From Vicugna vicugna (lineage: Eukaryota): a stretch of DNA of 64,000 bases. Positions 1 through 64,000 of the stretch are shown here, piece by piece (position 1 is the first letter of the stretch; each line of letters starts with the position of its first letter). The notes under the pieces were generated by a model. The model was not told where the DNA came from and ran no database searches. It was given only the letters and a program-made list of their open reading frames with translations. Position numbers and translations under genes: made by a program. Location of the stretch: assembly GCA_013265495.1 (NCBI GenBank), contig MU058059.1, positions 1,587,502 through 1,651,501 on the forward strand, read 5' to 3'.

Positions 1-369
1 AAGAAAAAGAAAAATACCATATGAGATCGCTCATATGTGGAATCTAAAAAACAAAAACAAAAACAAAGCATAAATACAGGACAGAAATAGACTCATGGAC
101 AGAGAATACAGACTTGTGGTTACCGGGGTGGGGGGCGGGGTAGAGGGTGGGAAGGGATAGACTGGGATTTCAAAATTGTAGAGTAGATAAACAAGATTAC
201 ACTGTATAGCACAGGGAAATATACACAAAATGTTATGATAAATCACAGAGAAAAAAATGTGACAATGAGTGTGTATATGTCCATGAATGACTGAAAAATT
301 GTGCTGAACACTGGAATTTGACACAACATTGTAAAATGATTATAAATCAATAAAAAATGTTAAAATAAA
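1..369 (+). mobile_element. LINE-1 3' end (young, lineage-specific 3' UTR), truncated by window start
   Basis: Opens with the L1 ORF2-end/3'UTR motif AAATACCATATGAGATCGCTCATATGTGGAATCTAAAAAA, then a G-rich tract (124-155), AATAAA at 349-354 and an A-rich tail. About 94% identical to the L1 piece at 18690-18829. Confidence 0.9.
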
Positions 370-768
370 TTGTTAAGATCTTTCGCTACACAATGCACCA
401 TCTCCCGACTGTAAACTTATCTTCCAGATATGACAAGAACTGAAGTCTTTACCTTTTGGGGTAACAAAACTACAGGGTAGCTGCCCCCACAGCTGGGCTG
501 GGCAGACCTGAGAACCCAGAGCCACCTCCAGGTCATAGCTCAGTGTCCTTAGCCTCCCCAGGGAGGACGACTCAGTCACCTCTAGGAGAAGCAACCTCCT
601 CTGCTTCCAGGTGAGGGCGGTGGAGGAGGGTTTGAGTGACTCAGAGACTGGGTGAGTCAGCTGGTCCCAGGAAAGGAAGGAAAACCTGAGGCTAGGTATT
701 CAATGGAACCACCTTTTTTTGGCTTTCAAGGTGTTTCTTCAAAAACATGTTAATCAACTATGGCTAAT

Positions 769-789
769 TAAAAAAAAAAAAAAAAAAAA
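769..789 (+). repeat. poly(A) tract
   Basis: Uninterrupted A run of about 20 nt. Confidence 0.9.
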
Positions 790-955
790 GGAAACTTCAA
801 CTTCTACTATTAATTATTCATAATATAATTTTTTTCTCAGAACACTGAGCCCTTCAAAAAATGAATTCTTTTTCTAAGAGGTGAGATTAAAATGGTATCC
901 AATATTCCCTAGGACAAGACTTTACTTCTACTTGAATGTTAGGTTCTATCTCTTC

Positions 956-1164
956 TTTTTATTTTTATGGAAGTGTAGTCAGTTTAAAATGTTGTACAAT
1001 TTCCAGTGTACAGCAGTGATTCAGTTATACATATATATATATTCCTTTTCAAATCTTTTTCATTATAGGCTATTATAAGGTATTGAATATAGTTCCCTGT
1101 GCTGTACAGTAGGACATTATTGTTTATCTAGTTTATGTACAGTAGTGTGTATCTACAAATCCCA
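956..1164 (-). mobile_element. 5'-truncated LINE-1 3' end (older artiodactyl-type 3' UTR)
   Basis: Reverse complement of an L1 3'UTR (TATAGTTCCCTGTGCTGTACAGTAGG). Degenerate TSD AGGTTCTATCTCTT (941-954) / AGGTTCTGTCCCTT (1165-1178), 12/14 match. Homologous to 31456-31750. Confidence 0.85.
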
Positions 1165-2021
1165 AGGTTCTGTCCCTTTTTAATTCCTCTCCTTGGCTGG
1201 TAAATGTTTTCCCCAGAGACAGTAATCAAATTCACAAATGAAATGATTTTTCAAGCTGTGCAAAAATGCAATAAAATAAGCCAGACATTTCTTGTTTCTT
1301 TCCAAGCCCAGTTTTGGTTCCAGGCAGGAGAGACGTTAATAAAGGCAGAAAGCTAATCTGTAACACAAACCCTTTCATAAATAAAGAGAAGAGCTTTAAA
1401 AGAGCAGAGAAAATGCACTGACCTTTTTCAAGTCTATTTGTATATGAAATATTATTTATGACACGCAGATTTGTAACCACCACAGCGGGTGTCTAACCTT
1501 GAAGATCATCTATCCTAGGGGCCCTGTTCCATTTGGCTGACTCTAAGACAGTGATGGGAAGGCCAGCAAAAAGTCATCTCTGTCTCATGGTTTGGAACAG
1601 TCACATCTGTTATGAAATTATGGCGACTAATACATTACCGTGTAGGTTCTGTTTTTAATTTTTTATAAGAGATAAATGAGGTATGCTTTATAAGTGAAGT
1701 AATATATAGGAGGCATTTTCAGAATGAAAGGGAGAGAGAGAAAGAAGGGGAAAGGGTAACAGAAAGGGAGGGGGAAGAAGGAAGATGGAGATTGAGACCA
1801 AAAAAAGACATTCTAGTTAAATCTAAAACAAAAGCCTGGACATTAAGCTAGTAAATGACTTTCGTGTACTGCTGCATCACTATTAAACAACACAGAAATC
1901 TTTTGTCTCCCGTCGCACTCCAACTTGGGTTTCATACTAGACTCAAAACAAAATAATTAAACAGCGGTGAAAATCTGCCTTATCATGATTCACCTTTGCA
2001 CAGTGCAAGTGCTCTTCCCTG

Positions 2022-2105
2022 ACTCATTCATTCATTCGCTCATCCACTCAGTGTTTACTGAGCACCTGCAATGTGCCCAGACACTGTGCAAGGCGCTACT
2101 GTACA
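2022..2105 (-). mobile_element. L2 3' end fragment
   Basis: (CATT)n followed by TTTACTGAGCACCT...TGTGCCCAGACACTGTGC, the reverse complement of the L2 3' terminus. Confidence 0.7.
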
Positions 2106-3145
2106 GTGGAGAAGGCGCTGCTCCCAGGTCTGGAAGGTTCTCTCCTTCCCCTAACACCTCTTCTCCATCCTCAGACCCATTTTTCTAAAACCTTATCAAA
2201 AGCCATTCCTCACCTTTCCTGACCTGTGTTCAACCTCCATCCTCATCTACCAGCCCGCCCTCCAGTAATCTCTCTCACCTCGACACCCGATAGCTTAGCC
2301 ACAGTTCTCACATCACAGCCCACATGGTACCAAGCCCTAAATGACTCATAGCAGTGCCTCGAGCTCCTGTTGCATGGGAAATGTTTTAGGGGAATTAACA
2401 GGGAGTTTCGTGGCATGGCAAAAATGAGGGGTATACGTTCGGTTCTAACCCTAAGTTAGAAGCAGGTCTTCCTCTGGGGATTTAAAGACATCTCCCAGGG
2501 CCATAGGAGGCAGAAGACCCAGGGGTTAGGATGGGCCACTGCTCATCCTGCAGGTGGATCAGAGTGGCGACCCAGATGCAGTGTTCGTTATGCAGCCATC
2601 TCTGGGCTAAAAGCAAGCTCTGAAACCATCTGTGGTCAACTCCGAGTACTGTGAAGTAAGACGCAGACATCCCAGAGTATGGACATCACAGAAGAGGATA
2701 CAAGGGGCCAGTGAGCGCTCTGGAAAAGGGCTCCCACCCTTCAGTGATTGTGGCCTGGAGACAGACACTATGACTCCTTGTGCATAAGGATGTGGTTCTT
2801 ATCACAGAATATAGGTTTATTCATTCTAAACAACTCCTCTTTCTTTTTGCAAGTTAAAAGAACATTTCTGGGTGTTAGACACCTGTAGTGGGTGGACCCT
2901 TTGAGAGTAACAGTCAAAGTTCTGATACCCAGAGTGAGTGGTATCAGGTGGGCAATCTCCCCTCCATAATTTTATCTGAATGAACCAAGTTTCCACATCT
3001 GAGCATGCTCTGGTAGCTTTTAAGGGAAATTTCCACATGTGACTTTGTGTTATAGTTACTAGCTACATTTCCTCACAAACATGCCAAACCCAATGTGGAC
3101 AGGACTACCTCAACTTTCTACTTCTGTAGTGCTCAGAACACTAAA

Positions 3146-3421
3146 GATGGTGGTGATGATGATGATGGTGATGATGGTGGTGATGATGATGGTGGTGATG
3201 GTGATGGTGGTGATGATGATGGTGATGATGGTGATGATGATGATGGTGATGATGGTGGTGATGATGATAGTGGTGATGGTGATGGTGGTGATGATGATGA
3301 TGGTGGTGATGGTGGTGATGATGGTGATCATGATGGTGGTGGTGATGGTGGTGATGATGTGGTGGTGATGGTGGTGATGATGATAGGGATGATGGTGGTG
3401 ATGATGGTGGTGGTGATGACG
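3146..3421 (+). repeat. compound (GAT)n/(GGT)n trinucleotide microsatellite
   Basis: About 275 bp of interleaved GAT and GGT triplets. It produces the spurious poly-M/V, poly-D/G and poly-I/T ORFs. Confidence 0.97.
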
Positions 3422-3423
3422 AA

Positions 3424-3562
3424 AGCTAACTCACCTAGTGCTCACTATTTACCAGGCATTGTTCTAAGTATTTTACCTTGATTAACCCTTTTAATCCTCA
3501 TGACAACCTTTTGAGGTGGTATTATGATTATCCTCATTTTACAGGTAAGGAAACTGAAGTAA
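3424..3562 (-). mobile_element. MIR SINE
   Basis: MIR core in reverse (TTTAATCCTCATGACAACC...CATTTTACAGGTAAGGAAACTGAAG). Its 3' tail abuts the microsatellite. Confidence 0.85.
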
Positions 3563-6500
3563 GAAGAGGAAAAATACAGTATCCTGTTTCTGGTTAGTTT
3601 TGGGTAACTATTTGCTAGATTGAATTGAATATTACTCTTTTGAAAAAGGCTCAGTGATATGTGTTACTATGATTTTAACATACATAAAAAATATATTCCT
3701 ATTCTGATTTTTGTTTCAGAAATTAAGGTGTTTTCCATAATATTTATTTAAAGGCTGGCACAGGATGATTTCAAAACAGTATTAAAAAGAACTCTTGTGC
3801 TATATATGTGACTGTTTCTAATGTTTACTCTATTTCTAATGGTTTTGGTTTATCATAAAAACAAAATTTCACTTTTGATTCTCTGCCTTCTAAGTATATT
3901 TCATGTTGTGTTAGATGGTAATTTTACTTTAAGAAAAAAATGTTAGTCCTTTCTCTATAACCTCTTCTTTCTTTTCGTTTTCCCAGGGGCTGAGATTGCT
4001 AAGTCACTGCTGTTAAAATTGTCTGCTTCTGTCACTTCCCAGTGTAATCCCGTGAGATGGGGCCTCACATCACCTGCAAGGCAAAAGCCAGTTTGGAAAT
4101 ATCAGCAAATTCCAGATGCCCAGTACGTGACTATTATAGCTTAATGTATCTGTTGTGAGACAATTATGCAACGTGCTACTAGCTAATATGTGCATCTGAG
4201 AAAATGTTACACCAGGTGGGGTGTTCGATGTGGTGTGTGTGTGTGTGTGTGTTTTCTCTGATACATTAAATTCTTACAGGCCAAGGCAATTGGCCAAAAT
4301 CTAGCATATCCTCATAAAGTTTTGTAATTCCCTTAAGCTACAGTTTCATAGAGCTGATTTTTAAAACGCTCTCCCCCTACTATCCCATGCATAAGATATC
4401 GAAACAGCAAATCAGCAGCCTTTTTATGTAGTTTGGTTTTGATTCAACAGTTCAAAATGTCCTCCATTTAAACTGGCCTGAGGGAAGTCTGGCTAAAATC
4501 AAGACTTCGGGGAGACAAGTGACATGACACGCAATACATTCTGAAGCTCATTGTTTATCATTTTTTTCCATTTTGGATCACAGATGTGTCCTTCTTTCTA
4601 GATTGTCCACAATCCAGCTGATGATTTTTTTTTTTTTTTGCCTCCAAGGATATTCTGTAAGCACAGTGCTTGCCAGCAACAGCCACCCCGGAGACGGAGG
4701 GGCTCGCTGACAGGAGGCAGGTCTGTGTGGAGCCGGCAACCTGGGACTGATTCACCCAGCCATTCACGTGGCTGGGGGTGAGCCTTGAAATTTATACCAG
4801 AAAACTTCCTACAGTTCTAGGTGTCAAGAAAAATAAATCAACAACCTTTTTAGAAATTAACATATAAAGAAAATGTCTGAATAAAATGGAAATTTAAAAC
4901 ACTCTTTTCTCTTTATCCTATTTTCATTTCTAGCATCCATAGATGCAGATGGACAGTAGGGGTGGGGGAGCTCTAATTGGTTCCAAACAAAGAAAAATCA
5001 CCCTTTGGTTGACATCTTACGTAGCCCATAAATATGGCAAACGGCTTTCTAAACCAAAAGATGTAACATATACTGGTGGGATGGGATGGTTAAAACTGAA
5101 ACTATCTGGAAAAAAAACCCCTAAGTAACCAGGTTCTTTGTTTTGTGTTCCTCAGAGGCACACAAGGAAGGTGAAGCCAAGAAATACAGGTAGGGAAATG
5201 GGGAAGGGAGATAAGGAAAAGGTGGAAAGCAATAAAGTTCTCAAGCCACTAGGAGGCAGCAGAGAGCGTGTCTGGAGTTCTGGCTGAGGTGTGAGACAGT
5301 GAGGGTACTGATCCACCAGCTGCTCATCTTCATTGGTTGAGGGCTGCTTCCAGGAGTTTACCTTCCCAGCACTCTGGCTTGCCCTGAGAGCGAGCTGAGG
5401 GCCAAGTATGTCCCTGCAGTCAGAAAAAATTCTCTCAGGCATTGTCACAGGTGTTTGCCAAGAAGAGGCGAGGGGCAGAGGGGAGGGCAAGGCACCCATC
5501 ATGGTGCTACATATGGTCACTGCACAGGTAGCACAAGTCACTGGCAGATGACAAGGCAGTGCTCCGTCCACGAGGCTTCTCCCTCCCCTCACTCACCTCC
5601 ACACGCTCTGTTTGCACCACTTCACCAGCACCTGGACCATGCCTGGCATTTAGGAGTTCAAACCAAGTTGCTGATCAAAGGAATGAGTGAAGAATTGACT
5701 TTTATATAAGCCGAAATGATGTGACTTTGCTTCCTGGGTTCTTCCTTTTTTTCCATATGCAACTAACTTCAAACTGCCCAACAGCTGCTGTGGTAAGTAT
5801 TTCAGAGATCTCTGAGCCCTCGAGACAGGTGGTACCCGGTCATCCTAAAATAGCTGTGGACATCACGATGATGCATAGGCAGGTGTAGGGGCCTTCCTTC
5901 AAGATCTTGGGAAACCTGATGCAACGATGGGCTCTAACAAGGGATCCAACAGTGGAATCCTTAGACCAAGAGAGATTAGCATTTCTCACACCGAAGTCCA
6001 GGGCATGTTAAGCTCGGATGTTTTCAGGGATAGACCTGCCACAGCGGAAGGATGCTTGGTGATGATGTTCAGATCTTACAGAACCTTCTCCAGGAAACTA
6101 CCATGTGCTGAGCAGTGTCCAGGTACGCGTGTTTGCCACAGCGTTTAATCTAACCTGTGAGGGTGCACCAGACTCTGTTAATGGGGGGACTCTGGCTGGT
6201 TGTTTGGAGGGTGCTGTGGACCCAACAGGGTTTGAAGATAGGCAATCCAGAGGCACACTTTGTTTGCTGAGCAGACTGTGTTCGTAATCGAATGGCAGTG
6301 GGAGTGGGGGCTCCAGGTTGCCAGTTGTGCAGATCGTAGCAGGAGGGAGCCCAGCTCCAGCCTGGCCTTGAGACACTTGGGCTGCACCCTCTGAACTGCA
6401 GCTGCCGACAGTCTGTGTCCATGGCAATCCCGGGAGGGTGGGTTTTGTTTGGCCAGCTCTCTCCCTCACCATGAACGCCCTCTTTCTCTGCTGACAGTAC

Positions 6501-8204
6501 AGTGCGGGGAAGCCTCGGGGATGGGTGGTAACAGGGCAGGGAGGTGAGGGAAGAACCCACTACCTCATCATCCCCGTGGAGGACCAATGATGTGCATGAT
6601 GCCTCCAGGTTTTATTTCTCCTGCATCTCGTAACTTTCATCCCTCCCCCTCCCATCCAACCCACACTTCTCAATCTCACACTCCTGAAACTTTCCCTTTT
6701 CTCTGTCCTAAATCTTAAAACCCAGTCTTTATTTGTTTCCAATTAGCATCTGGGCCCCCTTCTCACTCTGACCTCTACCCACAGGGCAGCAAGCTTCCAA
6801 CCAAAGCAGGAGTGCAGGAGGGGCATTTGTTACAATCCCAAGTGCAGGCGGGAGAAGTCCATTCTGGCCTCTGCGTAGGAGGGTCAGGAAAGGGATACCC
6901 AGGGGACTACACACCTCGGGGATGCGGGTGGAAGCACTGGAAGATGACATACGGCTCATGCTTCACATCAGATCCTCACGTTTCCCAACTAAAACACACC
7001 TGGTTGTGAAGCCGAGACATAAGAGGCAGTGGATGGGCGGTACAGCAAGCAGGTCAATCATACGTTTTATTTTCATCTGTTTCTAATGTAGTTGGATGTT
7101 AAGAAAGGTCAATGATTCACACGGAGGATAAAGAGCTATCAGATGAAAATATTTTGTAAGCACCCTCTGAAAGCAGCGGAAACCCACACAAATCTGTGGT
7201 GGTTAGACTCTAGATCGGAAGTGTCATATATGCCTTTGGAATAAGGAAGAGTTTACTCAACACTCGAAACTTTCTAACCAGCATGAACTCATCCAAAAAT
7301 CTGCTAAAGCAGCGTTTCCTTTGGAAGGAACCATCCAGCCCAGGATGGTGTCATTAGGAGAGGGAGGATATTGGAACACAGTCCCCCGAGGACCTCTAAG
7401 ACTGCCCTGCATAATTGGGGAAGTCATCCACGTGGCACACACCAGTGCCTGAACAAATTACCCAGAAATTGACTGCCTTCCGTGCAGACTAATTTAATCT
7501 CCTCAGAATTTAGCCTTCTTGGCAAAGCTGCCCTTCCCCAGAGGAGAAAAAGTGAATTAAACAGCAGTTGCCACCAGGTACACCAGCCTACTCACTTCAG
7601 GAAAAAGTCCGCAGGCTGACCGTCAGAAGTAAAGGATTCATTTTACATACTTGGCAAAGAGCTTGGTGTTTGCCTTGGCTCTGCTCAAGCAGCCTTAGCA
7701 GCAGGCAGATTTACAGCGATGGTTACTGCAGAGGAAAATGACAGGCAGCCGCCCACCCCCGAGACACCGAGGGACTGTCCCTGACACACTGGTGCTGCTC
7801 CTTCAGACTCCTGGAAGCGCTGAGCCCCCACGGTCTGGTGGGAACTGTCGCCCAACGCGAGGTGGTCCTGGTGCTACGTCCAGTCCTTCTACAGCAACGT
7901 CAGCTTTTGTTTCCTTTGTGCACCCAGGACATCCAGAATTAGCAGCATGCTTCTCCATGTGCTCCCAGAAGTTGACGCAAAATCATGAGGTGCCTGAGGG
8001 CTGTAAGCTGGATCGTGGAAGCTGATGACCCCAAAAGTGACCCCAAAGGTACAGAAACAGAATAAGAGTGACTGGAAAGAATCAGGGGCTGTTAAGAGTG
8101 AGGCAAAACTGTTGTTTCAGAGAACATCTGCCTCTCTTCCCTGTTTGCTTTCGAAAGAGAAATTATAACCCAGTGTTAGTTCCTTGAAGATATAGTTTCT
8201 GTTA

Positions 8205-8942
8205 TAGTTTTTCTTATTGTGGTAAAAACTGCATAACATAAGATTTATCATCTTACCCATTTTTAAGTGTACAGTTTAGTCATGTTAAGCACATTCACAT
8301 TGTTGTGAAACAGATTTCCAGAATGTTTTCATCTTGTAACACTGAAACTCTGTTCCCTTTAAACAAGGACTTCCCTTTTTCCCAAACCCCTTATTCCTGG
8401 CACCAACCATTCTACTTTCAGTCTCTATGACCACTCCAGGCTCCTTATATAAGTGGAATCATGCAGTTTTGGGGTTTTGTGTGTGTGTGTCTGGCTTAGT
8501 TCATTTACATAATGTTTTCAAGGTTCATCCATGCTGTAGCAGATAAGAGAACTGCCTTCCTTTTCAAAGCTGAATAATATTCCATTGTAGGTAATAGACC
8601 ATATTTTATCTGTTCATCTGTTGATGGACATTTGGGTTGCTTCCACTTCTTGGCTTTTGTAAACAGTGCTGCTGTGAACATAGGTGTGCAAATATCTCTT
8701 CAAGTCCTTGCTTTCAAGTCTTTGCAGAATCCCAGATGTGGGACTGCTGGATTCTATGGCATTTCTTTTCTTAATTTATTGAGGACCCTCCAAATTGTTT
8801 TCCATAGCAGTTGCACCATTTAGAATCCTACCAACAGTGCATACACAAGAGTTCCAATTTCTCCACATGCTCACCAACACTTGTTATTTTCTGGGGTTTT
8901 GATAGTAGCCATCCTCATGGGTGTGAGGTGCTATCTCACTGT
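8205..8942 (-). mobile_element. old LINE-1 (L1MA/L1MB-type) 3' region
   Basis: Typical reverse-strand motifs: TTTTAAGTGTACAGTT, AAGTGGAATCAT, GGTTCATCCATG, TTGATGGACATTTGGGTTGCTTCCAC, TTTCTCCACAT.CTCACCAACACTTG. Confidence 0.9.
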
Positions 8943-8959
8943 GTGTGTGTAAATTTGTT

Positions 8960-9810
8960 ATCAGTGTCCAGGGAGAGCATCTCTGAGATGGCCAATTTGA
9001 GCCAGGACCTGGAGGAAGTGAAGGACCAGGTTGAGCAAGGATCTGGGGGAGAGTGTTCCAGGCAGAGGAATGGCAAGTGCAGAGGTCCAGCAAGAGGAGC
9101 AGCCTGGTGGGTTTGGGAAACATGGAGAAGGGCAGTGTGGGCAGAGATGGTGGAGCTGAATGAGAGCAGTGGACAATGAGGCTGGGTGGGGAGGTGGGCA
9201 GGCGACTGGGCAGGGGCTGCTATAAAGTTGTTGACCTTAACCTTGAATGACATGTGAAGTCAATAGAGATTTTAAAGCAAAGAAGTGACATGATTCAACT
9301 GTTATGTTGAGCACAGACTGTAGAGGGTGGGTAGTAGGTGAGAGCATTAAGCAAGAAGACCAGCTAGGACACTAGCACAACAGAACAGGACGAAGGAGAG
9401 TGGCTTGGACCAGACTAGGGGCACTGGAGGGCTGCAAGGAGCTGTTTCACAGAAGGGAGGGTGAACCACCATGGTCAGGGCTGATGGCTGGCCAAGCAAG
9501 AGGAGGGCTGAGAAGGTACCACTGGACTCGGAAATGTGCTCACCACTGGTGACTCTGACTGTAGCAGTCCTGCTGGAGTGGTGGGCTTACAAGGCTGAGG
9601 GCAAGGCAGTCAAGACGGAAGGGAAGGAAAGAAATGAGAACATACAGACACCCCTTTCAGGAAACTGCTTTAAAGGAATGCACTGGAGCAACAGTCAGGG
9701 TGAATAGTGGAATCAGGCGAGGTTTGGTTTTGTTTTAAAATGAAATAATTGCATGTGTATAATCGTGGGAAGATTTGGTAGAGAGAGAAAGGCTGATGAT
9801 ATAAATAGAT
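8960..9810 (-). mobile_element. L2 fragments
   Basis: Purine-rich stretch with reverse-strand L2 hallmarks (GAGTGTTCCAGGCAGAGGAATGGCAAGTGCAGAGG; TTTTAAAGCAAAGAAGTGACATGAT). Probably more than one piece. Confidence 0.7.
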
Positions 9811-10058
9811 ATAAATGATGCCATATTACAGAAAAGGTTTCCCCAAGCAATTCCTACCCATATGACATGCCATGAGATCCATTCTGATACTTTCTAGTCT
9901 TTTCCAGTCTACTCTGTTCTGGTCCATTCCCTGCTGGACACGCCACACTAAACTGATTTCACAACTCAAGGTTTGAAGAAAGCACTGTACCCCATCCTGC
10001 TGCCTAATTAAGGTTCCATCTTCGTGCTGGGAATTGTCCTTCTGTGACCAGGCTTTAC

Positions 10059-10687
10059 TGTGACAGAGCTCAGGTTCGCCTGCTCATCGCTCAAAAGACC
10101 ATAATTGGGAGGTAAGTGTCAGTGGAAAGGAAAGTTGCTTTATTTGGAAAAGCTGGCAATCCGGGGAGAATGCAGACTTCCATCCAGAGACCATCTCCAA
10201 GATTCTGCTCAGCCATGACAATTTTTAAAGGGGAAAGGGGGGTACAATCTCAGTTCATTAGGGTAGGAGGTCAAATTCTTTGTCATTTTCCCATCACGTG
10301 CAGACCCGCTGACTTCTCCTGACCTTCCTTCAGATGCTGTCTTGCCTACATGGTCTGCCTGCAAATTTACTAAGAGGGGAGAGGGGACTGGAGAGTCAGC
10401 CGTTCTTCAACTACTTCATTCTTCATTCTCACTCCTTCTAATCCAGGAAAGGAATCAGCACGTTAGGCAAGTCACCGTGTGCATTGAGCAAAGCAAAAAT
10501 CAGAGTTAGGTCAAATGTTGCCTAGAGAGCTCATCTTTCTGATTAAGGTCTGAGGATAACAGAGATGAACGAACAGAAAAGGGGTAAAAGGGCTGCTTAT
10601 TTTACCAAGGGGAAGGCTTTGCTCAAAAAAGTCAGGGTAGAACCAGTTTACGAACACTTGAGAAACTCAAGAATATTTTGTTTTACA
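10059..10687 (-). mobile_element. probable solo LTR (ERV1-like)
   Basis: TG...CA bounded ~630 bp. Reverse-strand AATAAA (GCTTTATT ~10138-10145) lies ~80 bp from the left end, with a TTTAAAAA TATA-like motif ~10222-10229 upstream of it. Same layout as the LTRs at 40009 and 42609. No clean TSD; boundaries approximate. Confidence 0.6.
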
Positions 10688-12547
10688 GACTGGACTGTGC
10701 TGATGGCCTGAGACCCAATAGCCCAAGTGTTACTCAGGCAGGATTTCTCCCTTGATTAAAGTGCTAACATCCCCTACACCGAGTTCATTCACTCAGAGTC
10801 AGCCACATACACAGGTACCAGCCAACCTAAAGGAACAGGAAAACAATAAGAATCGATGAAAAATGCATCAGTCTGGTAATAGTGTTTGTTTTGTGCCGCC
10901 GTGATGTTTGCTTTCACCCTCCCAATATGAATCTTTGGCATTTTAACACACTACATTGACATTTTGGAACGAGTGGCTGGCTGAAGCTTCTTTTCTACGA
11001 ATATGAGATTCTCTTTACTTCATGTATGTGGGAAGGTTAAGTCAATTATTCCTAACGGTAAAACGATAAAAATAATGCACACATGAGACTATAAAATAAC
11101 AGCTATGTTAAAAGTTAAAAGCATTTTTAGAGTATAGCCTATACATGTATACACACACACACACAAATTATTTCATAACTGGACCCTGGCTCATGTACTG
11201 GAGGCACTCAACCATACGAATGAATGAAGAAATGGATGGATGAAGAGATAAATGGAAGAGTGAATGAATGAAGTCGACCTAACCTACCAGGGTACACGGT
11301 TTGACTTAACTGTTTCAGCTTAGGTTTTCTTCCTTCTGCACCTCCCACCCCCAAATCTATTTAGAGAAAACAGTTTTTACCCATATCAAATGAGGGTGTG
11401 ATGTGAATATATATTATAAAAATTATCATGAACTTTAAAAAAGAATAGTGTTTTTAGAATGATTTTTAGAATAATGCTACTACTTGGCCTTTCTGTTTGG
11501 CCCCAGGCCATCTAGGAAGCTTGGGTTGTGAAAAGAGCATTGTGCATGAATTCTTATCTTAGAGAAGAAATAAAATATCCTTATTTAAATGGAGTTGAAT
11601 TTGGAAATGCAGAGATGTTAAACTTGAGTAAATTAGGTTATTCAAATCTGCAGCAACCCCGTCATCTTTGGTCTCTTTCCTCATAGTGAGACAGCAAGAT
11701 GATATTGCTTCAGAATAGAAAACTAAGCACACAAGTAAGTACCACTTAAAGTTCTACTTCCTGTGAGAATGCAGAGATGCTAACTGAGGGCTGAGAGGAT
11801 GTGCAGAGTGGACTCCCTTCCGTGTTTAAGGAGGGCTTGGGTTGATCCCACTGGCCCACCACTGGTTGAGCACCTTGAGTTAATTTTCTAAGGAGTGGTG
11901 TATTTCCAATGGCTGGTCTCATCCAGTTTCAGTTGGGACAAAAAACCCACATATTTCTGACATGGTTGGCTGGAGGAAGGAGTCCAACTTGTGGATGTGG
12001 GGTCAAATAAAGCAAAAAGATCAAAGTCGGCATCAAATGCACTAAATAATTCCAAGGGCACCAACTTGTCATCAGCGAAGCTAATTTGGGAGACTAATCT
12101 AATTACTCCTGAACAGACAGGACAGTCGCTGGGACAAAGGCCAGGCCTGACAGATTGGGATGCAAAGTTGGGAAGCAAGGAAGAGGACTGATTTCGCTTG
12201 GAATCAACTATTATCTGACCTTGGAACAACTTTCAAGTCCCAAGTAACAGCGTTCCAGCCAGCAAAGAGTTAGGCAGTGAGCAATGACACATGAAGTCCT
12301 AAGGCCACCGGGAGGTTGGTGACAGTACTATGGGATGAGAGACTGGCGGTCTGCACTGTCACTGTCCTGTGGGCAAAACTCAAGCACCCCATTTGGAAGA
12401 GCTCCCTTCCAAGGCAGAGACAGAGCAGGCTCTAAAGTGGACCAATGACACATGAGTTTCATAAATTAAGGAATTTTTCAGCTTTATTTCACATTACATG
12501 ATTTAAGAAACTTTTGCAAATACCTGTAACTTACACCATGGCTTAAG

Positions 12548-12736
12548 TTGGCTCTCAAACTTCAACACGCATCAGAATCACACAGACAGCTTGTGAGACC
12601 GCTGGACTGCAGACCCAAAGTTTCTGGTCCAGTGGGCCTGGGATGGGGAAGGAGAAAGTTGCATTGGTAACATGCTCTGCACTGATATGGATGCTACTGG
12701 TGGGATGGAGGTGGGCACACTTTGAGGAACACTGGT
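12548..12736. mobile_element. MER5A-like hAT-Charlie MITE
   Basis: CTCTCAAACTT...GCATCAGAATCAC at one end and CACACTTTGAGGAACACTG at the other, ~190 bp apart. Confidence 0.75.
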
Positions 12737-12919
12737 CTAAAGTTAAAAGAAAAATAAGGTGTTGGGTGGGGGGGAACAGGACATTTCCTGGATGACAAGT
12801 TGTCTTAGAGCAATTCGTGGTTTGCTAAGTGAACTTCTGTAAGCAGTTCTTTAGAAGCAAAGATATGTACACAGATACATAGTTTGTGTGTGTGTGTGTG
12901 TTTTTTTAAACTGAACTTG

Positions 12920-13150
12920 TACCCATCAGAGCTCAAAGAGAAGAGTAGAACCAGTAGGAGATGTTACATATAATGCTATTGCGGCGCTAGGTAAGGAAGT
13001 CTGAAGGCTGCAGTGCAGATGGTCAGGAGAAGAGCATCGTGAACAGGGAGGAGCCCCACATGCACAAACTTAGGGAAGGCCTCAGCTCTCTTTTAAAAGG
13101 CTCACCTGATTAGGTCAGGCCCATGAAGGCAAATATCCCTTTTAGCTAGC
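12920..13150 (+). mobile_element. MLT2-like (ERVL) LTR fragment
   Basis: AGAACCAGTAGGAGAT and CACCTGATTAGGTCAGGCCCA motifs typical of MLT2. Confidence 0.55.
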
Positions 13151-24255: not shown

Positions 24256-27094
24256 CTATTTAACGAAGGCAGAAACCAGAATTTTATACTAATGCATATG
24301 AGCATTTATCAAGTTTCCTGTAGCATTAGGTGTCTTTGCCAATTAAATGCTTATTTGAGAATAATCAGTGAAGAAAAAATTTTACTTTTTTGCACATTTT
24401 TGTGGAAAGAAGAATGTCATTGCAATTCACTTCAAGGAAGGATTGTTACCTTTGAAGCGTATGGACTGTGAGGAGGTTTCCTGGTGTGTGCGTGTGTGTG
24501 TGTTCACCCATGCAAGCTTCAAAGAGAGACACCGCCTCCCTAGCAGGGGTTAAGATGTGGTTGTTCAGGAACATAAAAGGAAATCCAAGGAGAGACGAGA
24601 CCAGTGGCTCAGCCATCAGTGCCAGGCTTCTGAGCCCTGCCCTACTGATCCCATACTGACCTTAAACATCCCCCATCCCTGGGAATGCGGCTCCTGGTCT
24701 GGCATCATGAGAGCCTGTCCAGCCTGTGGGGCAGAGATAAGCCTAAATCTAGCCTTTGACTTCAGACACTAAGGAGGACTTCCAGTGAAGAGACTGATCA
24801 CTTTCAGCGGCAGTGACTAGGGAACTAGGAGCCTCTTACTTTGATTTATTAATCAGATCAGTTTGGTTGGAGGGTCCCGGTGAGAGCACATAAAAGATAC
24901 AGGGCACTTTCTATCTCAGGGGTGAGCCGTGAATTTTTGTCCTTCAGGCCAGAGGCTGAATCCTCACCAGGAGGTGCTGTTTGCACAGAAAGCGGCGTTT
25001 TCTCTCCTCCCACCTCCCCACAAGAGCTCCTTTCTGAGTGCCGCTCCTCCCGGGATGCTGCCCAAAATTATGTTTCTAATGAATTGTGTTGCCAGATTGA
25101 GCAGGAGCCAGGATCCTCTTTGGAACTGGGTAAACTGGGCTAATCAGAAACAGGTCCATCTCATTCTCCAGCCGGTTCTACCAGGGGGAAAACCCTGACA
25201 TCAGGCGGCTCCCACACACTGCTTGGCAACAGTAAGATTATGCTCGGTTTTGTCACCTCCAGGAAGGCCTCCAGGTCTGCATAACTGTTGGCTCATAAAT
25301 TTCTGTCTCTGTGATGTTTCTGAATTAAGAGGAACAGCTGGTTTCTAAAGGTTCCACTCTTTCATTATTGATGCCAAATGGCTTCCTGCTAACAAATTCT
25401 GATTTTTATGCGGTTTCTGTGCTAACACAGTCCTTCTCTGCCATCAGTGTTCAGGTACAGCACGCCTCCCCTTCAGTGCATGGCCCCCATGACCTGGGTG
25501 CTAGTGGGTGTCCATCTCTGACAGCAAGGAGAAAATCCACTGAACTCTTTGGCTTCCATCCTGTGAATCTCTCTGTAGGTTTCAGAATACCTTTCCTGGC
25601 TGGAAAACTCTTGCACAGCGGGGGGAGAAGAGTTCCTAGTCTCACTTCACAGATACCTGGAATTCATAACACCTGAGGGCTTCTCTCGTTCAACTTTCAA
25701 CTAAAAGCTCAAGCACAAAACAACAAAGGCTCACAGAGAGAAAGATCAGGACCCAGCACTGTGAGCAAATATGTCATGAATCCTGCATGAAACTCCATCA
25801 TTTTGCAGGCACTTTCATAGCCCATTGGTCTGTTTTCTGTGGTTAATGCTCCTAGAAGACGTGGCATAAATTCTCAGATTGTTTCAAGATGAATGAAAAG
25901 TTTAAATGGGCTGGCTTATGTGAATAGATCACTCTAGATCAATTCTTTTTTTATTATTTCTTCCTATTTTTTTCCTCTCAAGCATATCTACTTCAGGAAA
26001 TGTGGAGAGAAAAGAGCCTGGTGGGAAAAACGTATCAAGTGATAATGACACGTCCTGGTGGAAAAAGTTCTGGGGCAAACAGATTCGGGGTTTTACTGTT
26101 AAACTAACACGAGATTACCTATCCTAACAAGATTTAAGCATCTTGTTTTTATAAATGCTCTTTCATTTGTGTTAAAACAGGGGGAAATATGACATCTAAC
26201 CCTTTTTTCCTGAGAAAATAATCACCATCCTTCATGCTTTGCCAACAAAAATCCCTTTTTTTTTCCCCCCATTTATGATAGGAGTTGCAGTATCTGTAAC
26301 TTGGGAAAACTACCACTCTAGCTGGGGTATTTGTTTGATTTTGTCTTTGACCCTTGGGTTTTTTGTGTGAGATGTGTACGTGTATGTGTGTGTGTGTGTA
26401 TGGGTGTGTGTGTGTATTAATCTGAGGTGAGGACACTGTCAGAGGTGTAAGAAATCATCACAACTGTTGACAGGGGATGAGTTCTTCATTTTTATTCTAT
26501 AGACCTTCATAATTGTGTGTTTTTCATTTTGTATTAAAGTATCAAGAACGTACTATTTTTAAAAAATCATTTGGATTTGTTCATTGGAAAGATTAGATCT
26601 ATTCAGTACTTGTCATTAAACAGTTTTCTCTTAAGCGAATCATTTGCTTATAACTCTATGAAAAGTAGATTTGCTTACTTAAGTTGTGATTTTCCAAAGG
26701 CTGTTTTTAGTTTATCTGTTAAAAACAAAGAGAAAGAAAATAGGGAGAGAGATGAGGGGGTTGGCAGGGGGTAGAGAAGACGAGGGAGATCTGCCCTTTC
26801 AGCATCTAGAATTCTGAAATAAATGACTAAGACGGAAAAACCACTGAAACCAGCATGTGTTTTCCGCGGTTGCTGATGGCTCTTTGTGGGGCTCCGTGGA
26901 ACACTTTCACACTATCACGGGGAAACAGCGCAGTCCAGGGTGGATTCTGTTTTCTACGGCTAAAATCTCTATCTCCTATTTCCAGAAGCAGAAACACAAA
27001 TGAAGTCCCATGTCCTCCTGGTTGAAAACTTAATGGAAAAGAAAATATGTAACTTGTGCTTGGAAATAAACACATACACACAAACAAATGAATA

Positions 27095-27280
27095 CGAGTG
27101 AAACTGAGAAAATCTGGGTAAGATCAGTGGAGCATGTTGGTCTCAGTTTCCTGGCTGTGATACTGTACTGTGGTTTTATGAGATGTTACCATCGGGGGAA
27201 ACAGTAGTAAGTACATGGGACCTCTCTGTATTATTTCTTATAATTGCCTATGAATCTATATTTCAAAGTTAAAAGTTCCC
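27095..27280 (+). mobile_element. old LINE-1 (L1MC-type) 3' end
   Basis: TTTCCTGGCTGTGATACTGTACTG...AGATGTTACCATCGGGGGAAAC...GGGACCTCTCTGTATTATTTCTTATAATTGC.TATGAATCTATA. Confidence 0.8.
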
Positions 27281-27954
27281 TTAATTTTTAAAAATTTAGA
27301 AAAATGCCAAGTGAAAAAATTTTATATTACTTTAAAAATAAAAAAATTCAACATTTGTATTTGAAAATAATTAAATTAAAAGTATTTAAAAGACAAAGTC
27401 TCCTTTTTAAAATATTTATTTTATACATTATTTGTCTCTTATAACACCTATAAAAATGAAAGGAAAAAACCCAGATACAGTATATTTTAATACGTTAGTT
27501 CAGAGCTTAATATATTTTTGGTATATTAAACCAATAAACTAAGTTATATGGAGAAATATGAAGGGAAGTTTTTACCAATTTTTGTGTAATTCACGTGGAA
27601 GATGCATTTTACGTTCATGGGCAACATTTAGGGAACACTGAAAATTTTGTAACTTTGGATGGAAAAAATAGTGGAATCAGGTAAGTCCATTAGCCTTAAT
27701 GGCTATTAAAAAGGTCTTTGCCAGTATAAAACCATAGTACGTTTGCTCTTCAGGGATAAGAGACAGTTCTAAGAATAACTGTTGATGCTTCGGAGTAAAA
27801 TGTGGGTTTGAGACGAGAAGACAACAATTGCACATTTAACTAACAAATCATGTGGGCCTTTGCAGTGGATAGAGAGGATGAAAAACGCGAAGTGTCTGTA
27901 GATCCATCTTTCTGTCTATCAAACTCCTACTGCCTTATTTAGATGCAACTTTTA

Positions 27955-28165
27955 AAACCTTTTCTTTTGAGATAAATGAACTGTATATGTGTATGCACAC
28001 ACACACATACACACACACACACACACAGATGCATTTAAAAGAAAGAATACCAAGAGACCCCATGTACCCTTCCCTCAGTTTCCCCAAAGATAACTCCTTA
28101 CACAACACGATACAACATCACAAATGGGAAACTGACACTGACACAAGCCACTGATCTTATTGACA
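27955..28165 (-). mobile_element. old LINE-1 3' end fragment containing a (CA)n microsatellite
   Basis: GAGACCCCATGTACCCTTCCCTCAGTTTCCCCAAAGATAAC; (CA)n at ~27997-28026. Confidence 0.7.
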
Positions 28166-28919
28166 AATGATGCTTTTTAAACAAAAAACTGCAGTTTGAA
28201 AGTTGCTGAAACAGCAGATGACTACTAGTATATTTTCCAAAAAACACATCCTACACCCTGCATTAACTATTTTTCTAAAGTTTGATTCAAATTTTACAGA
28301 TTCTGAGGCTTTTTCTCTCCTTATTCTTGCCCTTCCTACCTTTTTGCTTGTTCTCCTTTTTTTTACGCTTTTTTAAACAAATGATCATATAGTTAGAAAC
28401 AAATTGCTTTGGATATTTTCTGACATACATTTATGTCATTATAAAGCTGAGAGACAGATTATCTGTGGCGACATTTTCAGAGACCAGACTTCACAGAAAA
28501 GGAATAACTCAATTCCCTACAAAAGATACGTTACTATCTAACAGCTTGTCCAAGCCTTGGAGTTATTAAATTTCAACTACAGCATAACAAAGCTACACAG
28601 ACAACCTGAACCTGAGATTTGGTTTCGATGTGTTATTTTGCAAGGTTTGGAGAAGGCAATGTTGTTGAAAGCAAAGGGGTTTCCCTTTAAAATGTAGTGC
28701 TTTCCTTAAGAAAGTGGTTTGGAGAAGGAGATTCAGTCTCCTTTCCATCCAATTCAGATGGCCTTCTAAGAGGCACTTCCAAGTAATGGCAGCTGTCCAC
28801 ATGACAGATGGTCCCAGTAAGAGAGAATCTGGCACTTGACAGTGTGGAGAGGAAAGAGAACTTACAAGAGGGGAAGGAACAGGACTGGAAAGGTAAGAAA
28901 AGGCTCCCTTCACTCGAGT

Positions 28920-29705
28920 ACAGTGGTAAAACTTGAAGGGTTTTAAGTATCAGATGACGGAATAATTTGCATTATGACTATAATGGATGGAAGAGGCAAG
29001 AGAATAAGCAGGGATGTCATTCTGAAAGCGATGACAGTGGTCCAGGTGAGAGATGCTGGCTGGGTTGAAGTGATACCAGTGGAGATGGAAAAAGAAAGGG
29101 GACAAATTTGGGACAAATCATGGTGGTCAAATCTGTTAGATTTGGTGATAGAATGATAGAGGGAGATGTTGAAAAGTGTCTCTGGATTTCTTGCATGAAT
29201 GACCAGATAGATTTAAATGCCACTTAATGAGATGGAAAAAGAAGGTAGCATTTATTGGAAGGAGACAGAAGGAGGGACTCCTTCTGGTGGGAAAAATCAG
29301 AGTTCAGCTTTGGACATGCCAAGTCTGAGAAGCCCATAGGACATCCCAGTGGAGAGGTCAAGGACAAAGTTGGAAGAGAAACGAGGAGGGAAGTCTGGAC
29401 AAAGAAGAAACTGGAGGGAGAGGGAGTCCACTGTGTAGGTGACAGAACAAGAGCCCAGGTAAGGACCTGAACTCAAAGAGCCCCTTTAGCCAAAGAGAGC
29501 TCATGGGTGGTTCAGCACAGGCAATTTTGGTAGTCTATGGAGAAGTCAGATTAGAATGGGTCATGGAGTGAATGTGAGATAAAGTCGTGAAGAAAGTGGG
29601 TTTTGTCTATAAAACAAAGGAAGTAGAGAAAGAGCAAGTGGAAAAATAAATACCTGAAGGAAGAAATCATTTCAAGTATAGCTTTTTTTTCTTTTTAGAT
29701 ATGAG
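28920..29705 (-). mobile_element. L2 fragment
   Basis: GTCCAGGTGAGAGATG; CAGAGTTCAGCTTTGGACATGCCAAGTCTGAGAAGCCCATAGGACATCCCAGTGGAGAGGTCAAG. Confidence 0.8.
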
Positions 29706-29714
29706 ATACTAAAG

Positions 29715-30035
29715 CAGTTGTTCTTTACCTAGATTATACATTAGAACGACCTGGAAGGAATTTTAAAATTCTGATGCCCAGGCCTCCTTCCTTTACAATT
29801 AAATCAAAACCCTTTGCAAGCTGGAGCCCAGGCATCCGTGGGTTTTTTTGGAAGCACAACAGGTCAGTCCAGTGTGCAGGCACATTTGAGAACCAGTGGA
29901 CTAGACGTGGTTTTCAACCCCTGGAAGAGCTGGTTCAAATGCAAATTCTGAGTCAGAGGTCTGGGTGGGGCCCAAGGTTCTGAATCTCTAATAAGCTCCC
30001 TGGTGATGCTGCTGCTTCCTGGAGCTGCAGGACAT
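29715..30035. mobile_element. two adjacent MER5-family hAT-Charlie MITEs
   Basis: First copy 29715-29898 (ACATTAGAACGACCTGG...TTGAGAACCAGTG). Second from ~29906 (AAATGCAAATTCTGAGTCAGAGGTCTGGGTGGGGCCCAAG..TCTG...TAATAAGCTCCCTGGTGATGCTG). Confidence 0.75.
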
Positions 30036-30639
30036 TCGATGGCAGTTATCCAGGAGGGAAAGAGGTTCAAGCTGCAGGAGAGGACTGAACCCAAGAAAAG
30101 GGATGGGAGGCCAACACCCATGAGAGGACCAGCCTAGGGTAGGAGGAGAGATGCTGTAAACACAGGAGGCGGCGGACAGGGTTGGGCTGATACATTTGGT
30201 GGTCAAGAAGATTAAGGACTTAAGCCCAGGAGTTCTGACTGTCCTGGTTTCCATGCACACATTTCTTCTTTTCATTCTCTGCTACCTCAGCTAACCTCCT
30301 TCATGGGGATATTTCCCCCTTTTGTGAAGGTTAAGGCCATGGTACCTGAGGGTTGGCAGGAACCCTGTAGGTCATTCGGCCTTTACATGCCCCGTGTTAC
30401 AGATGTGGCCTGGACGTCACCTCCTCCCGAGGGCAGAGCAAGACTACATGTAAGGCTGGTGAGGCGTGAGTCCCTGAGCGACCTGCCTCGGGCTCTTTGT
30501 AGTCCTCCTTTGCAAGGTTAGGATGAGCCCGAGTCACTGTGGTGGGGCTGAGCCCACAGATGAGGCTTTTTCCTATTCCTGGTGCCACTTGGGGAGAATA
30601 ACCAGGCAGTTGGTCAGTGTCCAGGCTGCTGTAATAGTG

Positions 30640-30870
30640 TCACCATCTACCGGGCATCTGCTCACATCAGCCCTTCCACATGGCTTGTCTCGGTTTATCC
30701 TACAAGAACCCTACATCGCAGGTACTATTATTACTCCCATTTCACAGATGGGTAAACTGAGGCTTACAGAGGTTGAGGAACTTGCCTCAAGTCCCATTCT
30801 TTTAAGCAGTAGAAGCAGTGGTTAAACTCAAGCAGCCAGCCTCAGATATCACACTCTTAACTATGATGGT
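30640..30870 (-). mobile_element. MIR SINE
   Basis: GGTACTATTATTACTCCCATTTCACAGATGGGTAAACTGAGGCTTACAGAGGTT...CTTGCC. Confidence 0.85.
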
Positions 30871-31339
30871 AGCTGCCCTCTCTGTCAATTAATGAGGTGG
30901 GTCCTGCTGGCGTGACAGATAATTCTTCTTGGGTCTCTAGCAATCCTGCACATCTTTCTAGTAGAGGCACTAACTGCCTTTGTTTCAGACTATGTTTTCA
31001 AGGATGTTTGTACAGCAGTCTTGTACCACAGAGAGACAGTGTCTCTGCCCAGGCAACCTTGCTTAGTGCCTGGTATAAAAGAACTGAGTTCCTCATGCTC
31101 AAGGTTGCACTGCTGTATCCGAACCTGCTACATCTGCAGGTATCTCTGGCCCTCTCTGCACTGCCCTGTGGTCAGAACTGGTGCTTGGAGAACCCAAACA
31201 AATGCTAGCACTCCAGCTAAAGTATCGCTGTGAAAAATAAACTGCCCTTTGTCTCTGACCCGAGTCCCATGTCTTTAAAAGCATCCACGAAGTGGTGGCA
31301 GGCTAACCTAGCTTGAAAGAAGGGTAAAATGGAGGCCTC

Positions 31340-31455
31340 TTCACAGTTCTTGACAGGTGCTATTATCTCAATTATATAGACAGGTAAACTGAGGTTCAGA
31401 GAGGCCATGCACAGCCAGTAAAGGACAGAGGTGGGATTTAAACTCAGCTCTGCCT
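31340..31455 (-). mobile_element. MIR SINE interrupted by L1 (continues after 31751)
   Basis: GGTGCTATTATCTC...GGTAAACTGAGGTTCAGAGAGG...GGGATTTAAACTCAG; resumes as AAACTCAGGTCTGCCTCC after the L1. Confidence 0.75.
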
Positions 31456-31750
31456 TAACATAGAAAACAAACTTAAGTTACCAGGGGGGAAAGAGAATGG
31501 GAAAGGATAAATCATGAGTTTGGGACTAGCAGATACTAACTACTATATATAAAATAGATAAACAGCAAGGTCCTATTGTAGAGCACAGGGGACTATATTC
31601 AATATCTTGTAGTAACCTACAATGAAAGAGAATATGAAAATGAATATATGTATGTATATGTATGACTGGGACACTGTGCTGTACACTGGAAGTTGACACA
31701 ACAGTGTAAACTGACTACACCAATTTAGAAAAGAAAAAGCAAGGAAAAAG
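31456..31750 (+). mobile_element. 5'-truncated LINE-1 3' end with TSD
   Basis: AGAAAACAAACTT..GTTACC...GTAGAGCACAGGGGACTATATTCAATATCTTGTA, then an A-rich tail. 16-bp TSD AAACTCAGCTCTGCCT (31440-31455) / AAACTCAGGTCTGCCT (31751-31766), 15/16, at a TTT/AAA site. Confidence 0.92.
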
Positions 31751-31969
31751 AAACTCAGGTCTGCCTCCATCCAAAACATGGCCTGTACCCACTATTTCAT
31801 GAGTAGAAAGGGGCCAGATGAGAAAAGGGAAGGAAAATCGCCCATGGACTCCATGGAGATGATCTCGTGATTCCCAGAGGGAAGCAGAGAAAAGTTTAAT
31901 GCAGATCAGGGAACCCTCTGGGCTCCTGGCCCAAATCACTCGTCCAATCAGCTATTTTCGCGTGGATTT

Positions 31970-32420
31970 TGTAATGGACGCTGGGGCGCTCCACCCAGAT
32001 CTCCCCTTCAGGACTGAGATACTCTCGTCCCCGCTGCTGGAGGTATTAGCAGCTAAAGGCCCTCATCTGAGTCCCGCCCATGAACTGTCAGGCTGGAGAC
32101 TGCTGCCTTACCCAGAGACAAGCCCCATTCTGTGGGTCCAGCAGACAGGGTGGGGTGGGGGCAGGGCAGGAGCAGGAGCACATGATGTCCAGTGCCTTTG
32201 CTTCAAGGTGGGACAACTCTGTGTAACTCCAGGGCTTGCTGTGGGAGAGACTCAAATTTTCTGCCTTTTTGGCACCGACATCACAATTCAGCTCCTTCCT
32301 CTGCCCAAAGCTCCCTTCTGTCCCCCACAGTATTGACTTGAGTACCCTTCGCAAAAAATTTCCACCACACAATCTTAGCACACAAACTGCAGAGAATCTT
32401 TCCCGGGAACAGGCCTAAAG
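31970..32420 (+). mobile_element. LTR16-like (ERVL) solo LTR
   Basis: Start TGTAATGGACGCTGGGGCGCTCCACCCAGATCTCCCC, internal GCTTCAAGGTGGGACAACTCTG and CCTTCCTCTGCCCAA; resembles the LTR16 consensus as recalled. Confidence 0.6.
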
Positions 32421-34244
32421 CAGAGCTCATGCAAATCATGACAGAAAACAAAAGGCCATACAAAAAGTGTGCTTCCAAAGATTTTTGTGTGCTTTAAGTT
32501 ACAATTTTGGGTACCTGTTGGTTTAGGGAAAATCATTCGAAATATCACCTGTAAGCTCACCGAAATCACAGGGTTAATTCAAATTGTGAGAATTCCAGTA
32601 AAGGATGAGAAATCAGATTTATTAAGCATTACAGTTGTGACAATTATTCTGCTGTATGTTCACCAAATTGCTTTTTCTGACCTATTATTCTACTAATAAG
32701 CAAAAAGCAATAGGAAAATCATTAACTTATTATATAATGCCCTGATGGAAATTTTGAGTATAAGTGAATTTCTGTTTTCCCTTGAGATACAAATACTGTG
32801 ACTGTTTCATGGATTATGTAAATGGAACAGTGGGAACCATTTGCAAGTCACATTTAATGTGTCTGGGAAAAAGATATTAACCTCCTTTCCTACAGAGAGA
32901 GGCAAAAAGACTCAAGCCTTGTTGGAATGGAAAACTGGGGGTTTTGTGCAATCTCTCAAGAATAGATTTGGAGGGGGGAGTGGTAATGAATGCCCTGAAA
33001 TAATCTCCTTCCTTGTGATTTGAGAATGAAAAACCAGTGAGAACAAGGCCAGAGAGAACGAAGGCCAGCTAGGGCAGAACCAGATTCATGGGATGAATCC
33101 AACCTTTTGTCAAGTTATGTCTTCAGCCTTATTCCACCTACTCAAGGTTGTACAAACACATCTAGATCACGACTTTCCTAAGGGTAAAGTACTAGCATGG
33201 TTGGTCACTGTTTCTGATTTCAAAACTAAATGATGAACGAAGAACAGGGTCCCCTGCCCCAGATACATTTTGTCCCATTTGATAAGCAAATCAGGTTTTT
33301 GTCCTGTTGAGGGGAATTTAAATTTCAAACTGTGCTCAAGGGTGCACTGTTTCTTAATTGCATAAAAGGAAAATCAGCACTAAAATATTTTAAAGCTTTC
33401 TCTTTAAAAAGTCTTAAGACGAAAAAATGCACGTTTCTCATGAATTCATGCGTCATGTTTACAACTTTCATCCTTGTAATGCAACCAGTTGAACTAGTTA
33501 TTTTCAATCAAGAGAATGTTATGCAAAGTCCAATACTTGACTCAGTCATGTAAACAAACAAGGCAAGCGAAATGCTTCCAAGTATGCTGAAAATTTAGCT
33601 TTTCTCCTACATAAGGCAACAACCTTTAACTTGAGAATGAAGTTTCAGAGACAATAAATTCTGCTACACAAACATAAAGAAGTGTTTGGTTTAAACCCTT
33701 GCATAGCTTATCAACAGTTGCATGCAACCAGGAAAGCTGCATTGTGCTGTAAACAACTAATCCATTGCTTCATATTCCTGGGATCTTTCCTTCCAGTCAT
33801 TAGACCAAAAATGAGGTACGAGATTGAGCAAGTTTCTACAGAGGAGCAGCAAAAATTCCATCCACAGAGATCCCTAAGGTGACACCAAAAAGAAATTCTG
33901 GAAATACACTGTTGGAGATCCTTTTCTCTGATGAAATGAAAAGCTTCAACATTTTTGAAATCAGAGATAGACAAGCCTCTTTATTATTACCGAAAAGCAT
34001 CATCATTGCTCAACAATTTTCTGGCAGAGGGAACAGAGGCAAAAGGTTAGTCCAATGAAATTCAGGTGGTAAAAATGCAAAAGAGGGTTAAGGTCGGCAC
34101 TCTAACACAGACGGAAAGTCTAGCCTGTGTGTGTGTGTGTATGTGAATGATCAAGGACTTTTAATGAGATTTAAGATTCCAAAGTTCTCCTGAGAAGCAA
34201 AACGTACGTGAAATGCCTGATACAATCACTAGAACATGGAAAGG

Positions 34245-34573
34245 TCAGTACAAGTCAGTCTGTGACCATATACAGATGGAGGCAGTGCCTATCTGTCTGA
34301 GTGCCTGGGGTGGATTTACTACCAACAGGGATTGCAGCTATAGAAAATTCCAAGCAGAGTTCTTTGCTACCTGATGGCTCTTAGAGTCAATCCCCCTTAA
34401 AGACAGATACTTCAGAAGCTCATTAGGGAAAGAGTCTTTCTGCCTCTTCTGGGCTGTGCTCAGGGATCATTCGGGAGTCTTGGAAGCTGGGCAGAACCTC
34501 CCTAAAGGGAAAGTTTGAAAACAATATAGGGCAGGAGAAAGGGTGTGGGCTTCTCCCATGTGGGCGAAATAAG
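34245..34573 (+). repeat. left arm of long inverted repeat (core; weaker homology extends out to ~34193)
   Basis: Reverse complement of 35816-36152. Hand alignment gives ~21 substitutions plus a few indels; perfect 54-bp match at 34480-34533. Confidence 0.97.
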
Positions 34574-35815
34574 ACAGTGATGACTAATGCTGGATTTGCT
34601 GGTCCTTGGTGGAGAGCACAGTGGTTATTCAAAGTTGGATCCAGAGTGAAAGAGGGTATAGATGTACCCAAAATGTTATAAGGGGGTAGTTTCTTAAAAG
34701 AGATTGATTTTCCATCTCAAATCCATTACCAGGTGTGTGCCCACACAAGAATACACAGACCTTCCTGCCCTAGTTGGCTGCAAACATAAAAGGAAATGAA
34801 AACCAACCACTTTCATCTTAGCAAAGTCCTTCTCCTTATTACTTTTATTGCTTGGATTATGAATTTCAATAAATGCAAAATGCATTCCTAAGTCTAGAAG
34901 TCAATCCCCCAAAAGTTGTTTATCTAGAGTCAATAAAAATAATTTAATTCTAGATTCAATTCATTCTACTCTTGATTTGCAAAGGAGTAAACTGTGAACC
35001 ATAGAGATGGAGCTGATACGAGTAGGAAAAGCATCTAAAACTATTAAGTGACACAGAGGAAATTAAATCCTGGCTCACTTGATCCCCATTCAACGCTGTT
35101 CCTGTATCAGCATCCTACCATTCAGAAAACTGCAGCTCACCAGACAGCTTCATTTTGTGAAGACACTTTTGTCATGTGAAGCGACTGCTATCCGGGCAAG
35201 GACAGTTCACTGAATTTGAGTGTCCAAAGTAGATTTCCTCTAGACACAGGAAAGCCATCAGAAGGTAAAAGTGCTTTTCCTTCATCGATTAAATCTAAAC
35301 GCTCCCATTAGCACCATCCACCAGGTCCCCATGATGACAGTGAAGGCACTGCCAGCCTTTACAGATTACAATTACCCACATTTGGTATCTGTCTTAGAAG
35401 AACCCAAGGCTTCACAGTAGACTGAGGAAGGAAACAAAAGTAAGCTTTCCCCAAGTCCACAAGGAGAGTCAAGTGCTGACATCGCAGGTGATCAGTGACA
35501 TCAGTGAGATCCTATCTGGCAAGTGAAAAATGGTGACAACTGTCCCCCAGGGCTCTCTCCTGCCCACAGAGTTAGAAGCGTGCAACCTGCACAAACCTCC
35601 ATCACAAGGACACACCTTCTCAGTTCTTCTCAAACGACTCACTCGTACCTTATCTGGGGTCTCTGGTTTCTGAATGGGAAGCACTGAGGGAAAGACCCAT
35701 CTGAAGTGGAAGGAGAGTCATTCCTGGAATCCAGGCTATTCTTTTCAAAGTTCATTATTAGAATGTGTCATAAAAACATCAAAATCTGATGGACTTGTGT
35801 AAGTCTGACTCATGA

Positions 35816-36152
35816 CTTATTTTGCCCACATGGGAGAAGCCCACACCCTTTCTCCTCGACGTTGCCCTATATTGTTTTCAAACTTTCCCTTTAGGGAGGT
35901 TCTGCCCAGCTTCCAAAACTCCCAAATGATCCCTGAGCACAGCCCAGAAGAGGCAGAAAGAATCATTCCCTAATGAGCTTCTGAAGTATCTGCCTGTAAG
36001 GGGGACTGACTCCAAGAGGCATCAGGTAGCAAAGAACTCTGCTTGGACTTTTCTGTAGCTCAACTCCAACCTGATGGTGGTAAATCCACCCCAGGCACCC
36101 AGACAGATAGGCACTATCCATCTACACATGGTCACAGACTGACGTGCACTGA
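35816..36152 (-). repeat. right arm of long inverted repeat (core; weaker homology extends to ~36210)
   Basis: Example: TTTGCCCACATGGGAGAAGCCCACACCCTTTCTCCT pairs with AGGAGAAAGGGTGTGGGCTTCTCCCATGTGGGCGAA. Carries a 7-nt insertion near 35856-35863 relative to the left arm. Confidence 0.97.
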
Positions 36153-36340
36153 GGCCTCTTCATGTTCCGGCCACTGCATCACGTATTTCATGTACATTTC
36201 TTTGCATCGTCCCCATAACAACATGGTGCCTCAGGCAATATTATTAGTTCCATTTTCTAGAAAGTTTAGACAACTTGCCCAAAGCGACTGGAGACTTTGC
36301 ATCTGACTGTAGATGGCACAGTCTTAACTACTTGACACAC
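36140..36340 (-). mobile_element. MIR SINE (degraded), 3' end overlapping the outer right arm
   Basis: CACTGAGGCCTCTTCATGTTCCGGCCACTG...CCCCATAACAAC...TATTATTAGTTCCATTTT...CAACTTGCCCAAAG. Confidence 0.65.
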
Positions 36341-36956
36341 TGTCATTGGTACTGAGGGTCACAATCTCCTGATAGGTGACTGATTAAGAGTATTTTAACT
36401 CTTTGAAAAGAAGGCTTTGAACCTTCTACTGAGATGCTTGTTTCATACTATTTCCAGACAAAGTCACAAAAAACACTCAAGCAGAGCAAAGCCAAGAGCA
36501 GGAGTTAGTGTCTGAAAAGAGGAAAAGAAAGAGAAGCAGTAATTCTAGCCAGAGACCTGATTGTTAGTCCAAGTAACATGGTCCAGTCTTTTGCTTTAAA
36601 AAAAAACTTTCTAGAACACTTTAAAATGTACACGTTATATAGTCGGTTGATGACAAAACTTCTTTTAAAAAGGTCTTTGTCACGGTAAAGCTTTAAAAGA
36701 AATATATTCAAGACCTAGAAGGGCAGTTGTCTCATATCCTGTTTAGTCTCTAACACACTTGTTTGCCAAACACAAGGTTTAGTCTGCACATATCTAATTT
36801 GGGCAGCCGGTTGATGGTCTTTGAAAACATCTCAAAATCAAGTCGACCCAGCTGCTGGTTTCCAATCCTGCAATAATCCTCTGTGTGCAGAACATGACTT
36901 GCCAGGGAGCATGATGGAAGGGCATGGTATTCTTAGAGCAGACAGACAGCTACGTA

Positions 36957-37585
36957 TGAGCAGAGAAAGGGGGACACAGACCAAACGGCAGGAATTGGGC
37001 AGAAAGGAGAGAGACAGGCCAAACACAGGAACCATGCATCATAAAAGCACCAGGAGGCCCTGAGCAGAGTAAGAAAGGCAGGAACCTTTGGGCTGATAAG
37101 TGGTCACACTTTTTGGGATGATGAGTGGCCTAGAGGCCAACAAAGAAAGGTGGGAAAAGGCAGAAATCTCCACTGTCGGAATGTAACCTTTTGCTCGTTA
37201 GGCCCTCATTTCAATAAAATTAGCCTTCCAGATTAGAAGTACCCATCGTGCGCCAACACCATGACACTTTCGATCCAGACTAAATAAGGACAAAAATCCC
37301 TCTTCCCCTCAGGAAGGTGGAGTTGGGATGAAAATCAGGAAATACGAACCCAGACCCTTCCCTCCCTAATGAATATTCCACCCACTCATTTTTACACCCT
37401 ATGTAACCAACTTGCCAAAGAACTCAGGGCAGCCACTCACCTGAGCCTGCCCTCTCTCCCCCTGAGAGTGCACTATCCATCCCTTAATAAATCCCCACTT
37501 TACTTTCTTAACCTCCACGTCTCATCTCTGAATTCTTTCCGAGATGGCACAAGAACCTGGACGCTGGCTACATCTACCAGCAACG
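36957..37585 (+). mobile_element. probable solo LTR (ERV1-like)
   Basis: ATGAATATTCCACCC, then TATA-like CCTATGTAA (~37398), AATAAA (~37485-37490) and U5-like TCTGAATTCTTTCC...AAGAACCTGG...CAGCAAC. The 5' boundary at TG 36957 is inferred; the TSD is imperfect. Confidence 0.7.
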
Positions 37586-37689
37586 GTAGGAGAGCAAGAA
37601 ACCTCGAAAATCAAGAAACCTCAATTTTCCTTCTTTGGAAGTGTTTCTAAGAGATGAAAAGTGGGAAAAGAAATTAACACTATTATCTC

Positions 37690-37850
37690 AGTTAATTCCT
37701 TCAACAATCTTGAGGGTATTAGTATTTCCATTCCCTAAGAAACGAAAGGCTCAGAGGCTCAGAGAAAATGACTCACTTGTCCTCGTCACCCACGGTTCCG
37801 GGGCGCAGGCTAGGACTCGGTGCTGACTCATATCCAGTGCTGGCTCTCCC
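37690..37850 (-). mobile_element. MIR SINE
   Basis: TTAATTCCTTCAACAATCTTGAG...GAAAGGCTCAGAG...TGACTCACTTGTCC. Confidence 0.6.
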
Positions 37851-38117
37851 GCACCCCAAGATGTGGGGGAATAACTTTTCTTTAAAACTCACATTTGTTG
37901 GACAACTTAAAATATCCTTATGAATTATTACTTGTTATTTCAGTATGATAATTCCACTGATTCCACTGATGACAAAAACCTTAACATCTCTACCACAGGG
38001 CTGCATCGCTAGTAGTCTACCTTTTTTTCTTTTCTCTCTGAAAAAAGTAAAATAATAAGTCATGCCTATGTGGGAGAGCCTTGGTGCCTTACGCACTTGC
38101 TTAAGACTTAGGATTTT

Positions 38118-39338
38118 CTTTTTTCCTTTTAAATAGACTTTACTTTTAGGGAATTTTTAGGTTCACAGAAAACTTGAGGGGAAGATACAGAGATTTCACA
38201 GACACACCCTCCCACCACACTCGCACAGCCTCCCCCATTATGAACATCCCGGCACCACAGTGGTGCATTTCTGATGGTCTAGGAACCTGCACTGATACAT
38301 CCTTACCAACCAAAGTCCACAGCTTACATTAGGTTCATTCTTAAAGAGCTGTACATTCTATGGGTTTGGACAAATGTATAATGACATGCATCCAAAATTA
38401 TAGTATCATACGGAGTACTTTCATTTCCCTGAAAATCCTGTGTTCCATCTGTTCATCCCTCCCCACTTCCTTACCCATGGCAACCACTGATGTTTTAATT
38501 GACCCCATAGCTTTGCCTTTTCCAGAATGTCATATAGTTGGAATCATACAGTTTTCAGCCTCTTCAGATTGATTTCTTCTACTAGTGATATGATGGTTTC
38601 TCCATGGCTTTTCATGGCTTGATGGCTCACTTCTTTTTAGAGTAATACTCCATTGTCTGGATAGACCATGGGTTATTTATCTATTCACCTACTAAACGAC
38701 ATCTTGGTTACTTCCTATGTTTGGTAATTATGAATGAAGTTGTTATAAATATCCATGTACAGGCTTTTGTGTGGACATAATTTTCAATTCATTTAGATGA
38801 ATACCAAGGAGAATATATGGTAAGAGAATGCTTAGTTTTGTAAGAAAATGCTAAATTGTCTTCCAAAGTGGCTGCACTATTTTGCATTCCCATCAGCCAC
38901 GAATGAGAGTTCCTGTTGCTCCACATCCACCCTGGCATTTGATGGTGTTAGTGTTACAGATTTTGGCCACTTTAATAGGCACGACAGGATATCTTGCTCT
39001 TTTTTAATCTGCATCTCCCTGGTGATCTATGAGTGGAGCATCTTTTCATGTGATTATTTGTCATCTGGGTATCTTCTTTGTTGAAATACCTATTCAGATC
39101 TTTCGCCCATTTTCCCATCAGGTTGTTCATTTTCTCATTGCTGTATTTTATGAGTTCTTTGTATATTTTGGATAATAATCCTTCATCAGATGTCTTTGCA
39201 AATACTTTCTCCCAGCCTGTGGCTTATCTTATTCTCTTGACAGTCTCTTTCACAGAGTAGAAGTTTTAAATTTTAATGAAATTCAGCTTATCAATTATTT
39301 CTTTCATGGATCGTGCCTTTGGTGTTGTATCTAAAAAG
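38118..39338 (-). mobile_element. old LINE-1 (L1MC/MD-type) 3' UTR and ORF2 end
   Basis: AATAGACTTTA.TTTTAG...TAGGTTCACAGAAAA; TTGCCTTTTCCAGAATGTCATATAGTTGGAATCATACAG; GAGTTCCTGTTGCTCCACATCC; GGTGTTGTATCTAAAAAGT. Possible TSD remnant TTAGGAT(T/C)TTT at 38108 and 39340. Confidence 0.92.
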
Positions 39339-40008
39339 TTTAGGATCTTTTTAAAATAACAAATTATGTATTTGTGACAATCAAAATTCACTCATGCAGG
39401 AGACCATAAGAGGATTAGATCAGAAAGTATAATTTGAAAGTGTTCAGGCCCTTATAAGAAATTGGTTTTAATTTAGATGAGACTTATTAAATATGAATTG
39501 AGGGAAAGTGAATATTTATAACTCTTCTTTTATGAGTTTCAAAAAACTGGCAGCAATGCCTCTCACTTCATTAGGTTTTCTGAGCCAGAGGCAAAGGTCC
39601 CTTGAATTTCCCTGCAAATCATGATACAAAGATGTAAAGTCGGATTTTAGGCAATCAAATCATAGCAGAGGGAAGGCCAAACAACAACCTTGTCTGAACG
39701 TTTGGCAGATTTGGAGTTTTTCTTGCCATGGACATTTAAACATGTAACAGATTCATTGCCCTAGTAGCTATCACACAGAAAGTTCCTTTGTTCACTTCTA
39801 TGGGTGCGCTGTGAAGGCTGTGGTGAACGAATCCTGCTTAAAGATGCAACGCCACAGAAGGGCTTTCAACAGCACAGTCCTCTGAAGCAGAGAAAGCCGT
39901 GAGGGCCCCAGGGGCCTGCCTGTGAGCGTTTACTTCACCTGCCCTGCACTACCCGGAGAACACCCTGTAAGTTAAGGACAGAGTCTTTAGAAAACTACCT
40001 CAAAACAG

Positions 40009-40447
40009 TGTTGCCGCAACCGGACTCTACCCCGAAAATGATTTGAGATTTGGAGGCAGGGTTTTGGAAGAATTAGAAAAGAACAGCTTTATTGCTTTGC
40101 CAGGCGAAGGGGAGTCACGGCTGGCTCATGCCTTAGATTGTGAATTCACCCCTCTTGGAGTTGGGGTCTTGAAGTTTTATAGGAAAAAACTGGATGGAAC
40201 AGGAAAGGTGAGAACAATCAGGGCACTTTCCAGGGTGCTGCTGCCTTCCCCTTAACCTCCAGGAATCTTCCTGGTGTCACAGGGGAACTGCAGAGGGTCT
40301 TTCCATTCTTCTGAGATTATTGGCCCATTACCTTCTTCCTGGAGCAAAGCCTCTGGGTTAAAACTATTGTAAAGAGTGTCAGGGAGAAGTTTGGAGGTTA
40401 CTAAGCATGAAAGCAGTAAGGGAGGGAAAGCAAACTGCAAGATTTCT
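40009..40447 (-). mobile_element. 3' LTR, missing the first ~65 nt of U3 and the polypurine tract
   Basis: Minus-strand TATAAAA 40181-40175 and AATAAA 40093-40088. Homology to the other LTR stops at ~40447. Confidence 0.88.
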
Positions 40448-41092
40448 TAGAATCAGCAGTTTTAACAGCTTTAGCATCAGGACTTTTAAATCTTTTTCTT
40501 TTTTCTTTTTTTTTTTTTTTGCAGAGAGAATCAATTTGTTTTGCACTAGCTTATTTTTAAAAGCCATATACTTACTAAAATTCTCTTAAATTAGGCCAAT
40601 TCCGATTAAACATAAAACTCTTCTCAGGGTTCCTCTTTTATAAACCTCCCATTACTTTCTGTATCCATATGAGTTTGTCCCTTATTATTTTAGTAGCTTT
40701 AATTACTTACATTATAATTTTAACCCTTAAAAGCCTTAACGCTCTGGCAAAAATCAAGAAGCAAGTAATTGTGAATTAGCTGTCATACCAGCATTTCCTG
40801 ATTAGAAACTTATGCTTCTGTAAGTTTTTTCCTCCCAAGAAGGTAAAAAGTAGGTAAACTTAGACCTTCCCAGCAATTAAGGTTTCAGTATTTTATAAAT
40901 GAAGTAGACAGAGAGTTCTCTTCATTTAACTTAGTTTCAAGTCACCAAAATCTGGAGAAACAACTTTAGGTAGACATTCTCAAAACAATAATTATTCCTA
41001 TAGAGTTTACCTTAAAAAAAAAAAGTCCTTATTTTGTTTACTATTAATTTTCTTTAAAGTTTTTTTCACACTGAGTTACCTTCCTTGCTGAA

Positions 41093-41336
41093 AAATGTGC
41101 AACAGATATAAGGTCTTATTTGACCTCCAGTAAGTCTAAGTACAACAGAAGTATTATACTTAACGTTGATGATTCTAAAGATGTCTCTGTATTAATTAAA
41201 CCAACAAGCTTAAGAAATGTGCAACAGATATAAGGTCTTATTTGACCTCCAGTAAGCCTAAGTACAACAGAAGTATTATACTTAACATTGATGATTCTAA
41301 AGATGTATCTGTATTAATTAAACCAACAAGCTTAAG
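41093..41336 (+). repeat. 122-bp tandem duplication within the ERV internal region
   Basis: 41093-41214 and 41215-41336 differ at 3 positions. Confidence 0.97.
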
Positions 41337-42346
41337 CTAGATTTAGTACCAGATATTGATTTAGTACTGGAAGTTTCCGAGGTCATGTGAATCTGAAATT
41401 TATTTTGATTGTTTTTCTTTATATTTCTGAACATTCATATAAGCACTTAATTTTCTTTAAGCCAATTAAATAGAACCATTTTACGAATTAATTTGGCAGT
41501 ACCATATATTCGTGACACACAAACACACAAAACACAGAGACCTCAGTGTTTCCACTCCGAAATTTTAGCCATGAATAGGGTACAACAATGTAAAACCCAT
41601 CAGTTACAAAAGAGGTTGGATTCAAGGTGGGTTTCTGGCAGATGGAACAAATCGAAGTCACCTGTCTAGGTGGCTAAACCTTGTTACTAAGATCTATGAA
41701 AGAGCCAAGATTTCTATTTGTCTTTAACGAGTCAAGTTCAAAATTATTAACCCCTTTCTCAAAATTTGCATGTAAAAAAAAGATGGGGAGATTAGGGTTC
41801 CTGAAGACCAAGTAGAATATTTGTATCTCAAAGGCTTTGTAGTTTGACTAGTGGGTCAGGATTTTTCCTAAGGGAGTGTCTGATGGAACTGAAACAGTAC
41901 CGCCCATTCGTGCGCACACAACACGAAATTCAAACCTCGGCCAGCAAATGGAGGCCTCAAAATTCAAAGGAGGCACAAATTCAAACTTCAAAGTCAAAAC
42001 AACAGCTTCCTAGTTTCACTAGGCCCGAGACCGCCAACCAACCCGGGCGGGTGAAATGGGACGTCGTCTCTCAGGGAAAGGCCCTGACGAACTGGAGTGT
42101 CCCCCGCATTAGGGAGGCCTGGAGAGAGTCGGAGGGGCCTCGGTCGCCCCGGAAAACTCACCTAGTCCTTGCCAAGGAGTCACGGCGTCCCCGGCAGCGC
42201 TCTTGTCTCTCCTGCGTTTCCAAGCAGCCAGAGGCCTGACTGAGGTTGGAAGAAAGAAGGAAAAGAGTCCAGAAGCAAAAAGGCCTTCGCAGCTGCTGCT
42301 CCCAGCTTCCTCTGCTTCCTTCTTACCGCCACGAAGTCCCGCCTCG

Positions 42347-42420
42347 GACTTCCGCCTGGAAGCCCCGCCCCAGACTTCCGCCTGGAAGCCCCGCCCATTG
42401 GCTACGGCGGCCCACGTGGC
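42347..42420. promoter_or_regulatory. CpG-rich promoter-motif cluster in the ERV leader
   Basis: GACTTCCGCCTGGAAGCCCCGCCC twice with period 26 (ETS core GCGGAAGT on minus, Sp/KLF GC box), ATTGG (CCAAT) at 42397-42401, CACGTG at 42413-42418. Function is inferred from motifs only. Confidence 0.45.
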
Positions 42421-42608
42421 TCAGACGCAGACCCAATACTCTCCTGCTCCAGATTTCCCCAGCGATCTGGCCTCCTCGGCCTCCCCTGACCCTCAGCCAT
42501 CCCAAGGGAGGCTGGCACAAAGGTTGCCTTTAGAGCGTCCGGTCAAGCCAAGGTGTCCAGGGGTAGGAAAGAGGAAAGGGAGTCCAGCCCAGCGCTGGGT
42601 CACCAAGG

Positions 42609-43114
42609 TGGTTGCCGCAAAACCGGCCTCTGTGCTTCAAAAATAGATTGAGGCTGGGACACAGAGTTGTGGGAGAAAAAGTACAGCTTTATTGCTTTGC
42701 CAGGCGAAGGGGAGTTACAGCTGGCTCATGCCTGAGAGAATGTGAATCAACCCCTCTTGGAGCTGGGGTCTTGAAGTTTTATAGAAAAAAACTGAATGGA
42801 ACAGGAAAGGTGAGAACAATCAGGGCGCTTTCCAGGGTGCTGCTACCTTCCCCTTAACCTCCAGGAATCTTTCTGGTGTCACAGGGGAACTGCAGAGGGT
42901 CTTTCAATTCTTCTGAGATTACTGGCCCATTACCTTCTTCCTGGAGCAAAGCCTCTGGGTTAAAACTATTGTAAAGAGTGTCAGGGAGAAGTTTGGAGGT
43001 TACTTAGCACGAAAGCAGTAAGGGAGAGAGAAAGCAAATGGCAAGATTCTTGGTCAGAAAGAATTAGCAAACAGGTTTAGCGTCAGGCAAGTCAGTTCGT
43101 TTCCTTCTCCTTCA
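42609..43114 (-). mobile_element. 5' LTR, complete (~506 bp)
   Basis: Minus strand starts TGAAGGAGAAGG (43114), has TATAAAA 42783-42777 and AATAAA 42693-42688, ends ...GCGGCAACCA, and is followed by the PBS-like sequence. Confidence 0.9.
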
Positions 43115-44139
43115 ATAGAGCCAACCAACTAAATCCTTAGTGGTATGAAATATTAATGTGACTTTCTGAAACAAGAAACAATTCAATATTCCTTGTATTT
43201 ATTACATAAGCAAGACTTAAAAAAATAATAATTCTCTGTCCCGGGTCCCCTACCCCAGGTCCCAACTTGGAAAATGCCTTGAATTCTTTCCTATCAACTC
43301 AGTCTAGTTGTATGGGTCATGGGTGAAAAGTATTTTTAAGAAAAATTGCAGCTTAGTCAAACTGCTTCACAAGGGAAAAAATGATGATTTGAAAGAGTTC
43401 TGGATGGGGTAACACTAGGAATTATGCCTCTCTCATCAAATCAAATATAGAAAATTGAGCCTTAGGACTAGATGAGAAGAAATTCTAGGGACCAGTGTTT
43501 CATAAACAAAAGAGAATATATCTTGGTATGGCAAAACAAGGTAGTATGTAATATACTCTTTACCATTAAATGTCAAGTAGAAACAATATATGGAAACAAT
43601 GGGAAAAACAAAACAAAGCTCAGTATATACCACGTATTAACTTTCTAATCCTAACACTGCAACTTTGGCCTCTCCCAGCTGCACATCTTAAGTCTCTTTC
43701 CCTCTCCCTCTTCCTATTTGATTTGTGCATAAAAGCCAAAATCCACTTCAAATCCTGAGAATCCAGGATAATGCCTCTTATCTACTCATGCAGGTCATCT
43801 ACCCATATAATCTATTAACATCCACATAATGAAAAGTATCTCCAATCTGCTTCTCTTGGGCACTCTACAAACGCTGGCCTCCTCTTTCTGAAATAAAGTA
43901 GTCATTCCTTTGGAAGCATCCTCTCCTCCCTTCTTCCCTGAATCACCGTGTTATGCACATTGTCACTCCGTTTCCTGGAACAGTGCCTCTGCTTGCCAGA
44001 CTTGGTGAATCCCGGCTTCCACACCGTGCTAGCAACATTGCACATTACTGTGGTTCTCAGGCCTTGGTTCCTACATCCACAACATGGAGAAAAAGGGTAG
44101 ATAACAACTAGTTCATGGGTCATTAAAAGGAACAGATAC

Positions 44140-44345
44140 ATAATATTTATCCAACATCTGCTGTGTCAGGCATAGTCCTAAACCCTTTACCAAATTACCT
44201 GGTTTATTCCTCATAACTATAGCATTTATAAGGCTACTATTATCCCCTTTAACTCATGGGAAAATTGACATTTGGAGAGATGGGCTAATTCACCCAATAC
44301 AGCCAGCTGGGATGTGAATTCAAGACGTCTGACTCTCAGGCCCTC
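44140..44345 (-). mobile_element. MIR SINE
   Basis: TGCTGTGTCAGGCATAGTCCTAAAC...CCTCATAAC...CTACTATTATCCCC...GAATTCAAGACGTCTGACTC. Confidence 0.7.
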
Positions 44346-47300
44346 CCTCCTTTATTTCCTCACGGCATTCCTGTCATTAAACTTGTAGCAGAGTCTGGGG
44401 CACACAGCACTTACTGGGTAAATGTTTGTTATTTATTGTTATCTTCTTCTTTCAGCACTCCATTCAATTTTTTTAGAATTCCACCCAGGCAGCAAGAGCG
44501 GAGGACCACCCAGACGCTGCGGGTGTTCCAAGCCACTCTGAGCCATCGTGGCGCCCAGGCCTTCCTGTGAGGAAGGTCTTCTCCCAGGGAACTAAGTGAC
44601 TGCTAGTTTCCCGGCCTCTCCCACTGGCCTGTCCATTCACTGTGAATGGGAGAGTGTCTCTCTGCTCTGCACCCTGACTGCCTGATGCAGTTTAGGATTT
44701 CAGTAGACACCTGAAGAATGAGGGAATGCACGAAAGTGTGGTCAATGAAACAGTTCTCTTTCTTTGATCTTTCTCTGCAGCAAGTAGTCGTGTCCAAATT
44801 TCTCTTTGAAGTAAGCCCTTGCCTGAGCACATCTCGGCCATCATCTTGTAGAGATCAGAGGTGATATTAGAGGTAATAGAGACAAGCAGTTCTGTGATCA
44901 TATCTTTTTTCTAACCAACTGCAAACTCCTCGACATTTAACTAGTGAAGCTCTGTGTTTTGTTGTTGTTTTAAAAAAACTGATGTTTTAATGATTTTTTT
45001 CCCTAATATTAATGAAAACAAAATAGATTTCTTCAAATGTCTGATCTAAAACACAGATAATAAATTCCTGAAAGTTCACAGTGTTTATCTCTGCAGGGTC
45101 AGGACATTTCTCCAATGAGTTGGGATCGTTTGCATGATGTGATTTGCTGTTTCCAGGAATGACCCTCCCGTGTTCTCACCATCTAATTTTCCATCGTACC
45201 TTAGAAAGAGCTGGGGGCACTGTGCATTTCTAGCAGATAGAGTTGAGGACTGTCATAGTTTCCGAACTTTTCTCAGTATTGCGGAAGCAGTTCTGGGGAA
45301 TGTATCTCTCGATAGATTTATTATTAGCTCAGTCGTCAGTCATCCTGATGCACGACACAGCTGAGCTTAGTGGGAGCTGGGATTATCAAAACTGACTCAG
45401 AGTGAATCCGGATGTAGGCACATCACAAAACCCATCTCAGTTAGAGTGTTTTTTGCCTCCTTTCAGTCTGCAGTTATGTGCCACATCCCTGCCAACACCT
45501 CCGTCATCTATGTCACCTCCGGGTTTTGGAGTTACCATCCACCATCTACCATCCAGGGGTGGGCAAACTTAGCTGCCTGGATCCCAGCAGGAGTGTGAGA
45601 AAGAAAATCTTAGAACTTCTCTTTAAGGCTACTTTAATAGTTTTTAAGTTCAATTTTTGTGTATACCTAAAAATACACAAAATATATTCAGAGAGTAATA
45701 CATATTTATAACTTATAAATAAATACACATGTATTGGAGATGCTCAAAACATTTTTTTTACCAGCGGGGTGCCTCTCCACTGAAGAAAAGAAAAGAACCA
45801 GTTTTAAGCAATAAAGGATATGTGAGAAGCTGGTGGTCCGCTAGAAAAAGCCAGATGGTTTTGATTGCCTGGGTGTGACGTGTTTGCTCTATCACCCCCT
45901 CCCCATGCTCAGGCAGAGTGCAGACCCTTGTAAGCAGAAGCTCTGTGCGAACTGCTGAGGGGTCACGTGGCAGGCAGAAGCAGTGGAGGGGGAGTCCTGG
46001 GTACTTGGAGAAATGAGGAGTCTTTATCTAGATAAAAAAATGACAGCCCACCCAATGTTTGTCCTTCTGAGAAGTAATTCTGCTGCAATTTAATTCCTTG
46101 AAAGGAAGAATGAAGTTGTCCTTAGAAAATTGCGGCAGATTATCTAAGGGGAAAAGCCAGTCTCTGTTTTGAGTTCTGTTCTCTTCCTGAAAATTCTGAA
46201 ATGGAACCAAGTCCCAAGCTTTGTCTTTCCAGGAAATCTCCCATATTGTCATTGCACTACAGAATATGATTGCCAGGGGAATAAATGAACTTGAAAACCC
46301 AAATCCTTTTGTAATAATAATCTGGAAGCTCTTCATCTCTATTTGATAGGAGAGTGTGGTGATGCCTTCCGAGGCAGTCATAGGGAGATGAGCCCGGTTG
46401 TTTTCAGATTCCTTTCCGCAGACAGCACAGGAGGACTTAACTTCTCCAAGCACACCTTGAATGTGGGGGAGGGAGGCTGGGAGGACTTCACGCAGCCCAG
46501 CAGAATAGGATGGCGCACGCTGGATGGGATGTCACTGGGTGGACTGGTTTCCCATTGTCTTTAGAAACGGTTGGAAAACTAGTTTGGCATATCAATTATC
46601 TTCCCCCGAGATGCAGTCTCTTAGCCACTTACGCATTCCTTTCCTTTCATGCAGTCATTTAATTTGCCTGAAATTGTATGACCAATGGCAAAAATTATTG
46701 AATAAAAATCCTTACTTGATCTTTATTTTCCAATTTAAATAAGGAAACTCAAAGACAATTTTTTTTTAGTAAAAGATTTCCATCCAAAGTGGAAGTATCC
46801 CAGCTATATGAAACCGACTCTTTATTTAAAAATAACTTTTTTTCAAAGATGGTTCAGTGTCCCCAGGCCAGATATTTTGAACTTTGTTTCTAGAATCATG
46901 CAGGAAGGAAATCTGCAATTTAACCCCGAGTAAGAATAAGGTTATGCAGTTTCAGAAGTTTTGAATTGGAATCAGGGCTAAAATAATATGAATTATAAAC
47001 CACAGAAACACTTACCTCAAACATCAGGGGGAAATTCCCAAGTAAAGAAGCGAAGACAGGGGATAGAATAAAGAACAGCCTCCTCCAGTCTGTTGGACTA
47101 TCCAAGCTATTTAACATGAATTTATCGGGGCTTCTTTTTTTTTCTCCCGGAGAGCTGGTTATCACCACTACCTGGAGCCTTGGGTAGGGGGATCCACAAA
47201 CAGCCTGAGTGGTTAGTGAATTCACACTTGTTCTGTTTATAGTTTCACTTCTATTCTGGAGAAAGTAAACATCTCAAGCAGTTAAACTCCCATACTCTCA

Positions 47301-48959
47301 CTTATTTTTTTAAAGATCGTTATTAAAGATGAACTTGTATTTGAACCAAAACCCAGGTGATATTTATAGTCCTGGTATTGGGACGGATAACTCTACCTTT
47401 ACAGGAAATGTGGCATTGACTTTCTATACTATCCGTCACACTCAACTCAGGTATTATGAAAAGGAGGCAATTAAAAGAAATTATAAGAGTTTAAAATAAG
47501 ATCAGAACCCAGGTGAATTTGCCTCCACAGCCCGAGTTCACTGCTTCGGTGTTCTACTTGACTTCAACTTAAACCTGTTTAAATAATTGTTTTTCTGGAA
47601 TATGCCTAACAGTATATTGATTCAGTTAACTCCAATCTGATGTAACACTAAAATCTTCTCTTGTGTTATTCTCCACTCAGTTTCAGTTTGCTCCCTAGCA
47701 TTTTGTCAGAGCCAGAAACAAGCAACTTATTGATGACACAAGGAGTGAGTGACTACACGGGCAACGAGCAATGAGTGGACACTGTGGTGGGATTTAAACC
47801 ATTCTCTTATCAGTAGACGCTGAAGGCCCACATCTTATCCATGCCCTGGGTTAAAGATACCATAAGGGCACCAGCCACAATAGAAATGTAGGTGGACTGA
47901 TACTGGGAGGTTCTTGTGCTACGTAAAATATGCTTCATTAATTTGGCCATCGAAACTCAGAAACTGCCCAATGAAAAACATAACAAGTAAGATGTGGAAA
48001 AGCCATGTCTGTTATCGGAGAGGAACAGAACACAGCTAGTAGCAAGATCCTTGTGCCTTTGTAGCAGATCTGGGGGAAGGTTACGGCAGCCGGTAACTGC
48101 AGGTCCACGTAGACTCCCCAGAAGGATGGAAGCTCTGTCTTGTTTATAGAAACGGAGCAGAAAATAACCTCCACGAAACCTTGGTAGAGAGCAGAGTAAT
48201 TTTCTAAACAACCGTGTGTTTTCTTGTATGGAAAGCCTAAGGCTTTTTCATCTTCATCTGTCTTTGATGCTGGGGAATCTGCTTCTGTCCTGGGACAGGG
48301 CAGTTACTCAGCCCCCACTGCTCTGATCTTCCCCTTGACTGCAGTCTGGTGCCTGCTGTGCATATTTGTTCTCCCCCTGCTTTGTTCCAGAATCAATTGT
48401 GTACCAGGCATGAACGAGGCATTCTGCTGGGGTTTTTTCATCCATTCCTTCCAGGAACTCTGAGAGTAGGTAGAGTAGGTGTCACACGCCCCTTTGATCG
48501 TGGAGAAGCTAAGGTGCTGAGCAATTAAGAAGCTTGCTTAAGGCCAGGGAGCTAGGACCCCGCAGAGCTGAGACTTCCCTTTGCAGAAATGCTGGCTGCC
48601 TGCCTCTGATTTTCTTCCCTGACTCCAGGTCAGTGGAGGCACTTCTCTTTTGTACACCCTGCCTAGAGTCCACATTCAATTTCTTAATTAAAAAACCCAA
48701 CAATTTAGAGGGACATCACAGATTTTACCTCTTTCTTACAACTTTTTTTTCTCTTCTCTCTTTTTTTAAACCGCTTTGTCACATGGGTTTGACATTTTAA
48801 TCCATCTTTCCTTGGACTCTGCACTTACTCAGCCCCAGCTCCTCACCACCTTTGAGAATTTGGTAAGAAATCAGAGGGAATAAATCTCAAACTGAGAAAA
48901 CCCTAATGGTCCATTAGTCACTTTCTGAGTCAATAGTTACTCCTGGAAATGCCGTCATT

Positions 48960-49860
48960 CCGGAATTCACTCCTCAGCTAATATGAAGAGTGTAAGTGAA
49001 TCCATTAAAATGGCTTTGGCACCGAACACGCAGAGGGGAGGTAATGGTGCCGGGTCGCAGAAGGGCTCGCTGTCAAAATTCGTTACTGCGGAGTAGACAC
49101 TGCTTCACACAGAGGGGATACTCGCCAGCCAGAGGGAAAGGAGACAGTCGTCACTGCACAACCCACGGAAGGAATTCCACACAGAAGAGGATCCTGCTGT
49201 ACTTTCTACCCGTTATCTTGGCTCCTAACGTATCCTCAGGGTCGGGCTGTGAGAAGTTGCACTTGGGCTTGTCCTTTAATGTCTAACGGGACTCTGATTT
49301 TTAAAGCTGAAGATGATCCAGCCGAAACAGAACACCATAGACGGACGCCTCTACTGCAGGAGTCTTCGTGCTGGAAGTGTACATACACAAACGCCTTCTG
49401 CGTGGGCAGCGCTATCCAAGCATAGCCGTGTGCTTCCTGTGGCTGTTTTTGTTTCACCTTAGCCCATTAACCCCCCAAGGATTTCCCTTTCTGCCCCCGC
49501 GCTGGGGAGACGGGGGACTGGGCTTGGTGCCAGCAGACGAGTTACTGGGGATGCTCTCCGGTTCTCAGGGTTTCTGAATCCGCAGTGTGCCCAGTCCCGG
49601 CGCTGAATGCTGCTCAGTACTGGGTGCCCCCCAACACAGGCACGATGTGCACGAGGAACAAGAGGGCCTCCAGAAACCTCCGGCAGCCCAGGTGCTCACG
49701 GCCAGTGAAAGTGAGGCCACGGGAGGCGGGTGGGGATATACTTGGTGACTTGCTCCCTGCGGTACTCAGTCTACAGGGTGTCCTGCAGAGAAAAAGTAAG
49801 TAAATCCAGTCCCTGCCACCGACGAGGCCACCTTCTTCTTGGACTCCCAGGCGCTCGCAC
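48960..49860. promoter_or_regulatory. weak CpG-island-like unique region
   Basis: About 42 CpG in 900 bp by hand count, visibly above most flanking sequence and not within a recognisable repeat. Confidence 0.35.
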
Positions 49861-51424
49861 TTGTGATTTGCAGTGTCCTGTGCCCAGCTGTTTACATAAT
49901 TGAGCCACACGTTCCTCATCTGTTTAACAAGCATAAACCCAGGTTGGGAACCTGTGATCATACGCCTTCTGCAACCTCCCAGTGTAAGTCCAAGGCAGCC
50001 CCTGTTTCTCTGAGCCTCTGGGTGTGCATGTGTGAGTGTCTGCAGGGGTGTGTGTGCCATGTGTACACATACAGGGACGTGGTAATACAGATCTAAAGAG
50101 AGTTCTCAAGGCCATTTAAACTCCTATCTCCAGGAAAGTGGATTTCCTCTACAAACAGGTAATCAAAACAAATCTGAACTCCCAAAGCTGTGTGTGCCTA
50201 AAACTTAGGTGAAAATTCAACCAATTACCATGTGCTTCTGTTTCCTTAGGGATGTGTGTTCCGGAAGAGAAAACATTGGCATCCTATCCATCAAAGTAGA
50301 GAACACATTGTTTTTATCTCTTTGCCTAGAAGTTTCAGGAATTTCCATTATATCCTGTGGGAATTGAAACATCCTTCACAGATAATCTGCTTCGTGTTTC
50401 ATCCTCTGTCTTACCTACCATACATTCCTTATGCATATACTTATGTTAAGAAAGAGATCTTTATTTATTTAAAATGATACTGTTTGAAAATCAACAATTT
50501 GGCATTAGTTAACAAACTCTCTCATAAAATATTTACAGCCAGAAGAACCCTGTTTTGTAACACCTACTTGGACTTCTGATAAAGTTGTATGTATATGGTT
50601 ACTAATGGCCAGTGTGTCTGATTTGATGTATGTTAGGGCAGTGTTTGGCACTCCCCCAATCGTGTGTTCATCTGAGTTATGTGCTTTTGACAAGGCAGAT
50701 CTCATGTATGTGTTATAAGTGTGGCCTTGGGGAATGCAGGTATGGGGATTACAAATGTTAGTGAGCTAAGAGTGGATGAATAAATAGAAAAAGGGCAGAA
50801 CCCAGACACTACGACCATATCTGGCTGGGAAATCAGGAGAAGGAACTAGGGTTGGTATAAACAAAGAGCAGAGGGAGTCTGGGTTAATCAGAGCAGCAGC
50901 TATCCGTGCAGTTTGTGGATATGCACCTGGCTAGGGGCGGGGTTGGAGTGGGAGCTCAGGGAGATAGGCAGGTGGCCCAAAGATTCTGGGCGTGGAGTAT
51001 CTTCCTGTGCCTTGTGCCTGCTGTCTTGTCCCTTTAGCTAAACGATATCATTCACCAGAGGCCACTAGTTTCAAAATAAGCAACTCTCTTTAGAAAAAAG
51101 TATTCATGTTTGAAATTCAAAAATCTGTGTTATATATTATTAAAGACTTTAATATTACTGATTTGTTTTCCTCAAACCCTGGAAAGTTTCTTAGGAGGCT
51201 GTCGGGTGCATTGTCCTTTCTGTTGTTCAGAATGATAAATCTAGGGGCTGTACCTTAGTACATTATCAGGGGAAGAGACACTAAAAGGAAACCAGTTTTT
51301 CCAAAAAATAATCATGTTCATTTATATGGTCGAACATCTTGACAGTTCCGGTGGCAGGTGAGAGGATGCCCAGGATGGGGAGGTAGCATCCGCGCCGGAA
51401 GCAGTCACATGGCATGGAGGTGGG

Positions 51425-51597
51425 TGGGGAAGGTGGGTCTCCAGCTTGCCGGCTGACTGCAGATCCTGGGACTTCTCAGTGTTCATAATTGCAGGATCCA
51501 ATCCCTTATTATATATGCATAATTTATGTGTAATTTACATAATTTGTATTTTATATATGTATAATTTACCCAATAGGATATACTGGGAATACACTAC
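51425..51597 (-). mobile_element. MLT2-like LTR fragment
   Basis: TCTCCAGCTTGCCGGCTG...GCAGATCCTGGGACTTCTCAG..TTCATAATTGCA...CAATCCCTTA followed by an AT-rich tract. Strand is tentative. Confidence 0.6.
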
Positions 51598-53689
51598 TGC
51601 AGCACAAGGGCTGTAGGGCTCAACACAGCAATGCAAGGGCATCCGTTCTCCACTTGACCACTGACGACTGTGCAGCATCCTTCAGGCCTGGTCAAGGATG
51701 CAGGGACAGGAGGCTGAGCAGCTCTCAGGTGGGATGACTGAAGGGGACCAGCACTGCATTGTCAGTCGCCCGAGGTCGGGAACAGGGAGTTGGCACAAGG
51801 TAGATGCTCTATAAATTTCTGTGGAGTGAATGCAGGAGGGCAGGAGTGAATGGAGGCTGGACAGGGTGACAAATGGTCCTAGGGGAAAGGCCTGCACCTC
51901 CACAGGATGCAGCGGATGGCAGCAGGGGAGGCGTGGGGGCAGGGGGTAGGGAGCTATTGCTCAGGGTGGGAAGTTTAATGCTCCAGAAATTCAGCCGGGC
52001 TGTGTTTCCTGTCTGTCCTTGGGCATTCTCCCTGGAGGTGCTGCTGCTTGGGAAGCAGTTATTGCACTGATAGCCACCAAGTAATTAAGTTGTTTCAAGC
52101 TTGGAAAGTTTGTTCTCCGACTAATTAATTTTTATGTATGTAGCTGTTCACTGAACATTGTTCTAATCCTGCACCATGAACATCACCACCTCGTGTACCG
52201 TAGGCACCATTAGATTGGCGTTAGCAGCCACTAGGGAATATTTTATGATGTGTGCTGATAAATTCCCAAGACGGATGAATTTGAGATGTTTATGAGTACC
52301 CTGTAAAATAAACCTGATTGGACTTCCCTCGTGGATGTCTTGGCATTTATGGTTAAAATCGTGTAATGCAGTAAAGTTTGCACAATGTGGAAAACTCAGC
52401 AAGCACTGTGAGAACACCATCTTTTTATCAGCATCTGCTATGCCAGAAAAATAAAACTATAACACACTGTGTAGCAGTGGAAACTAAATAGGTTTTACGT
52501 CTCCTGCTGTGAAATACTGGGACAGTCCTGAAAACTTTGAGAGTCAGTTCATCAATGTCACTTAAGAAAGAGTTTTTGAGGATTTGTACTTTTCTTAAGA
52601 GAGCTGATAGCCACCAGATAATATGGGAGAGTAGTGATAGTCCTTTGAAAGAAAAGTCAGACAAAAGGCACTGTACACTTTGCACTGTCAAGCATATACT
52701 ATAAATAAAATATGATCCTACTCATATAGGCACGTGAATAATGACCTGTCCCTTCAGAACACACTGAGGGGACAGGCTAGTTTCCTTACTCCACCGTTAG
52801 AGATGCGTACTATGCTGACATATTGGCTATCTTCTCCATGAAGACATTTCCTCAGAGAAGCGCTAAAAAGGAAGATTCTGGAAGCCTGCACAAATACCTC
52901 ACCTGCCCGCAGCCCAGGCCAACGCTCCTTTAAGGCAAAAAAAACTCATTAGTTATTTTTCAACCCATCAAATTTTCCATTAGATGGTTACTATCGTATT
53001 GGTTGAGATTACTAAAAAAATTTTGAATAACTGAATAATAACATACTTAATAAAATATAATGAGGAGTCACTAGAAGCTGCCTGTAATATTTGCCAGTTA
53101 CAGGTTGGGAATTAAAGAAGCTTCCCTGGAATGTGTTAACAGCCCCTGAAAGTGACAGCTTGGCGGTCACGTGGTAGACACCGCAGGGGACTTCCGTCCA
53201 GCATCACGGAGTGGGCAGGGTGGGACGGCTGGGTTTGTAATCCTCGCCCACACTTCATCTGCGTTTTCTAGTTCTCTGAAATCCCTAAAGTAGCTGCGGA
53301 TTTCCTGAGAGCAAGATGTATTTTTAAAATATCAGAACTGTAGTTAGAGAATAGATTTGGGATGAATAAATCATAACATGGTAGTTTGAGTTGGCCAGAT
53401 TCTTGTCTTCCCATTAAAAAAAATCATTTCTGAATGAAAGCTAGCATAAAAATGTACACTGCTTTGTAAACATGGTGTGTAAAACCTGGTACCTTGTACC
53501 TGGACTCTTGGCTGCAGAAACTTCCCTCTGGACCGCCCAAAGCCTCACTAGTCTGTGTGCTGCAGAGAAGCCGTGGTCACCGGGGCAGCTGGCTTTTTTA
53601 AGTTCTAACAGGAAAAGTGACTATCACCCAAACCCAAGCGAAACTGAAGATGGAAAAGAAGCATCAGATAGAATAAAAGGGAAGAGAAC

Positions 53690-53875
53690 AACCATTTATT
53701 GAGCACTTACTGTGTACCAGTGGCTTTGTAAACCTTGCCTCATTCACCTCTCGTAATAACCTTAGAAGCCGGGTTTCAGAATTCTCAGTTTACAGACTGG
53801 GAAACTGCAGCTCAGAAAGGTGGGATGAGTTGCCCAAAGTTACTCCCATAGCTAGGTGAGCACCCAGGTCTGACG
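53690..53875 (-). mobile_element. MIR SINE
   Basis: ACCATTTATTGAGCACTTACTGTGTACCAG...TTTACAGACTGGGAAACTGCAGCTCAGAAAGG...TTGCCCAAAGTTAC. Confidence 0.85.
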
Positions 53876-54116
53876 ATTTACCTCTTATGAATTATTCACA
53901 AGGGCAGCCCCTTCTGTCCTCCCAGGGCAGAGGAATCTCTGCAGGTTTGGGGTCAGTGAGCGCCTGCCTCCTCAGGACCAGGCACCGAGTTAGGCGTCAG
54001 GGTCTGAGTAACAGTTGAGGTCAGTCCCCAAAGAGGCTGAGAGATGGTCCAGCCCTTCCTCACTGCAACAAGGACCTCGGGATGAACCTGCTGCTTCTGA
54101 TAACTATACTTGTGTT

Positions 54117-54305
54117 GGCAGGAGGTACAGCTCAGTGGTAGAGTGCCTGCTTAGCATGCACAAGGTCCTGGGTTCAATCCCCAGTGCCTCCATTAAAAAA
54201 AAAAAAGTTGAATAAAAGTAAATAAATAAGTAGACTTAATTACTCCCCCCCAACTTTTTTTTTAAAGTAAAAAAAAAAAACCCAAAACAACAACAACAAC
54301 AGCAA
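54117..54305 (+). mobile_element. tRNA-derived SINE (camelid Vic-1-like)
   Basis: Head GGAGGTACAGCTCAGTGGTAGAGTGCCTGCTTAGCATGCACAAGGTCCTGGGTTCAATCCCCAGTGCCTCCA with Pol III A and B boxes, then an A-rich linker and A/(CAA)n tail. TSD AACTATACTTGTGT (54102-54115) / AACTATAATCGTGT (54306-54319), 12/14. Confidence 0.9.
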
Positions 54306-56224
54306 AACTATAATCGTGTCCAAAGCCATCCAAGTTACTTGTTTGGTCCTAGCAAGACAGCTGCTGCACAGTGAGTACCAGGACCTCACACCCCCCGCCC
54401 CAGTGTGGAAGCCGGGCAAAGCCAGAGCCCTCCAATGGCAGCTAAGAAGCTTTCGGTCTGCAAGCTACAGAGAACCGAAAAGAGCTCCTGCAGCTCCTGT
54501 AGCCGTTTCGGACAGCAGATTGGATGATGAATGATGTGCGTAACACATTCCTCCACGACCTCTGGGGTTTTCTGCTGGCTACCTTTGAATCTCTGGTTTC
54601 AAAGAGGGAAATAATTCCAACTCTTCCATTCTGTTTGGTCGCCCAGGCTGGGCAGAGGGGTTAGGAGGCGACTTGACATTTATGTTTTAACTGCTCAATA
54701 TGTTAAACAATTCCCCCATTGTTTCCCCAAGCTGCTGCAACTGCCTGGCTTCCAATCAGTATTTCTCCTCCAGGACTGTTTTCTCTTCCTGCCTACTGAG
54801 AAATGATAACTGGTTTCCCTCAAGAAGATTCTGTTACCCCAAAGTTACCCGGGAAAAACCAACATCATTCTGTTATGAGGCCTTTAAAAATATGTTGATG
54901 ATGTAGCAAAGGTTTCCTCTGATTAAGACTGAAGAAAGGGAGGGAAAGGAAAGGGAAGGGAATATACGATGGAACATGAGCAAAGCAGTCGTGCCGGTGA
55001 GAAGAGGCAGCCGTGCTGGGAAGGGGCCACTGCAGGATGAGTATTCATTCCTTCTATGAGCCGAGGAACGTCGTTACCAGAAGACACTCACTCCCTAGCC
55101 TGGCTGGTTAACTGAGATGTCACTGATCCCCGACAATGGTCACCAAGAGAATCAGCAGCTAGCAGTCACATTGTTCTGGAGACAATGAGAAAGTCTGGCA
55201 AGGAGAAGGTCACTTACATACACAGCATTCCTGCAGGGCCCGCGTTCCCTCCTTCCCGGGCACAGGCGCTTCCTGGCCAGCCTCCTGTGCGGCAGCTGCT
55301 CGGCCACCTGACAGCTGAGGGCTTAACCAGCTGCACTCATTTCCGTTACATCCAGAGGTGACAAGGACAGCGATTCCCAAGGGCTCGGAGCCAACGTGGG
55401 AACGGCAGAGAGAGAGACAGCCCCAGTCCGTGGGACAGCTCAGGCCTCCCTGCGACTCAGAACCCTGCCAACACCTCCTGATGGCCCCGGGCTCTTGGAG
55501 TTACTTGTTGGGTCATAGATTCGGGTCTTACCTCCACTCCACCACTCAGATTTTGAGCAAATTGTGGGTATGGTGTCCAATGTTTAATAATTACGTATTA
55601 ACTTTTTTCCTGGTGCCTGCATTGGGCTAATGACACAGAGGATTGAGAAATTGTCTTTTCTTGATTATGAATCAATAAAAATGAAAAAAAAAATTGTCTT
55701 TTCTTGAAGAAGATTCTAGTGATGAAGTTGATACCATAAGCAGGTAAACAGTACAATGTAAGGGCAGTGGGGGTCAGTTCGAAGCCACTTAGAATCACAG
55801 GGAGAATGGGGCTAATTGTGCCTTGGACTTCTCAGGACCTTGAGCAATGATGGCAAGGCTGCTGCTGGCTGGGTGTGGACTCAGAGCTGTCCTGGGGAGA
55901 GATGGGCCAGCTGTGCCTTAACATGGGTGCAGAGGGGTGGGGGAGCCCCGAGCTCTCAGCCTAGCCACTGTGTGACTTTCCTGGCCATTAACATCTCGGC
56001 CTCCTATCTCTTTCAAAATGGAAGCCGTGGACACCGAAATCTGTTAATCTCTTCTAGCTGAAGATGTTGCATTTTTGTAAAATGTTTCCATTTGTCCAAT
56101 AGACACAAAAACTGTCGATGCTGGTGGGGGTGTGGGTGTGGTCTGAAAGGGTCACAGTGTCACTTAGCAGCCCTTTCCTTACCTTTTCTTAAGGGCAGTA
56201 GTGGTCACTGAGATCTCACTCCAA

Positions 56225-56455
56225 GACAGGAGCTACACTAAGCACTTTGTTCACATGAAACAACTCTCATCGTCAACGAGCCTGTGGGAAAGTCACTGTG
56301 ATGATAATCTTCAGTTTGCAAAGGAAGACATAAGACATAGAGACCTGGAGAGGTCAGCACACTCACCCAAGGTCACACAGCCACTGAGACAGAGCTGGAG
56401 TGAAGATGGAGACAGTCAGACCCCAGAGCCTCCGTTCCTGACCATCACTTTATAA
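56225..56455 (-). mobile_element. MIR SINE
   Basis: ACTAAGCACTTTG...CTCACCCAAGGTCACACAGC...CAGACCCCAGAGCC. Confidence 0.7.
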
Positions 56456-57749
56456 GGCTTCCCCAAATTCCCTGCCAGCAGCCGTGGATGGATGCTAGTT
56501 CTCTGCACAGTAAGAAGTTTCACTCTGAAACAGAGATAAGGAGAAAGTTCAAAGAGAGTTCGCTATAGAGTGCCTCAAAACAATTTATAGGAGCTGGAAG
56601 GAGAAACGAAAGGGAAGACAGAATCAGAGATAAGCAGACTGCTGACGGGAGTGAAGTCCTATTACGAGGAGAGTGAATCGGTGGAACGGTTCTGGCACCG
56701 ACATGACTTCAGATCTCAGTTGGGAACAGCCATCTCAGAAGTGATGCGACATGAGATTCGGGAACAGTAGAAAAACCTGCACCGGGCTCCTCCAACGCAT
56801 TTATAGGCCTAACAAAAGCATTCACTGTCACTCACAGCACTGAGCAACTTTGCTGCAAGGAGTCCCCGAGCGTCGTGATGGTACAGGAACTACCTGGACA
56901 AGTGTTTGGCCACAATTCAATTTAAATTGAATAAACACCTGCTGAGAATATAATATAATTTGCCATCCCCCCACTCACCTTCACTAACTGGCATGAACAC
57001 CATCTCCTTATACATCCTTCCCCACCCCTTCCCCCCAGAGAGGAGCACAGAACTCTCCTCCCCTTAGGACCGGGCAAGCCCCAAGCCCACATGTCGGGGA
57101 GGAGGTCCGAGTAGAGACCTGTGTGGAAGAAAACAAAAGGACGGCCTTCCTGACGGTTTTCCCAGCCCTAGGTTTGGTGCAGCATTAGCTCTTCTCTCCA
57201 GCAGGAAAGACAAGAATAATCAAACTAGACAAACTAAATTTCATAGCAATTGATTTTTGCTGAACTCACGTATCCTTGGTCTTACTCTATCATCTATTTC
57301 AAAAGACTTTACCATCCTTATGTTAAAAGACTTAGGGTAATCATTTGGGTCTCGGTAATTTCTTTTACAGTAAAAGTGAAAGCATATTCAATATAATGAA
57401 TCAAAACAATCTTAACATCCTTTCACTTGGCAGCGACAGGGTCTTCATCATGATCTACGTGCTTCCCACGTAGGTAAATAATGACGAGGAAACGTTAGGA
57501 GCGTGGCTGGTAGCCATGTATTTTAAGTGCTTATCCTTGAGCAATTTTTCATAAGGACTATTCAATTTCATTTCCAAAGGAAATGAGAAAATAAGATTCT
57601 TACTATCCAAAGCTAAGGGCGTCATGCAATGGTTTACTTAACAGTGTTCAGGATACTATATACCTATCTTTTTAGTTAGGGAATGTGCAAATTCCCCAAG
57701 AAGAGAGGGGCATGGCACAAAAAGAGCCTGTATAGATGTCTGTTTCAAT

Positions 57750-57920
57750 CAGGACCCGTATAGTCACCAAAACCCACGGATGTTCAAGTTCCTTGTATGA
57801 AATGGTGAGGCACAGTGAATACAGGCGACTCTCAGTATTCGCAGGTTTTGTGTTCGCGGGTTTTGCATCCATGGGTTTTGCATCTGCGCGTTTTGCATCC
57901 ACGCATTCAAGCAACAGCTC
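57750..57920. mobile_element. Tigger/MER2-like DNA transposon fragment with internal 15-bp tandem array
   Basis: CCAAAACCCACGGATGTTCAAGTTCCTTGTATGAAATGG, then TACAGGCGACTCTC.GTATTCGCAGGTTTTG...CATCCACGCATTCAA. Four 15-nt units at 57836-57895. Confidence 0.7.
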
Positions 57921-57927
57921 ATCCTTC

Positions 57928-58082
57928 AGAGTCTCAGTGGCATTATTGATGAAATAGGGCTACAAATAGTCCTTCCCTCGCGTAGGGTGTGGACGAAATT
58001 AACTAGCAGCTATCTAATTTTGTAAAGCCCTTAGACTTCCTCCTGACACATAGGAGGGGATGGATAAATATTAGCTGCTATC
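57928..58082 (+). mobile_element. MIR SINE 3' half
   Basis: GTCTCAGT...CCTCGCGTAGGGTGTG...TGTAAAGCCCTTAGA...CCTGACACATAG...ATAAATATTAGCTGCTA. Confidence 0.7.
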
Positions 58083-61000
58083 CTTTCTAGTAACACATTA
58101 AAAAAAACAGTAGTCACTGTAGAATTGTTCCATGGTTTTATTTTCAAAAGCATTTCTATACCAGCTATCTACCATAGCTAACACAATTTTTTTGCCTTCT
58201 GACTTAAAATCATCACGTCTTCTTTTGTGCTGAAAGTCTTATTAATCAAAATTGCTTCACCAGTTAATGTCCAATTATAGAAGAGTTGAGAAAAATATGC
58301 TGTAGCTTCTTAATGGTATATGAAGCAATCGAAAATGTTGACCAAAAGACTGCCTTCAAAACAGTAAGTGGAAAAAAAGGAGGGTGTAAAATTATACGAC
58401 TGCTATGATGACCAACATGTGAAAAAACAGACTGGAATGAGAAGAGCAAAAATAAAACAGTCTTTATATTAGTAACTTGAAATTATGGATGGGTTTTTCC
58501 TTTACTTTTCTATCTTTTGTCATGTGACCTGATTACTTTTATACTTTATAATAAAATAATGCAGCACCCCAATGCTTTCCGTAACACACGTTAAAAACAA
58601 GCAAAGCATCCCTGTGGAGTCCGTTGTGACAGTGTTCATCTCGCATTTCTGTGAGAGAGTGAGTATGAAAGAAAAGGCTTAGAGTGTTCAGGAACATCAG
58701 GTAACATGAACAAAAACCTTTTAGAAAGAATGAGAAGCTAAGTCCTTCCATGAAAAAGTAATTTTTCCCTAACAGCTAAAATTGGCTGTCTGTGCTGAGA
58801 AAACAGTGGAGGGGCCAGGAGGAAACCTGAGACTGCTTACATTTCCACCGTGGAGGGACTTCTGACGGATGGGGGCTCCCCATCTGCCCCTTGGGCAGGC
58901 CTGCAGGAGCTCTGCCTAAATCAGGGGCCACCAGCCGATGTGACCCCTCGCCCCCACCCCAGCAGCTCTCTGGGTGGGGCCTGGCCCCAGCTGGGCTCGG
59001 GGCTCAGCAGGCTCTCCCCTCCGCGACTCCAGTCTTGTCCTCCTCTCCTCACTTCCCCTCCCTTTTCCTGACATCAATAGGTCAGTTCCTGGGCATTTTG
59101 GGAAACTAGTGAAAATGTCTCCTGCCATCGCTGAGCCCACCAGTCACAGAGGGACTTGGGCCATTTGTGGCGGCCAGTCATTGCCCAAAGTGGTGGTTAC
59201 ACAGGGGCTCCGGCTTCTGATCGTCTGATGTGAACTCTCAGCTTCCCCACTTAGCATGTCGGTCTCCCATCTGTAAAGCAGGGGTGACAATGACATTGTC
59301 TGTCTTCTAGGGCTCTTGTGAGGAATCAGCAGGCTACTATGGAAAGCACTGTCACGGTCGGTGATCCATGAAAAATAGCTACTCTCTCTACTTTCTTATG
59401 GAAGTTTCAGCTCAAGTTTCGTCCCTGAGATAGTAGCCTCAGTGAGCTTTTCTTGAGTCCTTTCATTAGCCTTTCAAGTCACTGTAGCCCTGCCTTCTCT
59501 CCCTGCCACTTCCGCCATCCCACTGGGTATTATGCTATTCCATAGAGGCGGGGAGACGTGGGCCTGATACACGTCTGTACCTTCACAGGTAGAAGAGGCC
59601 GCAGCTGTTTACCAAAAGCCAGTGAGAACCACCATTGGGCCCCGTCTAAACCCGTCTTTATTCTCTTCCTGGGAGGCCCCAGGACACTAGACAACCTGCC
59701 CAAAGTCTCTGCGGCAAAGTGGAGGATCTGAAGCACACATCACATTTGCCTATACACCAAAGTCTACATGTATCCCCACCCCAAAAAAAATATATATATA
59801 AAATTATTTTCCTTTTTTTTCCTTTTTAAGAGGATTGACTGAAATTCCAAGGAACTGGATATCAGCAAGGGAGGAATTAGGGTCACACCAGTGGCCCCCA
59901 TCTCTGTGCCTCTCAGGTCACACCACCTAAGGGACCTCCCAGACTGTCTCAGGGCAAAGTCTATACCTTGGGGACCAGGTGGTGCCCACACTGCCTGTGT
60001 GCGCATTGGGGGAAGGGCAGAGGAGACAGCCCAGCCATCTCTTCGCCACCTTACTTTACACAAAGCTAATTTCTTAAGACATTGAATATAAATCTTTGTA
60101 AATTAGATCATCTTTTCAACTGACATTTAATTTCAGCAACGTGTCCCACAAAGAGAAAGAAAGTGGTCCCAAGACCACAAAAGAATGCAGTAAACCATTT
60201 ACAATAATGCATTTAGACAAAAAGTATTATGAACTATTTTAACACAGCTAATTAAGTAAAATAGTGTGATAAAAATAGAGCAGAGACCACCAGAAACTGT
60301 GTAAAGAGGAAAATGATTCATTTCAGTGGAGTGACTCTAGGGATTTGAGAATGTCTATTTTTCTCTTTTCACCAAAATTAGCCTCAAAGGTCTATTCTTC
60401 CAACAACCCTCCCCCCTCCGCCCCCACCATGGTTCTAGAAGTTTCTCTCTCTCTCCCTTACTGGCCTCTTCGAAGACATCAGCTCCTCCAGCGTGGACCT
60501 CCTGCCCCAGCCTCCCGGATTCTCTGTGTGACTTGATACTAGGGAACACGAGCACATAGAAAAGCAAGACCTTGGCAGTTAGCTGTTTTAGTAAAGTAGG
60601 TGGATAAGAAGGAACTTTTTGCCCAAGATGGATTCCAAGAGGGATCTGACTAATGAGACTCGGGCTGGGGTCCCCAGGTAGTGAACTTGCTGCCTTCTGT
60701 GCCTCCCTGACCTGTTCTCTCACCTTGAACACTACCTCCCATCCTGTGTTCACCAGTTTGAACTGGAATGCTTCCTGAGGAATGGGGAGAGAGTTAAGGA
60801 AAGCAGGAGGCCAGAATGAAGTGGTTACATTCTAAAACATCAGTGTGGCTTGCATGCGTTGCGCTGTAAGTGGCAGTCAGGGCCCAGCTCAACCACTTAT
60901 CCCTTATTTTCTGGGAACTAGGCCTTGTCACTCAAGGTTTTGGATCTGTGAATAAAGGATAGAAGAGAGGAATTTCAACATACCGGGTATCACAGGATAT

Positions 61001-61589
61001 CAGAACCCCTCCTCTTGGGTGCAGTTTCCTGCATCAGGGCCAACACTGCTCAAAATGTGAAAATACCATCATTGGTACTGGAAATGAGAAATTAACCCCT
61101 GGGATTTGTTAGCCTCCACTTCTGAGCTGATTACCACCTGCCTCTGTTCTCGCCCATGGTCTCCACAGCCCGAGTCCCATAGCACAGCCCGTCCTCTGGG
61201 CCTGTCCCCCAACAGCATGGGCCACACTACCGCTCACACTTGAAAATTCCACTTCTCAGAGTCCACCAATTTCATCCAGGTGTCGGGAGAAAAACAGCTG
61301 ATTCATTCAATTCTTCCTTATATCCAAATGATTGATGACTACTAAACTCTCTAAGAACTCAATGCATTTTGGAAGTGGGTTGAGAACTGACCCACAAAAA
61401 CTTTTTCAGGTGGAACGAGAGAGAAAATGTGTCCCCAGGAAGCTAACCTGCCGGTAGGCCTGTCTGACTCCCAGGAGCCTTGGACACCTGTTGTTCTTTT
61501 CCTCTGCTGATGAGTCTGCAGTTTCTTCCCAAACTCCAGGTGACTTCCCCATCTAGTTCCAGTAAGTGGCAATGGGTAGACTTGCTCTT

Positions 61590-61712
61590 GTGTCACTATT
61601 TTGTAAATACCAACTGTCATCTCCCTGAGACTCAGTTTCTTCATCTTTAAAATGGGATTTAAGAATGTCTCCCAAAGCTTACTGCGAAGGTTGAAATAGT
61701 AGGTGCACAGAA
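61590..61712 (+). mobile_element. MIR SINE fragment
   Basis: CTCCCTGAGACTCAGTTTCTTCATCTTTAAAATGGGAT core. Confidence 0.65.
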
Positions 61713-61759
61713 GAGCATGTGATCCAAGCAGCTTCTTTTATGCCCCTGGGCAAGGATTA

Positions 61760-62065
61760 GGTCCAGGATTGGCTTTTGGGGATTTTTGTGGATCTGCTGG
61801 GAACAGAAGTTCCTTGCTATGAGGAACAAAAGGTCTGGAGCTGCCAGGGGCCACCAACAGGAATGCCCTCTAAAGAGTGAAGTTGACACAGAAGAAAGCA
61901 AAGCCAAGATGGAGAGAGAAAATGATGTCCCTGGATACTGGTTGATCGCCTGGATCCCAGCATGACACCAGACCTGCCCTTGACTTTCTGATTGTATGAA
62001 TCTAAGAATTCCTTTCTTCCTTTTCTAATTTTCTTAACTTAAGGGAGTTTGAATCCTAAGACTCA
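61760..62065 (+). mobile_element. MLT1 (ERVL-MaLR) LTR fragment
   Basis: GTCTGGAGCTGCCAGGGGCCACC...AGCAAAGCCAAGATGGAGAGAGA...CCTGGATCCCAGCATG...CCCTTGACTTTC...AATTCCTTT. Confidence 0.6.
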
Positions 62066-64000
62066 CATTCTTTTTGTGATTACAGTTTTTAGGAAAAAGA
62101 GGATGATGACCCCTGCAGCCCCCGGGTAGGTAAGTATAACTAAATATGTGCACTTAGCCGTGCTGATTTAAGTCAGTGTCTCTGAAATGTTCTTACTGAA
62201 GCCACCTACCAAATAGAAGAAAGTCAATGCTTCTGAGGTTTGCAACCCCCTTAAATGTTAAGCTCTGTGTAGTCTTGTGTTCTACTGTATAAAGTGGAGA
62301 TTTTGTATTCTGCTTGAAAATATAACCGTTGTGGTTTTTTTAAACATAAAAACATTCTTAAGTTGTAAGTTATCTGGCCTTCCTTTCTCCCCCACCCTCC
62401 TACGTGTTTGAGGAAAATTGATGCCATTTATCCTGTGGATGGCTTCATCTCCCAGAGGTCCATGCAACTAAATCTGAGAAGCACACACCAAAAGAAGCCA
62501 GGATGGGACAGCAGTGAGCTCAGTCCCGGGAGTGTCAACCCAGGAGTCTGTTCCTCTACCTAGAAGTTCACTTAAATGTGCAGATTTACTTGAAAAGGAG
62601 TAGATGTAAAGGGACATCCATTAGATACAGTTCCTGCAACAACACTGGTGTAGACAATCAGGTCCTACAGCATCCCTGCTGTGTGACAGGATGACGGAGT
62701 CCGGGCTCCGGGAGGGAGCGCTGGGGACTGTCACTGGAACTACAGAATTGCTTAAGAACATGATTCATTTCATCTCTCTGTCTTAACTTCTTCAGGACTC
62801 AAAGCAAAGAATGAGCAATATATAAATGAGAACAAGGAGTGATTAATCCTCAAAATTAGAGTTCTGCCCTTTCCTAGCAGTTATCTCATATCTTGGATAG
62901 TTGCCTCTTTGGCCTCCATTCCCTTTTTTTTTTTTCCTGTTTTTCAATCTTTTTTCCTTAATCTACCCTTTCTCTGTGAAGAGTTCATGCCGTGGCTAGC
63001 TAAGCACAGAGAAATCGAGTTGGAGGTAGAGAAGGTTACATCCTTCGTGAAGGATCCATGAATTTGGCCTCCTTTTGCATTTTAAGAACCGCACTTGGAT
63101 TTGCAAACCTTTCCAAGGTGGTGAAGTTTTCTGCTGGCAACCCTAACATTGGCTCGTCATGTGGTAAACACACAGCAGTAGCAAATGTTAACAACTTAAT
63201 GGAATCCTGGAGGTTGTGCTATTTTCAACTAAATAAATTAAAAAGTGGGGGAAGATGGAGTTAGGAGTCCTTTGGGGTCAACAGTGACATGATAAGCCTG
63301 CGAAAGGTTTACTTACATCTAAGCATTATCAAGAGAGAGCTACAGTCTGGGCCAAAAGATATAAAGATTTGAAAAAAATATATTAAGTTGAAATCTTTCA
63401 CTTAAAATGGAATAAATTGTACTTGGTATTTGGAAACTGCTGTTTCGGCCAAGATAAGGGTGCTAAGTTTTCCAAATGTGAGGGTGAGATAAAATGTGGA
63501 GACGTCTTGAGCTGTTGATGTATAATTTAGAAACCTGGAGCCAAAACTCAGTTTCTTGGAAGATGCTTGGTGAGGAAAAGATTTCTCTTGGCATAATATG
63601 CTCCATTTTTCTTAGGGAAAAATTAGAAAAAGAACAGGCTGAGGAGGGCCAGTTTGCATAAATGGGGCAGAGGCTGAAATGAAAAATAATAACCAGTCCA
63701 GCCTATTATTTTTTTATTTAACAGTATTTTTAATTTATTTTTATTTCAAAAAAGTCCTTTTTAGCTCCAACAAAGTGAGAAGGAGCAAGCAAAGAAAAAT
63801 GAAAAAATAATTTGATCAGAAATTATTTTAAAGCAAAAGCCCTATGAATTATAATCTGAGGGACTCTGGGAGGTCTTAATATTGTAGATTGATCATCATT
63901 AGCAATAGAGTAAGTAGGAAACTGAGTGCTGTAATGATAGCAAAATCCAAGTCCACCAAAACCCTGGACTGAAGAATAGAGGATGTTTAACTGGCGGGAG

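Follow-up and report, generated by a model that had tools for sequence, protein, structure and literature searches.

A long inverted repeat in non-coding DNA of Vicugna vicugna, probably an old local inverted duplication

Introduction

Does a long inverted repeat mark a locus whose RNA is meant to pair, or is it left over from the way in which the DNA was once copied? The question is raised by two facing arms in a stretch of 64,000 nucleotides of Vicugna vicugna DNA (the window), for which a preliminary description had proposed an undescribed structured RNA locus and the best candidate for something new in the window. We propose that the locus is probably an old local inverted duplication, the inner part of which would later have been converted, and that any RNA duplex formed by its arms is a by-product and now probably neutral. 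We infer the breakpoints, the age and the conversion from one sequence, the features of which are collected in Table 1.

Results

Extent and reality of the arms

Local alignment of the inverted repeat pairs 34200-34580 with 36199-35810; 343 columns match, 34 mismatch and 17 hold gaps, which fall into 7 indels. The alignment score was 529, while 30 Markov shuffles of 33500-37000 gave at most 36. Both ends of the repeat are frayed, and the arm boundaries were taken as given in Table 1. The arms reported earlier (34245-34573 against 35816-36152) proved exact, at 89.7% identity (305 matches, 21 substitutions and 14 gap columns) across a spacer of 1242 bp; the repeat is longer than these, reaching ~380-385 bp per arm. 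Homology did not extend outside 34200 or inward of 34577/35812, where the extension score was 0. The repeat had also been called apparently unique, which held for a core of ~316 bp, present in two copies that are the arms themselves and nowhere else in the 64-kb window, and failed for the outer ~60 bp of each arm, which lie within a dispersed MIR-like relic.

Table 1. Coordinates of the features at the locus (positions in the window)
Feature	Coordinates	Strand	Description
Left arm	34200..34576	.	derived (acceptor) copy, as judged from the relic; reverse complement of 35813-36199
Right arm	35813..36199	.	donor copy, as judged from the relic
Outer left arm	34200..34260	-	piece of the donor's MIR-like relic, cut short in the copy; 14 of 61 columns mismatched
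Inner left arm, closest match to the right arm	34435..34576	.	candidate tract of recent, putative conversion
MIR-like relic	36124..36345	+	first ~70 bp within the right arm, rest beyond it; end at 36345 placed by eye
Possible faint MIR-like relic in the spacer	34965..35091	+	profile E 0.044, below the inclusion threshold
Spacer	34577..35812	.	1236 bp of ordinary non-coding DNA, present once in the window
Exon-like piece	35616..35700	-	pyrimidine tract and AG, then GT donors giving 52 or 85 nt (35700-35649/35616)

The 34 mismatches between the arms comprise 24 transitions and 10 transversions, a pattern that reads as real divergence rather than mis-assembly. We give next to no credence to an assembly artefact, since a normal transition excess (24:10) together with 7 indels is unlike a mis-assembled copy. 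Besides, 16 DNA runs from 8 studies under 3 organism labels, one of them possibly the source, contain 0.92-0.93 of 423 words sampled from 33200-37200, against a share of at most ~0.905 expected if one arm were lost, although the observed share by itself is only suggestive (p 0.05-0.07).

The MIR-like relic and the direction of copying

A relic profile was made from 15 old repeats dispersed through the rest of the window, which we take to be MIR-like. The profile matches 36124-36268 (E 1.1e-4), a stretch that begins near the outer end of the right arm and runs on beyond it. The left arm carries only the first ~60 bp of this relic, in mirror image, and past 34200 the left piece showed no significant continuation, its score against the other copies in the window being at chance level. 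Because the relic continues beside the right arm only, we take the right arm as the donor and the left arm as its truncated copy.

All relics but the short copy at 31335-31460, 14 of the 15, were compared in a multiple alignment. In the outer segment the left and right arms are identical in 47 of 61 columns, compared with 33-49% for the other relics (n = 14). The 44 columns with a usable consensus divide into 20 in which all agree, 14 in which the arms share a non-consensus base, 7 in which one arm alone departs (4 in the right, 3 in the left) and 3 in which all differ. On this alignment the outer left piece is inherited by descent from the right arm, with no independent insertion.

Marks of mobile elements

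No flanking direct repeats of 5-10 bp and no TTAA were found for left ends at 34150-34270 with near-symmetric right ends; old TSDs can decay. No transposase-like Pfam domain was found in 24 of the 58 listed stop-free frames, the only hit in those 24 being a sub-threshold one to the unrelated Gemin6_C (E 0.095; 12.9 bits against a cut-off of 33.4). Within the 5-10 bp/TTAA test and these frames, the earlier remark that there is no TSD or transposase remnant was borne out. The relic mirrored at both outer ends, together with the absence of a flanking direct repeat, argues against the arms being transposon ends.

The locus had likewise been said not to be the usual pair of inverted SINEs, and we agree: a SINE pair was rejected, as the core has no copy other than its two in the 64-kb window and the outer relic piece is common to the arms by descent. 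The right core (35813-36136) begins with TG, ends with CA and is flanked by GACTCA/GACTGA (a 5/6 match, noticed post hoc). A solo-LTR reading of the core was scored low, the left core being without matching flanks and both arms without AATAAA.

Identity gradient and age

The arms become more alike toward the spacer. From outside to inside, mismatches occupy 18/82, 12/150 and 4/145 columns (22%, 8% and 2.8%), with the best change point at 34283 (permutation p = 0.001). The difference between outer part and core persists without CpG columns (p = 0.018), and so does the gradient within the core (14/157 vs 4/155, p = 0.026). The inner left arm, followed to 34580, holds the 4 mismatches in 145 columns, one 7-bp indel and perfect runs of 37, 53 and 33 bp.

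At the substitution rate applied in PMC2671141 (2.2e-9 per site per year), the outer 61 columns would date to about 60 My (62; range 33-109) and the core, at a distance of 0.066, to ~15 My (9-23). A single event cannot easily have yielded both ages. The two ages would reflect either arm-to-arm overwriting after an old duplication, or selection, or an older outer seed. The gradient is best read as that of an old copy partly re-homogenised through arm-to-arm conversion.

Duplex potential and signs of selection on RNA

The preliminary description had rightly held that the arms could form a long RNA duplex if transcribed. On the plus strand the arms are predicted to fold with 344 pairs at -616 kcal/mol, and on the minus strand with 360 pairs at -648 kcal/mol and longest helices of 98 and 64. 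Over the whole arms 89% of bases are paired on the plus and 93% on the minus strand, and in the core 93% and 95%, so that the arms stay below the >96% pairing by which long dsRNA (>300 bp) is taken as an MDA5 candidate. A single arm folds no better than its shuffles (z 1.66), and no Rfam match reached the gathering score at the locus; 2 matches were at chance level (E about 3).

In a minus-strand RNA, 17 of the 24 transition mismatches would become G-U pairs (17:7; two-sided p = 0.064, one-sided 0.032), and the core alone shows the same bias (10:3). We regard this excess as a weak signal, and transcription-linked mutation predicts the same bias: transcribed sense strands carry an A-to-G excess, with a ratio of 1.44 in the account available from PMC1559705, and once this is allowed for the p-value rises to about 0.17. 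Base skew over 31800-37150 is -0.076 (rough s.e. 0.028), toward a minus-strand transcript, the value for the whole window being 0.004. Transversions between the arms are not depleted, with 10/34 overall and 7/20 in the core, against 12/35 in a control pair of direct repeats from the same window.

Two RNA runs contain 0.30 and 0.29 of the words of the locus, and two guessed runs contain 0.10 and 0.08. These shares give no evidence of expression, since assemblies of 850-940 million letters could match by background or through a relative. The exon-like piece, a candidate only, sits in the spacer ~110 bp inward of the right arm; such a piece has a chance expectation of ~21%, about 1 in 5, for a spacer of this size.

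Discussion

A proposed course of events

Based on the anatomy of the locus and on a described class of duplications, we propose that a DNA end that had broken or stalled near 34200 would have taken ~385 bp in reverse orientation from a template 1.2-1.6 kb to the right, by synthesis-dependent repair or a replication template switch, before returning to its own template. The left arm has no poly(A/T) tail of at least 5 bp, the longest A/T run at its ends being 4 A at the outer end, and both frayed ends, the outer junction included, show by eye a short imperfect overlap resembling microhomology. The right arm served as the donor, for the copy stops inside the MIR-like relic that continues only rightward. 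The outer 61 columns suggest that this event is old, about 60 My, and gene conversion or fold-back copying may since have overwritten the inner parts one or more times, leaving the gradient observed today. An RNA spanning the locus is computed to form a duplex of ~350 bp, which would likely be a passive ADAR substrate and a by-product rather than a selected function. We counted in favour of the duplication the neutral-like share of transversions and the 7 tolerated indels, and against it the minus-strand G-U bias (17:7) and the local base skew over 31800-37150.

Comparison with known systems

The locus fits membership of a described class, that of local duplications of such size and spacing. 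Repair-mediated proximal duplications (RDs; Pace, Sen, Batzer and Feschotte 2009, PMC2671141) are, in the available text of that paper, 50-619 bp long (mean 162 bp), with a donor on average 1.2 kb away; they are recognised by a donor that lies over 50 bp away but within 5 kb, and by the lack of a poly(A/T) tail of at least 5 bp, they may be inverted, as in the ACSBG2 example, and they number at least 824 in human and 202 in cow. The present case resembles them in its copy of ~385 bp, its spacer of 1236 bp, the missing tail and the identifiable donor and acceptor, and the class is present in an artiodactyl, the cow. On the other hand, the published RDs are insertions within an annotated repeat, confirmed by the empty sites of relatives, while our case is read from one sequence alone; its copy is longer than their 162-bp mean, and its identity rises toward the spacer, a trait not described in the available text; the term gene conversion is absent from the paper. 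The gradient would thus be an addition to the class, for which the same paper (PMC2671141) reports that divergence tracks age as if neutral, a point that weighs against our reading.

Reverse-oriented copying from a nearby template is also shared with the inverted repeats attributed to template switching (Walker et al. 2021, PMC7954356; Abraham and Hazkani-Covo 2021, PMC8604942), a process described for apes (PMC7954356) that, in the available parts of both papers, gives rise to inverted repeats or makes them perfect, and can turn the spacer round. The events described there cover tens to hundreds of bases, and their arms and spacers are short, whereas here an arm of ~385 bp faces its partner across 1.2 kb. 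A further source, PMC8755829, concerns, as far as its available text goes, inversions of 17-33 nt. Homogenisation of the arms of inverted repeats is described for yeast (PMC8604942) and worm (Zhao et al. 2007, PMC1803023), and the accessible account of the latter attributes arm similarity out of step with age to conversion in long inverted repeats; those cases differ from ours, which is read from the sequence of a single species. By the definition given in the available text of Lirex (PMC5414712), the locus is a long inverted repeat (arms >30 bp, identity >85%, spacer <2 kb), while its long spacer sets it far from the closely spaced repeats that the same text calls recombinogenic. Its arms fall just below the 400-nt cut-off given for LIRBase (PMC8728187, available text).

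As to RNA, the dsRNAscan survey of human (bioRxiv 10.1101/2025.01.24.634786), in the portion available, predicts about half a million non-repetitive dsRNAs, of which 4,597 are edited; the paper also states ~2 per Mb, a figure that we have not reconciled with its totals. It describes the preferred ADAR substrates as long dsRNAs with contiguous helices >30 bp, and treats the class with >96% pairing as likely MDA5 ligands. Like the cases of that survey, our locus consists of inverted arms of non-repeat DNA able to pair; compared with the edited ones there, its arms are longer than the median of 144 bp and less than 96% paired, the fold here being a prediction from sequence. The earlier suggestion of an undescribed structured RNA locus, and of something new, was not supported, given that size and spacing fit the described duplications and that transversions are undepleted (10/34 vs 12/35).

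Alternative explanations

Among the readings that compete with an old, later converted duplication, the one that gives the duplex a role appears unlikely. It supposes an old inverted copy whose inner ~300 bp were kept complementary through use in a minus-strand transcript, whether the duplex serves editing, retention in the nucleus, the making of endo-siRNA, or the looping out or circularisation of the exon-like piece. It would account for a core so much more alike than the outer part, and the stronger minus-strand fold (-648 vs -616 kcal/mol, 360 vs 344 pairs), the G-U bias (17:7 overall, 10:3 in the core), the local skew toward the same strand and the minus-strand exon-like piece near the right arm all point its way. 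However, the undepleted transversions (7/20 in the core, 12/35 in the control) and the 7 indels speak against pairing having been maintained; the A-to-G excess on the sense strand (PMC1559705, available text) gives the same bias at p about 0.17, and the exon-like piece arises by chance in ~21%. In the available portion of the human survey (bioRxiv 10.1101/2025.01.24.634786), conserved dsRNAs are short and weak, with a mean of -42 kcal/mol, and most predicted ones are unedited, and the locus has no Rfam match. The specific version in which the copy was born by duplication about 60 million years ago and its inner ~300 bp were then co-opted in a minus-strand transcript and kept complementary by selection, the duplex being edited or joining the splice sites of the exon-like spacer piece, seems to us distinctly unlikely. 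We consider it quite unlikely, too, that the copy was primed by homology, with a MIR-like piece already present at the left site initiating strand invasion into the right relic. The copying of ~300 bp of unique DNA that followed would be no older than 10-20 My, and the outer 60-80 bp would represent an older pair, partly converted. One event would in that case leave the gradient, the core distance of 0.066 (~15 My, 9-23) would date it, and expansion of arms from shorter imperfect repeats is described for yeast in the text available from PMC8604942. Yet independent relics of the window are 33-49% identical, against 77% between these two, which share 14 derived bases; the left piece has no continuation past 34200 and is at chance level against other copies, and the gradient stays within the core without CpG columns (14/157 vs 4/155, p = 0.026).

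The arms could instead be the scar of an inversion. Staggered breaks or a long template switch would have turned the spacer round and left an inverted duplicate on either side of it, and recombination between the arms may have flipped it again, which would also have homogenised them. A four-point template-switch model produces inverted repeats (PMC7954356, available text), spacer inversion between arms is documented in yeast in the accessible part of PMC8604942, and recurrent human inversion occurs between large repeats (PMC3961182). We hold this to be highly unlikely, as the sequence bears no sign of an ancestral orientation of the spacer, no relic lies across a junction, and the longest perfect run is 53 bp. 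Such a run is short for a present-day ectopic crossover. An origin from transposons, either as the terminal inverted repeats of a DNA transposon or as two insertions of an unrecognised low-copy LTR-like repeat, deserves very little weight: the TG...CA ends of the right core and their flanks GACTCA/GACTGA (5/6) would suit it, but both arms end within the mirrored MIR-like relic, which is not what an insertion would produce. Moreover, no TSD surrounds the whole structure, the left core has no matching flanks, no transposase was found in the 24/58 frames, the core occurs just twice in 64 kb, and AATAAA is missing from both arms.

Significance of the locus

Overall, we regard the locus as an ordinary kind of structure with a small chance of being a selected RNA duplex. 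If it is an old, later converted duplication, it most likely belongs to the hundreds of small local duplications that a mammalian genome carries, and is of little importance as such. It may have a modest value as a clean test case, because the outer relic fixes the donor and supplies an internal clock, and the identity gradient would allow three or four orthologues to separate gene conversion from selection for RNA pairing. Were selection the true cause, the locus would document how a long duplex for editing or splicing arose from non-repeat DNA; were the duplex co-opted after duplication, a long-range RNA pairing element would be traceable to unique DNA in one step.

Surroundings of the locus

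The window has the character of mammalian non-coding DNA. No host gene was identified in the sequence viewed (24000-59999) or in the frame and splice-site scans: all 80 stop-to-stop frames of at least 90 aa looked non-coding by eye, and a crude scan for splice sites yielded 24 rows, spread over 12 loci, that formed no exon chain. No tRNA was found. A search for orthologues with an 18-nt motif common to both arms, a very weak search for mammalian DNA, gave 55 matches in metagenome contigs and 3 in viral contigs, none of them extending beyond 24 nt (0/55 and 0/3). A literature search did not turn up the locus, from which we make no claim that it is unpublished. The only simple repeats found were a (TG)10 tract and a 9-bp repeat.

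Other repeats and exon-like sequence in the window

The right core (35813-36136), i.e., the part of the donor right arm of the inverted repeat without the outer MIR-like relic piece, starts with TG, ends with CA and is flanked by GACTCA and GACTGA, a combination that is probably due to chance. About 1 kb to the right of the donor arm, a solo-LTR-like element was recognized by eye (~37180-37570), with a TGTAA start, an AATAAA motif and a CA end.

The two direct repeats listed in the table, which by eye resemble LTRs, differ at 35 of 460 aligned columns and enclose ~2.1 kb, including a CpG-richer part at 42001-43000. This pair served solely as a control for the mismatches between the inverted-repeat arms. 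A head-to-tail duplication of 122 bp with 97.5% identity (41093-41336) is also located between the two repeats.

Coordinates of the direct repeats and the U6-containing piece
Feature	Position	Strand	Basis
Direct repeats, ~470 bp each	40010-40481 and 42611-43087		LTR-like by eye
U6 + repeat piece	18683-18933	minus	U6 match next to a repeat piece with 93% identity to 222-369

The full-length U6 match (18831-18933, 110.7 bits) is immediately adjoined by the repeat piece, and the whole looks like a U6 retrocopy chimera. A tRNA-like match (54121-54192, 51.5 bits), followed by an A-rich tail, is probably a tRNA-derived short repeat.

The top score of the crude splice-site scan (18.2 vs 13.9 for the next best) was obtained for an exon-like piece on the minus strand (56979-57117), which might be part of a minus-strand transcript. 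Additionally, a long trinucleotide array of the GAT/GGT type (3146-3425) opens several low-complexity frames.
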